Assembly (NCBI GenBank): GCA_019057865.1
Contig: JAHLWP010000001.1
Location: 1 to 64,000, forward strand
DNA: 64,000 nucleotides
Source of the DNA: Promethearchaeota archaeon
GTDB taxonomy: Archaea > Asgardarchaeota > Lokiarchaeia > Sigyniarchaeales > SOKP01
Direction of reading: 5' to 3'
The translations under genes were made by a program, and so were the position numbers. Below the pieces are notes generated by a model that was not told the DNA's origin, ran no database searches, and saw nothing but the letters and a program-made list of their open reading frames with translations. Of the stretch, positions 1 through 64,000 are shown one piece after another (position 1 is the first letter of the stretch; each line of letters opens with the position of its first letter).

Positions 1-116
1 CAGATGAGACTGATGAGGATTTTAATAGCGGATTTCATGAAATGGAAGAATTAACAGATGAGACTGATGAGGATTTTAATAGTGGATTTCATGAAATGGA
101 AGAATTAACAGATGAG
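1..116 (+). repeat. 54-bp tandem repeat (2 near-perfect copies plus the start of a degenerate third), coding an 18-aa acidic unit
   Basis: 1-54 and 55-108 differ at one base (agc/agt); unit encodes TDETDEDFNSGFHEMEEL. Confidence 0.9.
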
Positions 117-3100
117 GAGCTTGATAAGGAATTTGATGAGCAATTTAATGAGATGGAAGAGGAATATGAAAATATCGGTACTCAAAGTACTGTATTAATG
201 CATGAAAATCCCGAAATAGAAAAAGAAGATCAAGAAGAATTTCAAGCTGAAAGTGAGGAATATACTGAGGAGGAAGAGGAGTACCTAGAGAATGAGGAAG
301 AAGCAATAGAGATAGATCCAGAAGAATACGAAAATGACCAAGATCCTATTATTGATACCGAAGAGATAGAATTTGTTAGGGATATGGAAGAATTGGGGCG
401 CATGCTGAAAGAATATGATGAGAAGTTAGGCTATCCTGAAGAAGAAAATGATAATACTGCTTTTAATGCAGAGCAAGCTTATAGGGAAATTAAAGAAAGA
501 AATAGTAATAAAGAAGAAAAGGAAGAGGCCCAAGAATTAGAGAAACAAGAGAAAGAAATTACTGAAAAACAGAAGGAAGAGCATATTGAGGAAATACATT
601 CTGGTGATGCACAAGAGGAAGATGTCAATGATATACCAGAAGCAGCAGAGATAGAGCCAGAAGAGTTTGATTATCTTTGGGAAAAATATGAACAGTATGA
701 ACAAGAAGGGAAAAGTTCTGAAGAAATAAGGAATTTAATGCAGGAAGCAGAAAAAACTTATCAAATGTTAAAGGAAGTGGAAAAACACTATGAACAACAA
801 GAAAAAGAGAAATTGAGGTCAGTTGACCATGAAAATGAAGAAGATGATGAGGATGTAAGAGAAGGGATTGATAGGATAGATGCAATAGAATATCTTGTAG
901 ATACTGAAGAAAAATTACATCAGCAAGGGAATTCTCAAGAAGAAATAGATGATCAGGTGGAAGAGATTGCGAAGGATTTCTTCTTAAGTGAAGTAGAAGA
1001 AGAGGGGCAAAATGAACATATAAAAGATGTGAGTGAAGAACTAAGAATTGAACAGGATGAAATTGATGAAGAACATTTGGCTCTTGAAGGACAAGAACAA
1101 AATGGGCAAATCTCTGTTTATGATAACGATGAAAACCTAGAAGCGCGTCAAGAAATGGATAGAAAAGAACCAGAAGAAGATGTCTACACAGAATTAGATG
1201 ATATCGAAGTAGATGAAGTGCAGTCTTATCAAGAAAGAATTAAGGAGACCATAGAGAAAGAAAAAAAGTCAGAAAGCGAGGAAACAAAGGAAGAAGAATA
1301 CGAACAGCTCCAGCAATTATATCGCCAAGAAACTGGTAAAAGACCGATATATGCTGGAAAAGACACCAAAGGATTTAGCCAATGGTTAGAACAACAAGAA
1401 TTAAAAACTAAAGAATTAGAAGAGGAAGAACAACAAGAGGAGAAATGGCAAAAGAAACTTAAAAAATGGATAGAAAGATCTACCGAAGAAGAGCTCAGCT
1501 CTGAACTTAAAGTGATTCTAAAAGAGATAATCCAAAATTTCCGAGAGTATGAAGAATTAGAAGAATTATATAAAAAATATGAAAATGAACAATTGACTGA
1601 AAAGGAAAGAGAGGAATTGCTATCTATTATAAATACACTCCGACATATAAATCCAATTTACTTACATTTATATTTGAATATAAGGGGGTTTAAAGCATAT
1701 TTTCAAGAAAGTCATTGGTGGAATCCTTGGTTAATTAACGAAATAAAATACAAGTTTCTCAGACATCTTTCTAATAAATATGAATTAATAAGAGAAGAAT
1801 TTTCAAAATCAGATGAAAATTTACCTCATAAACCACTATCCGAAGCAGGTGTGTTAGCAATTCAAGCCTTACAATTAGCAATTTTAACGATATATTATAT
1901 TTGTGAAATATTCCCAAAAAACAGTGAAATTGATAAAAAATTTTTTTCTGGAAGCGAACTAAATTATATTCTTGATAAACATTCTCAATACTTTTATAGT
2001 ATTAAAAAAAAACTAGAAGAGAGCGATTTAATTCAGTATTATGGAATTTTTACGAGAAAAAAGAATGTTAATAATAAGGTATATATAATTACGGATAAGG
2101 GATTAAATTTTGCAATAAATCTTATCAATTCAGAGAAACAACAGTTTCCCAAGCTTTTCAATGAACTAATATTAAGCCTAGAAAAGCGATTTATTGAATA
2201 CAATAAAGAGCTGATTAATACTGAAAATAATAAGAATATTATATATTATTTCAATGACACATTACATCAAGGAATTATTTGTATTTATTTTATTTGCGAG
2301 AAATTTCCACAGTTATTTTCTATTACTAAAAATTACTTTTCTAAAGATGAATTAATTAACGTGATTAACAAGGAATCAAAATTTTTTTCAAAAATTAAAG
2401 AAAAATTAAAAAATAAAAATTTGATTCGATATTATGGTATTTTTTCAAAAAAAACAAAGAGTAATGAAAAAGTATATGTCATAACAGATGAAGGAATAAA
2501 TTTTAGTAAAAAATTAATGGCTTTGAAGGCAAAAACATTTCCAAATTTGTCTGATAATCTACTCTCTATTTTTGAAAAAAGATACATTGAATATAATAAA
2601 GAGCTGATAGACGATAAAAGTGATGGTTATATAATTCGCTCGAAAAAAAATATATCTAATCATCTAAAAAAACTTGCAGAAAAAAACAATTTAGAAATAC
2701 TTAGTTCATTTGAGACTGAGAATAAAGAAGTATCTTTTCGATGTAAAACGTGTACTAAAAAATTTAAAGACACGTTTCGTAAAATAAAAAAAAGACAACC
2801 ACCTCAATTATTTTGTCCTTATTGTTTTCCAGAATTAAAGAGAGGTATATATATTCCTAAAAAAGTAAGAGAAAACATTGCAAAATATGCTTTAATTGAA
2901 TTAAATAAAAAATTTTTTTATAATTTACAAGAGAAGGAAATCTTGACTAATATAACTAAAATTAAAGAAATTGTTTGCAATCAAATAGCATCTCTGATTT
3001 CTGATAAAAATATGGAATTTAAAGAATATATTCAAATATATGTTTATGATATCATTCGTTTTCTAACAAGAATTAAATTATTAAATGAAACAAATCAAAA

Positions 3101-4253
3101 AATAAGTATTAGTAATGTGGCGAAGGAAACTCATAATGAAGATTTAATCAGTTTATCGCAATGGCAGAAGGTCACCAAAGAGATAATAAAATATCTAAGA
3201 GAAGATATTGATTTTAATATTAGGACAAGACTTTATGATAACCAACCCCAAATATTCCAGAATTCAGTTAGAATACATAAAACCTTTTATAAATTAATTA
3301 ATTATAGAACTATTACTTATTTAGATATAGATTATAAAACTAAAATAAAAATAAATTACGATGGCAAATGTCAGGGAATAAATGGACATTGTGAGTTTAA
3401 TATTGATTATAAGTTTTTACCAGCTCTTTCTTATCATCATCTTCTTAAGAATTACAAAAGAACTGTAACAAGAAAAGGTTTTGAATATATTCAACCGAGA
3501 GAGATTATAGCACAAAAATTTGATAAAGCCCTAAAATTAATGCAGACTCAGGTGGGAGGATTAAAATTAGCTTGTACTAACTGTCATTCATTTGAACATG
3601 ATGTAATCTATAACTATTCTTCAATTTTTATTTTTCTAAACTCATTAAGTCTAACTTATATTAATGAAAATCCATCAGGTGTTCTAAATACAATAAAAAC
3701 TCTAACAGACGAATATTACATCCAAAATAAAGAAAATTATAAATCTTCTGTCAGAACTTATGAATCACAACGAAAAGCTGAAATAAAATATCATATAAAG
3801 ACACAAATATTAAAATTTGTAAAGAAAAAATATATAATTGAATTTCTCTTCGGTATGGAATATATCTGCCCTATTTGCAAGAAAACCAATATTAATAGCC
3901 ATCTTAATTGTTTTCATGCACATCACACTAACAATAATTTGTTTGAAAATGGACTTGAAAAAATTACATTTAGTGAAGAATTTAAAACTAAATCCATCGT
4001 TTGGTTAATTAAAAATCTAATAATACAAGAATGCATATATATCTGTGGTAATTGTCATAAAATGCTTCATGCGAAATACTATAGAGATAGTGCTTTAATT
4101 ATACTGAAGAATAAAGATGATGAAAAATTTATTGATGACTTCTATAATAATATGTACGAGAAAATTAGTGGGTTGAGAGATAAGATTTTAAAATGGAAAA
4201 CTAAACTGATAGATAATTCACTCCAATATTATAAATTCCCTTCTCTAAAGTGA
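3..4253 (+). CDS. Giant multidomain protein, probably 5'-truncated by the window edge: acidic low-complexity N-terminus, duplicated wHTH-like domain, Zn ribbon, HTH, C-terminal tandem HNH-like nuclease domains
   Basis: Frame of the 42..4253 ORF is open back to position 3. 131-aa internal duplication with Y.IT..G wing motif; CKTC/CPYC; C..C...LPALSYHH...CTNCH and CPIC...FHAHH...CGNCH. Confidence 0.75.
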   Translation, partial: DETDEDFNSGFHEMEELTDETDEDFNSGFHEMEELTDEELDKEFDEQFNEMEEEYENIGTQSTVLMHENPEIEKEDQEEFQAESEEYTEEEEEYLENEEEAIEIDPEEYENDQDPIIDTEEIEFVRDMEELGRMLKEYDEKLGYPEEENDNTAFNAEQAYREIKERNSNKEEKEEAQELEKQEKEITEKQKEEHIEEIHSGDAQEEDVNDIPEAAEIEPEEFDYLWEKYEQYEQEGKSSEEIRNLMQEAEKTYQMLKEVEKHYEQQEKEKLRSVDHENEEDDEDVREGIDRIDAIEYLVDTEEKLHQQGNSQEEIDDQVEEIAKDFFLSEVEEEGQNEHIKDVSEELRIEQDEIDEEHLALEGQEQNGQISVYDNDENLEARQEMDRKEPEEDVYTELDDIEVDEVQSYQERIKETIEKEKKSESEETKEEEYEQLQQLYRQETGKRPIYAGKDTKGFSQWLEQQELKTKELEEEEQQEEKWQKKLKKWIERSTEEELSSELKVILKEIIQNFREYEELEELYKKYENEQLTEKEREELLSIINTLRHINPIYLHLYLNIRGFKAYFQESHWWNPWLINEIKYKFLRHLSNKYELIREEFSKSDENLPHKPLSEAGVLAIQALQLAILTIYYICEIFPKNSEIDKKFFSGSELNYILDKHSQYFYSIKKKLEESDLIQYYGIFTRKKNVNNKVYIITDKGLNFAINLINSEKQQFPKLFNELILSLEKRFIEYNKELINTENNKNIIYYFNDTLHQGIICIYFICEKFPQLFSITKNYFSKDELINVINKESKFFSKIKEKLKNKNLIRYYGIFSKKTKSNEKVYVITDEGINFSKKLMALKAKTFPNLSDNLLSIFEKRYIEYNKELIDDKSDGYIIRSKKNISNHLKKLAEKNNLEILSSFETENKEVSFRCKTCTKKFKDTFRKIKKRQPPQLFCPYCFPELKRGIYIPKKVRENIAKYALIELNKKFFYNLQEKEILTNITKIKEIVCNQIASLISDKNMEFKEYIQIYVYDIIRFLTRIKLLNETNQKISISNVAKETHNEDLISLSQWQKVTKEIIKYLREDIDFNIRTRLYDNQPQIFQNSVRIHKTFYKLINYRTITYLDIDYKTKIKINYDGKCQGINGHCEFNIDYKFLPALSYHHLLKNYKRTVTRKGFEYIQPREIIAQKFDKALKLMQTQVGGLKLACTNCHSFEHDVIYNYSSIFIFLNSLSLTYINENPSGVLNTIKTLTDEYYIQNKENYKSSVRTYESQRKAEIKYHIKTQILKFVKKKYIIEFLFGMEYICPICKKTNINSHLNCFHAHHTNNNLFENGLEKITFSEEFKTKSIVWLIKNLIIQECIYICGNCHKMLHAKYYRDSALIILKNKDDEKFIDDFYNNMYEKISGLRDKILKWKTKLIDNSLQYYKFPSLK

Positions 4254-4300
4254 TTAAATATCTTATATTAATTCTATTTTTGATATATATGATGTTGAAT

Positions 4301-5803
4301 TTAATAAATTGGAATCCTTTTATTATTTTCTTTTTTTTTGTAAATATGGTTTCGGCAATTATTTTTTTTGCTATTAGCAATTCTTTTAAGTAAAGTTAAT
4401 CCAGGTTTTACTTCACTTATTGGTTTTGATTCAATTAATTTATTCGATAGTAACTCATTATATAATTGCTTTCCTTTCTCAGTTCTTATAACTAAAGTAT
4501 TCCATCCAGAAGGAGAACCAATAGAACCAATAGAAATATCTGCGGATTCAGATGTTAAATCATAACAGACTTCGCAATCTTCTCTAGCAAGATGTGAAAT
4601 ATCTTTAATTGGAACATTTAATTCATCCCCATTCTTAGTGTAAACAAAGAATTTCCCCTTATTAATATCCATCTTCTTAACATTCTTTACATCAACATTT
4701 AAGGTTTTACATATCTCTAATAAAGATTGATAGGAAAAAGACTCCATACAAAAAATTCCAATTCGATATTCGATATTATTTAATGAAGGAATTCCAATAT
4801 TATAGATTTTGGATTTAAGAAGTGCTTGCATTTGACAAGGTACTCCTACTACAGCAATTGATTTTGAATTTTCATTTAAATCGTTTAATAAACTTAAATT
4901 TGGATTATTAACATATTTGGTTCCAGCTGTAGATATGATATCTTCTTTACTTTTAATTAATAATGGTTCTGGTCTCCATGGATCATCACTCATTTTAGCA
5001 CCAAGAGCATAGTCGATCTTTCCTTGTTCAAAAAGATAATATAAACAAGTGCTAGATATACCGCCATCTTGACATATAGAAGCAATTTCTTTTATTTTTG
5101 TTCTAGCTGAATAGACTTCAATATAATAACCAATTTCGGAATATTCTTTTATTTCCGAAGTATTTTCTAAGCTCATATTTAAAACTTTAACAGGTAGATA
5201 TGATCGTGGACAAATAAAATAACACAATCCACATCTGATACATTTTTTATCGTCGATTTCCCCAAATCCGTTGTTAATTTTAATACAATCCATAGGACAT
5301 ATTCCATGACAAAGCCCACATCCCGAACAATTGTTAGTATCCACGATTGAGCCATTACCAATAACAGGTTCATAAATAGACTGGATATTTGAAACATTAT
5401 ATCCATCAATTTTTATTGATAAATCTTTAAAAATTAATTTATCTGGAGAATTTTCATTTCGCTTAATTTTTTCATATATTTCTTCTATTATTACTCTTTT
5501 TTCATTTTTTAATAATTCTAATAAACTTAAAGCTTTTCTAAGTTCAATTGAGTTCTTTTCAGAAAATTTTTTAATTGAAGTTAAGTTTAAATTCTGATTA
5601 GAATTTAAAAAATGGAATAATGTAAATTTTGATTGTTCCATATTGAACATCTTAAATAAGATATTATAGTATTGAGTTTCATCATAAACTCCTGCATTTA
5701 TTATATCTTCTTTTGCGTCTATAAGAGCTCTAACCCTATATGAATCTAAACTATCTGCTACTGTTTTTAAAAAATCCCATGAAAATTTTCCTTCAGAACT
5801 CAT
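4301..5803 (-). CDS. Coenzyme F420 hydrogenase/dehydrogenase beta subunit (FrhB/FdhB family) with 2x[4Fe-4S] ferredoxin and an N-terminal extension
   Basis: CSGCGLC..CP and CIRCGLC..CP; QDGG, GTKY, VGVPCQ, GIFCME, CEVCYD, ADISIGSIGS motifs. Confidence 0.9.
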   Translation of the reverse strand: MSSEGKFSWDFLKTVADSLDSYRVRALIDAKEDIINAGVYDETQYYNILFKMFNMEQSKFTLFHFLNSNQNLNLTSIKKFSEKNSIELRKALSLLELLKNEKRVIIEEIYEKIKRNENSPDKLIFKDLSIKIDGYNVSNIQSIYEPVIGNGSIVDTNNCSGCGLCHGICPMDCIKINNGFGEIDDKKCIRCGLCYFICPRSYLPVKVLNMSLENTSEIKEYSEIGYYIEVYSARTKIKEIASICQDGGISSTCLYYLFEQGKIDYALGAKMSDDPWRPEPLLIKSKEDIISTAGTKYVNNPNLSLLNDLNENSKSIAVVGVPCQMQALLKSKIYNIGIPSLNNIEYRIGIFCMESFSYQSLLEICKTLNVDVKNVKKMDINKGKFFVYTKNGDELNVPIKDISHLAREDCEVCYDLTSESADISIGSIGSPSGWNTLVIRTEKGKQLYNELLSNKLIESKPISEVKPGLTLLKRIANSKKNNCRNHIYKKKENNKRIPIY

Positions 5804-5845
5804 AATTGTTATTTTTTTATAAATAAATATTTAATTATATAAAAT

Positions 5846-5914
5846 CCGAAAACCCTTGCAATGGGATAGTTCCCTCTCAACTATGATTTTTTTGAAAGGA
5901 TCATTCTATTTCGG
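5846..5914 (-). promoter_or_regulatory. Eukaryote-like SECIS element
   Basis: Minus strand: AUAG-A-AUGA-U-CCUUUCAA-[AAAAAUCAUAG]-UUGAGAGG-G-GA-A-CUAU. This gives an AUGA/GA core, an 8-bp upper helix and an A-rich apical loop; a lower CCGAA/UUCGG helix extends it. It lies directly 3' of two UGA-containing genes. Confidence 0.85.
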
Positions 5915-6338
5915 GTAAAATTTTTTTAGGTAGAGGAGGTAAAGCTTCAATTTTTTTTGTAATATCCTCAACAGAATGAATGAATTTTTCTACATCTGCT
6001 GCAGAGACGAAATATTGCTGAATGCGATCTTCAGAAATACCAATATGTTTGAATAACTTTTTTAAAAAAAGCACATGCTCATATGTATTCATATTTCCTT
6101 TCCCAAACGCACATTCTCCTTCTTTTCACGAAATTATTGCTACACCATCTGCTCCGTTCAAGAAACTCTTCATTATTAAATGAATACCTACTCTTCCCGT
6201 ACATCTAACTCTAATCAAGTGAAATTCAGATGAGTATGATTTTCTCGTAGTTCCAGTTAAATCCGCAGCAGAATAACCTCATTTTTCACATCCAAAAGCA
6301 ATTACTTTTTTAAAATTTTTGTTTTCTGTTTGAATCAT
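5901..6338 (-). CDS. mvhD: Selenocysteine-containing hydrogenase iron-sulfur subunit MvhD/VhuD (145 aa; Sec20, Sec71)
   Basis: ATG at 6338. In-frame TGA at 6279-6281 (FGCEK-U-GYSAAD) and 6126-6128 (GVAIIS-U-KEGEC) align with Cys in the neighbouring paralog ([12 protein letters not shown]; [12 protein letters not shown]). Confidence 0.92.
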
Positions 6339-6359
6339 AAGAATTAACCTCTAAATTGT

Positions 6360-8357
6360 TTAATTTTCCTCAATTTTTTGTGCTTTTTGAATTGATTTAA
6401 TCTCGCTACTACCGATTCCTTTAATTTCTTCTATGAATTGTTTATCTCTATAATATTTTAAATCAATTGCTCTAGCGGGACAAGATGTAACACACACACC
6501 ACAACCTTTACATTTCAAATCATCAACAATAGCGACATTATCTTCACCTACTTTTATGGCTTCATAGTAACAAACCTTTTCACATCTGTGGCATCCCATA
6601 CAGAGGTTATTCTCTACTTCTGCAATAATTAATTCTTGGTTTATTGTATCATGAGAAAGCAGAGTGGCAACTTTACTCGCTGCAGCTAAAGCTGTCGATA
6701 CTGAATAGGGAATATTTTTTGGTCCTGCAGCACATCCACAAATGTAAATTCCCATATTAGTCGTTTCTTGAGGACTTAAACATCCATGAATTTCAGTTAA
6801 AAATCCATTTGGCCCTGATCCTAAACCTATAACATCTATTATTTCAGCAGTTCCTTTTGAAGGGATCATACCTGTAGATAATACAACTAGATCCGCATTG
6901 ACTTTAATAATTTCACCTGTTAATGATGAAAATGCCCGAATTATTAATTTTTTTGTATCAGGGTCCTCTACTATTTCTCCTACTTTACCTCTAATCATTC
7001 TAATCCCTAAATCTCTTATTTTTCTATAATATTCTTCATTTCCTTTATCTGATGTCCTAATATCAATGTAAAATAAAATAACATCCATTTCAGGGTACTC
7101 TTGTTTTAATAATTGTGCATTTTTAAGAGCCACATTGCAACATACTGCTGAGCAATAAGGGAGTTCTTTTACAGATCTTGAACCAACACATTGAATCATT
7201 ACAATTGTATTAGGAATCTGTCCATCAGAAATTCTATATACATGCCCGTCAGTTGGACCAATAGGACTTAATATCCGTTCTAATTCTATTTGAGTGATTA
7301 CATCAGGAGATATCCCATAATTATAATCATTAGTTTCCATAATTGGATATTCATCATATCCAGTAGCAATAATTACAGCTCCGACATTTATGTCTATATA
7401 TTCTGGTTCTTGATCAAAATCAACCGCTTCAGCTGGGCAAATTCTTTCGCAGTTTTTGCAATTAGTACAAACAGTTTTATCAATAACTGCATAATTTGGT
7501 ACAGCTTGTGGGAAAGGGATATAAATAGCACCTCTATCGCCTATTCCTCTATTAAAGTCATTGGGAATTTTTATAGGGCATTTGGTTGTACATAATCCAC
7601 AACCAGTACATTTACTTTCATCAACATAACGAGGATTTTTTCTTATTGTGCACTTATAATTACCAGGAATACCGTTAAATTCGATAATATCGCTATATGT
7701 ATATAAATTTATATTTGGATGTTTGTAAGTATTAACCATTATTGGAGCAAGAACTCATATTCCACAATCATCAGTTGGATAAATTCTATCTAGTTGTGCC
7801 ATTTTTCCACCAATAGTAGGTTCTTTTTCAATTAGATAAACATTTATTCCTTGGTTTGCTAAATCTAACGCAGCATTCATTCCTGCAATTCCAGCTCCAA
7901 TTACTAAAGCTGCTCTTATTACTGGAATCACTTTACGAGGAACACTTTCTAGTTCACGTGCACGGTTTACTCCTGCTTGTACTAATCTTATAGCCTTCTT
8001 AGTGGCATTTTTCTTATCATTTGCATGTACATATGAACAGTGTTCACGCAAATTAACCATCTGAAAATAATAAGGACTTAATCCTGCTTCAACTAAAACT
8101 GCTCGATATGTAGGCTCGTGAATTTTTGGAGTACAAGCAGCGACAACAACCCTGTTTAAACCTAATTCCAGAATATCATTTTTGATAATTTGTTGCCCAG
8201 GATCACTACAAGTAAAATCATTTACTCTAGCAACTACGACATTTGAGAGGTGTTCAACAGCATCTCTTACAACATCGCAATCTACAGTAGCTCCAATATT
8301 TACTCCTCACCTGCATACATACACACCTATTCTAACAGTGGTCTGATTATCAGACAT
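6360..8357 (-). CDS. hdrA: Selenocysteine-containing heterodisulfide reductase subunit A (665 aa; Sec17, Sec201)
   Basis: ATG at 8357. One frame throughout, with TGA at 8307-8309 (GVYVCR-U-GVNI) and 7755-7757 (DDCGI-U-VLAP), both conserved Cys positions of HdrA. FAD motif VIGAGIAG, QCVGSR, ferredoxin motifs. Confidence 0.93.
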
Positions 8358-8519
8358 TTAACCCACCCTTGTAATTTATCACCATTATTTAGTTGATATT
8401 TAATTTAACAAATAATAAAATATATTGATTAAGTAAAAAAAAGAAAAAATTTATTCTTTCTCTTTTTTTCTTATTAAAAGTGGTTCAATATTATTTAAAG
8501 CAAAAATTAAAAAATTTAA

Positions 8520-9800
8520 GTGAAATTTATAACAAAGATCGAAGAAAAAGATAATTCTGAACAATCCACTGATGATATCGATTCATATCTAGAAAAAATT
8601 TACGAACCAAATTTAAGAAAATTATTAAGTAAATGCTATCAATGTGTTTCTTGTAGTGGTGTATGTCAACTCAGTAAAGTTCAGAGTTTTATACCTAGTG
8701 TAATTATTCAACGGATATTAGAAGGATTTGAGGATAAAGTACTCGAAAGTGGAGTTTTATGGGATTGTTTAACTTGCAATAGTTGTCTTCAAATTTGTCC
8801 TGAAGATATTAATTTCGCTGATATTGTAAGAAATGCAAGATATAAAATGATAAATGATTATAAACAAAATCCTGATGAGTATATTTCTCATAAAGGGATT
8901 TATACCACAATATCAGAAATATTGAGTGAACCTTATATCCAACCAAAGAGAAATCTTGATTGGGTTCCCAAAGAATGCACTACTTCAGAAAAGGGTGATC
9001 TTTTATATTTCGTGGGTTGCTTGCCATATTTTAAATTTGAGTTCCAAGAAGTAGATCCCATTCCCATAAGCGTACTTAAAATATTATGTCAAATAGAGTA
9101 CGATCCGATTGTCGTTCTTAAGGATGAAGTCTGTTGTGGACACGATTTATATTGGGGTGTGGGAAATTTTAAGGCTTTTATAAAATTAGCAAAGAAAAAC
9201 TATAATTTGTTTGAAAAGGCATGTGTTTCAACAATTATTACTTCATGTGCAGAAGGATACAGGACTTTTAAAGTGGAATATCCAAAATTGTTTGAAGATT
9301 TTGATAATAAATTTGAAGTTAAACACATAATTGAATATGTTTATGAAAAATGGAAACAAGGTAAGATTGAGTTTAAAGTCCCAAATGAAAGAGATGTTGA
9401 TATTCAGTTTACATATCATGATCCTTGCCGGCTGAGTAGATTTTTGCCAAAATCTAATAACCTTTTGGAAAAGGTTAGGGAAATCTTTAACAATTTAGAG
9501 GGATTAGGTTATTATTTTAAGGAAATGAGACACAATAAGGAGAATGCATTATGTTGTGGTATTAGTTCATGGATGAATTGTAATACTCGATCTAAGGCTT
9601 TAAGATATAGCCGTCTTTTAGAAGCTAAAGAATCGGGTACAACTTTAGTTACATCATGTCCAAAATGTATAATACACCTATCATGTCTTCAAAGTGATTA
9701 TGAAGATTTATCATATATAGAAATTAAAGATTTTTCTGAGTTTTTGGTTAATTTAATTCAAGTAATTAATTCAAAAAGCAATGGAGAAGTTAAATCATAA
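8520..9800 (+). CDS. HdrD-like Fe-S oxidoreductase (HdrC-type ferredoxin plus two CCG domains)
   Basis: [26 protein letters not shown] twice, YHDPC, TSCPKC. Confidence 0.85.
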
Positions 9801-10234
9801 TGGAAGGATCTGTTTTGAAAAAAGGTTTCAAACCCTCTATTTTGGTTTTCTGCTGTAATTGGTGTAGTTATGCAGGGGCAGATTTAGCAGGAGTTTCACG
9901 ATTTCAATATCCTCCAAATATTAGAATAATAAGAGTTATGTGTTCGGGTAGAATTGATCCTGCATTTGTTTTAAAAGCTTTAAAGGATGGTGCTGATGGT
10001 GTTCTCATTAGTGGATGCCATATCGGTGATTGCCATTACATTTCTGGAAATGAATATACAAAAGAACGCTTTGAAAGGTTATATAATATAATTATAAAGC
10101 AGCTAGGTGTTAAAGAAAAACGTGTAAGGTTAGAATGGATAAGTGCTTCTGAAGGTAAAAGATTTGCTGACGTAATTACTGAATTCACTAATGAAATAAA
10201 GGATTTGGGTCCGTTACGAAAGAAAATTTTCTAA
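9800..10234 (+). CDS. mvhD: Hydrogenase iron-sulfur subunit MvhD (Cys form)
   Basis: [35 protein letters not shown]. Confidence 0.95.
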
Positions 10235-10269
10235 ATAAATTTTTTTATTAATAATAATTATTTTTAATC

Positions 10270-10455
10270 ATGTCAGAGTCAGAAGAAAATAAGAGAGAGG
10301 AATTTGCTAAGCAATTTATGCTTGAAGAAGGCTTAAAGGGTAAAGCTAGAAGAATAAAAATCATGAAAATTATAGATAATGTAGGTTATGATAAAAAAAA
10401 GATAAAGACTGCTCTACTTCGCTCAACAATAGCTGAAAGAATTCAGCATGATTAA
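10270..10455 (+). CDS. Small hypothetical protein
   Basis: 61-aa ORF that fills the intergenic gap, co-oriented with its neighbours. Confidence 0.65.
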   Translation: MSESEENKREEFAKQFMLEEGLKGKARRIKIMKIIDNVGYDKKKIKTALLRSTIAERIQHD

Positions 10456-10560
10456 AATTTTATTCATTTTACTAGTATTATAGAAATTTCATAAAACTTT
10501 AATGATAAAATAGATAAGTTATTCAAGAGAGAGTTATTGAAAATTTAAAGGGACTTTAAT

Positions 10561-11850
10561 TTGCTCGACATCGAATTATATAGAAATGATTTGGAAAAGG
10601 TTATTGAATCCGAAGTAAAAAGATTTAAAGATCCATCTAATGCAAGAAAAGTATTAGAATATGACGAAAAATGGAGAGAAGTTTTACAAACTTTACAAGA
10701 TTTAAGGAAACAGAGGAATGATTTATCAATTCAAATTGGAACTTTTAAAAAATCAGGTGATAACAAAAAAGCTGAAAAAGCTAGATTCAAATCGAAAGAA
10801 ATTAAGGACCGAATTGATAAGTTAGAGAAAAAAAAGGTTGAATTTTTTGATCAAAGAGAAAATTATAGATACATAGTTGGTAATATTTTACATGACTCTG
10901 TACCTATTGGTGAAACTGATGAAGATAATGAAATTATAATAACTGTTGGAAAATTACCAAAATTTGACTTTGAACCTTTATCTCATGTCAATTTAATCAC
11001 TAAGATTGATGGAGCAGATACAAAAAAGGCATCTGAAATAGCGGGTTCGAGATTTTACTTTTTAAAGGGAGATTTAGTTTCACTTAATTTAGCTCTGATA
11101 AAATTTGCATTAGATAAATTAATAAATAAGGATTATATTCCAATGTGGCCACCCTTCTTTATTAAATACGAAGTTATAAAAGCAGCGGCAGAATTAGCAG
11201 ATTTTGAAGAACAACTATATAAAATTCAAGATGAAGATCTTTTTATGATTGCCACCGCAGAACAAACATTAGCTGCTTATCATTATGATGAAATTATAGA
11301 CCCCGAAAGATTACCTTTGAAATATGCTGGAGTATCATCTTGCTTTAGACGAGAAGCAGGATCTCATGGAAAAGACACATTAGGAATATTTAGAGTACAC
11401 CAATTTGAAAAGGTTGAACAATTTATTTTTTGTAAACCAGAACATTCATGGAAGCTATATGAAGAGCTGATAGAAAATGTAAAAGAAATTTTTCAGGATT
11501 TAAAAATACCCTATAGAATCGTAAATATTGCGTCTGGAGAATTAAATGATAATGCTGCCAAAAAATATGACCTTGAAGCTTGGTTTCCCGCTTCAGAAAC
11601 ATATCGTGAACTCGTCTCATGTAGCAATTGTACAGATTATCAGGCAAGGAAATTGAAGATAAGAATGGGAAAAGTTGGTTCACAGCAAGCTAAAGAGATT
11701 TTGCATACCTTAAATTCAACTGCAATAGCAACAACGCGAACTATTTGTTGTATATTAGAAAATTTTCAAAATAAGGATCATTCAGTGTCAATTCCAGAAG
11801 TCCTTCAAAAAGATATGAATGGTAAAAAAATTATTAAAGCAATAAAATAA
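10561..11850 (+). CDS. serS: Serine--tRNA ligase
   Basis: N-terminal coiled coil, ATAE, CFRREAG, FRVHQFEKVEQ, ELVSCSNCTDYQ, HTLNST. Confidence 0.97.
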   Translation: MLDIELYRNDLEKVIESEVKRFKDPSNARKVLEYDEKWREVLQTLQDLRKQRNDLSIQIGTFKKSGDNKKAEKARFKSKEIKDRIDKLEKKKVEFFDQRENYRYIVGNILHDSVPIGETDEDNEIIITVGKLPKFDFEPLSHVNLITKIDGADTKKASEIAGSRFYFLKGDLVSLNLALIKFALDKLINKDYIPMWPPFFIKYEVIKAAAELADFEEQLYKIQDEDLFMIATAEQTLAAYHYDEIIDPERLPLKYAGVSSCFRREAGSHGKDTLGIFRVHQFEKVEQFIFCKPEHSWKLYEELIENVKEIFQDLKIPYRIVNIASGELNDNAAKKYDLEAWFPASETYRELVSCSNCTDYQARKLKIRMGKVGSQQAKEILHTLNSTAIATTRTICCILENFQNKDHSVSIPEVLQKDMNGKKIIKAIK

Positions 11851-11864
11851 AAGTAGAAATAATA

Positions 11865-13097
11865 ATGATTGAAATATCTTTGGAAGAATTTGAAGATTTT
11901 TATAAAAAAAAGATTAATTCTCAATTTTCAAAAATAAAGAGAGCAACCCAAAAATTAATAACTAACATTCGAGAAAATTTAATCGAAATTAAAGTCTGTA
12001 TGGATCACTTTATAAAATCTGGAGAAAATAAAGTCGATGGAAAAGCTCAAAAATCGTTACACTTTTTTTCTGACAGAATGAGAAAAGAGATTGATGAAAT
12101 TGAAATTCCTGACGAAGATATTTACTATGATAATGTAAATGATTTACTTAATTCTATAAAAAAGCTATTCCCCACTATAAATGAAATTGCAAGAAAGGCA
12201 TTTCCAAAATTTCAGAAGGAAGTTCAAACTGAAATCAAAGAGCTCGATTATATTACTCGAAAATTGGGAAAAAAACAAGGCATTCTTGATGAATTCTTAA
12301 GAAAGAAATATACTGATGTAAGGGAAGCAGAAGATTTACTAAAAAAATTACCAAAATTGTTTTCTCTGAGAGATCATATTGAAAAAACTAGAATTGAATT
12401 GGATGAATTTGAAAATGAGCATGAAGAAAAAAAAGAGGTTCAAGAGAAATTAAATTCGGAATTAATTGAACTTGAGAAAAATCAATTATTTAAAAACCTA
12501 GAAGATGAAGAGGACAATTTATTCAAGCTACAGTTAAAGATTAATGATGAAATAGGATTCAAGAAAGCTCTAAAAAAATTAAAATTTGAATTAGAAAAGG
12601 GGACAATTCACATTCCTAATATCGATCTGAATTATCTCAAAGAATTTCTTAAAAATCCTATTAGAATGTTAAGTAATGAACGAAAAGACTTACCAAAATT
12701 TACAACTCTCATGGTACAATTACGCCATTCCTTGGAGGAGAAGAAATTAAACCTCAAAACAGAAACAAAAGAGAAGACAATAGCGCAAATAAATTCTATT
12801 TTTAATGAAAAAAAGTTACAAGCAAATATTGAGAATTATTTACAAGTGAAAGAAAAAATAAAAGGGATTGAAAATAAAATTGAAGAAGCAGGTCTAACTC
12901 AAAAATTAGATGACTTAAAAAATCAAATATCAAAAATCAGCATTAAATTAGAGCGTATCGAGAATGATAAGAACCGAAAAAATAAGGATTATACTAGATA
13001 TCTTAGTAATTTAAAGGTTGAGCGCGAAACTTTTCAAAATATGGCTGAACATGTATTAAATGAGTCTGTAAAAATTGATATCACATTTTCATTTTAG
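11865..13097 (+). CDS. Coiled-coil hypothetical protein
   Basis: 410-aa K/E/L-rich helical ORF, 14 nt downstream of serS. Confidence 0.75.
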   Translation: MIEISLEEFEDFYKKKINSQFSKIKRATQKLITNIRENLIEIKVCMDHFIKSGENKVDGKAQKSLHFFSDRMRKEIDEIEIPDEDIYYDNVNDLLNSIKKLFPTINEIARKAFPKFQKEVQTEIKELDYITRKLGKKQGILDEFLRKKYTDVREAEDLLKKLPKLFSLRDHIEKTRIELDEFENEHEEKKEVQEKLNSELIELEKNQLFKNLEDEEDNLFKLQLKINDEIGFKKALKKLKFELEKGTIHIPNIDLNYLKEFLKNPIRMLSNERKDLPKFTTLMVQLRHSLEEKKLNLKTETKEKTIAQINSIFNEKKLQANIENYLQVKEKIKGIENKIEEAGLTQKLDDLKNQISKISIKLERIENDKNRKNKDYTRYLSNLKVERETFQNMAEHVLNESVKIDITFSF

Positions 13098-13112
13098 TTT
13101 TTCAATTTGTCT

Positions 13113-13844
13113 TTACTTTTTTTTTATTATTCTGAACGCCCGATTATTATCAGCATTAACTTTTTTTAAGGTTAGATTTAAATTGTTTTTTAAAAATTGG
13201 AAAGTTTCTGTATGCGTTAAATTAAAAATTTTTAAATAATTGTATGCTAATACTATATCTTGCTTAACATCCACATCAAACCCTGCTCTAAAGGAATCAT
13301 AAATCGATATCTTTTTTATCCCCATATCCTTTGCTTTCTGTATTAAGGCTACTAAAGATGGTATATTTGGATCTGAAAAAAATGTAGGAATTATATCAGG
13401 AGGTTTTCTTCCAAGTATAGATATTCCAGCAGAATGAATAGCAGGACAAACTAATAATTGATTATTTTTTAACACTTCATTAATTTCATTAAAGTTTCGA
13501 GCTTTGATTAAAATTATATCAATAAATGTTAATATAGTACTTTCAGCATTAAATTTATTAATTGCTATATCATTAAGGTTTTTAATAACTTCATCAAACG
13601 ATTTAGGAGGATTAGTTAAATTCTCTTTAATTCCAATCAATCCATAATCTTCAGCAAAGTCCAATATCTCATCAGTATTACAGTATACTATTTGTTTATC
13701 AAAACATTTGACCTTAGTTAAAGTCCTTATAAGGTCTTTAAACATAGCTAAAGTTAAGTCTCTAAGTTGATTATTTGAAAAACAATCTCTAAGTCGAGAT
13801 TTTGTTCTTGATAATGGTGCCACAGGAATTAATATAATACTCAT
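13113..13844 (-). CDS. cofC: 2-phospho-L-lactate/PEP guanylyltransferase (F420 biosynthesis), CofC-like
   Basis: IPV....KSRL N-terminal motif, LAMFKD, FDVD...D. Confidence 0.75.
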   Translation of the reverse strand: MSIILIPVAPLSRTKSRLRDCFSNNQLRDLTLAMFKDLIRTLTKVKCFDKQIVYCNTDEILDFAEDYGLIGIKENLTNPPKSFDEVIKNLNDIAINKFNAESTILTFIDIILIKARNFNEINEVLKNNQLLVCPAIHSAGISILGRKPPDIIPTFFSDPNIPSLVALIQKAKDMGIKKISIYDSFRAGFDVDVKQDIVLAYNYLKIFNLTHTETFQFLKNNLNLTLKKVNADNNRAFRIIKKK

Positions 13845-13924
13845 AATAATAATAATAATCTAATAAATTTAATACAAGATGAAAATAATAATGGAGGATC
13901 TTTTAAATTTAGATGGTTCAAAAC

Positions 13925-14482
13925 TTATTTTAATTTATTCAAAATTTGAACTGATAAAGTTTCAAATGCCTTATCTACATTTTCATTTAACTTGGCTGAA
14001 GTCTCAAAATATTTTACTCCTAAACTATTTACTTTTTTATCTACAATTTGTTTATTAATATTTCTTTTTAAATCAGTTTTATTTCCAACAATAATATATG
14101 GAATATCTCCACTTACTTCTTCTAATTTTGAAATCCAAAAATCTAAATTTTTAAAGGAAGATAGATCATTTAAATTAAAAACTACCATAGCTCCAACTGC
14201 TTGGACAAAATAATACTCATTACTAAAAAGTTTATCTTGCTGCCCTCCGATGTCCCAGAAGTACAATTTAAAGCCTTTTTCTTTCACATCTTTCTTCAAT
14301 TCAGGATTTTTAAAGTCTAATTTATCAAAAATATTTGTTAAATCAATTTCTTTTATTAAAAAATTAGCTCCTATTGTTTGATGATATCCTTCGTTAAACT
14401 TGTCATCTACATATCGTACTAATAAAGATGTTTTGCCAACTCCAGGCTCTCCACACAAAATCACTTTCCCTCGATATGACAT
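13925..14482 (-). CDS. Rab-like small GTPase
   Basis: GEPGVGKTS, TIGANF, WDIGGQ, GNKTD, ETSAK; no C-terminal Cys. Confidence 0.93.
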   Translation of the reverse strand: MSYRGKVILCGEPGVGKTSLLVRYVDDKFNEGYHQTIGANFLIKEIDLTNIFDKLDFKNPELKKDVKEKGFKLYFWDIGGQQDKLFSNEYYFVQAVGAMVVFNLNDLSSFKNLDFWISKLEEVSGDIPYIIVGNKTDLKRNINKQIVDKKVNSLGVKYFETSAKLNENVDKAFETLSVQILNKLK

Positions 14483-14594
14483 ATAATAACTTCCCCCTAT
14501 TATTTTATCCTATACTTTATTAATAAATTTTTTTTAAAATTTTATTCGATTTTTTTAATTTGTCAAAGTTCATATTTAAGTAAAATTTAAAGAT

Positions 14595-15437
14595 TTAACT
14601 TGGATAAGGTACTTTTTTTGGTGTTAATTGAATTTTTTTGCATTCTGAAGAAATGAAATGTCTAAATAAATGTTCATACCCAATAATTTGTTTTGGTATA
14701 CCATTTTCCAACCATAATCCTGAGGTATATTCAGGGGCTTCTTTTACTTGATCTAAGGTGGTAAGTAAAAAGTCGTTGTCAGTAATCAATAATCCAAAAG
14801 GAATTACGCTATCGCCCTCTATAGAATGAATTACTACTGAAATTTTCAATAATTTTTTCATCTCTTCTTTTAAGGTATCATTATATTTTAGAGCAATAAC
14901 AACTTGAATATCAGATGAAAATTTCTTATTCCAAAGATCTTTTAAAATCCAATCATAACCTCCTAATTCTGTCATTAATAGATCAGGAGTAATTATGAAA
15001 TAGATTCGCTTCTTTGCTGAACTGATTAGTTCTTTAATCTTTTTTCTAATTTTCTTTCTTGAGTTAATAGCCCATACTCTGGGTTCAGATTTTTCTTTAT
15101 TAATTTCCAATTCGCTTATTACTTTCTCTAATATTAATGTTTTTTCTATTTTTTGCTTGTATTCCTCACGAATAGCCTTGAATATTCTTTCTATCGGTAT
15201 TACTTGATAATTTGCTCCTCTCTTTATAGGTTCTTTTTGAATAAAACCTTTTTCGATTAATCTATTTAACGAGTCATAAACTCTCGCGCGATCTACTCCT
15301 GAATGTTTTGCAATATCTGCTGGACTTAATATTTTATATTTACATAAGGTAAGTAAGACTTTGGAATCATTCTTCGTGAAACCTAATGATTGAAGCGCAA
15401 CCCCAATTTCAGTTTCATCAATATTATTTCCTAGCAA
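14595..15437 (-). CDS. TrmB-family transcriptional regulator
   Basis: LGFT....VL, IAKHSGVDRARVYDSLNRLIEKG wHTH, followed by an effector domain. Confidence 0.88.
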   Translation of the reverse strand: MLGNNIDETEIGVALQSLGFTKNDSKVLLTLCKYKILSPADIAKHSGVDRARVYDSLNRLIEKGFIQKEPIKRGANYQVIPIERIFKAIREEYKQKIEKTLILEKVISELEINKEKSEPRVWAINSRKKIRKKIKELISSAKKRIYFIITPDLLMTELGGYDWILKDLWNKKFSSDIQVVIALKYNDTLKEEMKKLLKISVVIHSIEGDSVIPFGLLITDNDFLLTTLDQVKEAPEYTSGLWLENGIPKQIIGYEHLFRHFISSECKKIQLTPKKVPYPS

Positions 15438-15913
15438 TTTCCAGAATTGTCAATTTTTTTTGTATCTATATTATAATAATCTATTCTTAGATTTTATATT
15501 TTAATTTATTTTTTTAATTAAAATTATAATTATCACTAATAAATGAAAAAATAGAATTAATAGAATTTTTCTTATAAATAGTGAATCTTTGTTATTGAAA
15601 CTTTAATAAGTATATAATATTGAAAAATTAAGAAATCAAGATTCTATTTAATAGAAGTTGAAATTTCAACAATTATCTGTTCCTTAAAAATTTCACAATG
15701 CTTAATAATAAATCAATTAATTTTCGAAGAGAATATTGAGATATTAATAAAAGTGAAAATTCTAAAAATTAAGAAATAAAGCCTTCATTTAATAAAAATT
15801 AAAATTTGATTTTAGTCGGAAAAATTTTTCCAAAATTAATATAACGATCTGATATTCGAATACCCTTGATCTCTCTTTATCGCGCTCTCAAAATATTGAT
15901 TCGAATCATAACA

Positions 15914-15921
15914 TTTATATA
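15914..15921 (+). promoter_or_regulatory. Putative TATA box of the histone gene
   Basis: TTTATATA about 80 nt upstream of the ATG; GGAGG ribosome-binding site near 15989-15993. Confidence 0.45.
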
Positions 15922-16002
15922 ATAGAAATGTGTAGTTATTATTAATTAATAATCTAATAAAATAAAAGTAATCTTATTTAAAATTAGTGGAGGAATAAAA
16001 TA

Positions 16003-16236
16003 ATGGCAAAAAAGACACCACCAGCCAAAAAATCTGAAGGATATATTGCTAAAGCACCTATTCGAAGATTAATGAAGAAAGAAGGCGCTGTTCTTGTAGC
16101 AGCAGATGCATTGGATAAGTTAATTGACTTCTTAGAGAAGAGTGCTGCTACTGCTACAAAAGATGCACTCAAAGTCTGTAAAGAAGACAAGCGTAAAAGG
16201 ATAACGGCTGCTGACGTGAGGGACGCAACAAGATAA
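16003..16236 (+). CDS. Archaeal histone with a short Lys-rich N-terminal tail
   Basis: IAKAPIRRLMK...V..DA...L...RKRITAADV histone fold, preceded by MAKKTPPAKKSEG. Confidence 0.93.
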   Translation: MAKKTPPAKKSEGYIAKAPIRRLMKKEGAVLVAADALDKLIDFLEKSAATATKDALKVCKEDKRKRITAADVRDATR

Positions 16237-16290
16237 GTAATTTGAATTTATAATAATTTAGATTTTTTTTTTCTTTTTTTACTTTTTGTG

Positions 16291-16815
16291 CTATTTAAAA
16301 TTATCATAAAATTCTTTAGTTAGATATTTATTAATATTATTCTCTAACTTCTTTTTAACATTATCTAATCCCTCAGGTAATACTCGTGTTTTACCCAATA
16401 TATCTATAAAACCGAGTTCAGATCCATATCTGGGAACTAAATGAAAATGCAAATGATCAATACTACCTCCCGCATCTCTCCCTTGGTTTATGCCAATATT
16501 ATACCCCTTAGGATTATATAAATCATCTAATAACAATTGCATTCCCTGGATTGTTCTTGTTATATGAAGCAATTCTTCCTTGGTAAGTTCAAGGAACTTA
16601 GTTATATGTCTTTGGGTTACAATCATTAAATGAGCAGGATTATAAGGATATAAATTTAAAACAATAAAACATAAATCATCTTCATAGATTTTTAGGGATG
16701 TAACCCTTTCATCATTATCTCGTACGGCACATAGGATGCAATCAACTTTTGGTCTTGCTTTTCCTTGAACATAATCTAATTTTCCTAGTGCTTGTAACCA
16801 CTTATCAAAAATTAT
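16291..16815 (-). CDS. HIT-family hydrolase, about 174 aa; start is probably a non-canonical ATA
   Basis: HLHFHL triad. The frame extends upstream of the listed ORF through CILC and LNLYPYNPAHLM to an in-frame stop just 5' of ATA at 16815. Confidence 0.85.
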   Translation of the reverse strand: MIFDKWLQALGKLDYVQGKARPKVDCILCAVRDNDERVTSLKIYEDDLCFIVLNLYPYNPAHLMIVTQRHITKFLELTKEELLHITRTIQGMQLLLDDLYNPKGYNIGINQGRDAGGSIDHLHFHLVPRYGSELGFIDILGKTRVLPEGLDNVKKKLENNINKYLTKEFYDNFK

Positions 16816-16836
16816 CTTTCACCATTAAAATTAATA

Positions 16837-17373
16837 TTATGAGTATAGAGAAAAATCAGGACCTGATGTAAATTCTTTAGTTTTAGTAAAATCTTCTGGT
16901 TTTATTTTCCCCACACAATACTCACTTAATATAATATTACTCAAAGCAGCACAATTGAAGACTCTACGCACACTATTGTAAAATATCTTTTTTGAAACTA
17001 GACCATCTTCATTTAGAAATATTTGATCACTAATTTCATATCTATGATTTTGAATATCGATTCTATAAAACATATCTCTTAAGAGAAATAATTTTCTTAA
17101 TTCCATAAAATATTCCATCTTCTTATTTTCTTTCAAAGAGTTTAATGCATTTACATGAGGAGGAGAAATCTGAGTGCCTAAACTTATAATAATCAATTCT
17201 TTATTCTTTGGTTTAAAAACGACCATCATATGCCCCCTTGGACCAGGAGGAAAAGAAAACTGAAATCCAAATTCAAGTTTTTGTTCAGTATTGGGTATTT
17301 TTTTCCTTAAAAGTCCCTCATCTAAAAGATATTCTCTAATAATATGTTTAATTTTACTTTCTTTAATAGACAT
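16837..17373 (-). CDS. Hypothetical protein (DUF2299-like)
   Basis: Resembles archaeal DUF2299 proteins (I..YL.DEG, PK....III....ISP.H). Confidence 0.55.
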   Translation of the reverse strand: MSIKESKIKHIIREYLLDEGLLRKKIPNTEQKLEFGFQFSFPPGPRGHMMVVFKPKNKELIIISLGTQISPPHVNALNSLKENKKMEYFMELRKLFLLRDMFYRIDIQNHRYEISDQIFLNEDGLVSKKIFYNSVRRVFNCAALSNIILSEYCVGKIKPEDFTKTKEFTSGPDFSLYS

Positions 17374-17501
17374 TTTTTATCAATAAATTAAAGAATTAAT
17401 TGATTAATTTAATTTTTTCAGAAATGTTTAAATCTCTTATTAAAAGTTCATGCTGTGTATCTGAAATAATTAAAATAAAATATAAACCGCGAAAAAATAT
17501 C

Positions 17502-17855
17502 TTAATATTTACCTTTTGGTCTAGGTTGAGGTTGAATGCCAGCATTCTTCAATTTTTCAGCATTATTTTCCAATTCTTCATTTGGAGTACAATATATTAC
17601 TTGTAAAGAACCTACGTTGATAAATATATTACCTACTATACCTAAACCCATCAGTTGATTTTCCTTATCAATAAAAGTATGGTCAATATCCATTTTAATT
17701 GCTTGTTTATTTCCTTCTAATTCAACTAATTGGGGTTGACAAGCAGTATAGCCTGTTCCTCTATTTCTTAGTAAGTAAGTCATAATTGCATAATCTAACT
17801 CGTCGTTAATTTCTCCTTGTTCTTGAAGGACCTTAACTACATTTGGAGCTGACAT
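17502..17855 (-). CDS. Hypothetical protein
   Basis: 117-aa ORF with normal composition in a co-oriented run of genes. Confidence 0.75.
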   Translation of the reverse strand: MSAPNVVKVLQEQGEINDELDYAIMTYLLRNRGTGYTACQPQLVELEGNKQAIKMDIDHTFIDKENQLMGLGIVGNIFINVGSLQVIYCTPNEELENNAEKLKNAGIQPQPRPKGKY

Positions 17856-18061
17856 TTTAATTAATTTAGTTTTTCTTATTTAGATTAAAATTAGTGTAAA
17901 TGATTATTAATATTTTGGTTAAGGTGTTATTGGTAAAAAAATAATGTTAAAAAAATATCTTACAAGATTAAAATATAAAAAAGTAGAAGATCAACCCCCT
18001 TTCAGTGTTAATACTCATTTTTGACCAGTTCGGTTAGATCGAGGAGTTTCAACTTCCTTTA

Positions 18062-18316
18062 TTAGTCTTTCTCTTCAAAAATGACCTCGTCCACTGAATG
18101 CAATGCGCAATTCATACTACTTAAAACATCAGTTACCGTTTCTAATAAAATGTCATTTCCCTCAACACTAATATGTAAAGAAGCTGTTTTTTGATCTAAC
18201 TCATCAACTTTGATTCGCACTTTTGACATGCCTTCAATTTCCATTAATGTCCGAGCAACTAATTCAACAGAAGGCATATGGGGCTTTAAAATATCTAAAT
18301 AATAGGAAACTTTCAT
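18062..18316 (-). CDS. DUF211-family protein
   Basis: LDILKPH.P and ALHSVDEV motifs. Confidence 0.85.
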   Translation of the reverse strand: MKVSYYLDILKPHMPSVELVARTLMEIEGMSKVRIKVDELDQKTASLHISVEGNDILLETVTDVLSSMNCALHSVDEVIFEEKD

Positions 18317-18418
18317 TATTTTATTTTAAACCTTTTAGTTTTATTAATCTAATTTGATATTTTTAAACTAAAATTCTATCAATATTAATTTAGTAAATAT
18401 TTATAATTTTTTGTTTAT

Positions 18419-19111
18419 TTATAAAAGTTCCTCAATAGCGTTTATTAACTTTGAAGGAATTTCATTAAGTTCAATAATTTTATCTGCTTTTTCAAAAATT
18501 TCTTGCTTATGGAAATTAGATCTTTTAGTATTTAAAGCAATGGAGTGAGCTCCAACATTGATAGCTGCTTCTATATCACGATCAGAATCTCCAATAACCA
18601 CAATTTCATCTGGTTCAACGTTTAGTTCATTACATATGAATCTTAGATGATCTGGATGTGGTTTTAGATTTGAAATATTATCTCTTCCTACTATTAATAC
18701 AAAAAATCCTAATAACCTGACTTTTTCAAGTGATATTTTTGCATTTTTTTTTGTATTAAATGTAAAAATAGCTTGTTTTAGATTTTTAGATTTAGCAAAT
18801 TTTAGTACCTGATCAATCCCATTAATCATTGTCGCATTCAGAGCAGCTTCAAGTTCTATTTCCATAATCTTTTTATCTATATCTGCTATTATCTTCTCTA
18901 TTTTTTCATCAGAAAAACCCTTTTTATGAAAATAATCTCGTGCACTTGAGACATTTTCTAAAATTGAGTATTTTACAGTAAGAAGATGCTTAGGAACACC
19001 ATAATTTTTTAAGATCTTTATGGCTACTTTACGCGCTCTTAAATAATCGATTTTAAAATGAATAAGAGTACCATCCAAATCCCAAACTATTGCCTTAATA
19101 GATTTCAACAT
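18419..19111 (-). CDS. HAD-family phosphatase (phosphoglycolate phosphatase-like)
   Basis: WDLDGTL, KPHP, IGDSDRD. Confidence 0.9.
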   Translation of the reverse strand: MLKSIKAIVWDLDGTLIHFKIDYLRARKVAIKILKNYGVPKHLLTVKYSILENVSSARDYFHKKGFSDEKIEKIIADIDKKIMEIELEAALNATMINGIDQVLKFAKSKNLKQAIFTFNTKKNAKISLEKVRLLGFFVLIVGRDNISNLKPHPDHLRFICNELNVEPDEIVVIGDSDRDIEAAINVGAHSIALNTKRSNFHKQEIFEKADKIIELNEIPSKLINAIEELL

Positions 19112-19684
19112 TTAATATACCAGATCAGAATATATTGGTCCTTTTGGGGTTAAAATAGATTTTTTTAATTTAACTTCGTTTATATTAAAGGAGCCAAATT
19201 CTAAATTTTTATTTTCATTTATTAAATTCTTGAGTGTATCAAATGTCTCATACAAAATTTTATTCTTTCTTAAGCGTCCAATAGTTAAATGTGGTTTAAA
19301 TTGTGCTCTTTTATCGCGTTCAATTTTTAATTTTGTATTTAGTAATTCCTCAGCATTACTTTTGACATTTTGTAAGAATTGAATGTCACCAACGAGTTTT
19401 ATCCAGAAAACTGAAAATTTATTAAACTGACCCACACCCTTTAATATATACTTAAGGGTTCTCCCTTGGAACATCTTTTGGTTGATTTCTTCTTTTAATA
19501 TAGTAAAAATTTTTGGGGCTAAAGGTTCAGGGATATTTCCAAGAAATTTTAAGGTCATATGAAGATTTTCTGGTTTTATAAGTTTAAGTTTTGGTTGATT
19601 TTGTATTAAGCGAGAAGTGAAAGATACAATTCTTTCAATGGTATCTTGATTTTTTAATTCAATTGCTATAAAGGTTCTAATCAT
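19112..19684 (-). CDS. thpR: RNA 2',3'-cyclic phosphodiesterase (2H family)
   Basis: RTFIAI, HMTLKFLG, PHLTIGR, S.LTPKGPIY. Confidence 0.92.
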   Translation of the reverse strand: MIRTFIAIELKNQDTIERIVSFTSRLIQNQPKLKLIKPENLHMTLKFLGNIPEPLAPKIFTILKEEINQKMFQGRTLKYILKGVGQFNKFSVFWIKLVGDIQFLQNVKSNAEELLNTKLKIERDKRAQFKPHLTIGRLRKNKILYETFDTLKNLINENKNLEFGSFNINEVKLKKSILTPKGPIYSDLVY

Positions 19685-19700
19685 GGTTATTTGTACTTTT

Positions 19701-20837
19701 TTATTTTTTATTTTTCCAATAATTTAAAATTCTCCATTCTCTTTCTACTATTTGATTTCTATGTTCAGGAATTATATGTACATCTTTAAGATCATCAACA
19801 TTACAAGATTCAATAATTTTTATTATATCGTCTAAAAATAGCTGAACCATTTTTCCTCTTGTATCTGCTGATGCAGAAGCATTATGAGAAATAAGTATTA
19901 TTCTAATTTCAGGTTGATTTTTTTTAATTGCTTTTAATCTTTTTAAGGTTTTAGCATCTAAGGGCTCAATTGGAAAAACATCTAAAGCAAGATTTATCTG
20001 AATTTCCTTTGTTTCTAATAAGTCTAATAAAGCATCAAAGTCTATCAAGGGACCTCTAGCAGTGTTTACAAGCAAGGCATTTTTCTTCATTAATTTCAAA
20101 AGATTTCTATCAACTATTTTTTCAGTATCCTTATTTAATGGAATGTGAAGACTAACTATATCTGCTTCCTGAAAGATATCTTCTAGATTCTCCTTAAATT
20201 CAAGTAAAGGAAATTCTTTTTCAAATTCTTCCATTTGCTTAATATCATAATAAATAATTTTTACTCCCCAAGGATACAATTTTTTAACCACTTCTTTCCC
20301 AATCTCACCTAATCCTACAATTCCCAATACTTTATTTGTAATAACAGATGATAAGGTCTGATCTAAATCCCATTTACTTTTTGCTGTCCACTCTCCATTC
20401 CAAACGGATATATGGAGATCAATTAAATTTCTTAAATTAGCCATGATTAAAGCTATAGTGTAATCAGCAACTGTGTCATGAAGGACCCCTGGAGTATGTG
20501 TTATTATGATATCATCCTTTTCTATTTTTTCAATATGATTATATCCCACTGTTGAGGTAGCTATAGCAAAAACTGCTGGACTTTCAAGCATTTTAGCTAT
20601 GATTTGATGAGCTAAATGACATCCGATAATATTAGGGTTGAAAATTGAAATCTCATTTTGTAGCTGTTCTTTAGTTGGAAATCTTCCATTAAAAATTTTA
20701 GTCTCAGAAATATCATTTAATTTTTGCCACAGATTCTTAATAGCAATACGAATATTTTGATTAATTTTCTCGTTAGAACCAATTTTTTCTATTGTAAATA
20801 CTTTTGAAGTAAAATAGACCTTAGGTAAATAAGCCAT
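19701..20837 (-). CDS. D-2-hydroxyacid dehydrogenase (glyoxylate reductase-like)
   Basis: GLGEIG, SLHIPL, VNTARG, LDVFPIEP, HNAS. Confidence 0.9.
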   Translation of the reverse strand: MAYLPKVYFTSKVFTIEKIGSNEKINQNIRIAIKNLWQKLNDISETKIFNGRFPTKEQLQNEISIFNPNIIGCHLAHQIIAKMLESPAVFAIATSTVGYNHIEKIEKDDIIITHTPGVLHDTVADYTIALIMANLRNLIDLHISVWNGEWTAKSKWDLDQTLSSVITNKVLGIVGLGEIGKEVVKKLYPWGVKIIYYDIKQMEEFEKEFPLLEFKENLEDIFQEADIVSLHIPLNKDTEKIVDRNLLKLMKKNALLVNTARGPLIDFDALLDLLETKEIQINLALDVFPIEPLDAKTLKRLKAIKKNQPEIRIILISHNASASADTRGKMVQLFLDDIIKIIESCNVDDLKDVHIIPEHRNQIVEREWRILNYWKNKK

Positions 20838-20869
20838 ATTTATTAGTGGTAATAAAGTAATTTCAATAT

Positions 20870-21832
20870 TTAACGCTTAATTTTCTCTGGGAGATAAAAA
20901 TCATATTTTTTTCTAAATAGTTTAGTTTTAATGAATCTGTCAAATTTTCTCGCATTTTGAAATATGCTCCATATCATTTTATCATTTTTATAATATTTCT
21001 CTACTTCTTCTAATGTAATTGGTTCAATTTCAAACTCTTTAGCTTCCTCATTGAAAAATCTGTTTACTCTTTTAATTATCCTTGGAATAATTTCTGGTTT
21101 TTGTTCTTTAAAGAAGTTGGCAATTAAATCGATTGTTACTAACTTCCAATAATAATAACGATCAAGAACTTCTTGTACAAACAAAGCTTTTAAAATAAAT
21201 CTTAAAAATGAAGGTGCACTTCTGAGTAACAATTCAGCTTCCATTGCTTCCACACCTTGTTTTCGAAATAATGGAGTACTGGTATCTAAATATAATAATT
21301 TAGAATTCTCATTTATATTTGGGCTGGCAGCATCATAATCAGCGACCACAAAATTAGAAATTTGTCCATCTAATCCGAGATCTATATTTTCATTGTTTCT
21401 ATTAAAATCCCATACTTTTTTCATTTCTCTCATGACAAGAATAATTAGGGTTTCAATCTTATCATCACTAACGTTATGAATAACTTTATTTCCAACTGCT
21501 TCTGGATTAACAATTTCTTGTATACAATAAAATTTAATTTCATCATTATCGTCTTTAAACCATACTGTTCCATGGTTCGGTAAAATAAATCCAATTTCTT
21601 TTTCAAGAATTCTACAGTATTCATCATAAGCCCATATATGTCTTATCACTTCTTTCTCATTATAAAAAATCGGAATTCGTTTATATGCTAAATTTAATGG
21701 ATCATCATGTATCTTAAAAACTAAACTGATTTCTCCAAATCCTAGTATTTTAATGGGTATTTTACCTTGTTCTGGATGAATAGTATCTATTGTCTTTTCA
21801 AATTCTTTTAGTAATTCGATGTTAACTTTCAT
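20870..21832 (-). CDS. Hypothetical protein (DUF6206-like)
   Basis: LGFGEISLV, YKRIP, GLDGQISN, YLDTSTP, DLIANFFKE. Confidence 0.6.
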   Translation of the reverse strand: MKVNIELLKEFEKTIDTIHPEQGKIPIKILGFGEISLVFKIHDDPLNLAYKRIPIFYNEKEVIRHIWAYDEYCRILEKEIGFILPNHGTVWFKDDNDEIKFYCIQEIVNPEAVGNKVIHNVSDDKIETLIILVMREMKKVWDFNRNNENIDLGLDGQISNFVVADYDAASPNINENSKLLYLDTSTPLFRKQGVEAMEAELLLRSAPSFLRFILKALFVQEVLDRYYYWKLVTIDLIANFFKEQKPEIIPRIIKRVNRFFNEEAKEFEIEPITLEEVEKYYKNDKMIWSIFQNARKFDRFIKTKLFRKKYDFYLPEKIKR

Positions 21833-21939
21833 AATATATCAATTTACTATTAAACAATATTTATTAAACTTAATTTAACATTATGTTTATTTAAAAGTAT
21901 AAAATTTATTCATAACGTTTATTTTTATGCTTATGTTAA

Positions 21940-25146
<3,207 letters not shown>

Positions 25147-25193
25147 GTTTATTACTTTTATTAAATGCTATTTTAAAGTCTTATGGTGATATT

Positions 25194-26089
25194 ATGGCTG
25201 AAAATTATCTATTAGGGGTTATTCTAGCAATTCTAGGAGGAGTAGTAATCAGTTTTGGAGTGGTTCTTCAAAAAAAAGTAGTAAATGAAATTCCTAAAAA
25301 AGCAAGAGAAGAGAGATTCATGAGGACTCTAATTAGAAATCCTATTTGGGTATTAGGTTTGATTTGTATAATAGTCTTTAGTGCAATTTTCTTCCTTTTA
25401 GCTCAAGCTATAATTGGGGGGGCTTAGTCCCGGGTTTAGCTGCAATAGGTTTAGTCATACTTGTAATTGGATCAATTAAGATAATTGGAGAAGATCTAAA
25501 GAAACTAGAATTTTTAGGGATTGGCATCATAATTATTGGTATTTTATTAATTGGATTGAGTGATTTATCAATTGCGGGTGATATTAATTACTTTCTTGAT
25601 ACTGGTTTTAATGTCAGGATTATAATTTTCACAAGCATTTTATTTATTTTATGGATGGGATGCCGCATAGCTGGAAAGAAAGATTATAGAGGAAAAACAA
25701 TTTTTTTGGCGTTTTCAGCAGGTTTACCGTTTGCAATTGGGAATATTTGGATGCAACCTTTTATTATTTCTATGAACAATGTTTTTGGAGGTAAAGGTGG
25801 TTCATTAGATTTTATTATTTTTATTATTTCTACCATACTTATGGCTCCTACCAGTTTTGCAGGAATTGTTTTTGTTCAAGAAGCTTTTAAATATGGAGAT
25901 GCTAGCAAAATTGTCCCTATTCAGCAGATTCCAATACAAATTACACCAATTTTTCTTTATTTCGGTGTTTTTTTAAAAGCTCCGCCAACAATCCTCTCTC
26001 CTTATTATATAATATTCGGTGTATTGCTTATTATAATTAGTGGATTCTTATTAGGAAAAAGACAAGCTGCAATTGAAATAATTGAGTAA
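25194..26089 (+). pseudogene. DMT/NIPA-like membrane transporter split by a 1-nt frameshift
   Basis: The first part ends IIGGA-stop after a G7 run (25416-25422). A second frame from 25424 (LVPGLAAIGL...) runs into the 25556..26089 ORF. Confidence 0.8.
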
Positions 26090-26177
26090 AGTTGAAAACT
26101 GAAAGAAATCCTCTTATTTTTATACACTTAAATAAGATTAAACCTAAATCTAAATTAAAAAGTTTGGAGTAAGAATA

Positions 26178-27620
26178 ATGAAAATTTTTGTAATTATTTT
26201 TGATACCCTAAGGAAAGACCATACTGGTAAGACATATGGTAATGATTGGATTAAGACCCCCAATTTTGATAAGTTTGCAAGAGATTCACTAGTATTTGAA
26301 AAGGCATATCCAGAATCATTACCTACAATTCCAGTTCGAAGATCAATTCATACAGGAATTCGCACCTTTCCTTTTAATCATAAAAAACCTTTACTTCGAA
26401 CTGATGACATTGTAAGAGATCCTGGTTGGGATCCAATACCACCAAATCAGAGACATATGGCTGAATATATGAAAGATGAGAAATTCATTACCTCTTTTAT
26501 TACCAGTACATATCATCAATTCAAACCAAATATGAATTTTCATCTTGGTTTTGATCAATGGAATTGGATTCGAGGACATGAGCATGATAAATATAGAGCA
26601 TGGTTAAGAGGTGATCTTATAGAAAGTAAACAAAAAATTGAGGAACATCTTACTAGCAAAAGAAAGGTGATTGCTCAACAGTTTCAAAAATTCATATTGA
26701 GAAATTATCTAAGTAATGTGCAAGATAGAGAGAATGAGAATCAATATTTTCCAGGGCAGACTTTTCAGAAAGCAGTTGAAGTCGTCAAAGATACACTATC
26801 ACTAGAAAAAACTTTTTGTGTTATTGATGAGTTTGATCCGCATGAGCCATGGGACCCTCCTCAGAAATATCTTGATCTTTATGTTGATAAAAATTATACC
26901 GGAAAGAAAGTGATTACCCCATTTTATAATACAAGAATTAAATATCTAACTGATGGTGAATTAAAATATATGAGGGCCTGTTATGCTGGAGAAGTTTCCT
27001 TATGTGATAATTGGTTTGGTTATTTTATTGAAGAACTTAAGAACCTTGAATTATATGAAGATTCATTAATTATTCTTATTAGCGATCATGGTCACAGTAT
27101 AGGAGAACATAATGCAGCTGGTAAAATTCCTATGTATTTATACCCTGAACTCGTAGATATCCCTTTCATGATTAAACCACCCGGTGTTATAAATGGTCCG
27201 AAAAGAATTAGAAAATCATATGTATATAATCATGACATTTTACCAACCATTTTTGGATTTTTAGAAAAAGAGAAACCAGATATATTTGAAGGTTTAGATC
27301 TTTCACTATTTATCAATGGAAATGACCAATTATTAGAAGGACGTGATTATATAACGTGTGGATTTCATTTATCTACGCTATATAAAGACGATAATTATGC
27401 TTTTATTTCAGCAAATGACAGATCTAAACAGAAATTATTTGATTTATCTAAGGATCCAGAGTGGAATGATAATATTGCAGAAGATAATCCGGATATATGC
27501 GATGAGTTATTTAAAAAAATAGTAATTGATGCGAAAGAAGACCTTTTAATGAGTTATTCAATGACATTAAAAGAATCTGTAGATTGGTATGGACAAAGTT
27601 CAATAAAAAATCAAAAATAA
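26178..27620 (+). CDS. Sulfatase/alkaline-phosphatase superfamily hydrolase
   Basis: DTLRKD, TPNFD, TIPVR in place of C/SxPxR, DPHEPW, SDHG. Confidence 0.88.
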   Translation: MKIFVIIFDTLRKDHTGKTYGNDWIKTPNFDKFARDSLVFEKAYPESLPTIPVRRSIHTGIRTFPFNHKKPLLRTDDIVRDPGWDPIPPNQRHMAEYMKDEKFITSFITSTYHQFKPNMNFHLGFDQWNWIRGHEHDKYRAWLRGDLIESKQKIEEHLTSKRKVIAQQFQKFILRNYLSNVQDRENENQYFPGQTFQKAVEVVKDTLSLEKTFCVIDEFDPHEPWDPPQKYLDLYVDKNYTGKKVITPFYNTRIKYLTDGELKYMRACYAGEVSLCDNWFGYFIEELKNLELYEDSLIILISDHGHSIGEHNAAGKIPMYLYPELVDIPFMIKPPGVINGPKRIRKSYVYNHDILPTIFGFLEKEKPDIFEGLDLSLFINGNDQLLEGRDYITCGFHLSTLYKDDNYAFISANDRSKQKLFDLSKDPEWNDNIAEDNPDICDELFKKIVIDAKEDLLMSYSMTLKESVDWYGQSSIKNQK

Positions 27621-27702
27621 TATTTAACAAATGAGATTTTATTTACCATTAAAATGATTTTTGTTTTTAAATTAGAAGAACATCAAAAAAAAGGGTATTA
27701 AA

Positions 27703-28518
27703 ATGGCACGTCCTCTATGGTTTGGAGAATTACTAAAAAAAACCTTTCCAAACATTCAATTAATTGCTAAATTGACCAAAGTCCCGATCATTGGTAGACT
27801 AGTCGATAAACTTCTCTTTGAAGGAGATAATATTATCTATTTAACTCAGGATAAGCTTATTCCAATAAATCAGAGCATTGAGAAACAAGATGACTTGGTT
27901 TTACCCTCACAAGTTCTTGAATATTTCATAAATAAAGCTAAATATCATTTTATCATGAATACATGTATATGTCGCGAATCTCTAGATTGTCAAGATTATC
28001 CCCAAGACTTAGGGTGTCTATTTATGGGAGAAGGGATTCTTGATATTAACCCACGGCTTGGTAAAAAGGTATCTAAAGAAGAAGCACTTGATCATAGTAA
28101 AAAATGTCGAGAAGCCGGCTTAGTACATTTGATAGGAAGGAATAAACTCGATAAACAATGGTTGGGTGTAGAAGATGGAAATAAACTCCTTACTGTTTGT
28201 AATTGCGACCCTTGCTGTTGTCTATGGCGTATAACTCCTGTATTAACCCCCAGAATTAGTTCAAAAGTTACTAAAATGACAGGTGTGAAAGTTAAGGTTA
28301 CTGATAAATGTATAGGCTGTGGAACTTGTACTAAGGATATTTGTTTTGTTGATGCAATTCACTTAGTTGGAAAAAGAGCTTCCATTAATGAAAATTGCAA
28401 AGGCTGCGGAAGATGCGTAAGTGTTTGCCCTCAAAATGCAATTGAACTAACTATTGAGGATGAGCAGTATATAAAAAAAGCTATAAGAAGGATAGATAAA
28501 TTAGTTGATGTTATTTAA
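27703..28518 (+). CDS. 4Fe-4S ferredoxin-domain protein
   Basis: CICR, CNCDPCCC, CIGCGTC, CKGCGRCVSVCP. Confidence 0.85.
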   Translation: MARPLWFGELLKKTFPNIQLIAKLTKVPIIGRLVDKLLFEGDNIIYLTQDKLIPINQSIEKQDDLVLPSQVLEYFINKAKYHFIMNTCICRESLDCQDYPQDLGCLFMGEGILDINPRLGKKVSKEEALDHSKKCREAGLVHLIGRNKLDKQWLGVEDGNKLLTVCNCDPCCCLWRITPVLTPRISSKVTKMTGVKVKVTDKCIGCGTCTKDICFVDAIHLVGKRASINENCKGCGRCVSVCPQNAIELTIEDEQYIKKAIRRIDKLVDVI

Positions 28519-28539
28519 ATATGTTTAAGGTGATATATT

Positions 28540-29979
28540 TCACTCCCAATGTATATTTCCTTGCTTAATATTTGTTATCCTTGTTCTATGTTTAAGTGCC
28601 GAAACCGCCTGAACTGTTTCTTTAATAGAGTGAAAAACAGGTATATTTGCTAATTCCAAAGATTCTATAATTAATGAATATTTTGGAACATATGGCACAA
28701 AACAAACAACAGGTTTGTTTTTACTGGATACAATATTAGCTATTCTTCTGCCAATTTGAAAGGAGATATTAGGCGGATAAGGGAGTAGTAATAAAATAAT
28801 ACACTCAATTCTCTCAATATCAGATAAATATCGAATGATATTTTCAATATCAGTGTCTAATACAGAACCTGTTAAATCAATCGGATTATTAAATGAAGCA
28901 ATTTCTCTTGCTACGGGGTTCATACGTTCCTTTAAATCCTTTTTTTCTTGTCTTGTAAACCGTATTGCATTCAAACCATATGTTTTTAACATATCAGACG
29001 CTAACACAGCATGCCCTCCAGAGACAGAAACAATTGTTACATCTCCATATGTAACAACATTATCTCCGAAAGGATTTCTTCGCTTAGATAAGATATCATA
29101 TACTTTTAAAGAGGTTAACAATTCCCTTTCAGAATGCGGTTGTATTATATAATGCTGTCTTAAGGCAGCATAAATAATTCTATAATTCCCAGCTAAACTA
29201 GCTGTGTGAGATTGCGTTGCTACCTTTCCTTCTCTTGTCTTTCCACCAAAAAAGACAATCACAGTATCCTCAGACTCTTTCGCCAATTGTAGAAATTCTC
29301 TTGCTTTACCTTCTTTAAAGCCTTCTAAATAGAAGGCTATATTTGAAGTCTCCTTGTCAACTGTGCTAAAATATTTTAATAACATTGATTCATCTACAAC
29401 AGCGCGATTTCCTATAGAAACTGCTGTAGATACACCAATATTTCGCTCATTAAATTTCACAAAAAATTGATCAACGAGTACCCCTCCACTTTGGCTAATC
29501 AACGCTACAGAGCCCCTTGGGGGTCGCGTGATACGTTCTGTAGGTAAGAAAATCGTATCAACTATAGGGGGTGCGTAAACCCCCAAACAATTTGGTCCAA
29601 GGACAGCTAAATCATTCTCAAAGGCAATTTTCTCCAGTTCTTGCTGACGTTTTATACCTTTGCCTCCAATTTCTGCAAATCCTCCACCAATTACGACACT
29701 CGCAGGAATTCCTAGGTCAGCACAATCTTGTATATATCCTAAAGTATCATCAGGTCCTACAGCGATAACTAAAAGATCAGGCATTTCAGGAAGTTTATCT
29801 AAGCGTTCATATAATTGTATTCCCTCAATTTCTCCAGCTGTAGGATATATTCCATAAACTTTTACATTCATTTCAAATTCATTTTTAAGTAATACAATTC
29901 GACCAGGACTCAATGGATTTTTTTTAGAGATTCCTACTACTGCCATTGATTTCGGTTTGAATAATTTCACTAAATCCAT
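28540..29979 (-). CDS. acdA: ADP-forming acyl-CoA synthetase alpha subunit
   Basis: F.PKS.AVVG.S, GGFAE, GPNCLG, SQSGG, SHTASLAG (phospho-His), NPIDLTG. Confidence 0.85.
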   Translation of the reverse strand: MDLVKLFKPKSMAVVGISKKNPLSPGRIVLLKNEFEMNVKVYGIYPTAGEIEGIQLYERLDKLPEMPDLLVIAVGPDDTLGYIQDCADLGIPASVVIGGGFAEIGGKGIKRQQELEKIAFENDLAVLGPNCLGVYAPPIVDTIFLPTERITRPPRGSVALISQSGGVLVDQFFVKFNERNIGVSTAVSIGNRAVVDESMLLKYFSTVDKETSNIAFYLEGFKEGKAREFLQLAKESEDTVIVFFGGKTREGKVATQSHTASLAGNYRIIYAALRQHYIIQPHSERELLTSLKVYDILSKRRNPFGDNVVTYGDVTIVSVSGGHAVLASDMLKTYGLNAIRFTRQEKKDLKERMNPVAREIASFNNPIDLTGSVLDTDIENIIRYLSDIERIECIILLLLPYPPNISFQIGRRIANIVSSKNKPVVCFVPYVPKYSLIIESLELANIPVFHSIKETVQAVSALKHRTRITNIKQGNIHWE

Positions 29980-30282
29980 TTTAAACAGAATATTATTATG
30001 GTTTCTTTTGATGTATATAAGTTAAATGTTTAAATTATATTTATTTTTGTCTTAAGTTAGTTTGAAAAGAGAATTTAGTTGAAAAGAGGATTAAGGATTG
30101 AGGAAGAAAATAAAAAAAGAATTTTAAGATTTGGTACTTTTTGCATATTTTTTTTTTCTTAAAGTCATATTTCTAATCGTTTAAAATAATAGATTGTTCT
30201 CTTTATGATTGATGCAAAATAAAAGTTTATTGGGAATAACAAAGAAATATTATCACTTTAAAAAATTTTTTAGGAATTTAAT

Positions 30283-31698
30283 ATGAGTGAGAAAAAAGAA
30301 AAGGATCTTGATCGGTATAGTTTTAAGAGAGCTGCTAGTTATGCTACTGGACAGATAGCAGACCAAGCTGCGTATCAATCGTTTTTCTTTCTAATGTTTA
30401 CATTCTATTTTGCTGTAGTTCAACTAGAAATTACTCTAATTACTGTTGGATTTATAATATGGGCATTTTGGAATAGTTTTAACGACCCTATGTTAGGATA
30501 TTTATCAGATAGAACACATACTAAATTCGGACGGCGATTACCTTATATCATGATTGCTATTATACCTCTGGGAGTAATTTTATCCTTATTATTTACACCA
30601 CCATTACCGATAGGAGTAGAAAATCAATTAGGGAATTTCGCTTATTTCATGATTATAATTATACTGTTTGAACTCTTTTATACAATGTTTAGCCTTAACG
30701 CTACATCCTTATTTCCCGAAACTTTTATTTCCAAGGATGATAGAACCAAAGCAAATAACGTAAGACAGGTCTTTCTTATTTTAGGTTTAGTAGTGGCATT
30801 TATTTTACCAAGTCTATTTATTAAAGATTATTCAGATCCTTCATCAAAAACTTTAGGGCAATATCAAATCTTTGGAATAGTATTAGGTATAATCGTTATT
30901 GTAATAGGAGGTATTTTCATAAAATTTACCCCTCGAGAAAAAGCTGAATTCAAAGAAGATTATAAAAGTGCACCGGGATTCTTTAACTCTATTAAAATGT
31001 GTGTGAAAAGTAAATCTTTCATGTGGTATATTCCCGCTGAAGTTGCAAATTGGTTTGTGTACGGAATTTTACCTATATTGGTTCCACTTTATGCAAAGGC
31101 AGTATTAGGTATGGTAGATGCACCTATGATATCAGTTCTATTGGGTTGTACTTTCCTCTCATCTGCCATTTTTATCACCATTTTATGGAAACCAGTTGTA
31201 AGAAAGATTGGAAATAGAAGAGCTTGGATTCTATCAATGTCAATATGGATATTAACGCTTTTGCCATTAATGTTTCTTGGAGAAAATATGGAAGTTTTTG
31301 CAATGATAGTTTTCTTTTTTATTGGTCTTGGATTATCAGGGTCTCTTTACATCATCGATTTAATTGTTGCTGATATTATTGATGAGGATGAAATTAAAAC
31401 AGGGACTCGTAGAGAAGCAGCGTATTATGGTGTAAATGCCTTTTTCTTAAGATTAGCAATTATTGTTGTTTTTCTTAGTATTGGTCCTGTTTTCATTATT
31501 ACCGATTGGGAGGTATTTACTCTTCCTGCATCTGCAGAAGTTCAGTTAGGACTTAGAATCTTAATGTTTGTTTATCCAGCTGTTGCATTGGGGATCGCTA
31601 TCTTGTCGATTTATAAATACCCTTTAGATGGTGAAAGATTAATAAAAGTAAAAGAAGATCTTCACAAAATTCATGAAGAAAAGAAATTAAAAATCTAA
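30283..31698 (+). CDS. MFS glycoside-pentoside-hexuronide (MelB-like) transporter
   Basis: NDPMLGYLSDRT.TKFGRR.PY, ADIIDEDE..TG.RRE..YYG, about 12 TM segments. Confidence 0.9.
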   Translation: MSEKKEKDLDRYSFKRAASYATGQIADQAAYQSFFFLMFTFYFAVVQLEITLITVGFIIWAFWNSFNDPMLGYLSDRTHTKFGRRLPYIMIAIIPLGVILSLLFTPPLPIGVENQLGNFAYFMIIIILFELFYTMFSLNATSLFPETFISKDDRTKANNVRQVFLILGLVVAFILPSLFIKDYSDPSSKTLGQYQIFGIVLGIIVIVIGGIFIKFTPREKAEFKEDYKSAPGFFNSIKMCVKSKSFMWYIPAEVANWFVYGILPILVPLYAKAVLGMVDAPMISVLLGCTFLSSAIFITILWKPVVRKIGNRRAWILSMSIWILTLLPLMFLGENMEVFAMIVFFFIGLGLSGSLYIIDLIVADIIDEDEIKTGTRREAAYYGVNAFFLRLAIIVVFLSIGPVFIITDWEVFTLPASAEVQLGLRILMFVYPAVALGIAILSIYKYPLDGERLIKVKEDLHKIHEEKKLKI

Positions 31699-33008
31699 TT
31701 TTTTTTTATTTTTTTTAATTTAGCTATTCCACTTCGTATCTTTGAGAGGATAATATCAAGTTCATGCTTTTTTACAATTAAAGGTGGTAAAATTTTGATA
31801 GTATCTTTTTTGTTATCGCAATAGTCAAGCAGAACCCCCTCCTTTATTATAGATAGCATAGCCAATTGAGAAAACATCTCATCACAGAATTCAACACCCA
31901 ACATAAGACCTCTACCTCTAACATCTTTAATTAGATCAGGAAATTCATCTTTTATTTCTTCTAATCCTTTCTTGAAAACTTTTCCCATTTCAATTACATG
32001 ATTTAAAAAACTTGGATCTGATTGGATTTTTAACATTTCTAGAGTAATTGCACATCCTATATCAGAACCTCCTGTAGTAGAAATATGAGCAAAAGGATCA
32101 TCTTTAAATACAGCTTTTTCGATAAATGGTTTATAACTACAGGTGGACAAAGGATAAATTCCAGCAGACATTCCTTTTGCTAACACCATAAAATCGGGTA
32201 TAATTCTTTCATTAGGATATAAACCTCCATAGATTGCCCATAAATGTCCTGTTCTTCCAAGACCTGTTTGGACCTCATCAATAATCATCATTGCACCGGC
32301 GTTATCACAAATTTCCCTAACTTCAGCAAAAAATCCTTTAGGTGCAATTAATATTCCTCCAGTAGCAGGAAGAGTTTCTAATACTACACAGGCTGTGTCT
32401 TCAGTTACTGCTTTCCTCATAGCTACTGGATCTCCAAATTCGATTTGCTTAAACTCAGGAAAATTCCACATAAAAGGATCCTTAAAACTTGGATCTCCCG
32501 TAAGTAGAGCAAAACCCGTATGCCCATGGTATCCTCCAATAGCTGAAATACACCCTTTTCTTTTAGTATAAGCTCGGGAAAATTTAATAGCTGTATCAAT
32601 AGCTTCACCTCCACTCACTCCAAATGTAGTTTTACTAATATCCCCTGGCATTAATTCAGCTAGCTTTTCTCCTAAAAGTGCCCTTTGTTCAGACAATAGA
32701 ATATGATCACCTAAATCTAATCCTCCATCTAAAGCATCTTTAAGAAATTGAATAATTTTTGGATTTCCATGTCCTAAGTTAAATACTCCCCCTGAAGTAC
32801 GGCAATTATATAATTCTAACGGTGGCTCTCCTGGTTTAAAACCTTCCAATGTTTTCATTATGACCCCTTTCCTTTCCCCGGGAATTACACCTAACCCAAA
32901 ACTTTTAAAAAAGCGAACCTTTGGCGCATTCACATACTTGGAATATAATTTTAATAACTCTTTTTGGGGTAATGTACCTATAAATTTCTTCTTAGGATTC
33001 TGATTCAT
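31695..33008 (-). CDS. Class III PLP aminotransferase (putrescine/acetylornithine aminotransferase-like)
   Basis: SGGEA, GYHG, DEVQTGLGRTG, LAKGMSAG, VRGRGLM. Confidence 0.9.
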   Translation of the reverse strand: MNQNPKKKFIGTLPQKELLKLYSKYVNAPKVRFFKSFGLGVIPGERKGVIMKTLEGFKPGEPPLELYNCRTSGGVFNLGHGNPKIIQFLKDALDGGLDLGDHILLSEQRALLGEKLAELMPGDISKTTFGVSGGEAIDTAIKFSRAYTKRKGCISAIGGYHGHTGFALLTGDPSFKDPFMWNFPEFKQIEFGDPVAMRKAVTEDTACVVLETLPATGGILIAPKGFFAEVREICDNAGAMMIIDEVQTGLGRTGHLWAIYGGLYPNERIIPDFMVLAKGMSAGIYPLSTCSYKPFIEKAVFKDDPFAHISTTGGSDIGCAITLEMLKIQSDPSFLNHVIEMGKVFKKGLEEIKDEFPDLIKDVRGRGLMLGVEFCDEMFSQLAMLSIIKEGVLLDYCDNKKDTIKILPPLIVKKHELDIILSKIRSGIAKLKKIKKN

Positions 33009-33142
33009 AATTTTAATAAAAAGTTTAAGAATATTTTAAAATTTTGAATTAACATTTAAAAATCTACAATGTATTAATTTATGTAATATTTTACAAATTC
33101 AATAAGATTGAATGTTTACTTATTAAATGAGATGAAAAAATT

Positions 33143-34651
33143 ATAGAAAAAACTAAAATTATAGATACTGAAAATGGAAAAATTCAAGGATATATAGAAA
33201 AAGGCATTGAAATCTTTAAAGGGATTCCATATGCAGCTCCTCCGATAAATGATCTGCGATTCATGCCTCCAAATCCACCTGAAGTACGGAGTGATATACT
33301 AATAACAACTGAGTTTGGGCCTAATGTTCCTCAACCAGATAATAATGCTTCGTGGTTATTTGGCCCACCTCGAGAAGAGAATGAAGCGAATTGTTTAACG
33401 CTTAATATCTGGACCCCTGGAACAAATAAAGAACGAAGACCTGTAATGTTTTGGATCCATGGGGGAAATTTTAGGTACGGAAGCTCTGCACAAGTTACTT
33501 ATGATGGCATACCTCTAGCTAAAAGAGGTAATATAGTACTTGTTACAATTAATTACCGTTTAGGACCATTAGGATACTTATATATTCCAGGTAAAACCGC
33601 AAACGTAGGAATGCTTGATCAGGTTGCTGCTCTTAAGTGGGTTCATGATAATATTGAAGCATTTGGTGGAGATCCCAATAATGTTACTATTTTTGGAGAA
33701 TCTGCCGGAACTGCTTCTGTTATTACATTACTCACCATGCCTGCTGCAGAAGGTCTATTTCATCGGGCAATAGCTCAAAGTACTCCCTTGTATTATGCAT
33801 CTCATCAAGAGTCTGGTTCAAAAAAGTTCATATCAAAATTGCGTGTTGAACCAGAGGATATAGAGTCCTTACAAAAATTAGATATCAAGAAGATTAATAG
33901 AATACATAGGAAAATGGTTTTAGAAGCTTTAGCAACTTTGGAAACAACGCCCTTTACCCCAGTAGTCGACGGAAAGATACTCCCAGAAGATCCTCTTAAA
34001 ATACTAAATAATGGTTATGCAGGTGATATACCATTGCTTATTGGAACAACTCGAGATGAAATGAAGTTTTATCATGCATTTTTACCAAATCTTCCTGATT
34101 TAGATTCTAAAGGACTTTTTAATCGCACAAATCGAATAATCAAAGACCTAGGTTATAATGAAGATAAAACTAAGAGATTAGTAGAAAATTATAAAGAAGC
34201 GAGAGAAGGAAAGCTATCAACAGATCCTCAAGAAGTCTTAGATGCAATTCTTACTGATGTATGGTTCCGTATTATCACAACTAGAATAGCTGAAGCACAA
34301 AGAAAGTATCAACCTAATACTTATACATATATGTTTACCTGGCCTTCACCTATGATGGATGGTAAATTAGGAGTACCTCATGCAATCGATGTGGCATTTG
34401 TTTTTGGCACACTCTATATCCCTGGTACAGAAAGATATTGCGGTAAAGGAAAAGATGCTGATATTCTTAGTGAAAAAGTAATGGATTCATGGATCTCATT
34501 TGCTCGTACAGGAAACCCAAACAATGACAATATTCCAGAGTGGCCTTCTTATGATGTCAATAACAGAGCAACCATGCTATTCGGTAAAGAAACAAAGGTA
34601 GTTAATGCACCTTTCGATAAAGAACGGGCAGCCTGGGATGACATTATCTAA
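33143..34651 (+). CDS. Type-B carboxylesterase; start is probably ATA at 33143
   Basis: FKGIPYAAPP..LRF lies in frame upstream of the listed ATG; WIHGG, FGESAG, catalytic E and H regions. Confidence 0.9.
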   Translation: MEKTKIIDTENGKIQGYIEKGIEIFKGIPYAAPPINDLRFMPPNPPEVRSDILITTEFGPNVPQPDNNASWLFGPPREENEANCLTLNIWTPGTNKERRPVMFWIHGGNFRYGSSAQVTYDGIPLAKRGNIVLVTINYRLGPLGYLYIPGKTANVGMLDQVAALKWVHDNIEAFGGDPNNVTIFGESAGTASVITLLTMPAAEGLFHRAIAQSTPLYYASHQESGSKKFISKLRVEPEDIESLQKLDIKKINRIHRKMVLEALATLETTPFTPVVDGKILPEDPLKILNNGYAGDIPLLIGTTRDEMKFYHAFLPNLPDLDSKGLFNRTNRIIKDLGYNEDKTKRLVENYKEAREGKLSTDPQEVLDAILTDVWFRIITTRIAEAQRKYQPNTYTYMFTWPSPMMDGKLGVPHAIDVAFVFGTLYIPGTERYCGKGKDADILSEKVMDSWISFARTGNPNNDNIPEWPSYDVNNRATMLFGKETKVVNAPFDKERAAWDDII

Positions 34652-34745
34652 TTTTATTTTTTTTAGGAATTTTATAATCTATTAATAAAAGAAATTTAAG
34701 GATGTATATCTAACTTTTAAACAATTTATATTAAAATTTCATGAG

Positions 34746-35492
34746 TTGGAAAAAATGGAACAACAATATCAATTTATTAATGTTGAGAAAAAAGGTAAAA
34801 ATTCAATAATTAAGTTTAATCGCCCAGAAAAAAAGAATGCATTAAATGAAGCAATGAGAGCAGAAATAATTAATGCTTTAAATTCTCTTAAGGAAGAGAA
34901 AAGAGTTAAAGCAGTAATTTTTTATGGAGGGGAAGAATTTTTTTCTGCTGGATTTGACAGAGATGAAGTACTAGCCGTAGTTCAAGGAGAAGGGGATTAT
35001 CAGAAATTTATTGATTCCAATCATCTTTTTCATCAGACTATTTTTGAATTTCCTAAGTTACTAGTTGCTGCTGTGAATGGTTATGCTCTCGCAGGAGCTT
35101 TTGATCTTGCTGTTATTTGCCACATTCGGGTTGCTTCAAAAGGAGCTCTTTTTGGACACCCTGAGATAAGATTTGGAGCATGTCCACTCTTCTTTCCATA
35201 TATGACTTTAGTAGGTCGTGGTAAGGCACTTGAAATTACCCTAAATACAGGTACCAAAGAGACGTTTCTCAATGCTGAAGAGGCTTATAGATTAAATATC
35301 GTGAATAGATTAGTTGAGAAAGGAGAAGTATTAAATGAATCGATTAATCTGGCTAACCAAATCACTCAATCACCAGAATTTGTTGTAAAACAATTAATTC
35401 AAGTAAATAACATTTTCTTCGATCAAGTTAAAAAATTTGACACTGAAATAGATAGTATTGTTAAAAGTATGAGCTCGTTATTAGGGCTCTAA
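34746..35492 (+). CDS. Enoyl-CoA hydratase/isomerase
   Basis: FNRPEKKNALN, FSAGFD, AVNGYALAG, FGHPE. Confidence 0.9.
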   Translation: MEKMEQQYQFINVEKKGKNSIIKFNRPEKKNALNEAMRAEIINALNSLKEEKRVKAVIFYGGEEFFSAGFDRDEVLAVVQGEGDYQKFIDSNHLFHQTIFEFPKLLVAAVNGYALAGAFDLAVICHIRVASKGALFGHPEIRFGACPLFFPYMTLVGRGKALEITLNTGTKETFLNAEEAYRLNIVNRLVEKGEVLNESINLANQITQSPEFVVKQLIQVNNIFFDQVKKFDTEIDSIVKSMSSLLGL

Positions 35493-35548
35493 TTCTATTT
35501 TTTTGATTTAAAGCAATAAAATATCTTAATAGTAAATTGAGACGCTAA

Positions 35549-35568
35549 AACTATAACCTAAAATAAAA
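35549..35568. repeat. 20-bp direct repeat, left copy
   Basis: AACTATAACCTAAAATAAAA, identical to 36655-36674. Confidence 0.85.
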
Positions 35569-35628
35569 GAATTGTTAAAACCGTTAAAGTTAATAATTAA
35601 AAAATAAATAAAGTATAAGAGGATAAAA

Positions 35629-36579
35629 ATGGAACTTAAAGAAATAGCAAAGGATGTATATGCCTGCTTACAGGAGGATGGGGGACTTGGATGGAATAAC
35701 GCTGGGTTCGTGAATCTTGGTGGAGGGTTGGCTATTGATACCTTTTACGATTTGAACCGTACAGAGCAGATGATCGAGCTCTATAAAACGGTATCACCTA
35801 TACCAGCACGACGACTTGTGAACACCCATCACAATGGGGATCATACCTGGGGTAATCAGCTTTTCCAAGACTCTGAGATTATTGCACATCGCCTCTGCGC
35901 TGAAGAAATGGAAAAAGAAAAAAATCAAAATTTTCCTGGGTTATTCCAGAAATGGATACAAAATCCTGAGGCTTTTCCACCAGGAATTAAACAATTTGTA
36001 ATGGCATTAAGTCAGTTTGACTATTCGGGAATTGATCTTACGTTGCCAAATCATTTAATCGAAGATAGGTTTGATCTTGAACTTGATGGATACCATTGCC
36101 AACTTATTTATGTTGGCCCTGCACACACTTCCGGTGATCTAATCGTATATCTCCCTGAACATAAAGTCATCTTTGCTGGCGATATTGTCTTCTGGAAATG
36201 CACACCAATCGGTTGGGAAGGCACGCATGCTAAGTGGATTGAAGCATTAGATCTTGTGTTATCCTTTGAGCCCGAGGTTGTTGTGCCAGGGCATGGTCCT
36301 CTCTGTGGTGTCGATGAAGTCAAGGAGTTGCGTGCTTATTTCGAGTTTGTTTATTCTGAGGCCAAACGGTTTTTTAAAGAGGGACTTGATCCTCTCGAGG
36401 CATCTAAGAAGATCAATCTCGGACCTTATGCTGACTGGACCGAACCAGAGCGATTATTCTTTAATGTTAACAGGGCCTATCGAGAGTTCCGGAATGTAGA
36501 ACCCTGGGATGCACCCTTCAACGCATTAGATCTTTTCCGTAAATGCAATGAATTACGGATTCACTGGGATGGAATCTAA
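35629..36579 (+). CDS. MBL-fold metallo-hydrolase (cyclase-like)
   Basis: NTHHNGDHTWGN, AHT.GD, FAGD, VPGHG. Confidence 0.92.
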   Translation: MELKEIAKDVYACLQEDGGLGWNNAGFVNLGGGLAIDTFYDLNRTEQMIELYKTVSPIPARRLVNTHHNGDHTWGNQLFQDSEIIAHRLCAEEMEKEKNQNFPGLFQKWIQNPEAFPPGIKQFVMALSQFDYSGIDLTLPNHLIEDRFDLELDGYHCQLIYVGPAHTSGDLIVYLPEHKVIFAGDIVFWKCTPIGWEGTHAKWIEALDLVLSFEPEVVVPGHGPLCGVDEVKELRAYFEFVYSEAKRFFKEGLDPLEASKKINLGPYADWTEPERLFFNVNRAYREFRNVEPWDAPFNALDLFRKCNELRIHWDGI

Positions 36580-36654
36580 AGTAGTGAATTACTGATAGAT
36601 TTTAGATCTTGAACTAAAATCTCTTAAAATTCCTACAAAGGATATTATATCACG

Positions 36655-36674
36655 AACTATAACCTAAAATAAAA
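36655..36674. repeat. 20-bp direct repeat, right copy
   Basis: AACTATAACCTAAAATAAAA, identical to 35549-35568. Confidence 0.85.
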
Positions 36675-36689
36675 ATTGTAAAAAAAAAA

Positions 36690-37577
36690 TCAGAATTCAT
36701 AGCCGCACTTTTTACAAACGTGCTTCTTTGCGTACATTGGGATATGACCAACGTAGCTTAATACTTTGCTTTTATCCTCTACAGTTTTGATTTTATTCCC
36801 TACTGCCCCACACATTGGACAAGTTATACGTTCTTCGGAGGCGAATCCCCCTGCGCCAATATCTGGAGGTTTTAATTCATCTAATTCTGTTTCAACTTCA
36901 CTGAGTCGAGAAGTTTGTGCTTCTATTAATTTTTCTTTTTCACCCACAGACTCGGTGAGTTCCTGTAATTTAGTATCTTTCTGTAAAAGTAAATTATTTG
37001 CTTCAGTTAAATCTGAGTTTAATTTAGTGTTTTGTTCTTTTAATTCTTGATTTTCAGATGATATACGGCTAATATCTTCTTCATTAGCGGTGATCTTACT
37101 GTTAGCTTCATTTACTTGATTTTCTAAACTTGAAATTTTCTCTTTTGTAGCCTCTAGTACAGAGCTGATACTTGAAATCTTTTCTTCGGAAGATGAGGAT
37201 ACTTCTGATAATTCTGCTTCTCTTTCTTGTAAGAAACTTTCAATTTCATTTTTTTTAGTATTATTATCTGCTAACTCTTTTTTTGCAGCTTCTAATTTTG
37301 AACTTACATTGTTAATTGTATTCTCTCTCTCACTTGAAATTGTATTTGTTTGTTCAAGATTATTTTTAGTTTCTTCTAGAGAAGCTTGTGTTTGTTCAAG
37401 TTCTGCAGTGGTGGAACCTAATGTGTCATTAGTTGTAGTTAATTCAATTTTAGTCTCAGATAATTGTTTTTCTAAATCATTTACTTTAGCTCTTAAATCT
37501 AGTAAGACCTTACCCTCAACTTTTTGACTTTTATCGGGATGTTCTTCTGCTCTAGCCCAATCGATTGGCATATACAC
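36690..37577 (-). CDS. Long coiled-coil protein with a C-terminal Zn ribbon
   Basis: Heptad-rich middle; CPMCG...CKKCGYEF. Confidence 0.85.
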   Translation of the reverse strand: MYMPIDWARAEEHPDKSQKVEGKVLLDLRAKVNDLEKQLSETKIELTTTNDTLGSTTAELEQTQASLEETKNNLEQTNTISSERENTINNVSSKLEAAKKELADNNTKKNEIESFLQEREAELSEVSSSSEEKISSISSVLEATKEKISSLENQVNEANSKITANEEDISRISSENQELKEQNTKLNSDLTEANNLLLQKDTKLQELTESVGEKEKLIEAQTSRLSEVETELDELKPPDIGAGGFASEERITCPMCGAVGNKIKTVEDKSKVLSYVGHIPMYAKKHVCKKCGYEF

Positions 37578-37718
37578 TCACTATTCTTTTATATTTTAAT
37601 TTTTTTTAATGTTTAATGTTTTTATTAATATATAAATTATAGTGTATTAAGTTTTTAACTATTTTTTACTTTGAGATTTTGAAAACCATTATAGTTTTGA
37701 CCAATTAATATAACCTTA

Positions 37719-38612
37719 GTGAATTATTACCAAAATGTGAAATGTGAAATGGAGAGCAAAAATGAACTACCTTCAGAAGGTGATGTTATATCAACATCCG
37801 GTGTATTTAAAACCCCATTTACATTAATAATTTTAGTACAGTTGTTTATTGGAGGTTTGGTAATAGTAAGTACAAATCTGCTATGGAATCAATCTTATTT
37901 TGCACTTACAGGTCATTATTATTTCTCTTTTGAACCTATTAATGATTGGGTAAGATGGATTTTATTACCACCGAGTATTTATGGAAATATCTTTTTATTT
38001 TGGATCTCGGTAGTGTTATCATCAGCATTAATATATAAAATTTTAAATAAAATCTATCCACCACGAGAAGGTGTTTTTAAAAGAGGAAGTAAGGAGTGGA
38101 AATATACTCATCGAAGGTTTTGGACTGCCTATTTTCCTATTTGGCTCACACGGGCTTTACCATTACCTTGGATGGATATTGCAACCTATAGATTTTTTGG
38201 AGTTCACATTGGTAAGAATGTTGTAGCTTATGAGGGGTATATTGATCCTGAACTTGTAGATATTGGTAATTTTACGATGACTTCAATAAATATCTGTATT
38301 TTTTCACATTTAATTTACCAAGATAAAATAATAATTAAAAGAGTAAAGATTGGAAAAGCTTGTGTAGTAGGCCCTCACACAGTAATAAGTCCTGGCACAG
38401 TTATGCAAGATGGAGCTATCCTTGGAGTTAATAGTTATACAAATATAGGACAGGAATTAGAAGGAAATTTAATTCATGTTGGGACTCCAGTAAGTATGAC
38501 CTTACCAATTCAATCCCTTGAAGAATCTCAAGAAAAGGCTAAAAAAATTAGAGAGGGAACTGGTGATAAACAACTTGATGGAGAAATAGAAAGTAAAAAT
38601 GGAGGCAAATAA
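37719..38612 (+). CDS. Membrane protein with a left-handed beta-helix (acyltransferase-like) domain
   Basis: Two TM segments, PREGVF, FGVHIGKN and hexapeptide repeats. Confidence 0.8.
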   Translation: MNYYQNVKCEMESKNELPSEGDVISTSGVFKTPFTLIILVQLFIGGLVIVSTNLLWNQSYFALTGHYYFSFEPINDWVRWILLPPSIYGNIFLFWISVVLSSALIYKILNKIYPPREGVFKRGSKEWKYTHRRFWTAYFPIWLTRALPLPWMDIATYRFFGVHIGKNVVAYEGYIDPELVDIGNFTMTSINICIFSHLIYQDKIIIKRVKIGKACVVGPHTVISPGTVMQDGAILGVNSYTNIGQELEGNLIHVGTPVSMTLPIQSLEESQEKAKKIREGTGDKQLDGEIESKNGGK

Positions 38613-38618
38613 GAATAA

Positions 38619-38644
38619 ATGTTTCAACCAGCGAGCTTAAAAGG
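38619..38644 (+). pseudogene. Displaced original 5' end (MFQPASLKG) of the gene that now starts at 42277
   Basis: ATG 6 nt after the upstream stop; 8/9 aa identical to 42277-42303; the frame stops at 38664-38666 inside the insert. Confidence 0.8.
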
Positions 38645-38647
38645 CAT

Positions 38648-41467
38648 TTATAAAGATCTAAAATAATCTCTAAAATGATATATTAGAGATATAGCTTCTT
38701 TCCCCATTTTATTTAAATAATATTTAGTAGGATTACTTTTGGTACCACTTTTGGTATTGATATATCGTGTAATTACATCCTTTCTTCTGTAAAAATAATT
38801 ACTTATGCTTGATGTAGTTATTCCCTTAAACCTTGATAGCTTATATAATGTTACATCATCCTCATTCTTTGAAATCTCATTTATAGCTGTTAAATATCTT
38901 TCAATACTACCTGTTGATTTAAAGCCTTTTTCTAAAGGTTCTTCAACTATAGATTTGTTATTATGAATAAGTTTGAAATTTCGATAGATAGAGTCAAAAT
39001 CCTCTTTAATTCTTCTCACTAGTTTTTTATCTTCATAAATTTCATTTAATAAATGAAGTTTCTTATAGTGGATAACTGAATGACAATTTGAACACAAATA
39101 ACCTCCTTTTTCTCGTTCCAGAATTGCTACGATTTCTGAACAGGAATATTGACCATAAAGATCTGATGCATTAACATTTTTTATGTTATCATCTGCATGA
39201 TTAAAATGAAATGCAGGAAGATGTTTTTTAGTTTGAAACTCCATACAAGTAGGACAATAGTTCCCAAAAAAATGTTCAATAATGAATCTCTTTTTTAAAT
39301 ATTTTATAATATTACCCCTAACTCTCTTTTTATCTATTTTTGTCCAATTTTTAGTTAATGGGAAATTTTCCACAGAGACTTTAATAAGAATGTGAATTAG
39401 TTCTACGGGTAAGGACAAAATTTCTTCCCAAGTAATTAAATAAGAGAAGTAGTTAAAGTAACGATCGTGTAGAATATGGTGATGATTCCTACAGATCAAC
39501 TTTACATCTTCTAATTCCACTATTCTTACAATTTCTTCCAAAACATTTGGATCAGATCGATTCTTAGTAAAAAGATTATATAACGCTCCCGCTGTAAATT
39601 GAGTTTCCTTTTTATCGGAATCGTGATGGAATTCTAAAGCATCAAGTCTAGTAATATCCGTATTTAAAACAAATCGTTCTTTTAGACATTCGGGACATTT
39701 AAGCTTTCCAGTTTTAAAATACTTCCCGTTATAAATATTTTTCATAACGAATACTTTTAACTTATTACCAACGATTTTTTCATAATCTTCATGTCTATAT
39801 TCATTTCCCCCATCAAAAAGCCCTTGAGAATTTGAACGAATTTGGAAAAAATCAGGATATTTTTCTTTAAGATAATCATATATTTCAATTACATTGTAAT
39901 AGAATTTCTTAGGGGTTTGAAGAAAGTTTACATCTTTTTCTTCCAAGAGAAAATCAACTACGTATTTAACTATCAGATGAGCCCGTATTCTTTTATGAAT
40001 CCTGCTTGAATTAATCAAATGTTTGACAACTTCTACCAAATCAGAAAGAAATTTGATAAAAGTATCATAATATTGATCTAATATTGTTCGAAGTACATCA
40101 AAATCATTTTGTGATAAATCTTTGGGAAGATCAATATTCATGATAATATTATCTCTTATTCTATCAACAATTTCTGATGTTAAAACCTCTTTATCCTTGA
40201 CTACGCTAAATATATATGCTGAAATAATATTTCTTATTCTGTTGAATCCAGGATATGAAGAAAATCGAAATTCAATTCTTGGATATAAATGCTCGAAGTA
40301 TTTTTTATAGTAACTAGAGATATCGCTAGGTGATTTTATTTCTACTGAAGCTAGTTTAGCGATCCCTTTTCTAGTGATTTTCGGCATGTTTTTGTTTGAT
40401 AAAGCTACAGTATAAACAATAATTGCAGCAATCTTCTCCGTATTTGCATTTTTTGGGATTGTAAATTCATTACTTTTAGCTCGTGAAATAAAGTTTTCTA
40501 ATATCTCGATTGCTATTGAGTTAATTAGTTCTTTTTGACGCTGTGTGCATTCAATTAAATTAATCAAATTTTTTAGATGATTTGTAACTTTTTGTTTAAA
40601 ATTAGGGATGATGAGAGGTTTTTCATTTCTAAGAATCAATTTATCTATTATTGATTGAACATCTTTAATTATTAATTCTTCACTTAATCCAGCCTCTAAA
40701 AACTCATAATAAGCTGAAAAAAGCTCAAAAGCAGATATGCCTTTTATCACAATTGAGGGTGATTTTCCCAATAATAAGGTACAAGTTCCTGCATGAAGAA
40801 TCTTGTCATAATGCTTTTTGATTGTTAAAAGAGATTCATTAGAGGTTTTGTTCAATTGTTTAATATCATTCAAATGTCCTTTTAACCATTCTTTTAGAAC
40901 AGAGATTAATTTATCAGAAAATGGTGGAAACTCATGAATAGAGAATATTTGTGTTTTTTCTCGGAGTATTTGAAGGAAGTTAGTATATTCATCCGCAATC
41001 TTTTTTAATCCTAACTGCAACATTCTGTAGTTTTTCTTTGTATTTACTTCAGATAATACTAATTTTCTTTGTTTTCTACTTAACATTTTCATATACCCCC
41101 TTGATAATCCATCCATATATTTAGAAATGACTTGAGCACCCCTTCCAATAGAATTAGAATACATCCAACTATTTATAAAAGCCGATGCTTCATTGGGCAC
41201 AAATCCTTTAATTTTATCAATCAAATTTTTAGGGGGAAGGCTAGATTTATCAAAGAGACATGCGTTTACAGCTTGGATGAAATTTCCGATAAATTCATCA
41301 ACAAAAACCAAACTAATATTGTGTTTTGAACATTTTGGATACTTTCGAAATCCGAAGACCCCTAATTTCAGAGGTTTTACCTTTTTTAGATGCGTGCATC
41401 CAAAATAAGGACAAATGGCTATTCTTTCTTCTTTTATTGATTTTCTACTTACTTTACTTTCAATCAT
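38648..41467 (-). CDS. Multidomain putative endonuclease: N-terminal Zn finger, TFB/cyclin-like helical domain, tandem HNH-like domains, C-terminal wHTH
   Basis: CPYFGC...CSKH; AIEIL...IAAIIVY......IT..GIAKL; CPEC...LEFHH...ICRNHH and CPTC...FHFNH...LCSNCH; YYLNKMG wing. Confidence 0.75.
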   Translation of the reverse strand: MIESKVSRKSIKEERIAICPYFGCTHLKKVKPLKLGVFGFRKYPKCSKHNISLVFVDEFIGNFIQAVNACLFDKSSLPPKNLIDKIKGFVPNEASAFINSWMYSNSIGRGAQVISKYMDGLSRGYMKMLSRKQRKLVLSEVNTKKNYRMLQLGLKKIADEYTNFLQILREKTQIFSIHEFPPFSDKLISVLKEWLKGHLNDIKQLNKTSNESLLTIKKHYDKILHAGTCTLLLGKSPSIVIKGISAFELFSAYYEFLEAGLSEELIIKDVQSIIDKLILRNEKPLIIPNFKQKVTNHLKNLINLIECTQRQKELINSIAIEILENFISRAKSNEFTIPKNANTEKIAAIIVYTVALSNKNMPKITRKGIAKLASVEIKSPSDISSYYKKYFEHLYPRIEFRFSSYPGFNRIRNIISAYIFSVVKDKEVLTSEIVDRIRDNIIMNIDLPKDLSQNDFDVLRTILDQYYDTFIKFLSDLVEVVKHLINSSRIHKRIRAHLIVKYVVDFLLEEKDVNFLQTPKKFYYNVIEIYDYLKEKYPDFFQIRSNSQGLFDGGNEYRHEDYEKIVGNKLKVFVMKNIYNGKYFKTGKLKCPECLKERFVLNTDITRLDALEFHHDSDKKETQFTAGALYNLFTKNRSDPNVLEEIVRIVELEDVKLICRNHHHILHDRYFNYFSYLITWEEILSLPVELIHILIKVSVENFPLTKNWTKIDKKRVRGNIIKYLKKRFIIEHFFGNYCPTCMEFQTKKHLPAFHFNHADDNIKNVNASDLYGQYSCSEIVAILEREKGGYLCSNCHSVIHYKKLHLLNEIYEDKKLVRRIKEDFDSIYRNFKLIHNNKSIVEEPLEKGFKSTGSIERYLTAINEISKNEDDVTLYKLSRFKGITTSSISNYFYRRKDVITRYINTKSGTKSNPTKYYLNKMGKEAISLIYHFRDYFRSL

Positions 41468-42141
41468 TCAGTAATTTTCACCATTCTCTTCTTTTTCTTT
41501 TTTATTTTTTTATCTTCCATTTGTATTAGATTCGAAATTTCTCCTTCTAATTGTAAATAATTCAGTTTTAATTCAAGATAAAAATCTGAAAATGAAGAAA
41601 AAAATACTGATTCACAGCTACATAATAGACCTGCAATCTGAATTATTACATTTAATAAGCGAGGATGCCGATGTATTTCAAGTTCTGAGAGAATATGAAG
41701 AACCCTCCATATTTTTTTACTTAGATTCCTTATCTCTTTCAAATGTTTTTTATCAATTTCGAGTTGTTTGTTTTTAACATTTTCCATTAGTTTTATTATC
41801 ATTTCTGCGATTTTTCCATCAACAATTCCAATCTTTTTTGATAGAGTAGTGTACTGAGAAAATAACGATGTAAGCTCTCTTTCCCATTTTTTAATAGGAT
41901 TTGGTGCTCCAATAGGTTTTGTTCTATTAGATTCAGATCTACTAGATTTTGAGAATCTCATGCGTATAATCTCACATTTAAAATTCAAAAAAGAGCGTAA
42001 TTGCCTTGAAAGTTCATTGATTCGTTCAGATCCCTCCAGAGAGTACCAGTCAAGAAATTCTGAGCTTTCCCCATTTCCTAATAAAAAAAGATTATCAGAA
42101 ATATCATAGATATCTATCAAATCATCAGTATGATTTGTCAT
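41464..42141 (-). CDS. Hypothetical helical protein coupled to the HNH gene
   Basis: 225-aa ORF with a 4-nt ATGA stop/start overlap; TTTAAATA box 22-29 nt upstream. Confidence 0.7.
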   Translation of the reverse strand: MTNHTDDLIDIYDISDNLFLLGNGESSEFLDWYSLEGSERINELSRQLRSFLNFKCEIIRMRFSKSSRSESNRTKPIGAPNPIKKWERELTSLFSQYTTLSKKIGIVDGKIAEMIIKLMENVKNKQLEIDKKHLKEIRNLSKKIWRVLHILSELEIHRHPRLLNVIIQIAGLLCSCESVFFSSFSDFYLELKLNYLQLEGEISNLIQMEDKKIKKKKKRMVKITE

Positions 42142-42230
42142 AAAAATAAATATTTCTCGTTATATTTAAATAAAAAAAAAGCATTCATTTTCTGATTTAT
42201 AATTCCAATAAATTTTTACTTGAGAATCAC

Positions 42231-42238
42231 TTATATAA
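42231..42238 (+). promoter_or_regulatory. Putative outward-facing TATA box for the restored host gene
   Basis: TTATATAA about 40 nt upstream of ATG 42277. Confidence 0.45.
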
Positions 42239-42276
42239 TCTTTAAAATAATTGTTTCATAATTCCATGTGATTTTA

Positions 42277-43014
42277 ATGTTTTCTCCTGCTAGTTTAAAA
42301 GGTGAATCGCCAGTTCCTATCGATGAAAGAATTCGCAAAAAATATTTTATTCTTTATTTGGTAATCATTATTCTTAGTTTTATTCCTTGTTCATTATTTG
42401 AGTATTTTTATTTCATATCTTTATGGAAAGAACAATTTTACATAATTTTTCTTTTGTTATTGCCTTTTAATATATTTATTTTAATTTATATCCTCCAATT
42501 AAGTGCGATTTTATTTTCATCGTTATTTTTAACATTAATTAAGATTATATACTCACCGAAAGAGGGTGTTTTTAGACGCAACATTGAAGATAAGGATTAT
42601 CTTTACTGGAATTTAAGAAATATTGTGAAAAAATGGCCGTTGTTTATTACAGCTTCAAATCCTTTTCCTTGGCTAAAAAATCGTTTTACATTGAGGTTAT
42701 TTGGAGTGAAAATTGGAAAAAAATGTATATGCGATAATGCCTGGATTTCTTCGGAGTTTGTAACAATTGGTAAAAATGTTATTATTGGTATGAATTCAAC
42801 AGTCATTACTTTCGGGATTGAAAAAGATAATTTTATTCTTAAAAAAATTATTATTGAAGATGATGCACTAATAGGAGCTAAATGTGTGTTATTACCTGGT
42901 ACATTAATTAAAAAGAATGCTAAATTATCAGCACATTCCTATACAAATTATGATGATATTTTAGAAGAAAATTTAATTTATGCTGGTCATCCTGCAAAAT
43001 TAAAGAAAAAATAA
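42277..43014 (+). CDS. Membrane protein with a left-handed beta-helix (acyltransferase-like) domain; paralog of 37719..38612
   Basis: PKEGVF, FGVKIGKK, hexapeptide repeats, YAGHPAK; ATG 42277 is supported by the duplicated start. Confidence 0.82.
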   Translation: MFSPASLKGESPVPIDERIRKKYFILYLVIIILSFIPCSLFEYFYFISLWKEQFYIIFLLLLPFNIFILIYILQLSAILFSSLFLTLIKIIYSPKEGVFRRNIEDKDYLYWNLRNIVKKWPLFITASNPFPWLKNRFTLRLFGVKIGKKCICDNAWISSEFVTIGKNVIIGMNSTVITFGIEKDNFILKKIIIEDDALIGAKCVLLPGTLIKKNAKLSAHSYTNYDDILEENLIYAGHPAKLKKK

Positions 43015-43020
43015 AGGATT

Positions 43021-44616
43021 ATGATAACCGAAAAGAGTTTAACAATGGGAACCTCAGAAAAAGTTAGTAAAAAGAAAAGATTGGTAATTGTTTCAGATAC
43101 TCACATGACTCGTTGGGAAGGAGCGTTTAACCTTCACGCGTATAATGTAGGAATTGAGAAAATTAATAAAATAAAAGATGTGTCTCTTTTCCTTCATTTA
43201 GGTGATATAACTCATACGGGAACTTTATTAGAGTATGAATACGCTATGGAACAATTCAAAAAGTTTAAACCTATTTCAAAAGCTCCACTTATGTTTCTAA
43301 TTGGCAACCACGACAGTCTTAACGTTGGATATTTATTATTCGAAGAAATGATTGGTAGGAGACATTATGAGTATGAAGATGATGAATTATATGTGATTGG
43401 GGTTGATAGCACAAAACCAGATTTACCAGGTGGTATTATCCATCATAATATAAGAGAAGCTGTTAGAAAAAGACTAGAAAAACCAGAAAGGGAAGATAAA
43501 TTTAAAGTAGTGTGTTTTCATCACCAACTCATTCCGATACCCAATACAGGAAAAGAAAGATCAGCTATAGATGATTCAGGAGATATGCTTAAAATGTTAA
43601 TCGATGCTAAAGCAGATTTAGTGCTAAATGGGCATAGACATATTTCAAATCTATATGCTGTTTCCAGTAGTGAAAAAGATTTATATATTTTTAATGCCGG
43701 AACTTTTAGTTGCAATAAAACAAGATATAGAGAACTTTTTACCTATAGTATTATAGATATCTTAGGAAATAAAATCAATTTTAAAATTTTACCTATATTA
43801 GATTCAAATTTTAAGAAAGAGATACATAGGGAGGTTAATTATTATCTCCCTTTAGAAATTGAAATGGATCAAAAACCATTATGCAAATTTATACAATTTT
43901 CAAATTCTTTAATTTCTGCAGACTCAGAAGAGAAATTCACTAATTTAGATAAGGCAATAGATAAGATAAACAAAATAAAAAATATAGATTTAGTTGTACA
44001 TACAGGTAATTTATCTAAAAATAGCTATAAAGAAGAATTTATTATTGCTAAAGAAAAACTAAACAAATTGATTCATCCTCTTTTAGTGGTACCTGGTTTC
44101 ACTGATTCAAAACCTCCCGCATGGGATTATTGGATGAATTATATCGGTTCATTGGATCCTTTATATGAAAATGATAAAATTTATTTTCAGGGAATTAATT
44201 CTACTACTCCGGATTCTAATGAAGGATTTATAGGTCGAAAAAGGCTAAATAGATTCATAGATAAAGTATTAAAACTAAGCCATCAAAAAATATTTGGGGT
44301 GTGTTGTTTTCATAGTTTAATTCCTACACCGCTTTCAGTATGGAGAACAGAGTTAATTGATTCTGGAGATGTTCTCTCTCAATTCGCTCGTACACAAGTA
44401 GATATTGTATTAAATAATACACCAAGTATATCTTTTAATGCAAAGATTGAGAATACAATATTTTCGAATGGAGGAAATCTTGAAGTGGAACGTTTCGATA
44501 ATTCTTTTATTGAAATTGATATTTACAAGAAGGGATTTGTTGTTTTAAAAGAGCATAATTTAAGAACTGGTGAAGTTAAAGTAATTGGTAACTATTACAT
44601 TACAATTTTAATTTAA
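43021..44616 (+). CDS. Tandem calcineurin-like metallophosphoesterase (second domain degenerate)
   Basis: SDTH, GDIT, GNHD, FHH, GHRH in domain 1; FSNS, TGNL, PGFTD, NNTP in domain 2. Confidence 0.85.
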   Translation: MITEKSLTMGTSEKVSKKKRLVIVSDTHMTRWEGAFNLHAYNVGIEKINKIKDVSLFLHLGDITHTGTLLEYEYAMEQFKKFKPISKAPLMFLIGNHDSLNVGYLLFEEMIGRRHYEYEDDELYVIGVDSTKPDLPGGIIHHNIREAVRKRLEKPEREDKFKVVCFHHQLIPIPNTGKERSAIDDSGDMLKMLIDAKADLVLNGHRHISNLYAVSSSEKDLYIFNAGTFSCNKTRYRELFTYSIIDILGNKINFKILPILDSNFKKEIHREVNYYLPLEIEMDQKPLCKFIQFSNSLISADSEEKFTNLDKAIDKINKIKNIDLVVHTGNLSKNSYKEEFIIAKEKLNKLIHPLLVVPGFTDSKPPAWDYWMNYIGSLDPLYENDKIYFQGINSTTPDSNEGFIGRKRLNRFIDKVLKLSHQKIFGVCCFHSLIPTPLSVWRTELIDSGDVLSQFARTQVDIVLNNTPSISFNAKIENTIFSNGGNLEVERFDNSFIEIDIYKKGFVVLKEHNLRTGEVKVIGNYYITILI

Positions 44617-44667
44617 TCTAAAAATAATTTTAATTTTTAACATCATATTATCAATTTTGATAGAGAC

Positions 44668-45903
44668 ATGAAGAATCCTATTTACTTAAAACAATTTAAT
44701 TTGATTCTTATCAGATACAACGAGATTTGGTTAAAATCTCAAAAAGTAAAAATTCGAATGTTAAGAATCTTAATGAACAATATTAAAAATATGTTAAAAC
44801 GTGAGGGAATATCATTTCATAAATATCAGCTAAGTAAAGATTCAGCAAGAATATTCTTTTTTTTAAAAAATAAAGATATATGTAATGCTATAGAAGTTTT
44901 AAAGAACGCTTTTGGAATATATTCACTAAGTCCAACTTTAAGAACTTCAAGCGAACTCAAAAATATAACTAAAAAAACTATTGAAGTATGTGAGGAAGTA
45001 TTGAAAAAAGGGGATACTTTTGCTCTTAGAGTTAAACGATCAGGAAAACATGAATTTTCTTCCCAAGATGTCGCTGTAAAAGTAGGAAAAGCAATATTAG
45101 ATAATTTTTCGAATTTAAATTTAAAGGTTAATCTATCAAATCCTAAAAAGAAGATTTTTATAGAAGTCAGAGATGAATTTGCTTACATTTTTACCCAGAT
45201 AATCAAAAGTAAATGGGGAGGTTTACCTATTGAAACAAATAAGAAAATCTTAATAATGGATGTTGGAAGAATTAATGATATTATTGCTGGATTTTTATTG
45301 ATGAGAAGAGGATGTGAAATTTACCCTATATTATTTAACCTAACTGAAAATAACGATGTTTTTGAAAAAAGAATATTAAATTGGAAGGAATTAATACATT
45401 TTACTCCTTATTTTAAATTCACGATAAGAAAAATTAATTTAGTTGAGATAATTCAAAACATCTTGCATGAACTTAGTGAGGAGAAATATATCTGTGCTAT
45501 CTGTCGGCTTATTAGGTTTGATATTATCTCAAAAATATTAAAAGATTCAAATATAAATGTTTTCGACAAAATTAGGGCAATTTCTGATGGAGTAAGTTTA
45601 AATAATTCAACACTATGTACCGATGATATTGATTTAGAATCACTCTCATTCAATTTTTTATTTTCTGAATATCCAATCTTTACATCATTAATAGGTTCAG
45701 ATTTAGAAAAAATTCAACATTTCCAAAATAACATATCAAAGAAACTATTAAAAGTCGATTACTGTCAATTTAAACCTAAAAATCAAGAATTTAATAGTCA
45801 AATTTTAGAAAAATTATATAGATCTTTAAAACTTGAGGATATAATAAAGGATAGTATAGAAAGTATGGAAGAATATGATATTTTACTAAATGAAACTCTC
45901 TAA
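44668..45903 (+). CDS. THUMP-domain ThiI-like protein with a degenerate PP-loop
   Basis: IRYNEIWLKS, TFALRVKRSGKH.F.S, VNL.NP, GGLP, LMRRG; SGGxDS is absent. Confidence 0.82.
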   Translation: MKNPIYLKQFNLILIRYNEIWLKSQKVKIRMLRILMNNIKNMLKREGISFHKYQLSKDSARIFFFLKNKDICNAIEVLKNAFGIYSLSPTLRTSSELKNITKKTIEVCEEVLKKGDTFALRVKRSGKHEFSSQDVAVKVGKAILDNFSNLNLKVNLSNPKKKIFIEVRDEFAYIFTQIIKSKWGGLPIETNKKILIMDVGRINDIIAGFLLMRRGCEIYPILFNLTENNDVFEKRILNWKELIHFTPYFKFTIRKINLVEIIQNILHELSEEKYICAICRLIRFDIISKILKDSNINVFDKIRAISDGVSLNNSTLCTDDIDLESLSFNFLFSEYPIFTSLIGSDLEKIQHFQNNISKKLLKVDYCQFKPKNQEFNSQILEKLYRSLKLEDIIKDSIESMEEYDILLNETL

Positions 45904-46046
45904 AAAGAAACTTAACATATTAATTTATTTTATGGTTTATAAAAATGAAACTTAAAAGAAAGGAATCTTTCTAGAAAACTCAGAAATAGAGATTATTTGG
46001 TTTTAACATTAACAAGATTATGTAATTCTCAATTATAATAAAAGGA

Positions 46047-46334
46047 ATGATTATGGCAAAAGTAAAATTGAACCTATTAAATATCTTTCAATTAAAACTT
46101 AATAAAAAATTTATTGAATATGAGGGAAACACTGTTGGGGATATAATCTCTAAATTTATAGATGAGAATAAAGAAAAACTTGATGAAAATTTAATAATTA
46201 AAAACAAAAAAAAGCTAAATCCACAAATGCTAATTTTAGTGAATGGACGGAATATTAAATACTTAAATAATTATAAAACCAAACTTAGTAATGGAGATGA
46301 GCTATACCTATCATTTCCTTTGGCAGGGGGCTAA
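46047..46334 (+). CDS. MoaD/ThiS/SAMP ubiquitin-like protein
   Basis: ILVNGR, L..GDE, C-terminal PLAGG. Confidence 0.9.
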   Translation: MIMAKVKLNLLNIFQLKLNKKFIEYEGNTVGDIISKFIDENKEKLDENLIIKNKKKLNPQMLILVNGRNIKYLNNYKTKLSNGDELYLSFPLAGG

Positions 46335-46477
46335 CTTAATTAAATGTTGAGTATATTACCTCAAGACAAAAATAGTCTTATAATTTCTTACGAAATGTAA
46401 TGATTTATTAATATCTTTAATTATTGAATTATTATTGGATAAACTTTTTTAGGTAATACAACATAAATAATTTCAGA

Positions 46478-46519
46478 AATCAATATGTACGCAAGTATTA
46501 TAACCGCAATTACAAAAAG
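46478..46519 (+). repeat. Internally deleted duplicate of the GTPase 5' end
   Basis: 46478-46492 = 46532-46546, and 46492-46519 = 46588-46615. Confidence 0.88.
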
Positions 46520-46538
46520 GGGTCGGATTTGAATCAAT

Positions 46539-47477
46539 ATGTACGCTAGGAAGGTAGTTTTTTTAGGACTCGACTTTGCAGGTAAAACAAGTATTATAAC
46601 CGCAATTACAAAAAGATTTGGTTTTGAAGAAGAGGTAGCAAGATTAAAACCAACTCGAAGAGTTGCTAGGGATACTTTTAGATTTTTAGGATTAGAATTT
46701 TATAGAATGGATTTTGGGGGTCAAGCCCAATACAGAGAAGATTATTTAAAAAATCCAGCAAAATATTTAAGCGGAACAGATTTGATTTTTTATGTTATTG
46801 ATGCCCAAGATTATAACAGATATATAGAAACCATAGATTATCTAGACCAACTTCTGCTTTTTTTTAAAGAGGAACAAGATTATCCTCCTATATGTGTGTT
46901 ATTCCATAAAATGGACCCTCAATTCGTCAAAGATAGAGTCATTAATCGAAAAATTCTTACGTTAAAGCAAGCACTTACGAGATATTCACATGATTTTGAT
47001 ATTTTTTTCTTTGAAACGACTATATTTGACATCAAATCGATAATGACAGCGTTTTCAAGTGGCCTATCAATGGTATTTGAAAAGATGGAAATAGTTTCAA
47101 ATTTATTTTCAGAGATAAGTAGGAATTACAACTCAATTTTAATTGCATTATTTGATGCAAAAGGGATAACAATTGGAGAATATTATAAGCCTCATCTACA
47201 ATTAAAAGAAAAAATAAAAATCTATGAAATTTATATTAAGTTACAAAAGCAGATTGTAGCAGAAAATAGAACTTTACTTGAATTTTCTGATAAATTTGAT
47301 AGTGGAATTAAATTTTCTGGCGTAATTGAAGTTCTTAATTTTGGCAATTTATATTTTTATTTATTATTTATAATACAAGAGGATGAAACTGATTTGGAAA
47401 AAACAGTTGATATTTTAAATAAAATTGAGTCGGCTAAACCCCAAATGGAGAATTTGATTTTACAGATTATCCAATAA
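46539..47477 (+). CDS. Arf/Rag-like small GTPase with a C-terminal roadblock/longin-like domain
   Basis: GLDFAGKTS, PT, DFGGQ, YVID, HKMD, ETTI; about 130-aa C-terminal alpha/beta extension. Confidence 0.88.
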   Translation: MYARKVVFLGLDFAGKTSIITAITKRFGFEEEVARLKPTRRVARDTFRFLGLEFYRMDFGGQAQYREDYLKNPAKYLSGTDLIFYVIDAQDYNRYIETIDYLDQLLLFFKEEQDYPPICVLFHKMDPQFVKDRVINRKILTLKQALTRYSHDFDIFFFETTIFDIKSIMTAFSSGLSMVFEKMEIVSNLFSEISRNYNSILIALFDAKGITIGEYYKPHLQLKEKIKIYEIYIKLQKQIVAENRTLLEFSDKFDSGIKFSGVIEVLNFGNLYFYLLFIIQEDETDLEKTVDILNKIESAKPQMENLILQIIQ

Positions 47478-48482
47478 AATCCTGATTATTTTCAATAAAT
47501 AAGTAGCGTATTTTCCACATAAACTAAGAATAGATTTCAATTGATCAGAATTCTCTTTTTTAAGCAACTCATTTAATTTAAATTTATCTTCTACAGCATC
47601 ATATAATTTTGTTAAAAATCCAGCAGCGTAACAATCTCCAGCTCCTGTTCGATCTACTATTTCTGAGACTTCAACACCAGGAAAGTGAAGATTAAAGAAA
47701 TCAGTTATTATATAAGAACCCTTACTTCCTGCTGTATAAACCCGGATTTTTGCATATGGTTTGAATTTTTCATCAACTTCTATTACTGATGAATGGTTAT
47801 TTTTTAAAATAATATATGCATCTTTCAAATTAAGAAAAAAAAGATCATATCTTTTCCTTATTAATTGAGTTAATTGTTGTAAAGTTTGAACTTTTTGAGT
47901 TTCAATATTATATGCTGTGATTAAATCTAATTGAGAAGCTCTTTCAAATATTTCTATAAACTTTTTAGCAATAGGAGTAGAAAAAATTATTTTCCCATTC
48001 TCAAATATAACATCATCTACTTTTTTTCCCTCAAAACTCATTTTATTTTTCAAGTTTGGAGCCAAATGGATTTTAGTAGTAAAACTAGACTTTATTATAG
48101 TGCTAACTGGAGTGATTTCATCTATTTGAAAAACAGCATCAGTATTAATACCTAATGCTTTTAATTCATCATACATCCATTCACTTCCTCTCCCAATGAT
48201 TGAAATTAGTTTTGTTGGAATTCCCAATCTAGTGAGAAATTCACTTGAATTATTACCATTACCTCCACGTTTAAAATAACAATGGCCAATGATTTTTTTA
48301 GGTGTTTCTGAAAATCCACTTTTGATAACTTTCTCAAATATCTTGCGATTTAAATCATCAGGATTATACTTAATAAATTGACTTAATCGAGATACGATTT
48401 TTTCAACTAATTGCTCGTAAAAATCGCTTTCATAATTAAGATCTAGATGCAGTTCACCTAGAACTAGTATTTCTTTTAACAT
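47460..48482 (-). CDS. PfkB-family carbohydrate kinase
   Basis: GGNGNN, VDRTGAGDCYAAGF. Confidence 0.9.
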   Translation of the reverse strand: MLKEILVLGELHLDLNYESDFYEQLVEKIVSRLSQFIKYNPDDLNRKIFEKVIKSGFSETPKKIIGHCYFKRGGNGNNSSEFLTRLGIPTKLISIIGRGSEWMYDELKALGINTDAVFQIDEITPVSTIIKSSFTTKIHLAPNLKNKMSFEGKKVDDVIFENGKIIFSTPIAKKFIEIFERASQLDLITAYNIETQKVQTLQQLTQLIRKRYDLFFLNLKDAYIILKNNHSSVIEVDEKFKPYAKIRVYTAGSKGSYIITDFFNLHFPGVEVSEIVDRTGAGDCYAAGFLTKLYDAVEDKFKLNELLKKENSDQLKSILSLCGKYATYLLKIIRILLDNL

Positions 48483-48513
48483 GATAGTTCCCCCTAGTAA
48501 AATAAATCTTTAA

Positions 48514-48617
48514 CGCAGATGGAGGGAATCGAACCCCCGAGCGCTTTCGCGCACCGGCTCTCTATGTCAGCAAAAAAACTCTCGAGGCCGGCGTCTTACC
48601 AGCTAGGCTACATCTGC
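48514..48617 (-). tRNA. tRNA-Ser(CGA) with a 21-nt intron (48560-48580) at position 37/38
   Basis: Acceptor stem GCAGATG/CATCTGC with G73; D arm GCCTAGCTGGTAAGAC; anticodon stem CCGGC/GCCGG; long variable arm GCGC-GAAA-GCGC; GGTTCGATTCC T arm; CCA not encoded. Confidence 0.9.
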
Positions 48618-48704
48618 TTAAATGTGAAATTATATAAAACTACTATTAATTTTAAAATGGAATAGATATAAATTTCTTTCCATTTTAAGGTTAAGAGAAA
48701 CTAG

Positions 48705-49007
48705 TTATTTTGATACCGGAACATAGATTTTTAATTTTAAAGAGGGGTCTAGTAATTTAATTAATCCTTCTTCTTCATATTGTTTAAATAATAATTTTAC
48801 TGTTGAGACTCTTATATCATATTTTAATGCGATATCTGTTGCTAGAATGCTTTTCCTTTTTAATATTTCTTCTTTTAGATCTTTCTCAAGCTTTCTCGGA
48901 ATGAATGCATCTCTCTCAACAACATTTATCTGTTTGGTTCTTCCATATTTTCTTCTTAGATTTAATGTTCCTTTTCTTACTATTAGTTTTTCTTCTTTCT
49001 CAGACAA
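48705..49007 (-). CDS. rps25e: 30S ribosomal protein S25e
   Basis: Basic N-terminus plus wHTH (IALKYDIRVSTVK....EEEGLIK....KIY). Confidence 0.8.
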   Translation of the reverse strand: MSEKEEKLIVRKGTLNLRRKYGRTKQINVVERDAFIPRKLEKDLKEEILKRKSILATDIALKYDIRVSTVKLLFKQYEEEGLIKLLDPSLKLKIYVPVSK

Positions 49008-49159
49008 ATAAAATCACAAAATTTTCTCGAAGATGAGTATTCGAATAATTTGAAATAAAAAATATTTAAAATCTAATAAAATTTTTGATTTAATATTGAA
49101 TTATAAATAAGATAGATATTGCTAACCATAATATAATGAGTTTTTAAGCTACAAGGAAA

Positions 49160-49795
49160 TTGAATGAAGATTTTAATTTTAATGTAAAGAAAGAGAGACC
49201 AGAAGAGATTTACCAGAATATTTTTGATTACTATACGGAACAAACAATTCTTCAATATGCTACTTCAAAAAGTATGAAAAAAATACAAGAAAAGATAACA
49301 TTAAGAGCTCTCGAAATCTTAGATCATACAAAAAAAAATTATATAATTTTAGATGCAGGAAGTGGACCAGGTTTTACATCCATTTTTTTAAAAACACTTG
49401 GTTATAAGAATGTTGTTGCTCTTGATTTGATCTCTGATTTCCTAAAGATTTTTGATCTGAAAGATGTGAATCCAATATTAGCAGATATGTGCTTTCTTCC
49501 ATTTCGATCTCATATTTTTGATGCTGTCATTTCAATTTCAGCTTTACAATGGATATATAGAGATATTAATAATAAAAGTATGGATTTGAAGTTAATAAAT
49601 ATGATAAACTCTTTTTATAATGCTCTAAAACCTAAATGTAAGGCAGTAATTCAATTTTATCCTAAGAATAAAACAATTATGGAAAATATAGGGAAAATAA
49701 TTGTAAAGAACACCGATTTTGATGGAAATTTCATAATAGACAATCCAAATAATCCTAAAAAGAGAAAAATTTTTTTATTACTGAAGAAAAATTAA
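49160..49795 (+). CDS. Class I SAM methyltransferase, Bud23/WBSCR22-like
   Basis: RPEE, IQEKITLRALEIL, ILDAGSGPG, PFR...FDAVISISALQW, QFYPKN, DNP...K.RK.FL.L. Confidence 0.82.
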   Translation: MNEDFNFNVKKERPEEIYQNIFDYYTEQTILQYATSKSMKKIQEKITLRALEILDHTKKNYIILDAGSGPGFTSIFLKTLGYKNVVALDLISDFLKIFDLKDVNPILADMCFLPFRSHIFDAVISISALQWIYRDINNKSMDLKLINMINSFYNALKPKCKAVIQFYPKNKTIMENIGKIIVKNTDFDGNFIIDNPNNPKKRKIFLLLKKN

Positions 49796-50046
49796 TAAAT
49801 TTTAGAAACAAGATGATATAACTTTAAGTTCTCTATTTTAAAGATATGATAAAATCTAGTTGTTTTATTTTCTTAATTGCTTAATATTTTTTATCTAATA
49901 GTAAAGATTTTTATTTACAAGATTTATTATTTTTATACATTTTTCAAAAATTAATAAAAACATATATACTAGAAATAGGATCTTAATGTTAACAAATTCT
50001 ATTTTTTCGTATATAAAAAAAATTTGTTATAAAAAAGGTAATAAAT

Positions 50047-53000
50047 ATGAATACAAATTTTCATAAAAATACAAAATGCTTAATTTCAGTTATTCTTTTG
50101 TCGATGCTCGTAGTAAGCTCTTTGTCTACAATATTTCCAACGACTTCTAACGAAATGAACTCTGATTCTGATTTAGGAACTGATCCATTAAACCCAATTG
50201 ATGATAATTTGGAAATTTCTGATACTTATCAAGTTGGTGATGAATATGAATTGGATGAGTGGTGGAATACAACTTATAGATACCGAATTGGCATTGAAAT
50301 GGAAGAACTTGATGGTATAGATAGGTACGAACCTGTGGAACTTATCTTGGAATTTGAAGAAAATACGTATTATGAAGGTACTGAAAGAATTGTTGCATAC
50401 TATGGATATAATAATTGGAGCGATCCTATACCTGTTCAGGTTTGGAATGTTAATAAATATAGTGGTACTGATTTTATTCAAAATTGTTCAGCTACCTTTA
50501 TCGCGAGTGTTTCAGCAAATAGCAATCAAACTTACTTCTTTTACTATAATGAAAATGATGATAATATAGAAACTGTAGATATTTATGATACAGGTTTTGA
50601 AAGTGATTTTATCGGTGGAACGACTTTAACTGTTAATGTTGCAGGAGATTCCGGCTCTGATTATTCGTTAATACTTCAAGAAGGTTTTGGTGTAAAAGTC
50701 TTAAAAAAAGATGGTATTGATCTAAATTATCATCAGGCTGAATCATTAGCTCCAGAAAAACAATTAACACATCCAAATTTAGTATTTCTAGCTCATATGG
50801 ATGAAAATATGGGGAATATGGTTTATGATTCAACGGGTAATGTACCTTTAGGTGGTTTTGTCGATGGTGCTACCTGGACTTCTGGAATTGTAAGATATGG
50901 ATTACTTTTTGATGGTTCAAATGATTATGTTGATTTTGGGGCTGAGTTGGAATCCTCGGGTGATCCCTTTCATGGAGCAACTACACAATGGACTATGACA
51001 GCTTGGATTAAACCCGATGATTTAAGTGATTCTACTGCAACTAATCATGGCACCCAGAACTGTTTCATGGCTAAAGCAAGTGATCCTAGGAATGATAACT
51101 TTGAAATAGGTGTAAATACTAACGGCAAAATTCATGTATATCTTGATATGGATGGTAGAGATAGTCAATTAAATTTTGATCTTACTGGAACAGTTGAAGT
51201 AGATAAATGGAATTTTGTTGCATTAAAAGTAGATTTAGCTAAATCCAATTATAAAGTAGGAGTTAAAGTTAACGACGCTTCTTTTCAATATACAACCAAT
51301 TGGGATTCTGGTAATGATATGGATGAAGCATATGGCAGCACTTTTTCAATTGGATCATCAGAACATATAGATAATTATTTTGAGGGTAGTATTGATGAAG
51401 TTGCTTTTTATGATATTCCCCTTTCTGATGAAGATATTGAAAATTATAAATATCTATCTGAACCTTCTGTAATCGATCAAATAATTCAACTTGTAAAGGG
51501 GGATGTGTTTTCTCGATATCAAGTTGATTGGACTGAGACTTTTGATATGCATGTATCAGATATTTGTACTTTTTATTGGGATTATAATCTGTGGAGTATT
51601 GAACGTAGTATATATTTTGATGGTCCATACTACGCAAATGAATCTGCGATGATTCCATTGAATACACATTATAATTATACACTTATTGATGATCATGATT
51701 TATGCAGATACATCTATGATGGTAATATTGATATTGATATAACAGATCCTGATTTTACTGCGGAAGATTATACAGTTGTTTATAATTATCCGGATTTATC
51801 CAAGGATGCAATTGGAATTTTTGTAGAGAATTATACTTTGACCAACTCACTCCAAATGAGTATGACTTATTTTAATGGTACTACCAAGTATTATGATAAT
51901 TCAATAGATTTTACTCCAGGAGTGAATAATGATCTTGATAATAGTGGTGGAACTGCTATTAATACATTGGTTGTACAATTTTGGGAATTTGTTGATACTG
52001 TTCCCTATATTGGTGATAATGAATTAAGTTGGTATTTCAATAATATTAGTTCTTCACTTAAAAATCCTGTTAATATTTATATTTACGAGGAAGATAGTAG
52101 ATTCTATAATATCGAAGTATATGTTGAAGATTCCGATGGTAGACCTGTTCCTGAAGCAACAATTACTATTTGGAACAACACTGCTAGTGCTACTGAATAC
52201 CAATGGAACCAAGACACCGATACAATTGGATGGACTACTTTCAAGCGATTTATTAATGGAACATATGTTGTAAACGCATCCTATGTCAGATATGGGCAAA
52301 CTCTAACTATTACTACCTCTCAAACTGTCGTAAATCTCGGAGATATCGTTGATGAAAAAGGCGTCTATACTATAAATTTCTTAAACGTTGATCTAACATC
52401 TATCGTTTTAAATTGTTCAAGATATGATGAATTATTTGATTGGCAAGGACCATTATCAGGTGCTAAATTAAACTTTACATTTGATGATGGAACTGGACCA
52501 GTAGTACTTAATGGTTATGAAACAACTAATGCAACAGGTGCAGCTGTATTTCGCTGGAAGGATACAACTTCTGGTAATATATCTGTTTCAATTTTTTGGT
52601 ATGTCGACTGGATGGATGACATTTATACAGCGGATGATAATTTACCAGGTGATATTACTATAATTAATTTAAATTTTACCGAATCCGCATGGCATGAAGT
52701 TAGTATCATTGAAGGAAGAGAATTTCAAACTCATTTAAGAGTTTATGATGAAGGTGTACAATTAAAACAGTTGGGACAAATAATATATCTTTGGGTTAAT
52801 TTTTCTTATACCGAAAATAACACTAATCCAAAGGGGATGGAGGAGCCACTTACAATTACAATGGATCTAAAAGATGCTACACGAGTAATCAATCAAAATA
52901 CATTAGTTTTTAGCTCTGGAACTGGAGCAGGTAATTATAGCATTACATTTGATACTTCTCAACCAATAGAAATGGGTGGAGAGTCATGGCTTTCAAGTGT

Positions 53001-54357
53001 TTCATATACAGTTTTGATAACTGCAACAAAACCTGGTTTTGATACTGCTTTTAATTCGACAGAGATTACACTCTTAGATATACCTACCCGATTGAGCGCT
53101 AATGAAAGTAAATCCTACGCAAACTGGCTAGAACAACTCACTTTTGACGTTCATTTAGAATATGATGATTCTGGAATTTGGAGTGATTTAGATAATGCCC
53201 AGATTACATATTATGTATTTCAAGCTCCTGAGATCTTCGGAACTTTAACATGGTACGGTTCTGGTGGTTTATACAGGTTAGAAATGGACAGTACTGATTT
53301 TCCTGGAACGGGTGATTATGATTTAATTATAACAGCAATCCTACAAAATTATGAACCAAAAACAATTAACCATGAAATTGCAGTTCTTGAAATCAGAACA
53401 CTTTTGAATAGCTCGATATCAGTTTTTCAAAGCGTACAAGTCTATTTTAGTGAATCAGAGACTTTTTACTTTAATTATACTGAAGCTGCAACTGGTTTGG
53501 GATTATCTGGTGCTGAAATAGCTAAATTTGATTGGGAAAAGCAAGATGACCAAGGTAATCGTATAGGCGGAGGTTATGATGTTCCTCTGGTAAATGTAAT
53601 TGAAGGAATATATGCTCTCGATTTTGATACAGAGACTTTAGATATTGCGACTTATATATTTGATATTATAATTAAAAAAAATAATTACGAAGATAGAAGA
53701 GCAACCCTTTATCTTTATATTACAAATAGAGATTTTACCCCAATAGAAAAAAGAAAATACGAAGTTGTTTCTGGAAAATCATTAACAATCACACTAAACA
53801 TTACAGACTTTAAAACTCATGAACAATTAGATATCAATACTGCTTATGTATCATTTAGGGGTCAAACTTTCAACTTTACTGGAAGTGGAGGAATTTATAC
53901 ATCTACAATCACGAATATTCCTGATGCATTTATTATGCCAGAGACATTTCTTGGAACAATTACAATTATGAGAGAAAATTATACAACATTAGAAATCCAA
54001 ATTACAGTTGAGGTTCTTATGGTAGAGATTTTTCCAGGTATGCCACTATTCTATTTCTTAATGATTGTTGTCGCTGTGGGTGCTGTTGCTGGTAGTTTAG
54101 TTACTTATCGATATGTACAGCAACGCAGAATTCCTAAATTTGTTAAGAAAGCCAGAGAGATGAGAAGTAACATTAAAGGAAGAAAATCAATTTCGGATTC
54201 ACTTTTGTACCCTTCAAAAGAAGATTATATAATAAAGAGATTAGGAGATAAATGGGAAATGTTAGGATTGTCATTAGAAGATATACTAGGAATAGAAAGT
54301 AAGAAACGAAAAAATATGTCAGAAATTACTGAAGAATTTGAAGGAGGTGGTTTATAA
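50047..54357 (+). CDS. Large cell-surface protein: signal peptide, LamG/ConA-like domain, Ig-like repeats, C-terminal TM and cytoplasmic tail
   Basis: Hydrophobic N-terminus; WWNTTYRYRI; FDGSNDYV...TAWIKP...FEGSIDEVAFY; many NxS/T sequons; TM then a basic tail. Confidence 0.85.
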   Translation: MNTNFHKNTKCLISVILLSMLVVSSLSTIFPTTSNEMNSDSDLGTDPLNPIDDNLEISDTYQVGDEYELDEWWNTTYRYRIGIEMEELDGIDRYEPVELILEFEENTYYEGTERIVAYYGYNNWSDPIPVQVWNVNKYSGTDFIQNCSATFIASVSANSNQTYFFYYNENDDNIETVDIYDTGFESDFIGGTTLTVNVAGDSGSDYSLILQEGFGVKVLKKDGIDLNYHQAESLAPEKQLTHPNLVFLAHMDENMGNMVYDSTGNVPLGGFVDGATWTSGIVRYGLLFDGSNDYVDFGAELESSGDPFHGATTQWTMTAWIKPDDLSDSTATNHGTQNCFMAKASDPRNDNFEIGVNTNGKIHVYLDMDGRDSQLNFDLTGTVEVDKWNFVALKVDLAKSNYKVGVKVNDASFQYTTNWDSGNDMDEAYGSTFSIGSSEHIDNYFEGSIDEVAFYDIPLSDEDIENYKYLSEPSVIDQIIQLVKGDVFSRYQVDWTETFDMHVSDICTFYWDYNLWSIERSIYFDGPYYANESAMIPLNTHYNYTLIDDHDLCRYIYDGNIDIDITDPDFTAEDYTVVYNYPDLSKDAIGIFVENYTLTNSLQMSMTYFNGTTKYYDNSIDFTPGVNNDLDNSGGTAINTLVVQFWEFVDTVPYIGDNELSWYFNNISSSLKNPVNIYIYEEDSRFYNIEVYVEDSDGRPVPEATITIWNNTASATEYQWNQDTDTIGWTTFKRFINGTYVVNASYVRYGQTLTITTSQTVVNLGDIVDEKGVYTINFLNVDLTSIVLNCSRYDELFDWQGPLSGAKLNFTFDDGTGPVVLNGYETTNATGAAVFRWKDTTSGNISVSIFWYVDWMDDIYTADDNLPGDITIINLNFTESAWHEVSIIEGREFQTHLRVYDEGVQLKQLGQIIYLWVNFSYTENNTNPKGMEEPLTITMDLKDATRVINQNTLVFSSGTGAGNYSITFDTSQPIEMGGESWLSSVSYTVLITATKPGFDTAFNSTEITLLDIPTRLSANESKSYANWLEQLTFDVHLEYDDSGIWSDLDNAQITYYVFQAPEIFGTLTWYGSGGLYRLEMDSTDFPGTGDYDLIITAILQNYEPKTINHEIAVLEIRTLLNSSISVFQSVQVYFSESETFYFNYTEAATGLGLSGAEIAKFDWEKQDDQGNRIGGGYDVPLVNVIEGIYALDFDTETLDIATYIFDIIIKKNNYEDRRATLYLYITNRDFTPIEKRKYEVVSGKSLTITLNITDFKTHEQLDINTAYVSFRGQTFNFTGSGGIYTSTITNIPDAFIMPETFLGTITIMRENYTTLEIQITVEVLMVEIFPGMPLFYFLMIVVAVGAVAGSLVTYRYVQQRRIPKFVKKAREMRSNIKGRKSISDSLLYPSKEDYIIKRLGDKWEMLGLSLEDILGIESKKRKNMSEITEEFEGGGL

Positions 54358-55460
54358 TGCCAATTGGATTAGTAGTTATGAGATGGGATGAAAGAGTTGG
54401 TACTGAAATATTGGCAAAATATCCACCAGAAATAAATGTGACTGATAAAACACTTATGCAAGTATACAGCACACATGAATATAGCGGAGAGTCAGGGATG
54501 ATCAGTTTAATGATTGGCTCATTAAATATCGCATCATACTATACTGGCCCTGAAAGGGGCTTTTACATTTTATTACTTTTGAATATAGATGATGATCCTG
54601 ATGCTTATGAAGGCGGATTAGCTGATACTTCTAGGATGATTTTACAAAATCTTGAGGATGATTCATATTTACAATTGATTCCTTCACTTTTTCGAAGGCT
54701 ATCTGTTTATCCTACACTTAATAACGAGCAACGATTAGCTATGACATACCAAGACGAAATTAAACGTATGATTGTTAATCGTCTTAGAGATGAAGGCGTG
54801 GTTTCGAAATCTGAACTAATGGTTTGGTTAAAAGATAGGTATAAACAAGGTTTTGTTGATCTAGAAGGAGTTTTAATCGAATTAATTAAACGGGAAATCA
54901 TTAAAGAAGCTTCAGTAAAAGGAATGCCATCTGAATTAATATTTCTTACCAATGATATTTTGATGATGCGAGTTCCACCGGTTAAACTTCTCACTGATCC
55001 TGCGGATCGAGGATTACCTTCTCAACTTGTTAGCGATTACAGAACAGAATCTAAAAAATATTTCCAAAACTACCACCCAACAGAAGAAGACAATCTCAGA
55101 ATCATTGACATCATAATAAACCCACAGGTTTATGAAACATTACGTTTATTAAGAACTGCAATTGTTACTAAAAACGATCTAGAGAAACTCAAAAAGAAAG
55201 GCGTTGATGATGTTGATGAAATATTAAAGATGTTATGGGACAATCAAATGATCCAAGTCTTCCAAGATGAACGCAATAATGAATATTATGCTCTTGTAAC
55301 TGATTTCTATTTAGACCTTATATTTCCGAAATATCTTCTTAATATCATAAAAACAGAGTACGAACAAAAATCAAAAGCAGATCAAGTATTAATTGAATAC
55401 CTAACCGTTCTTGAAAATGCTTATACGAATTTAAAAGCAGCTATGAAATCGAAAGAGTAA
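54357..55460 (+). CDS. Conserved protein with an N-terminal uDENN/longin-like domain
   Basis: GLVVMRWDERVGTEILAKYP resembles the uDENN F/WD..G.....YP start; TAATG overlap with the upstream gene. Confidence 0.6.
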   Translation: MPIGLVVMRWDERVGTEILAKYPPEINVTDKTLMQVYSTHEYSGESGMISLMIGSLNIASYYTGPERGFYILLLLNIDDDPDAYEGGLADTSRMILQNLEDDSYLQLIPSLFRRLSVYPTLNNEQRLAMTYQDEIKRMIVNRLRDEGVVSKSELMVWLKDRYKQGFVDLEGVLIELIKREIIKEASVKGMPSELIFLTNDILMMRVPPVKLLTDPADRGLPSQLVSDYRTESKKYFQNYHPTEEDNLRIIDIIINPQVYETLRLLRTAIVTKNDLEKLKKKGVDDVDEILKMLWDNQMIQVFQDERNNEYYALVTDFYLDLIFPKYLLNIIKTEYEQKSKADQVLIEYLTVLENAYTNLKAAMKSKE

Positions 55461-55582
55461 ATTTTTAATAATTAAGTTTTTTTTTTTTTCTTATCCTATA
55501 GTTTCTTGTTTTAATCAAAACATTTTTCTACTTTTCGAGATTCTTTGACTTGATTAAAATTAAAAATATAGTGTGAAAAATT

Positions 55583-56902
55583 TTGGACTCAACAGAACAA
55601 TATTGGGAAACTCCCGAAGCAATGATGGATGGTATTGACTTAGAAAAATATATTATTGCATCATACATTATCAAACGTCCTCGTGGAATGAATGTTAATT
55701 ATTTGGCTCGTTTCGCTGCTATTGAACAATCAACTGGAACTTGGATAAGAGTACCAGCAGAAACTGCAGAAGTACGAAAACATCATGTCGCAAGAGTGCT
55801 TGGAGTTTATGAGTTGCCACATTATGAATACGTATTGCCGCCGAAGGATCAGTTAAAAGAGAGAATATATTTTGTGCAAATCGGATTTCCAATTGTAAAT
55901 ATTAAGGGAATGGGTATACCCATGCTATTCACGACTGTGATTGGTAATATTAGTATCACACATGGTTTAAAACTAGTAGATTTAGCATTTCCTAAAGCAT
56001 GGTTAGAAGATTTTAAAGGCCCTAAGTTCGGGATTGATGGAATTAGAAAACTTATGAATATACCTGAACGACCTCTATTAAATAATATGGTTAAACCTTG
56101 TACCGGTCACACTTGCGATGTCGCAGCTGATTTAGTATATAAAGCTGCAGTCGGTGGTTGTGATGTTGTAAAAGATGATGAGTTAATTTCTAATCCTTCC
56201 TTTAATACATTAGAAGAAAGAATTACAAAAGTCATGGAAGCTGTCGATAGAGCTGATTCTGAGAAAGGTGAGAAAACATTATATACTATCAATATCACTA
56301 CGAAATTCCCAGAGATGTTTGAAAAAGCTGACAAAATGATAGAATTAGGAGCAAATGCGTTAATGATAAATTATATAGCCACAGGTTATGAAGCTCTAAG
56401 ACAAATTGCTGAAGACCCTTCGATTAAAGTGCCAATCCTCGGTCATATGGATTTCGGTGGTTGTATGTTTGGTGGTGAATGGACAGGGATGACGAGCATG
56501 TTAACTTTTGGCAAATTACCGCGAATCTGTGGTGCTGATACAGTTGTAATTCCGGCTCCATATGGAAAAGCAGAAATCTTAGAAGAAAGATATGAACAAA
56601 ACCTAAAAGCACTTCGATATCCATTACAACATATTAAACCAACACTACCTATGCCTTCAGGGGGTATCACACCAGGGATGGTGGAGAAGACCATGAAGGA
56701 AGCTGGTAAAGATATTCTTATTGGTAGTGGTGGAGGTATTCATAGCCATCCTGATGGACCAATAGCAGGAGCAAAAGCCTTTAGGCAAGCAATTAATGCT
56801 GTCATGCAAGGAAAGAATGTAAGAGAAGTAGCTAAGGAGAAAAAAGAATTGGGAATAGCTCTTGGTGTTTGGGGTGGTGGAAAAACCCAATTAATAGAAT
56901 AA
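55583..56902 (+). CDS. RuBisCO-like protein (form IV)
   Basis: EQSTGTW, GPKFG, KP, GG.DVVKDDE, PSGG, GGG..SHPDG; HMDFGG and VVIPAPYGK replace HRA.H and H.GT..GK. Confidence 0.88.
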   Translation: MDSTEQYWETPEAMMDGIDLEKYIIASYIIKRPRGMNVNYLARFAAIEQSTGTWIRVPAETAEVRKHHVARVLGVYELPHYEYVLPPKDQLKERIYFVQIGFPIVNIKGMGIPMLFTTVIGNISITHGLKLVDLAFPKAWLEDFKGPKFGIDGIRKLMNIPERPLLNNMVKPCTGHTCDVAADLVYKAAVGGCDVVKDDELISNPSFNTLEERITKVMEAVDRADSEKGEKTLYTINITTKFPEMFEKADKMIELGANALMINYIATGYEALRQIAEDPSIKVPILGHMDFGGCMFGGEWTGMTSMLTFGKLPRICGADTVVIPAPYGKAEILEERYEQNLKALRYPLQHIKPTLPMPSGGITPGMVEKTMKEAGKDILIGSGGGIHSHPDGPIAGAKAFRQAINAVMQGKNVREVAKEKKELGIALGVWGGGKTQLIE

Positions 56903-56914
56903 ATTACTTTTTTT

Positions 56915-57883
56915 TCATTTTATTTTGATGTAAGAATCATTTAGAATAACTCTTATTTTTGGATTAAACTCATTAATTTTGACATTTTTAGCTAGTTCAT
57001 TACCTCTTAAATCTAAATATTCTAGAGATAGTAAGGTCTTTAGATGATTAATATTCTCTAAATCAGTAATCTTATTATTTGTTAGTATTATAATCTTTAA
57101 ATTTAATAATTGGATCAACTCTTTAATGTTGGTAATTTGATTATTTGAAAGATCTATTTTCTCTAAATTGTTTAAATTGAGCAAGCCGTTGATATCAGAA
57201 AGTTTTTTTATATTATTTTTCCATCCCCATGGGGTCCCTTTAACTTCAAATTCCATATAATCTGATAAATCTAATTCCTTTATTAAAGCAGTTTGGGGAT
57301 CCAATTCATAATATACATTTGGAAACTGTTCTATTAAATGACGAATAGTTAAGTAATTAATCAAGATTTCACTTAATTCTTTATGAGTTAAATCCTCATA
57401 TTTTCTTTCTCTAAATAATCCTTTTAGAGTTTTTTTAAATCTTTTATTTTGAATGTTTTTATCCTTATTCAGATATTTTGTTTTTCTAATTTTTTTCAAT
57501 TGTTCAATTAAAATTGCTTTAGCTTCTTTGTCATTAATTTTTTCTAATGTCTTGATTATTGTTACCAAGCATTCATAATTCGATTCATGTTTAATCGCCC
57601 ATTTTAAAGGGACTAGTGCTTTTTCATTACTAAATTTCTTTTCTATAACTTTTGCTGCAGCATTTCTAATGTTTCCATTTGAATCAGAAATTAAAGCATT
57701 TTCCAAGATAATAAATGTTTTACCATTAAAAATTCCTATTTTTTCTAGGCTTTCAATGGATTTTACTCTATCATTTTCATTTTCACTATTTTCAATTAAT
57801 GAAATAAGGAGATCAAATGCTGTATGTTTATCTAAGTTATTATTCTCAAATTCTTCGCAAATTTTTTCTGGGGTTAAAATCAT
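56915..57883 (-). CDS. HEAT-repeat plus leucine-rich-repeat protein
   Basis: LENALISDSNGNIRNAAA; LEKIDLSNNQI, LEYLDLRGN. Confidence 0.85.
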   Translation of the reverse strand: MILTPEKICEEFENNNLDKHTAFDLLISLIENSENENDRVKSIESLEKIGIFNGKTFIILENALISDSNGNIRNAAAKVIEKKFSNEKALVPLKWAIKHESNYECLVTIIKTLEKINDKEAKAILIEQLKKIRKTKYLNKDKNIQNKRFKKTLKGLFRERKYEDLTHKELSEILINYLTIRHLIEQFPNVYYELDPQTALIKELDLSDYMEFEVKGTPWGWKNNIKKLSDINGLLNLNNLEKIDLSNNQITNIKELIQLLNLKIIILTNNKITDLENINHLKTLLSLEYLDLRGNELAKNVKINEFNPKIRVILNDSYIKIK

Positions 57884-57903
57884 GTTAATTTTTATAACTT
57901 ATT

Positions 57904-60381
57904 TTAAATAATTTTGATTTCTAAAGAGATTTTATTCTTAAATTTGACAAATAATTTCCAGATATCATTTACTGGATCAATGATGGAATATTTAAAATTA
58001 TATTTTTCAATTTTTTTATTTTTTGGAAGTTTAAGAATAAGAAATCCTTCTCTAATCCCTATTAACTCAATTTCAATATTTAGTTCATTATATTCTTTAT
58101 ATTCATAACTTTTTACTTCACAACATCCTTGAGTAATATGTAAATTTGTAGAGAGTAAGATTGGTAAATCTTTTTCTCCATTTACTGGAATTAAATTAAG
58201 GTGTTTACATGCATGAGGATTAATTCTTGCTATTTTTATAGTATCATGAGTTTTATATTCCCCTAAGAATTTACTGTCCCAAAAATCATAAATATAGAAT
58301 TTTTTTAGATCATCAGAAAGATTTGGAATAATCTCAGATATTTTTAATTCTTTTGATATTGAATTATCTTCCCAATTGATAATTGCAATTAAATATCTTT
58401 TTCCTATAATTTCATTGGTTTCAAGCATATAGACAGAAGGCAATACTGAAGTGAATGCATCAATTAATATAGGATCATATTCATTTGAGTTATAGGGAGG
58501 CATTAATAATGTCGCATCATTGATTTCATCATCAGTTAGTTTAGTCATATCATCTGAAATTAAGATCTGACCTCCTGATAATCCAAATACTGTTATTTGT
58601 AGTTTTATTTCATCATTAGTTAATTTTGTATCAGTTCTTCTAATCATCAAGCAATCAGGATCATTTATCCAAAAATATTTATGCATAAAAGAACGATAGA
58701 GGATATTAAGTAAGGCTTCCATTAAGGCTGGTTGAGGTATCCCTCCTCCAATCTCATATTTCTCAAAATAATTAGCTATCCATTGAGGTGCGGTATCTTC
58801 ACTTATTCTCATGGCATCTACTAATCCAACACATGGTCCAAGTGGAGCACCACAGCCTAGAAGAAAGGAATCATCAGTAATAGCTTCTCTTATTGTCTTT
58901 AGGCCATTATAGTATAATTGGGCTCTCGTTAACGTTTTATCTTTATAATCTGCTCCAAAAGGAACAGCAGCATGAAGAAAATCGATTTTAAAAAATTCTA
59001 TCAAAGGATTTTCAGATTCAGAGTAATTTCTTTTAAATGCAAATACAAGGTCTTTAAAAAATTCATTTAAATACTCAAGTACTTCTTGATTAGATAGATC
59101 CAATCCATATTCTGAAGCCCCCCAATTAAAACATACTCTTAATAACTTATTTGACTTTTTAAGAAACCAATCTCGATGATTTGTAAATAAAGCAGATTTT
59201 TTCACCGCAAAAAAGGGTGCTGTCCATATGCCACCCTTAAATCCAGATTTCTTTATTTGATCAAATAACCATTCTAGACCTTTTTGAAATTTATTGTTTA
59301 TATGACTATAATCTCCTATTTTGGTAAAATATCCATCATCTAATTGGATAAAATCAATAGGCAAACTCTCTCTATTTTCTTTGAAAAAATTTAAATTTTT
59401 AATCATATCTTCTAGGGTAATATTAGTAAAATAATAATACCAACTACACCATCCAGTAGGTATTTTATCTATTCTTTTTTCTTTTATAAATGCTTTAACA
59501 GTTTTAGCATAATCAATCAATCCATAATACCCAAGATTATTTGATTTAAAACAAATAAATAGTTCTTCAGAAGAATTAATTGAGGATTCATTCAATTTAA
59601 TTCCATCCATACACCCGAAAGCAGTGAATAATTTAATATCTTCAGAAGTTTCATAATCCAATATTAATCTAGTGAATTGATCTTTGAATGAAATAAACCC
59701 TAAAATTAGAGTATTTTTAGACTGTAAATCTGTAACAGCTGTGCAATATTCACTATAAAACCTTCCCTCAATTTTATAGTCCTGATTATCATACATTAAA
59801 TTAAATACTTCTGTAGATGGCCCTTTATTATCTTTTTCATTTCCAAAAAAAATTCTACAAGGGCTCCAACTCTGAAATCCATTCTTAAACCATGTTATAT
59901 TATTTAGATTTGTGGGAGAGTCATCCCCAGATAACCATAACTTACTATTTTTAATAGTTAAAGGTGCTAAACTATGTACTGCTAAAGGATTTTTAGCTTT
60001 ATCATTAATATCTATTAATCTTATTAGAATAAAATGCTTATTATCATAAATTTTAAACTGGATTTTGTAGAATACTTCTTGTTCTTTATTATTAAATGAT
60101 TTAAAAATAATCTTCATGCCTGTTCCTATTGAATCCTCAATTTTTTCAACTTTACTATTAAAAGTATATTTTGTAGAACTATATTCTATTAAATCATTCA
60201 TATCAACCTTATAAAAATTCAATGATGAATAGCAACCTTTAAGGGAACACTTACTTTCATTATCTAAATCAAAATAGATAACATATTTTCCTCGATCCTG
60301 TCCGTTCTTATAAAATTTAAAACCAATAATTCCATTATGAACTTCAACTATATCATAATTGTTTTGAATTATATTTAACAA
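57904..60381 (-). CDS. Alpha-galactosidase, GH36
   Basis: GFQSWS, GWCSWY, IQLDDGY, GIWTAPF, KIDFL, LGCGAP, MRISED, NDPDC. Confidence 0.9.
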   Translation of the reverse strand: MLNIIQNNYDIVEVHNGIIGFKFYKNGQDRGKYVIYFDLDNESKCSLKGCYSSLNFYKVDMNDLIEYSSTKYTFNSKVEKIEDSIGTGMKIIFKSFNNKEQEVFYKIQFKIYDNKHFILIRLIDINDKAKNPLAVHSLAPLTIKNSKLWLSGDDSPTNLNNITWFKNGFQSWSPCRIFFGNEKDNKGPSTEVFNLMYDNQDYKIEGRFYSEYCTAVTDLQSKNTLILGFISFKDQFTRLILDYETSEDIKLFTAFGCMDGIKLNESSINSSEELFICFKSNNLGYYGLIDYAKTVKAFIKEKRIDKIPTGWCSWYYYFTNITLEDMIKNLNFFKENRESLPIDFIQLDDGYFTKIGDYSHINNKFQKGLEWLFDQIKKSGFKGGIWTAPFFAVKKSALFTNHRDWFLKKSNKLLRVCFNWGASEYGLDLSNQEVLEYLNEFFKDLVFAFKRNYSESENPLIEFFKIDFLHAAVPFGADYKDKTLTRAQLYYNGLKTIREAITDDSFLLGCGAPLGPCVGLVDAMRISEDTAPQWIANYFEKYEIGGGIPQPALMEALLNILYRSFMHKYFWINDPDCLMIRRTDTKLTNDEIKLQITVFGLSGGQILISDDMTKLTDDEINDATLLMPPYNSNEYDPILIDAFTSVLPSVYMLETNEIIGKRYLIAIINWEDNSISKELKISEIIPNLSDDLKKFYIYDFWDSKFLGEYKTHDTIKIARINPHACKHLNLIPVNGEKDLPILLSTNLHITQGCCEVKSYEYKEYNELNIEIELIGIREGFLILKLPKNKKIEKYNFKYSIIDPVNDIWKLFVKFKNKISLEIKII

Positions 60382-60542
60382 AATTATCTCCCCCCATATA
60401 ATCCATCAAGTTATATAATAATAGTCTTAAATTATTATCTTAATAAATTATTTCTTGTTTTACTTAATACTCAATAGAGTCTGAATTAAATATTTAATAA
60501 ATTAAAAGTAGCATAGGAGGATAGTTTAATTCTTCATTCAAT

Positions 60543-61766
60543 CTAATTGTCAAAACTAAAAGGAGGAAATTTTCTTCTTTTATTAAAATCTTCTTTTAAT
60601 TTGGTCTTTAATTCATTAAATGGTTGAAGATTTCCTGAAAAGGATATCTCTGTTAATGGATTTATGTTTGCATCCAATAATTCCTCAACTTTTTCAATTT
60701 TTCCTAAATTACCTTCAGAGAGTAGATTTAAATAGTAATCATTCTGATATTTTCTGAAGGTAAGAAATCGGTATTTTTGAAAGCCTAATTTGACAGCAAT
60801 CCATCGAGGTATAGCACCAGTATTTCCTTGAGTATTGGCAGCAATAGCTTCAATTTTTGCCGTAAGCATAGATTCTTTCATTTCTAAATCTTCATTAGGA
60901 TCTTCATATTCTCCCGGGAATTCAATATTTAGCTCATCTCCGCTTAATAAAAGGGAAATTACACCAATGGACATGGAAGATAAGCCAAGATAATCAATTC
61001 TGATATTATCTTCTACATAACCAAGGTCCTCATCTCCAAATATTTCCTGCAATTTAAGATATTCTTCTAAAATAAATTTTGTCCTTCGTTTAAAATCCTT
61101 TTCAAGTTCAAATTTCTCAAATTTATCTAATTTTTCAACGTTTCTTCCTCCCACTAATTCTTTAAAATGGTTTGACATATGTTCTAAAATCCACTTACCC
61201 TTTTTATCAGGAAATTTCCCATAAACTAAATATATGATGTTATGTCTTTCATAAAATTGACATTTCTCTTTTTCATCCTTTTCTTCAGATATAAGAAGCA
61301 TTTTATCAAGATCTCCCCCTAAAATGCTAGTAGCTATATAATCTAAATTATTTGTCAATTCTAAAAGATAAATATAGTTTTGATTACTACAATAAAGTGG
61401 GGTTCTCTCAACTGAAGTAATACCGAGTAGTTTTATATATTCACCTTTAGTTAATTCAATTTTATTACTCTCTAAATTAATACCTAAAACTTTTTTTGGT
61501 TTAACTTTTACCTTACCTTTAAGTTTTGTAGATAGTGTATCAGTTTTAGTTTCGAATTGTTTAGGTTCAGTTTTTAACTGGACATCTTCTGAAATATAAT
61601 CATATAATTCAGCAAGAAACTTACCACATTTCGGACACATTGAATCCTTAGGATAAGGTTTTACAAGTTTATATCTACAGTACTGACATATAATCTCATC
61701 TTTTCTCTTATTTGGAGGAAATAATGCCTTTGGAATAAGTACCAACTCGCCGAAAAAATTAATCAA
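60543..61766 (-). CDS. Hypothetical protein with an N-terminal Zn ribbon and possible longin-like domains
   Basis: CQYC...CPKCG; alpha/beta C-terminal part; start uncertain. Confidence 0.65.
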   Translation of the reverse strand: MINFFGELVLIPKALFPPNKRKDEIICQYCRYKLVKPYPKDSMCPKCGKFLAELYDYISEDVQLKTEPKQFETKTDTLSTKLKGKVKVKPKKVLGINLESNKIELTKGEYIKLLGITSVERTPLYCSNQNYIYLLELTNNLDYIATSILGGDLDKMLLISEEKDEKEKCQFYERHNIIYLVYGKFPDKKGKWILEHMSNHFKELVGGRNVEKLDKFEKFELEKDFKRRTKFILEEYLKLQEIFGDEDLGYVEDNIRIDYLGLSSMSIGVISLLLSGDELNIEFPGEYEDPNEDLEMKESMLTAKIEAIAANTQGNTGAIPRWIAVKLGFQKYRFLTFRKYQNDYYLNLLSEGNLGKIEKVEELLDANINPLTEISFSGNLQPFNELKTKLKEDFNKRRKFPPFSFDN

Positions 61767-61811
61767 TTTAAATTTAAGTAGGTAAAGTTTTAAATTTTTT
61801 GATTTTTAGGA

Positions 61812-62897
61812 TTATAAATACTTTTTTGTTATTTCATTAAAAGCCTTTAAAAATTTATCATTATCTTCTTTTTTACCAATTGTCATTCTAATATAGTTAT
61901 AAAGTCCTGGTTTACTAAAATGTCTTATAAGTATTTTCATCTCTTTTAGATCCCATATAAACTTTAATGTTTTAGACTCATCCTCAAATTTTATAAATAT
62001 AAAATTAGCATCTGAAGGTAGTACAGAAATTCCAGGATATTTATTTAGTTCCTCAGTTAATCTCTCTCTTTCTTCTATAATCTTTTCATTTTGTTCATAT
62101 ATTTTATTTCTATGCTTAATACATGATAATGCTGCAACTTGTCCTAAATAATTTGTATTATAAGGTAATTTAACTCTATTCATTTCTTTAATGATATTAG
62201 GATCTGCTAAAGCATATCCAATTCTTAAAGATGCAAGTGAGAAACTTTTTGAAAAGGTACGATTAACTATTAAATTTTTAACTTTTTTTAACAATGGTAA
62301 GCATGTTTCATCTGAGAAATCAGCATAGGCTTCATCTACAACAACGATACCTGGAAAACTCCCACAGAGTTTTAATATTGTCGCATTACCAAATGATTTA
62401 CCATTAGGATTGTTAGGTGAATTAATAAATAATAATTTTCCTTTTGCTGAAAAAGCAGATTCTGGTATTGAAAAATCATTATTTAATTTTATTTCATTAA
62501 TTTTTGCATTATAAAGCGTAGCTAATACCTTATATAACCCATATGTTGGATAAAAAATAACAATTTCATCACCAGGGTCAAGAAATACCTTAAAAATAAC
62601 ATCTAAAATCTCATCAGAACCATTACCAATAAAAATTGAATTTCTATTTGTTAAAGTATCTTTATCACTTAATAACACAGATAAAACCATCTTTCGAAGT
62701 TCAAATGATGTTGGATCGGGATAAAGTCTGATATTTTCATTTATAGATTTTTTAATATCATCTAAAATTTCCGGAAGAGGTGGATAGGGGTTTTCATTTG
62801 TATTTAATATAACCCAACCGTCATCAGTGGGTTGGTCTTCGGTTTCATAAGCAGAATAATTCTTAAGATTCGTTCTTACTAATTCATTTAAATCCAT
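61812..62897 (-). CDS. hisC: Histidinol-phosphate aminotransferase
   Basis: LNTNENPY, YPD, GNGSDE, PNNP.G, VDEAY, RTFSK..SLA.LRIGY. Confidence 0.95.
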   Translation of the reverse strand: MDLNELVRTNLKNYSAYETEDQPTDDGWVILNTNENPYPPLPEILDDIKKSINENIRLYPDPTSFELRKMVLSVLLSDKDTLTNRNSIFIGNGSDEILDVIFKVFLDPGDEIVIFYPTYGLYKVLATLYNAKINEIKLNNDFSIPESAFSAKGKLLFINSPNNPNGKSFGNATILKLCGSFPGIVVVDEAYADFSDETCLPLLKKVKNLIVNRTFSKSFSLASLRIGYALADPNIIKEMNRVKLPYNTNYLGQVAALSCIKHRNKIYEQNEKIIEERERLTEELNKYPGISVLPSDANFIFIKFEDESKTLKFIWDLKEMKILIRHFSKPGLYNYIRMTIGKKEDNDKFLKAFNEITKKYL

Positions 62898-63009
62898 ATT
62901 TATTACCCTTTGAAAATTTTGATTTCTTTTGAGAATATCTTAATAATTCAATAATTTATGCAAGAGAATAATATAATTTAATTTTTGTCTTTTGTTCTCT
63001 CTTAATCTT

Positions 63010-63975
63010 TCATTCAAAATATTCTTCTATTTTGTCATCCATGTTTAATATCAGAGCAATAGTTTGAGAAAGTTCATTATCAGAAATGTTGTCTTTATTA
63101 GATAATTTTCTCGCAAGTTCTTGATATTTTTTTTTTATTAAGGGAGATGATAAATTAGTGAGTTTTTGAGTAAAAGAATAAAGATTTAAATAAGCTTCAT
63201 TATAATCTCCTTCTTTTAGAGATTTATTTCCTAATTGATTTACTGCTTCTGTTAATAGTGTTTTAACTTTATTTAAGAAAAAATTTAACTTGATTTTTGT
63301 GTCTTCTATTTTTTTTCTTAAAATTTTCGCTTCATTCCTATACTTGATGGATCCATCATTATCTTTAACATTTTCAGAAATTTCAATTAATTTTTCAATT
63401 ATAGTTAATTTTTGAAAATAATTATTTACCCTTTTTAATCTGGAAATTAAATAGGCTCTCTCTTTGATCAAATTTAGTTTTGACTGTTCAGATGCTTCTC
63501 TTTTTTGTGAGGAGATCGACTTTAAAATTTTTTTAATACTAAAATCTTTGATTGATCCCGAACCAGATTCTCCTAGTAATTGTTTTTTTGAATGAATTAG
63601 ATCGGTTAACGGCTGATCTAAAATTAAAAACTCATTTACATCAGCACGCCATTCAATAAATAATTCTTTATGGTTTAGAATGATCTTAATAATCTTTGGA
63701 AAAAGTCTTTTTAGGAGTTTGTAATCTTCTTTGTTGGCAATTATTACTAAGTCTGAATTTGTCTCTGGAACTAATAATGTAAATATAATATAATCTCCTA
63801 ATTCAATCGTTCTTAATTCTTTTGAGCCCTCAAGTAAAATTTCTGAAATATATGATTTTATTGCAGAAAAGAAAGCACCGAACATTTCCATCTTTCCATC
63901 ACTAACATCTTGAAAGGTTTTATTATAAAGAACTAGCCCAGACTCTCTTTGATAAAGAATTAAGGAATAAATCAC
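63010..63975 (-). CDS. Longin-like N-terminal domain protein with a helical C-terminus
   Basis: SGLVLY...F......F.AFFSAIKSY..E......L..I..G pattern typical of Asgard longin/roadblock-like domains. Confidence 0.6.
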   Translation of the reverse strand: MIYSLILYQRESGLVLYNKTFQDVSDGKMEMFGAFFSAIKSYISEILLEGSKELRTIELGDYIIFTLLVPETNSDLVIIANKEDYKLLKRLFPKIIKIILNHKELFIEWRADVNEFLILDQPLTDLIHSKKQLLGESGSGSIKDFSIKKILKSISSQKREASEQSKLNLIKERAYLISRLKRVNNYFQKLTIIEKLIEISENVKDNDGSIKYRNEAKILRKKIEDTKIKLNFFLNKVKTLLTEAVNQLGNKSLKEGDYNEAYLNLYSFTQKLTNLSSPLIKKKYQELARKLSNKDNISDNELSQTIALILNMDDKIEEYFE

Positions 63976-64000
63976 GCTTAGATTTAAATGAAAATATAAA

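Follow-up and report, generated by a model that had tools for sequence, protein, structure and literature searches.

The window, a 64,000-nucleotide stretch of the archaeal contig JAHLWP010000001.1, contains two paralogous host genes (34% identity, E 2e-33) separated by an inserted two-gene cassette (Table 1). The upstream host gene is 94% identical at the nucleotide level to its counterpart in the sister genome G012, where it directly adjoins the downstream gene. Here the start of the downstream gene is present twice. A stranded copy, ATGTTTCAACCAGCGAGCTTAAAAGG, is located 6 nt past the stop of the 297-aa gene, and the intact gene starts with ATGTTTTCTCCTGCTAGTTTAAAAGG at the other end of the insert. 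Codon 3 (CAA/TCT) and three wobble positions distinguish the copies. The nuclease gene stop (38648-38650, minus strand) is 3 nt from the left TTAAAAGG, and deletion of 38645-42302 (3658 nt) joins the two host genes. An earlier sequence-only reading had described both starts, the 3658 nt, the stop distance and a TATA-like box before the new start, and all of these held. By score alone the nine-residue match between the starts is borderline (6% of unrelated flank pairs score equally high). The duplicated start is nevertheless accepted as real, because comparative data (19/19 empty alleles) settle the question.

Table 1. Features of the cassette and of its host genes (positions in the window).
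Feature	Position	Strand	Remark
Upstream host gene, 297-aa membrane hexapeptide-repeat transferase paralog	37719..38612	+	weak Pfam Hexapep matches; unaffected by insertion
Stranded native start of downstream gene (MFQPASLKG, 26 nt), relic	38619..38644	+	matches start in 19/19 empty alleles
Inserted element, ~3.67 kb, integrated 26 bases into host gene	38645..42315		absent from 19 relatives
939-aa nuclease gene	38648..41467	-	AF2 model pLDDT 82; homology to HNH via distant relatives
225-aa partner gene	41464..42141	-	stop overlaps nuclease start (ATGA)
Intergenic region, 135 nt, element-borne, divergent promoter-like boxes	42142..42276		90-95% identical in four occupied alleles
Replacement start, first 13 codons of host gene (MFSPASLKGESPV)	42277..42315	+	TCT/CCT codons in four occupied alleles
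Hybrid host gene, 245-aa hexapeptide-repeat transferase	42277..43014	+	Pfam Hexapep_2 E 2e-10

The right boundary of the element lies between 42316 and 42320, as judged from the tract of differences between the present genome (G000) and G012 and from a drop in identity between G000 and the occupied allele L083. The replacement had been taken as 26 nt ending at the shared core. This has to be amended: compared with G012 and the other occupied alleles, the element-derived tract extends past TTAAAAGG to about 42315-42320, i.e. ~13 codons. Within it, GAATCGCCAGTT differs from G012 at 4 of 12 nt, while the flanks elsewhere are 95-97% identical. The 245-aa host gene is thus a hybrid of an element-derived 5' end and a native body (95% nucleotide identity to G012). 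Neither terminal inverted repeats at the element ends nor an Rfam match within the element were detected.

Among the four occupied alleles, the 135-nt intergenic region is more conserved than either coding region. A TTATATAA box at 42231-42238 precedes the host gene, ~40 nt before its ATG. On the minus strand (about 42160-42181), a T-run and a ATTTAAATATAA motif form a promoter-like box for the 225-aa gene and recur family-wide; the TATA motif upstream of this small gene is conserved across the family. We infer that the region acts as a new promoter for the host gene; transcription starts have not been mapped.

Empty and occupied alleles

All 19 same-genus genomes examined carry an empty site, with the two host genes adjacent. 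There, 2-8 nt separate the upstream stop from the start MFQPASLKG, which has CAA at codon 3; in one genome (L019) it reads VFQPASLKG with a GTG start. The empty allele predicted earlier, ...GG(K)-stop-MFQPASLKG-(D/E)SP, therefore held in 19 of 19 relatives. In G012 the site is cleanly empty and has native codons.

The same element, at the same site and with the same recoded start, is present in three other metagenomic species (L083, L096 and L097). Codons 3 and 4 read TCT and CCT in all four occupied alleles, and none of the 19 empty ones has this TCT. The recoded start is therefore a property of the element; as the sequence-only reading had claimed, it is not a fresh target-site duplication. 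The new host-gene start belongs to the element. The core is followed by ESPVP in G000, L083 and L097 and by DSPTP in L096. Between G000 and L083, third-codon-position identity is 71-77% in element genes and only 48-52% in host flanks. This excess, together with the empty site in G012, indicates horizontal spread of the element to the same site and not shared ancestry. The stranded start is undecayed in G000, whereas L083 retains it only in decayed form and L097 lacks it. Element genes change rapidly (75% amino acid identity with 71% third-position identity), which is also compatible with decay or an arms race. Occurrence is patchy: 5 of 54 genomes of the genus are positive, and the source genome has four cassettes.

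Paralogous cassettes, in the source genome and elsewhere, replace gene ends as well. On contig C60, an ADH gene uses a foreign 5' end, its native one (65 codons) being left stranded. Contig C87 shows a mosaic in which the native gene is followed by a foreign 3' end, the cassette, a foreign fragment and the native 3' end (foreign pieces at 40318-40720 and 36735-36908), with the crossover within 580 nt of homology; G012 is empty there. At L092, a 43-aa 3' end of a helicase is duplicated. Every replacement, at the 5' end in C60 and at 3' ends in C87 and L092, leaves a diverged duplicate. The expectation that homologous cassettes would pair a stranded gene end with a diverged replacement thus held at these three loci; flanking duplicates were undetected at about ten other family loci. 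Gene-end replacement is a recurring habit of the family. Crossover points vary, both at the core flanks and in C87; such variation suits repair or gene conversion and does not suit a fixed att core.

The nuclease and its partner

The model of the 939-aa protein is nearly all helical and is ordered as a Cys/His block, a helical module, a cyclin fold, two HNH-type units and a winged helix. The N-terminal block (C19, C24, C46, H49) is read as a zinc ribbon. The cyclin fold, at residues 283-399, is TFB/TFIIB-like (VIA-align Z 11.8 to TFIIB and 11.6 to TFB), and the C-terminal winged helix (850-939) resembles MarR/DtxR folds (Z about 10.8). The tandem HNH-type units (about 584-671 and 729-809) are each marked by invariant Cys, His and Asn residues, and the profile of unit 2 detects unit 1. 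The unit profile matches 451 proteins; of ten distant relatives tested, two exceed the Pfam HNH threshold and two fall just under it. The 939-aa protein itself stays below this threshold, and its motifs are tied to Pfam HNH by transitive homology through these relatives; in this form the proposed HNH identity held. Fold searches retrieved no solved HNH structure; matches to the cyclin and winged-helix domains took up their lists. Atlas features suggest a link to phage HNH clusters (0.92-0.94). Relatives with the same N-terminal module bear LAGLIDADG_3 in place of HNH (E 1e-12 and 1e-11); LAGLIDADG is the classic homing-endonuclease family. If the chain does cleave DNA, as we infer, its two HNH-type sites would allow one molecule to cut both strands.

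In the source genome, the four homologs of the 225-aa protein adjoin exactly the four proteins having the N-terminal module. In 13 of 18 fetched family loci the gene directly upstream encodes about 201-260 aa (L084, L085 and L088 duplicate counted sites; L081 and L082 were not scored). A complex model of the two proteins reached ipSAE 0.82, against 0.45 for the best control; 58 of 80 solved complexes came up to this mark, as did 2 of 110 mismatched pairs. Runs share at least 75% of contacts, with partner pLDDT of at least 70. The partner is thus predicted to bind nuclease residues 1-280, which the modelling supports without showing binding. The N-terminal module and the partner are the most conserved protein part of the family, and it is conceivable that they are themselves integration machinery. 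Neither element protein gave a match to an integrase, resolvase or DDE domain. The earlier statement that no recombinase is recognisable therefore held.

Proposed mobility and rival explanations

We consider it likely that the cassette is a free-standing homing-endonuclease element, an archaeal counterpart of fungal mitochondrial mobile ORFs (mORFs). The family has so far been seen only in Loki-type (Promethearchaeota) archaea. In the proposed mechanism, the element encodes a two-subunit protein, the 225-aa partner and a 939-aa chain with several DNA-binding modules. The nuclease would recognise and break the empty allele where the gene starts, around TTTCAACCA...TTAAAAGG, and the break would be repaired with the occupied allele as template. 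The upstream gene with the stranded start would provide one homology arm and the gene body the other. DNA between the arms would be copied in: nuclease gene, partner gene, promoter region and the recoded first 13 codons. Insertion would sever the downstream gene from its operon, and the element-supplied promoter and start would keep it expressed. Occupied alleles would be spared because neither the interrupted left junction nor the start, recoded from CAA CCA to TCT CCT with further wobble changes, would still match the target. The data show the insertion, the empty alleles, a new start that comes with the element, horizontal spread to one site and recurrent gene-end replacement in the family. 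That the empty allele is cleaved, at which site, that the recoded copy is immune and that the new promoter is used are inferences. The homing reading put forward earlier is supported, every computable prediction of it having held, with cutting of the empty allele and resistance of the recoded start still inferred; biochemical or read-level support for cleavage, within-population empty alleles or ongoing movement is lacking. The identical final anatomy would also be produced by single crossover of a circular element bearing a gene fragment.

Such a circular integrative element, inserting by a Campbell-type crossover with the nuclease as passenger or mere stimulator, is an unlikely alternative. 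Insertion would rely on a site-specific recombinase (acting in trans, or a novel one made of N-terminal module and partner) or else on homologous recombination by the host. In its favour, direct gene-fragment repeats around the cassette are the exact single-crossover product, the two foreign pieces of C87 would form one contiguous 3' gene fragment in the circle, short identity blocks occur at junctions (TTAAAAGG here, AAAAGATGTGG in C60), and no function has been assigned to the conserved N-terminal module or to the partner. Against it stand the lack of detectable integrase, resolvase or DDE domains in both proteins and an almost wholly helical model, unlike RNase-H-fold or resolvase cores. 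The crossover varies among same-site alleles and falls in long diverged homology, which is hard to reconcile with a core at a fixed position. The left copy in G000 ends at the shared core, but the foreign tract reaches ~13 nt beyond it, and reciprocal exchange at a single point does not give such unequal ends. The swapping of HNH and LAGLIDADG heads on one N-terminal module is typical of homing endonucleases.

Still less probable is an old, immobile insertion, inherited vertically, lost in most lineages and carrying domesticated genes (e.g. a regulator or defence nuclease). Paralogous cassettes of the source genome are only 40-54% identical, one copy (C58) is common to this genome and G012 at 97% identity, the same element is present in 20 runs from 11 studies, and the protein has transcription-factor-like domains, all of which would suit this view. 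It is contradicted by the clean empty site with native codons in G012, by element third-position identity far above that of host flanks, and by the relic, whose intact state in G000 and decay or deletion in other hosts indicate insertions of differing ages. Least likely of all is a bulge-helix-bulge (BHB) intron with a homing endonuclease, spliced like rRNA-intron elements of Crenarchaeota. It draws support from a 29-nt insert at the C60-lineage junction that folds as a textbook BHB (4-bp GUGG/CCAU helix, two AAU bulges, 9-bp inner hairpin). Removal of the 29 nt restores the RCGICGS frame, and the fold is kept in L093 with one U-A to U-G stem change and a different loop. At the present junctions, however, a scan gave only pairings whose splicing makes no sense; splicing is unnecessary, since no gap separates the host gene from its element-borne start, and the cassette is antisense to the gene. 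In C60, by our reading of the sequence, the native exon end and the shared 3' half would form only a 2-bp inner helix (a pairing absent from the six listed by the scan), so a 4.2-kb intron is poorly supported.

Comparison with known systems

The literature searched contains no report of a gene-end-replacing nuclease cassette in archaeal chromosomes. Integrase-borne islands and proviruses restore their target (tRNA or protein genes) through an attP gene fragment. They share with our cassette gene-end direct repeats flanking the insert and an element copy that keeps the gene intact. However, they depend on a tyrosine or serine recombinase and on a fixed core of identical sequence, whereas the cassette has no detected recombinase, its repeats are 65-78% identical and its crossover points vary. 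LAGLIDADG endonucleases encoded by archaeal BHB introns (I-DmoI, I-PorI type) are likewise archaeal homing endonucleases, and the C60/L093 lineage has a BHB mini-intron at its junction. This locus differs in having no BHB at its junctions, in lying in a protein-coding operon and in rescuing the host gene through duplication and recoding instead of splicing.

Seg and Mob of T-even phages are free-standing homing endonucleases known for intronless homing. Their genes, without intron or intein, spread by cutting alleles that lack them, co-converting flanking markers, and the carrier genome is spared through target sequence differences. These traits recur in our reading of the cassette. Unlike it, Seg/Mob genes are intergenic, are not known to leave duplicated recoded gene ends and encode single small GIY-YIG or HNH proteins.

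The principle has a precedent that the sequence-only reading did not name: fungal mitochondrial mORFs bringing a foreign gene C-terminus, described in Allomyces macrogynus atp6 and in Glomus atp6, atp9, cox2 and nad3 and reported to move by their own endonuclease (PMC3630166, citing Paquin et al. 1994). In both systems, the endonuclease ORF brings along a diverged version of the target-gene end. A hybrid functional gene results, and the native end persists as a duplicate out of place. This native copy agrees with close relatives, the inserted one is foreign, and no intron or intein is involved. In contrast to mORFs, the archaeal cassette resides in a chromosome and not in an organelle. It consists of two genes with their own promoter, which are antisense to the host gene or separate from it, whereas the mORF is fused in frame. 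Archaeal cassettes replace 5' ends together with the promoter, besides 3' ends. The nuclease they encode is a large protein of several domains, with two HNH units (LAGLIDADG in relatives), a conserved N-terminal module of a novel kind and a partner.

Displaced gene start and empty alleles

The cassette, about 3.67 kb in length (38645 to ~42315), is located near the start of a 245-aa host gene and carries a 939-aa nuclease gene with a 225-aa partner gene. Both flanking host genes encode membrane hexapeptide-repeat transferase paralogs, 34% identical to each other. The sequence-only reading had described a native start stranded on the left side of the insert and a replacement start on the intact gene to the right, and this description held on re-reading. 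Its length of 26 nt for the replacement start was too short. In comparison with the sister genome G012, four extra differences follow directly past the right-hand TTAAAAGG (GAATCGCCAGTT in the window vs GATTCACCAACT in G012) before near-identity resumes, which puts the length of the imported tract at about 39-44 nt. The block shared by the two junctions in the window measures 8 nt only. No terminal inverted repeats were found at the insert ends, and no Rfam families within 37500-43500.

Features of the insert and its flanking genes
Feature	Position	Strand	Remark
Upstream host gene, 297 aa	ends 38612		membrane hexapeptide-repeat transferase paralog
Stranded start, ATGTTTCAACCAGCGAGCTTAAAAGG	38619-38644		six bases past the end of the 297-aa gene
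939-aa gene	38648-41467	minus	stop three bases beyond the stranded start
225-aa gene	41464-42141		precedes the 939-aa gene, overlapping its start
Non-coding region, 135 nt	42142-42276		between the 225-aa gene and the 245-aa host gene
Downstream host gene, 245 aa	starts 42277		reads ATGTTTTCTCCTGCTAGTTTAAAAGG

The downstream protein was searched against 40 relatives and the best locus was inspected in 19 genomes of the same genus. All 19 proved empty, as had been predicted from the sequence: after the upstream-gene homolog comes a gap of 2-8 nt and then a start reading MFQPASLKG(D/E)SP, with GTG as start codon in one case (L019). Codon 3 is CAA or CAG in every one of them; TCT, present in the right copy, is confined to the occupied allele. 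Because all these empty alleles carry the MFQPASLKG start with CAA or CAG, the left copy in the window is the original start, which has stayed where it was. The same 19 alleles also rule out a chance resemblance between the two starts. The flanks of the window are 95-97% identical to those of G012 on both sides. In the empty allele of another relative, G004 (L024, G004:C105), the first codons of the 245-aa homolog include CAA in third place and are otherwise of the element type, with CCT GCT and the ESPVP tract (GGTGAATCGCCAGTTCC). G004 could belong to the lineage that donated the replacement start, or its start could be a trace left when the element was lost; either is possible.

Three metagenomic contigs from other species (L083, L096 and L097) contain the element at the same insertion site, with nucleases 75-83% identical and with a common ATGTTTTCT start. 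Counting the host of the window, four species have the insertion at this site with the element-borne start. Conservation within the element is highest in the 135-nt non-coding region, at 90-95% identity between these species as compared with 81-88% for both genes. This region carries two divergent TATA-like boxes, and a T-run with a ATTTAAATATAA box occurs ~25 nt upstream of the small gene (225-aa type) in most aligned family members. L083 has the stranded start in mutated form (TTG..GTT..AAGAG), ~110 nt from the stop of the nuclease gene, and L097 lacks it. The left junction can decay freely. Past the core, the short block present at both junctions, native-type DSPTP is found in L096 and ESPVP in the other three occupied alleles, and therefore the right-hand exchange point varies. 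The donor-like tract GAATCGCCAGTT beyond the core is present in the window's own genome (G000), L083 and L097, not in L096; as a possible sign of co-converted flanks of varying length it comprises only ~13 nt and occurs also in the empty allele of G004.

Identity at third codon positions between G000 and L083 is 71% and 77% for the element genes and 52% and 48% for the host genes. As it is higher in the former, the element is younger than the split of its hosts. The four host species and these identities indicate horizontal spread to one site across lineages. The N-terminal module of the nuclease was found in only 5 of 54 genomes of the genus; proteins with this module number ~66 in all. Marine sediments, seeps and vents yielded near-identical copies of the locus in 20 sequencing runs (11 studies).

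Nuclease, partner protein and exchangeable heads

Pfam gave no match in either the 939-aa or the 225-aa protein. The AF2 model of the former (pLDDT 82) is nearly all helical. Its residues 283-399 match the cyclin domains of TFIIB (Z 11.8) and archaeal TFB (Z 11.6), with an rmsd of 2.1-2.4 over 95-100 residues, and residues 850-939 are modelled as a MarR/DtxR-type winged helix. Two units, at about 584-671 and 729-809, carry the invariant patterns CxxC...HH...CxxHH and CxxC...H...CxNCH, respectively; the residues invariant in 23 homologs are C591, C594, H614, H615, C659, H662 and H663 in unit 1 and C738, C741, H757, C792, N794, C795 and H796 in unit 2. The units are homologous, unit 1 being also detected with the unit 2 profile, and the model shows strand, strand, helix in each of them. 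An HNH/His-Me nuclease should present conserved metal and catalytic residues (CxxC...H(H)...N...CxxC/H-H) on a beta-beta-alpha core, and the invariant residues and modelled fold of the units conform to this.

Support from databases is uneven. Only 2 of 23 family members match Pfam HNH (PF01844), at E 0.19, and the window's own protein does not. The unit 2 profile retrieves 451 proteins out of 1.8 billion searched, mostly with two units. Among 10 distant proteins so retrieved, P0201 (22.1 bits) and P0204 (24.4 bits) are above the curated PF01844 cut-off of 21.4 bits and P0197 and P0174 slightly under it. Atlas features indicated phage HNH clusters. No solved HNH nuclease was listed among the fold matches of the C-terminal model (Foldseek, VIA, Atlas), only winged-helix regulators; the Foldseek and VIA lists were occupied by the winged helix and the cyclin fold, and whole-protein Foldseek returned helical-repeat noise only. 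A PDB sequence search with the whole 939-aa protein gave no match, and the PDB search by profile gave a DtxR/SloR-type winged helix as its sole match. The Atlas feature search with residues 1-560 yielded nothing usable (0.76, DUF530).

The four homologs of the 225-aa protein in G000 adjoin exactly the four proteins with the N-terminal module. When the 225-aa protein was modelled in complex with nuclease residues 1-280, an ipSAE of 0.82 was obtained (best control 0.45); among solved complexes 58 of 80 attain the mark for this score, and among mismatched pairs 2 of 110. Contacts agreed between runs to at least 75%, with partner pLDDT of at least 70. Binding of the two is therefore predicted by the model as likely; it has not been shown.

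Relatives with the common N-terminal ~300 residues contain LAGLIDADG_3 domains in place of HNH, and the C-terminal halves of the paralogs on contigs C58 and C87 of G000 differ from the window's nuclease. Three further G000 proteins (C83 11062-15045, C65 26007-28088 and C87 26392-27726) end in tandem HNH and winged helix; the N-terminal module is missing from them, and no neighbouring gene for a 225-aa homolog was detected. As these proteins combine the same head with other sequences, the nuclease head has been shuffled among different N-terminal parts. The window itself contains a second tandem-HNH protein at 3-4250 (+), an open frame of at least 1416 residues running off the window start. The unit 2 profile picks up both of its units (E 7.5e-13 for the whole protein); the N-terminal part is of another kind.

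Paralogous cassettes and a candidate mini-intron at C60

Three more cassettes with both genes are present in G000, on contigs C60, C58 and C87. At C60, an alcohol dehydrogenase (ADH) gene has its native 5' end of 65 codons stranded upstream together with the promoter, 99% identical to G012, and a foreign copy (~65% identical) with new upstream sequence is fused to the native body. At C87, an isomerase-like gene is native to about 36720, from where its 3' end is foreign (78% identical to G012); on the far side of the cassette lies a foreign piece (40318-40720, 72-77%), and beyond it the native 3' end with the DNA downstream. Directly upstream of this crossover, ~350 nt of the gene (C87 36345-36700, L032:3345-3700) are 100% identical to G012, compared with ~93% in the rest of the gene, which might reflect recent gene conversion next to the insertion. 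Elsewhere, at L092, a 43-residue helicase 3' end is present on both cassette sides.

Duplication of gene ends is thus recurrent in the family; its universality is not established. By tblastx, no flank duplication was found at L086, L087, L089, L090, L091, L093, L094, L095 and C58, nor at L079, L080, L035 and L036; this test would miss short duplicates, including the 9 residues of the window. Flank similarity at L078 was rejected as a duplication, its flanks being ordinary paralogs. The C58 cassette is common to G012; ~63 nt upstream of a DNA methyltransferase remnant are replaced there, with no visible duplicate. The remnant itself, downstream of the cassette (C58 32250-32355, L034:10250-10355), contains a ~40-nt unit in tandem triplicate (GATAC.TTGGAAATCCTCAATCA.TTTGAA; copies from about 32260, 32290 and 32320), and the gene is intact in G046, a relative's genome.

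At C60, where the element-borne first exon joins the native ADH body, 29 extra nt disrupt the frame (C60 11314-11349, L033:5314-5349 minus strand). They fold as a canonical bulge-helix-bulge (BHB): the GUGG/CCAU helix has 4 bp, both bulges read AAU and the inner hairpin measures 9 bp. Their deletion restores the RCGICGS frame. The insert is kept in another species (L093, approx. 9298-9333) with one U-A to U-G change in the stem and a changed loop. We regard it as a candidate BHB mini-intron in a protein-coding gene, inferred from sequence. Its site is the invariant zinc-binding motif of ADH (GICGSD), and one may speculate that it serves there as recoding does in the window. The alternative of a giant intron at C60, with native exon 1 spliced over 4.2 kb, is weak, the inner helix having only 2 bp on reading of the sequence; this pairing is absent from those listed by the BHB scan. 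The scan recovers a perfect BHB at the mini-intron. Applied to the window's junctions (38601-38700 vs 42201-42360), it returned only pairings with nonsensical products, so an archaeal BHB intron is not supported there.

Mechanism and relation to known systems

We propose that the element spreads by nuclease-driven homing, with repair of a double-strand break. The homology arms would be the gene body on one side and the stranded native piece on the other; the payload copied in would be both element genes, the promoter and the recoded gene end. Homing by break repair fits the evidence and is the likely reading; cleavage, cut position and resistance of the recoded start are inferred. A homing element is expected at a single defined site, with relatives carrying the intact empty allele; this holds at the window site (19/19), at C60 (empty in G012 and G046) and at C87 (empty in G012). 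The main alternative is fixed-core site-specific integration. Terminal inverted repeats are lacking at the insert ends, and so is an identical att core at a fixed position: the one block shared measures 8 nt, and alleles differ in their exchange point. These varied exchange points, together with the C87 crossover within long diverged homology, the interchangeable HNH/LAGLIDADG heads and the lack of a detectable recombinase, favour nuclease-driven homing instead. Concerning the last point, the sequence-only reading had recognised no recombinase, and no recombinase or transposase domain was detected by Pfam, PDB sequence search or fold matches; the 225-aa protein and nuclease residues 1-280 are without assignment to any known fold. 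A circular molecule with a gene fragment on it would, through a single crossover, yield the identical end product; we consider this unlikely, and it is not excluded.

A bolder reading, which we regard as no more than possible, is that the 225-aa protein and the N-terminal module form a new targeting or integration machine with swappable nuclease heads. The conserved core of the family would then be this pair and not the nuclease head; the module would consist of a four-Cys/His block and helices followed by the TFB-like cyclin fold, and the pair would accept double HNH, single HNH-like or LAGLIDADG heads. The element would "patch" the broken gene end, by recoding where the protein tolerates it (window) and by the 29-nt BHB mini-intron in an invariant motif (C60). 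If true, this would define a distinct class of archaeal gene-end-replacing mobile elements, beyond another homing endonuclease.

Such elements give rise to hybrid genes and move short stretches of coding sequence horizontally among Asgard-type archaeal species, and these transfers can mislead gene phylogenies. The family comprises large, modular and probably very specific nucleases, with two active sites, a winged helix and a TFB-like domain per chain plus the partner subunit; they are potential rare cutters, their activity being inferred. A BHB mini-intron in a protein-coding gene is a rare feature, apparently used by one lineage.

No prior description of the family was found in the literature searched; an Asgard mobile-element paper treats only small PacI-like HNH proteins of viruses (PMC11529989). 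The closest counterpart is the mobile ORF (mORF) of fungal mitochondria in Glomus and Allomyces, where a foreign C-terminus arrives with an endonuclease ORF, the gene becomes a hybrid and its native C-terminus is displaced (PMC3630166). The window locus, C60 and C87 likewise combine an endonuclease ORF, a foreign gene end in use and a displaced native end. Unlike the mORF, an organellar ORF in phase with the host 3' end or co-directional behind it, the cassette is antisense and has its own conserved, predicted promoter; here the 5' end is replaced, in a 4.26-Mb archaeal genome. New with respect to the mORF are also the two-gene cassette, the novel N-terminal module with its partner subunit, and the double-HNH chain with a TFB-like domain, as well as the setting in an archaeal chromosome with 5' ends replaced together with the putative promoter. 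Replacement of a 5' end obliges the element to supply a promoter as well. Gene invasion without intron or intein, by means of a spare gene end, as in fungal mitochondria, is thus suggested in archaeal chromosomes too.
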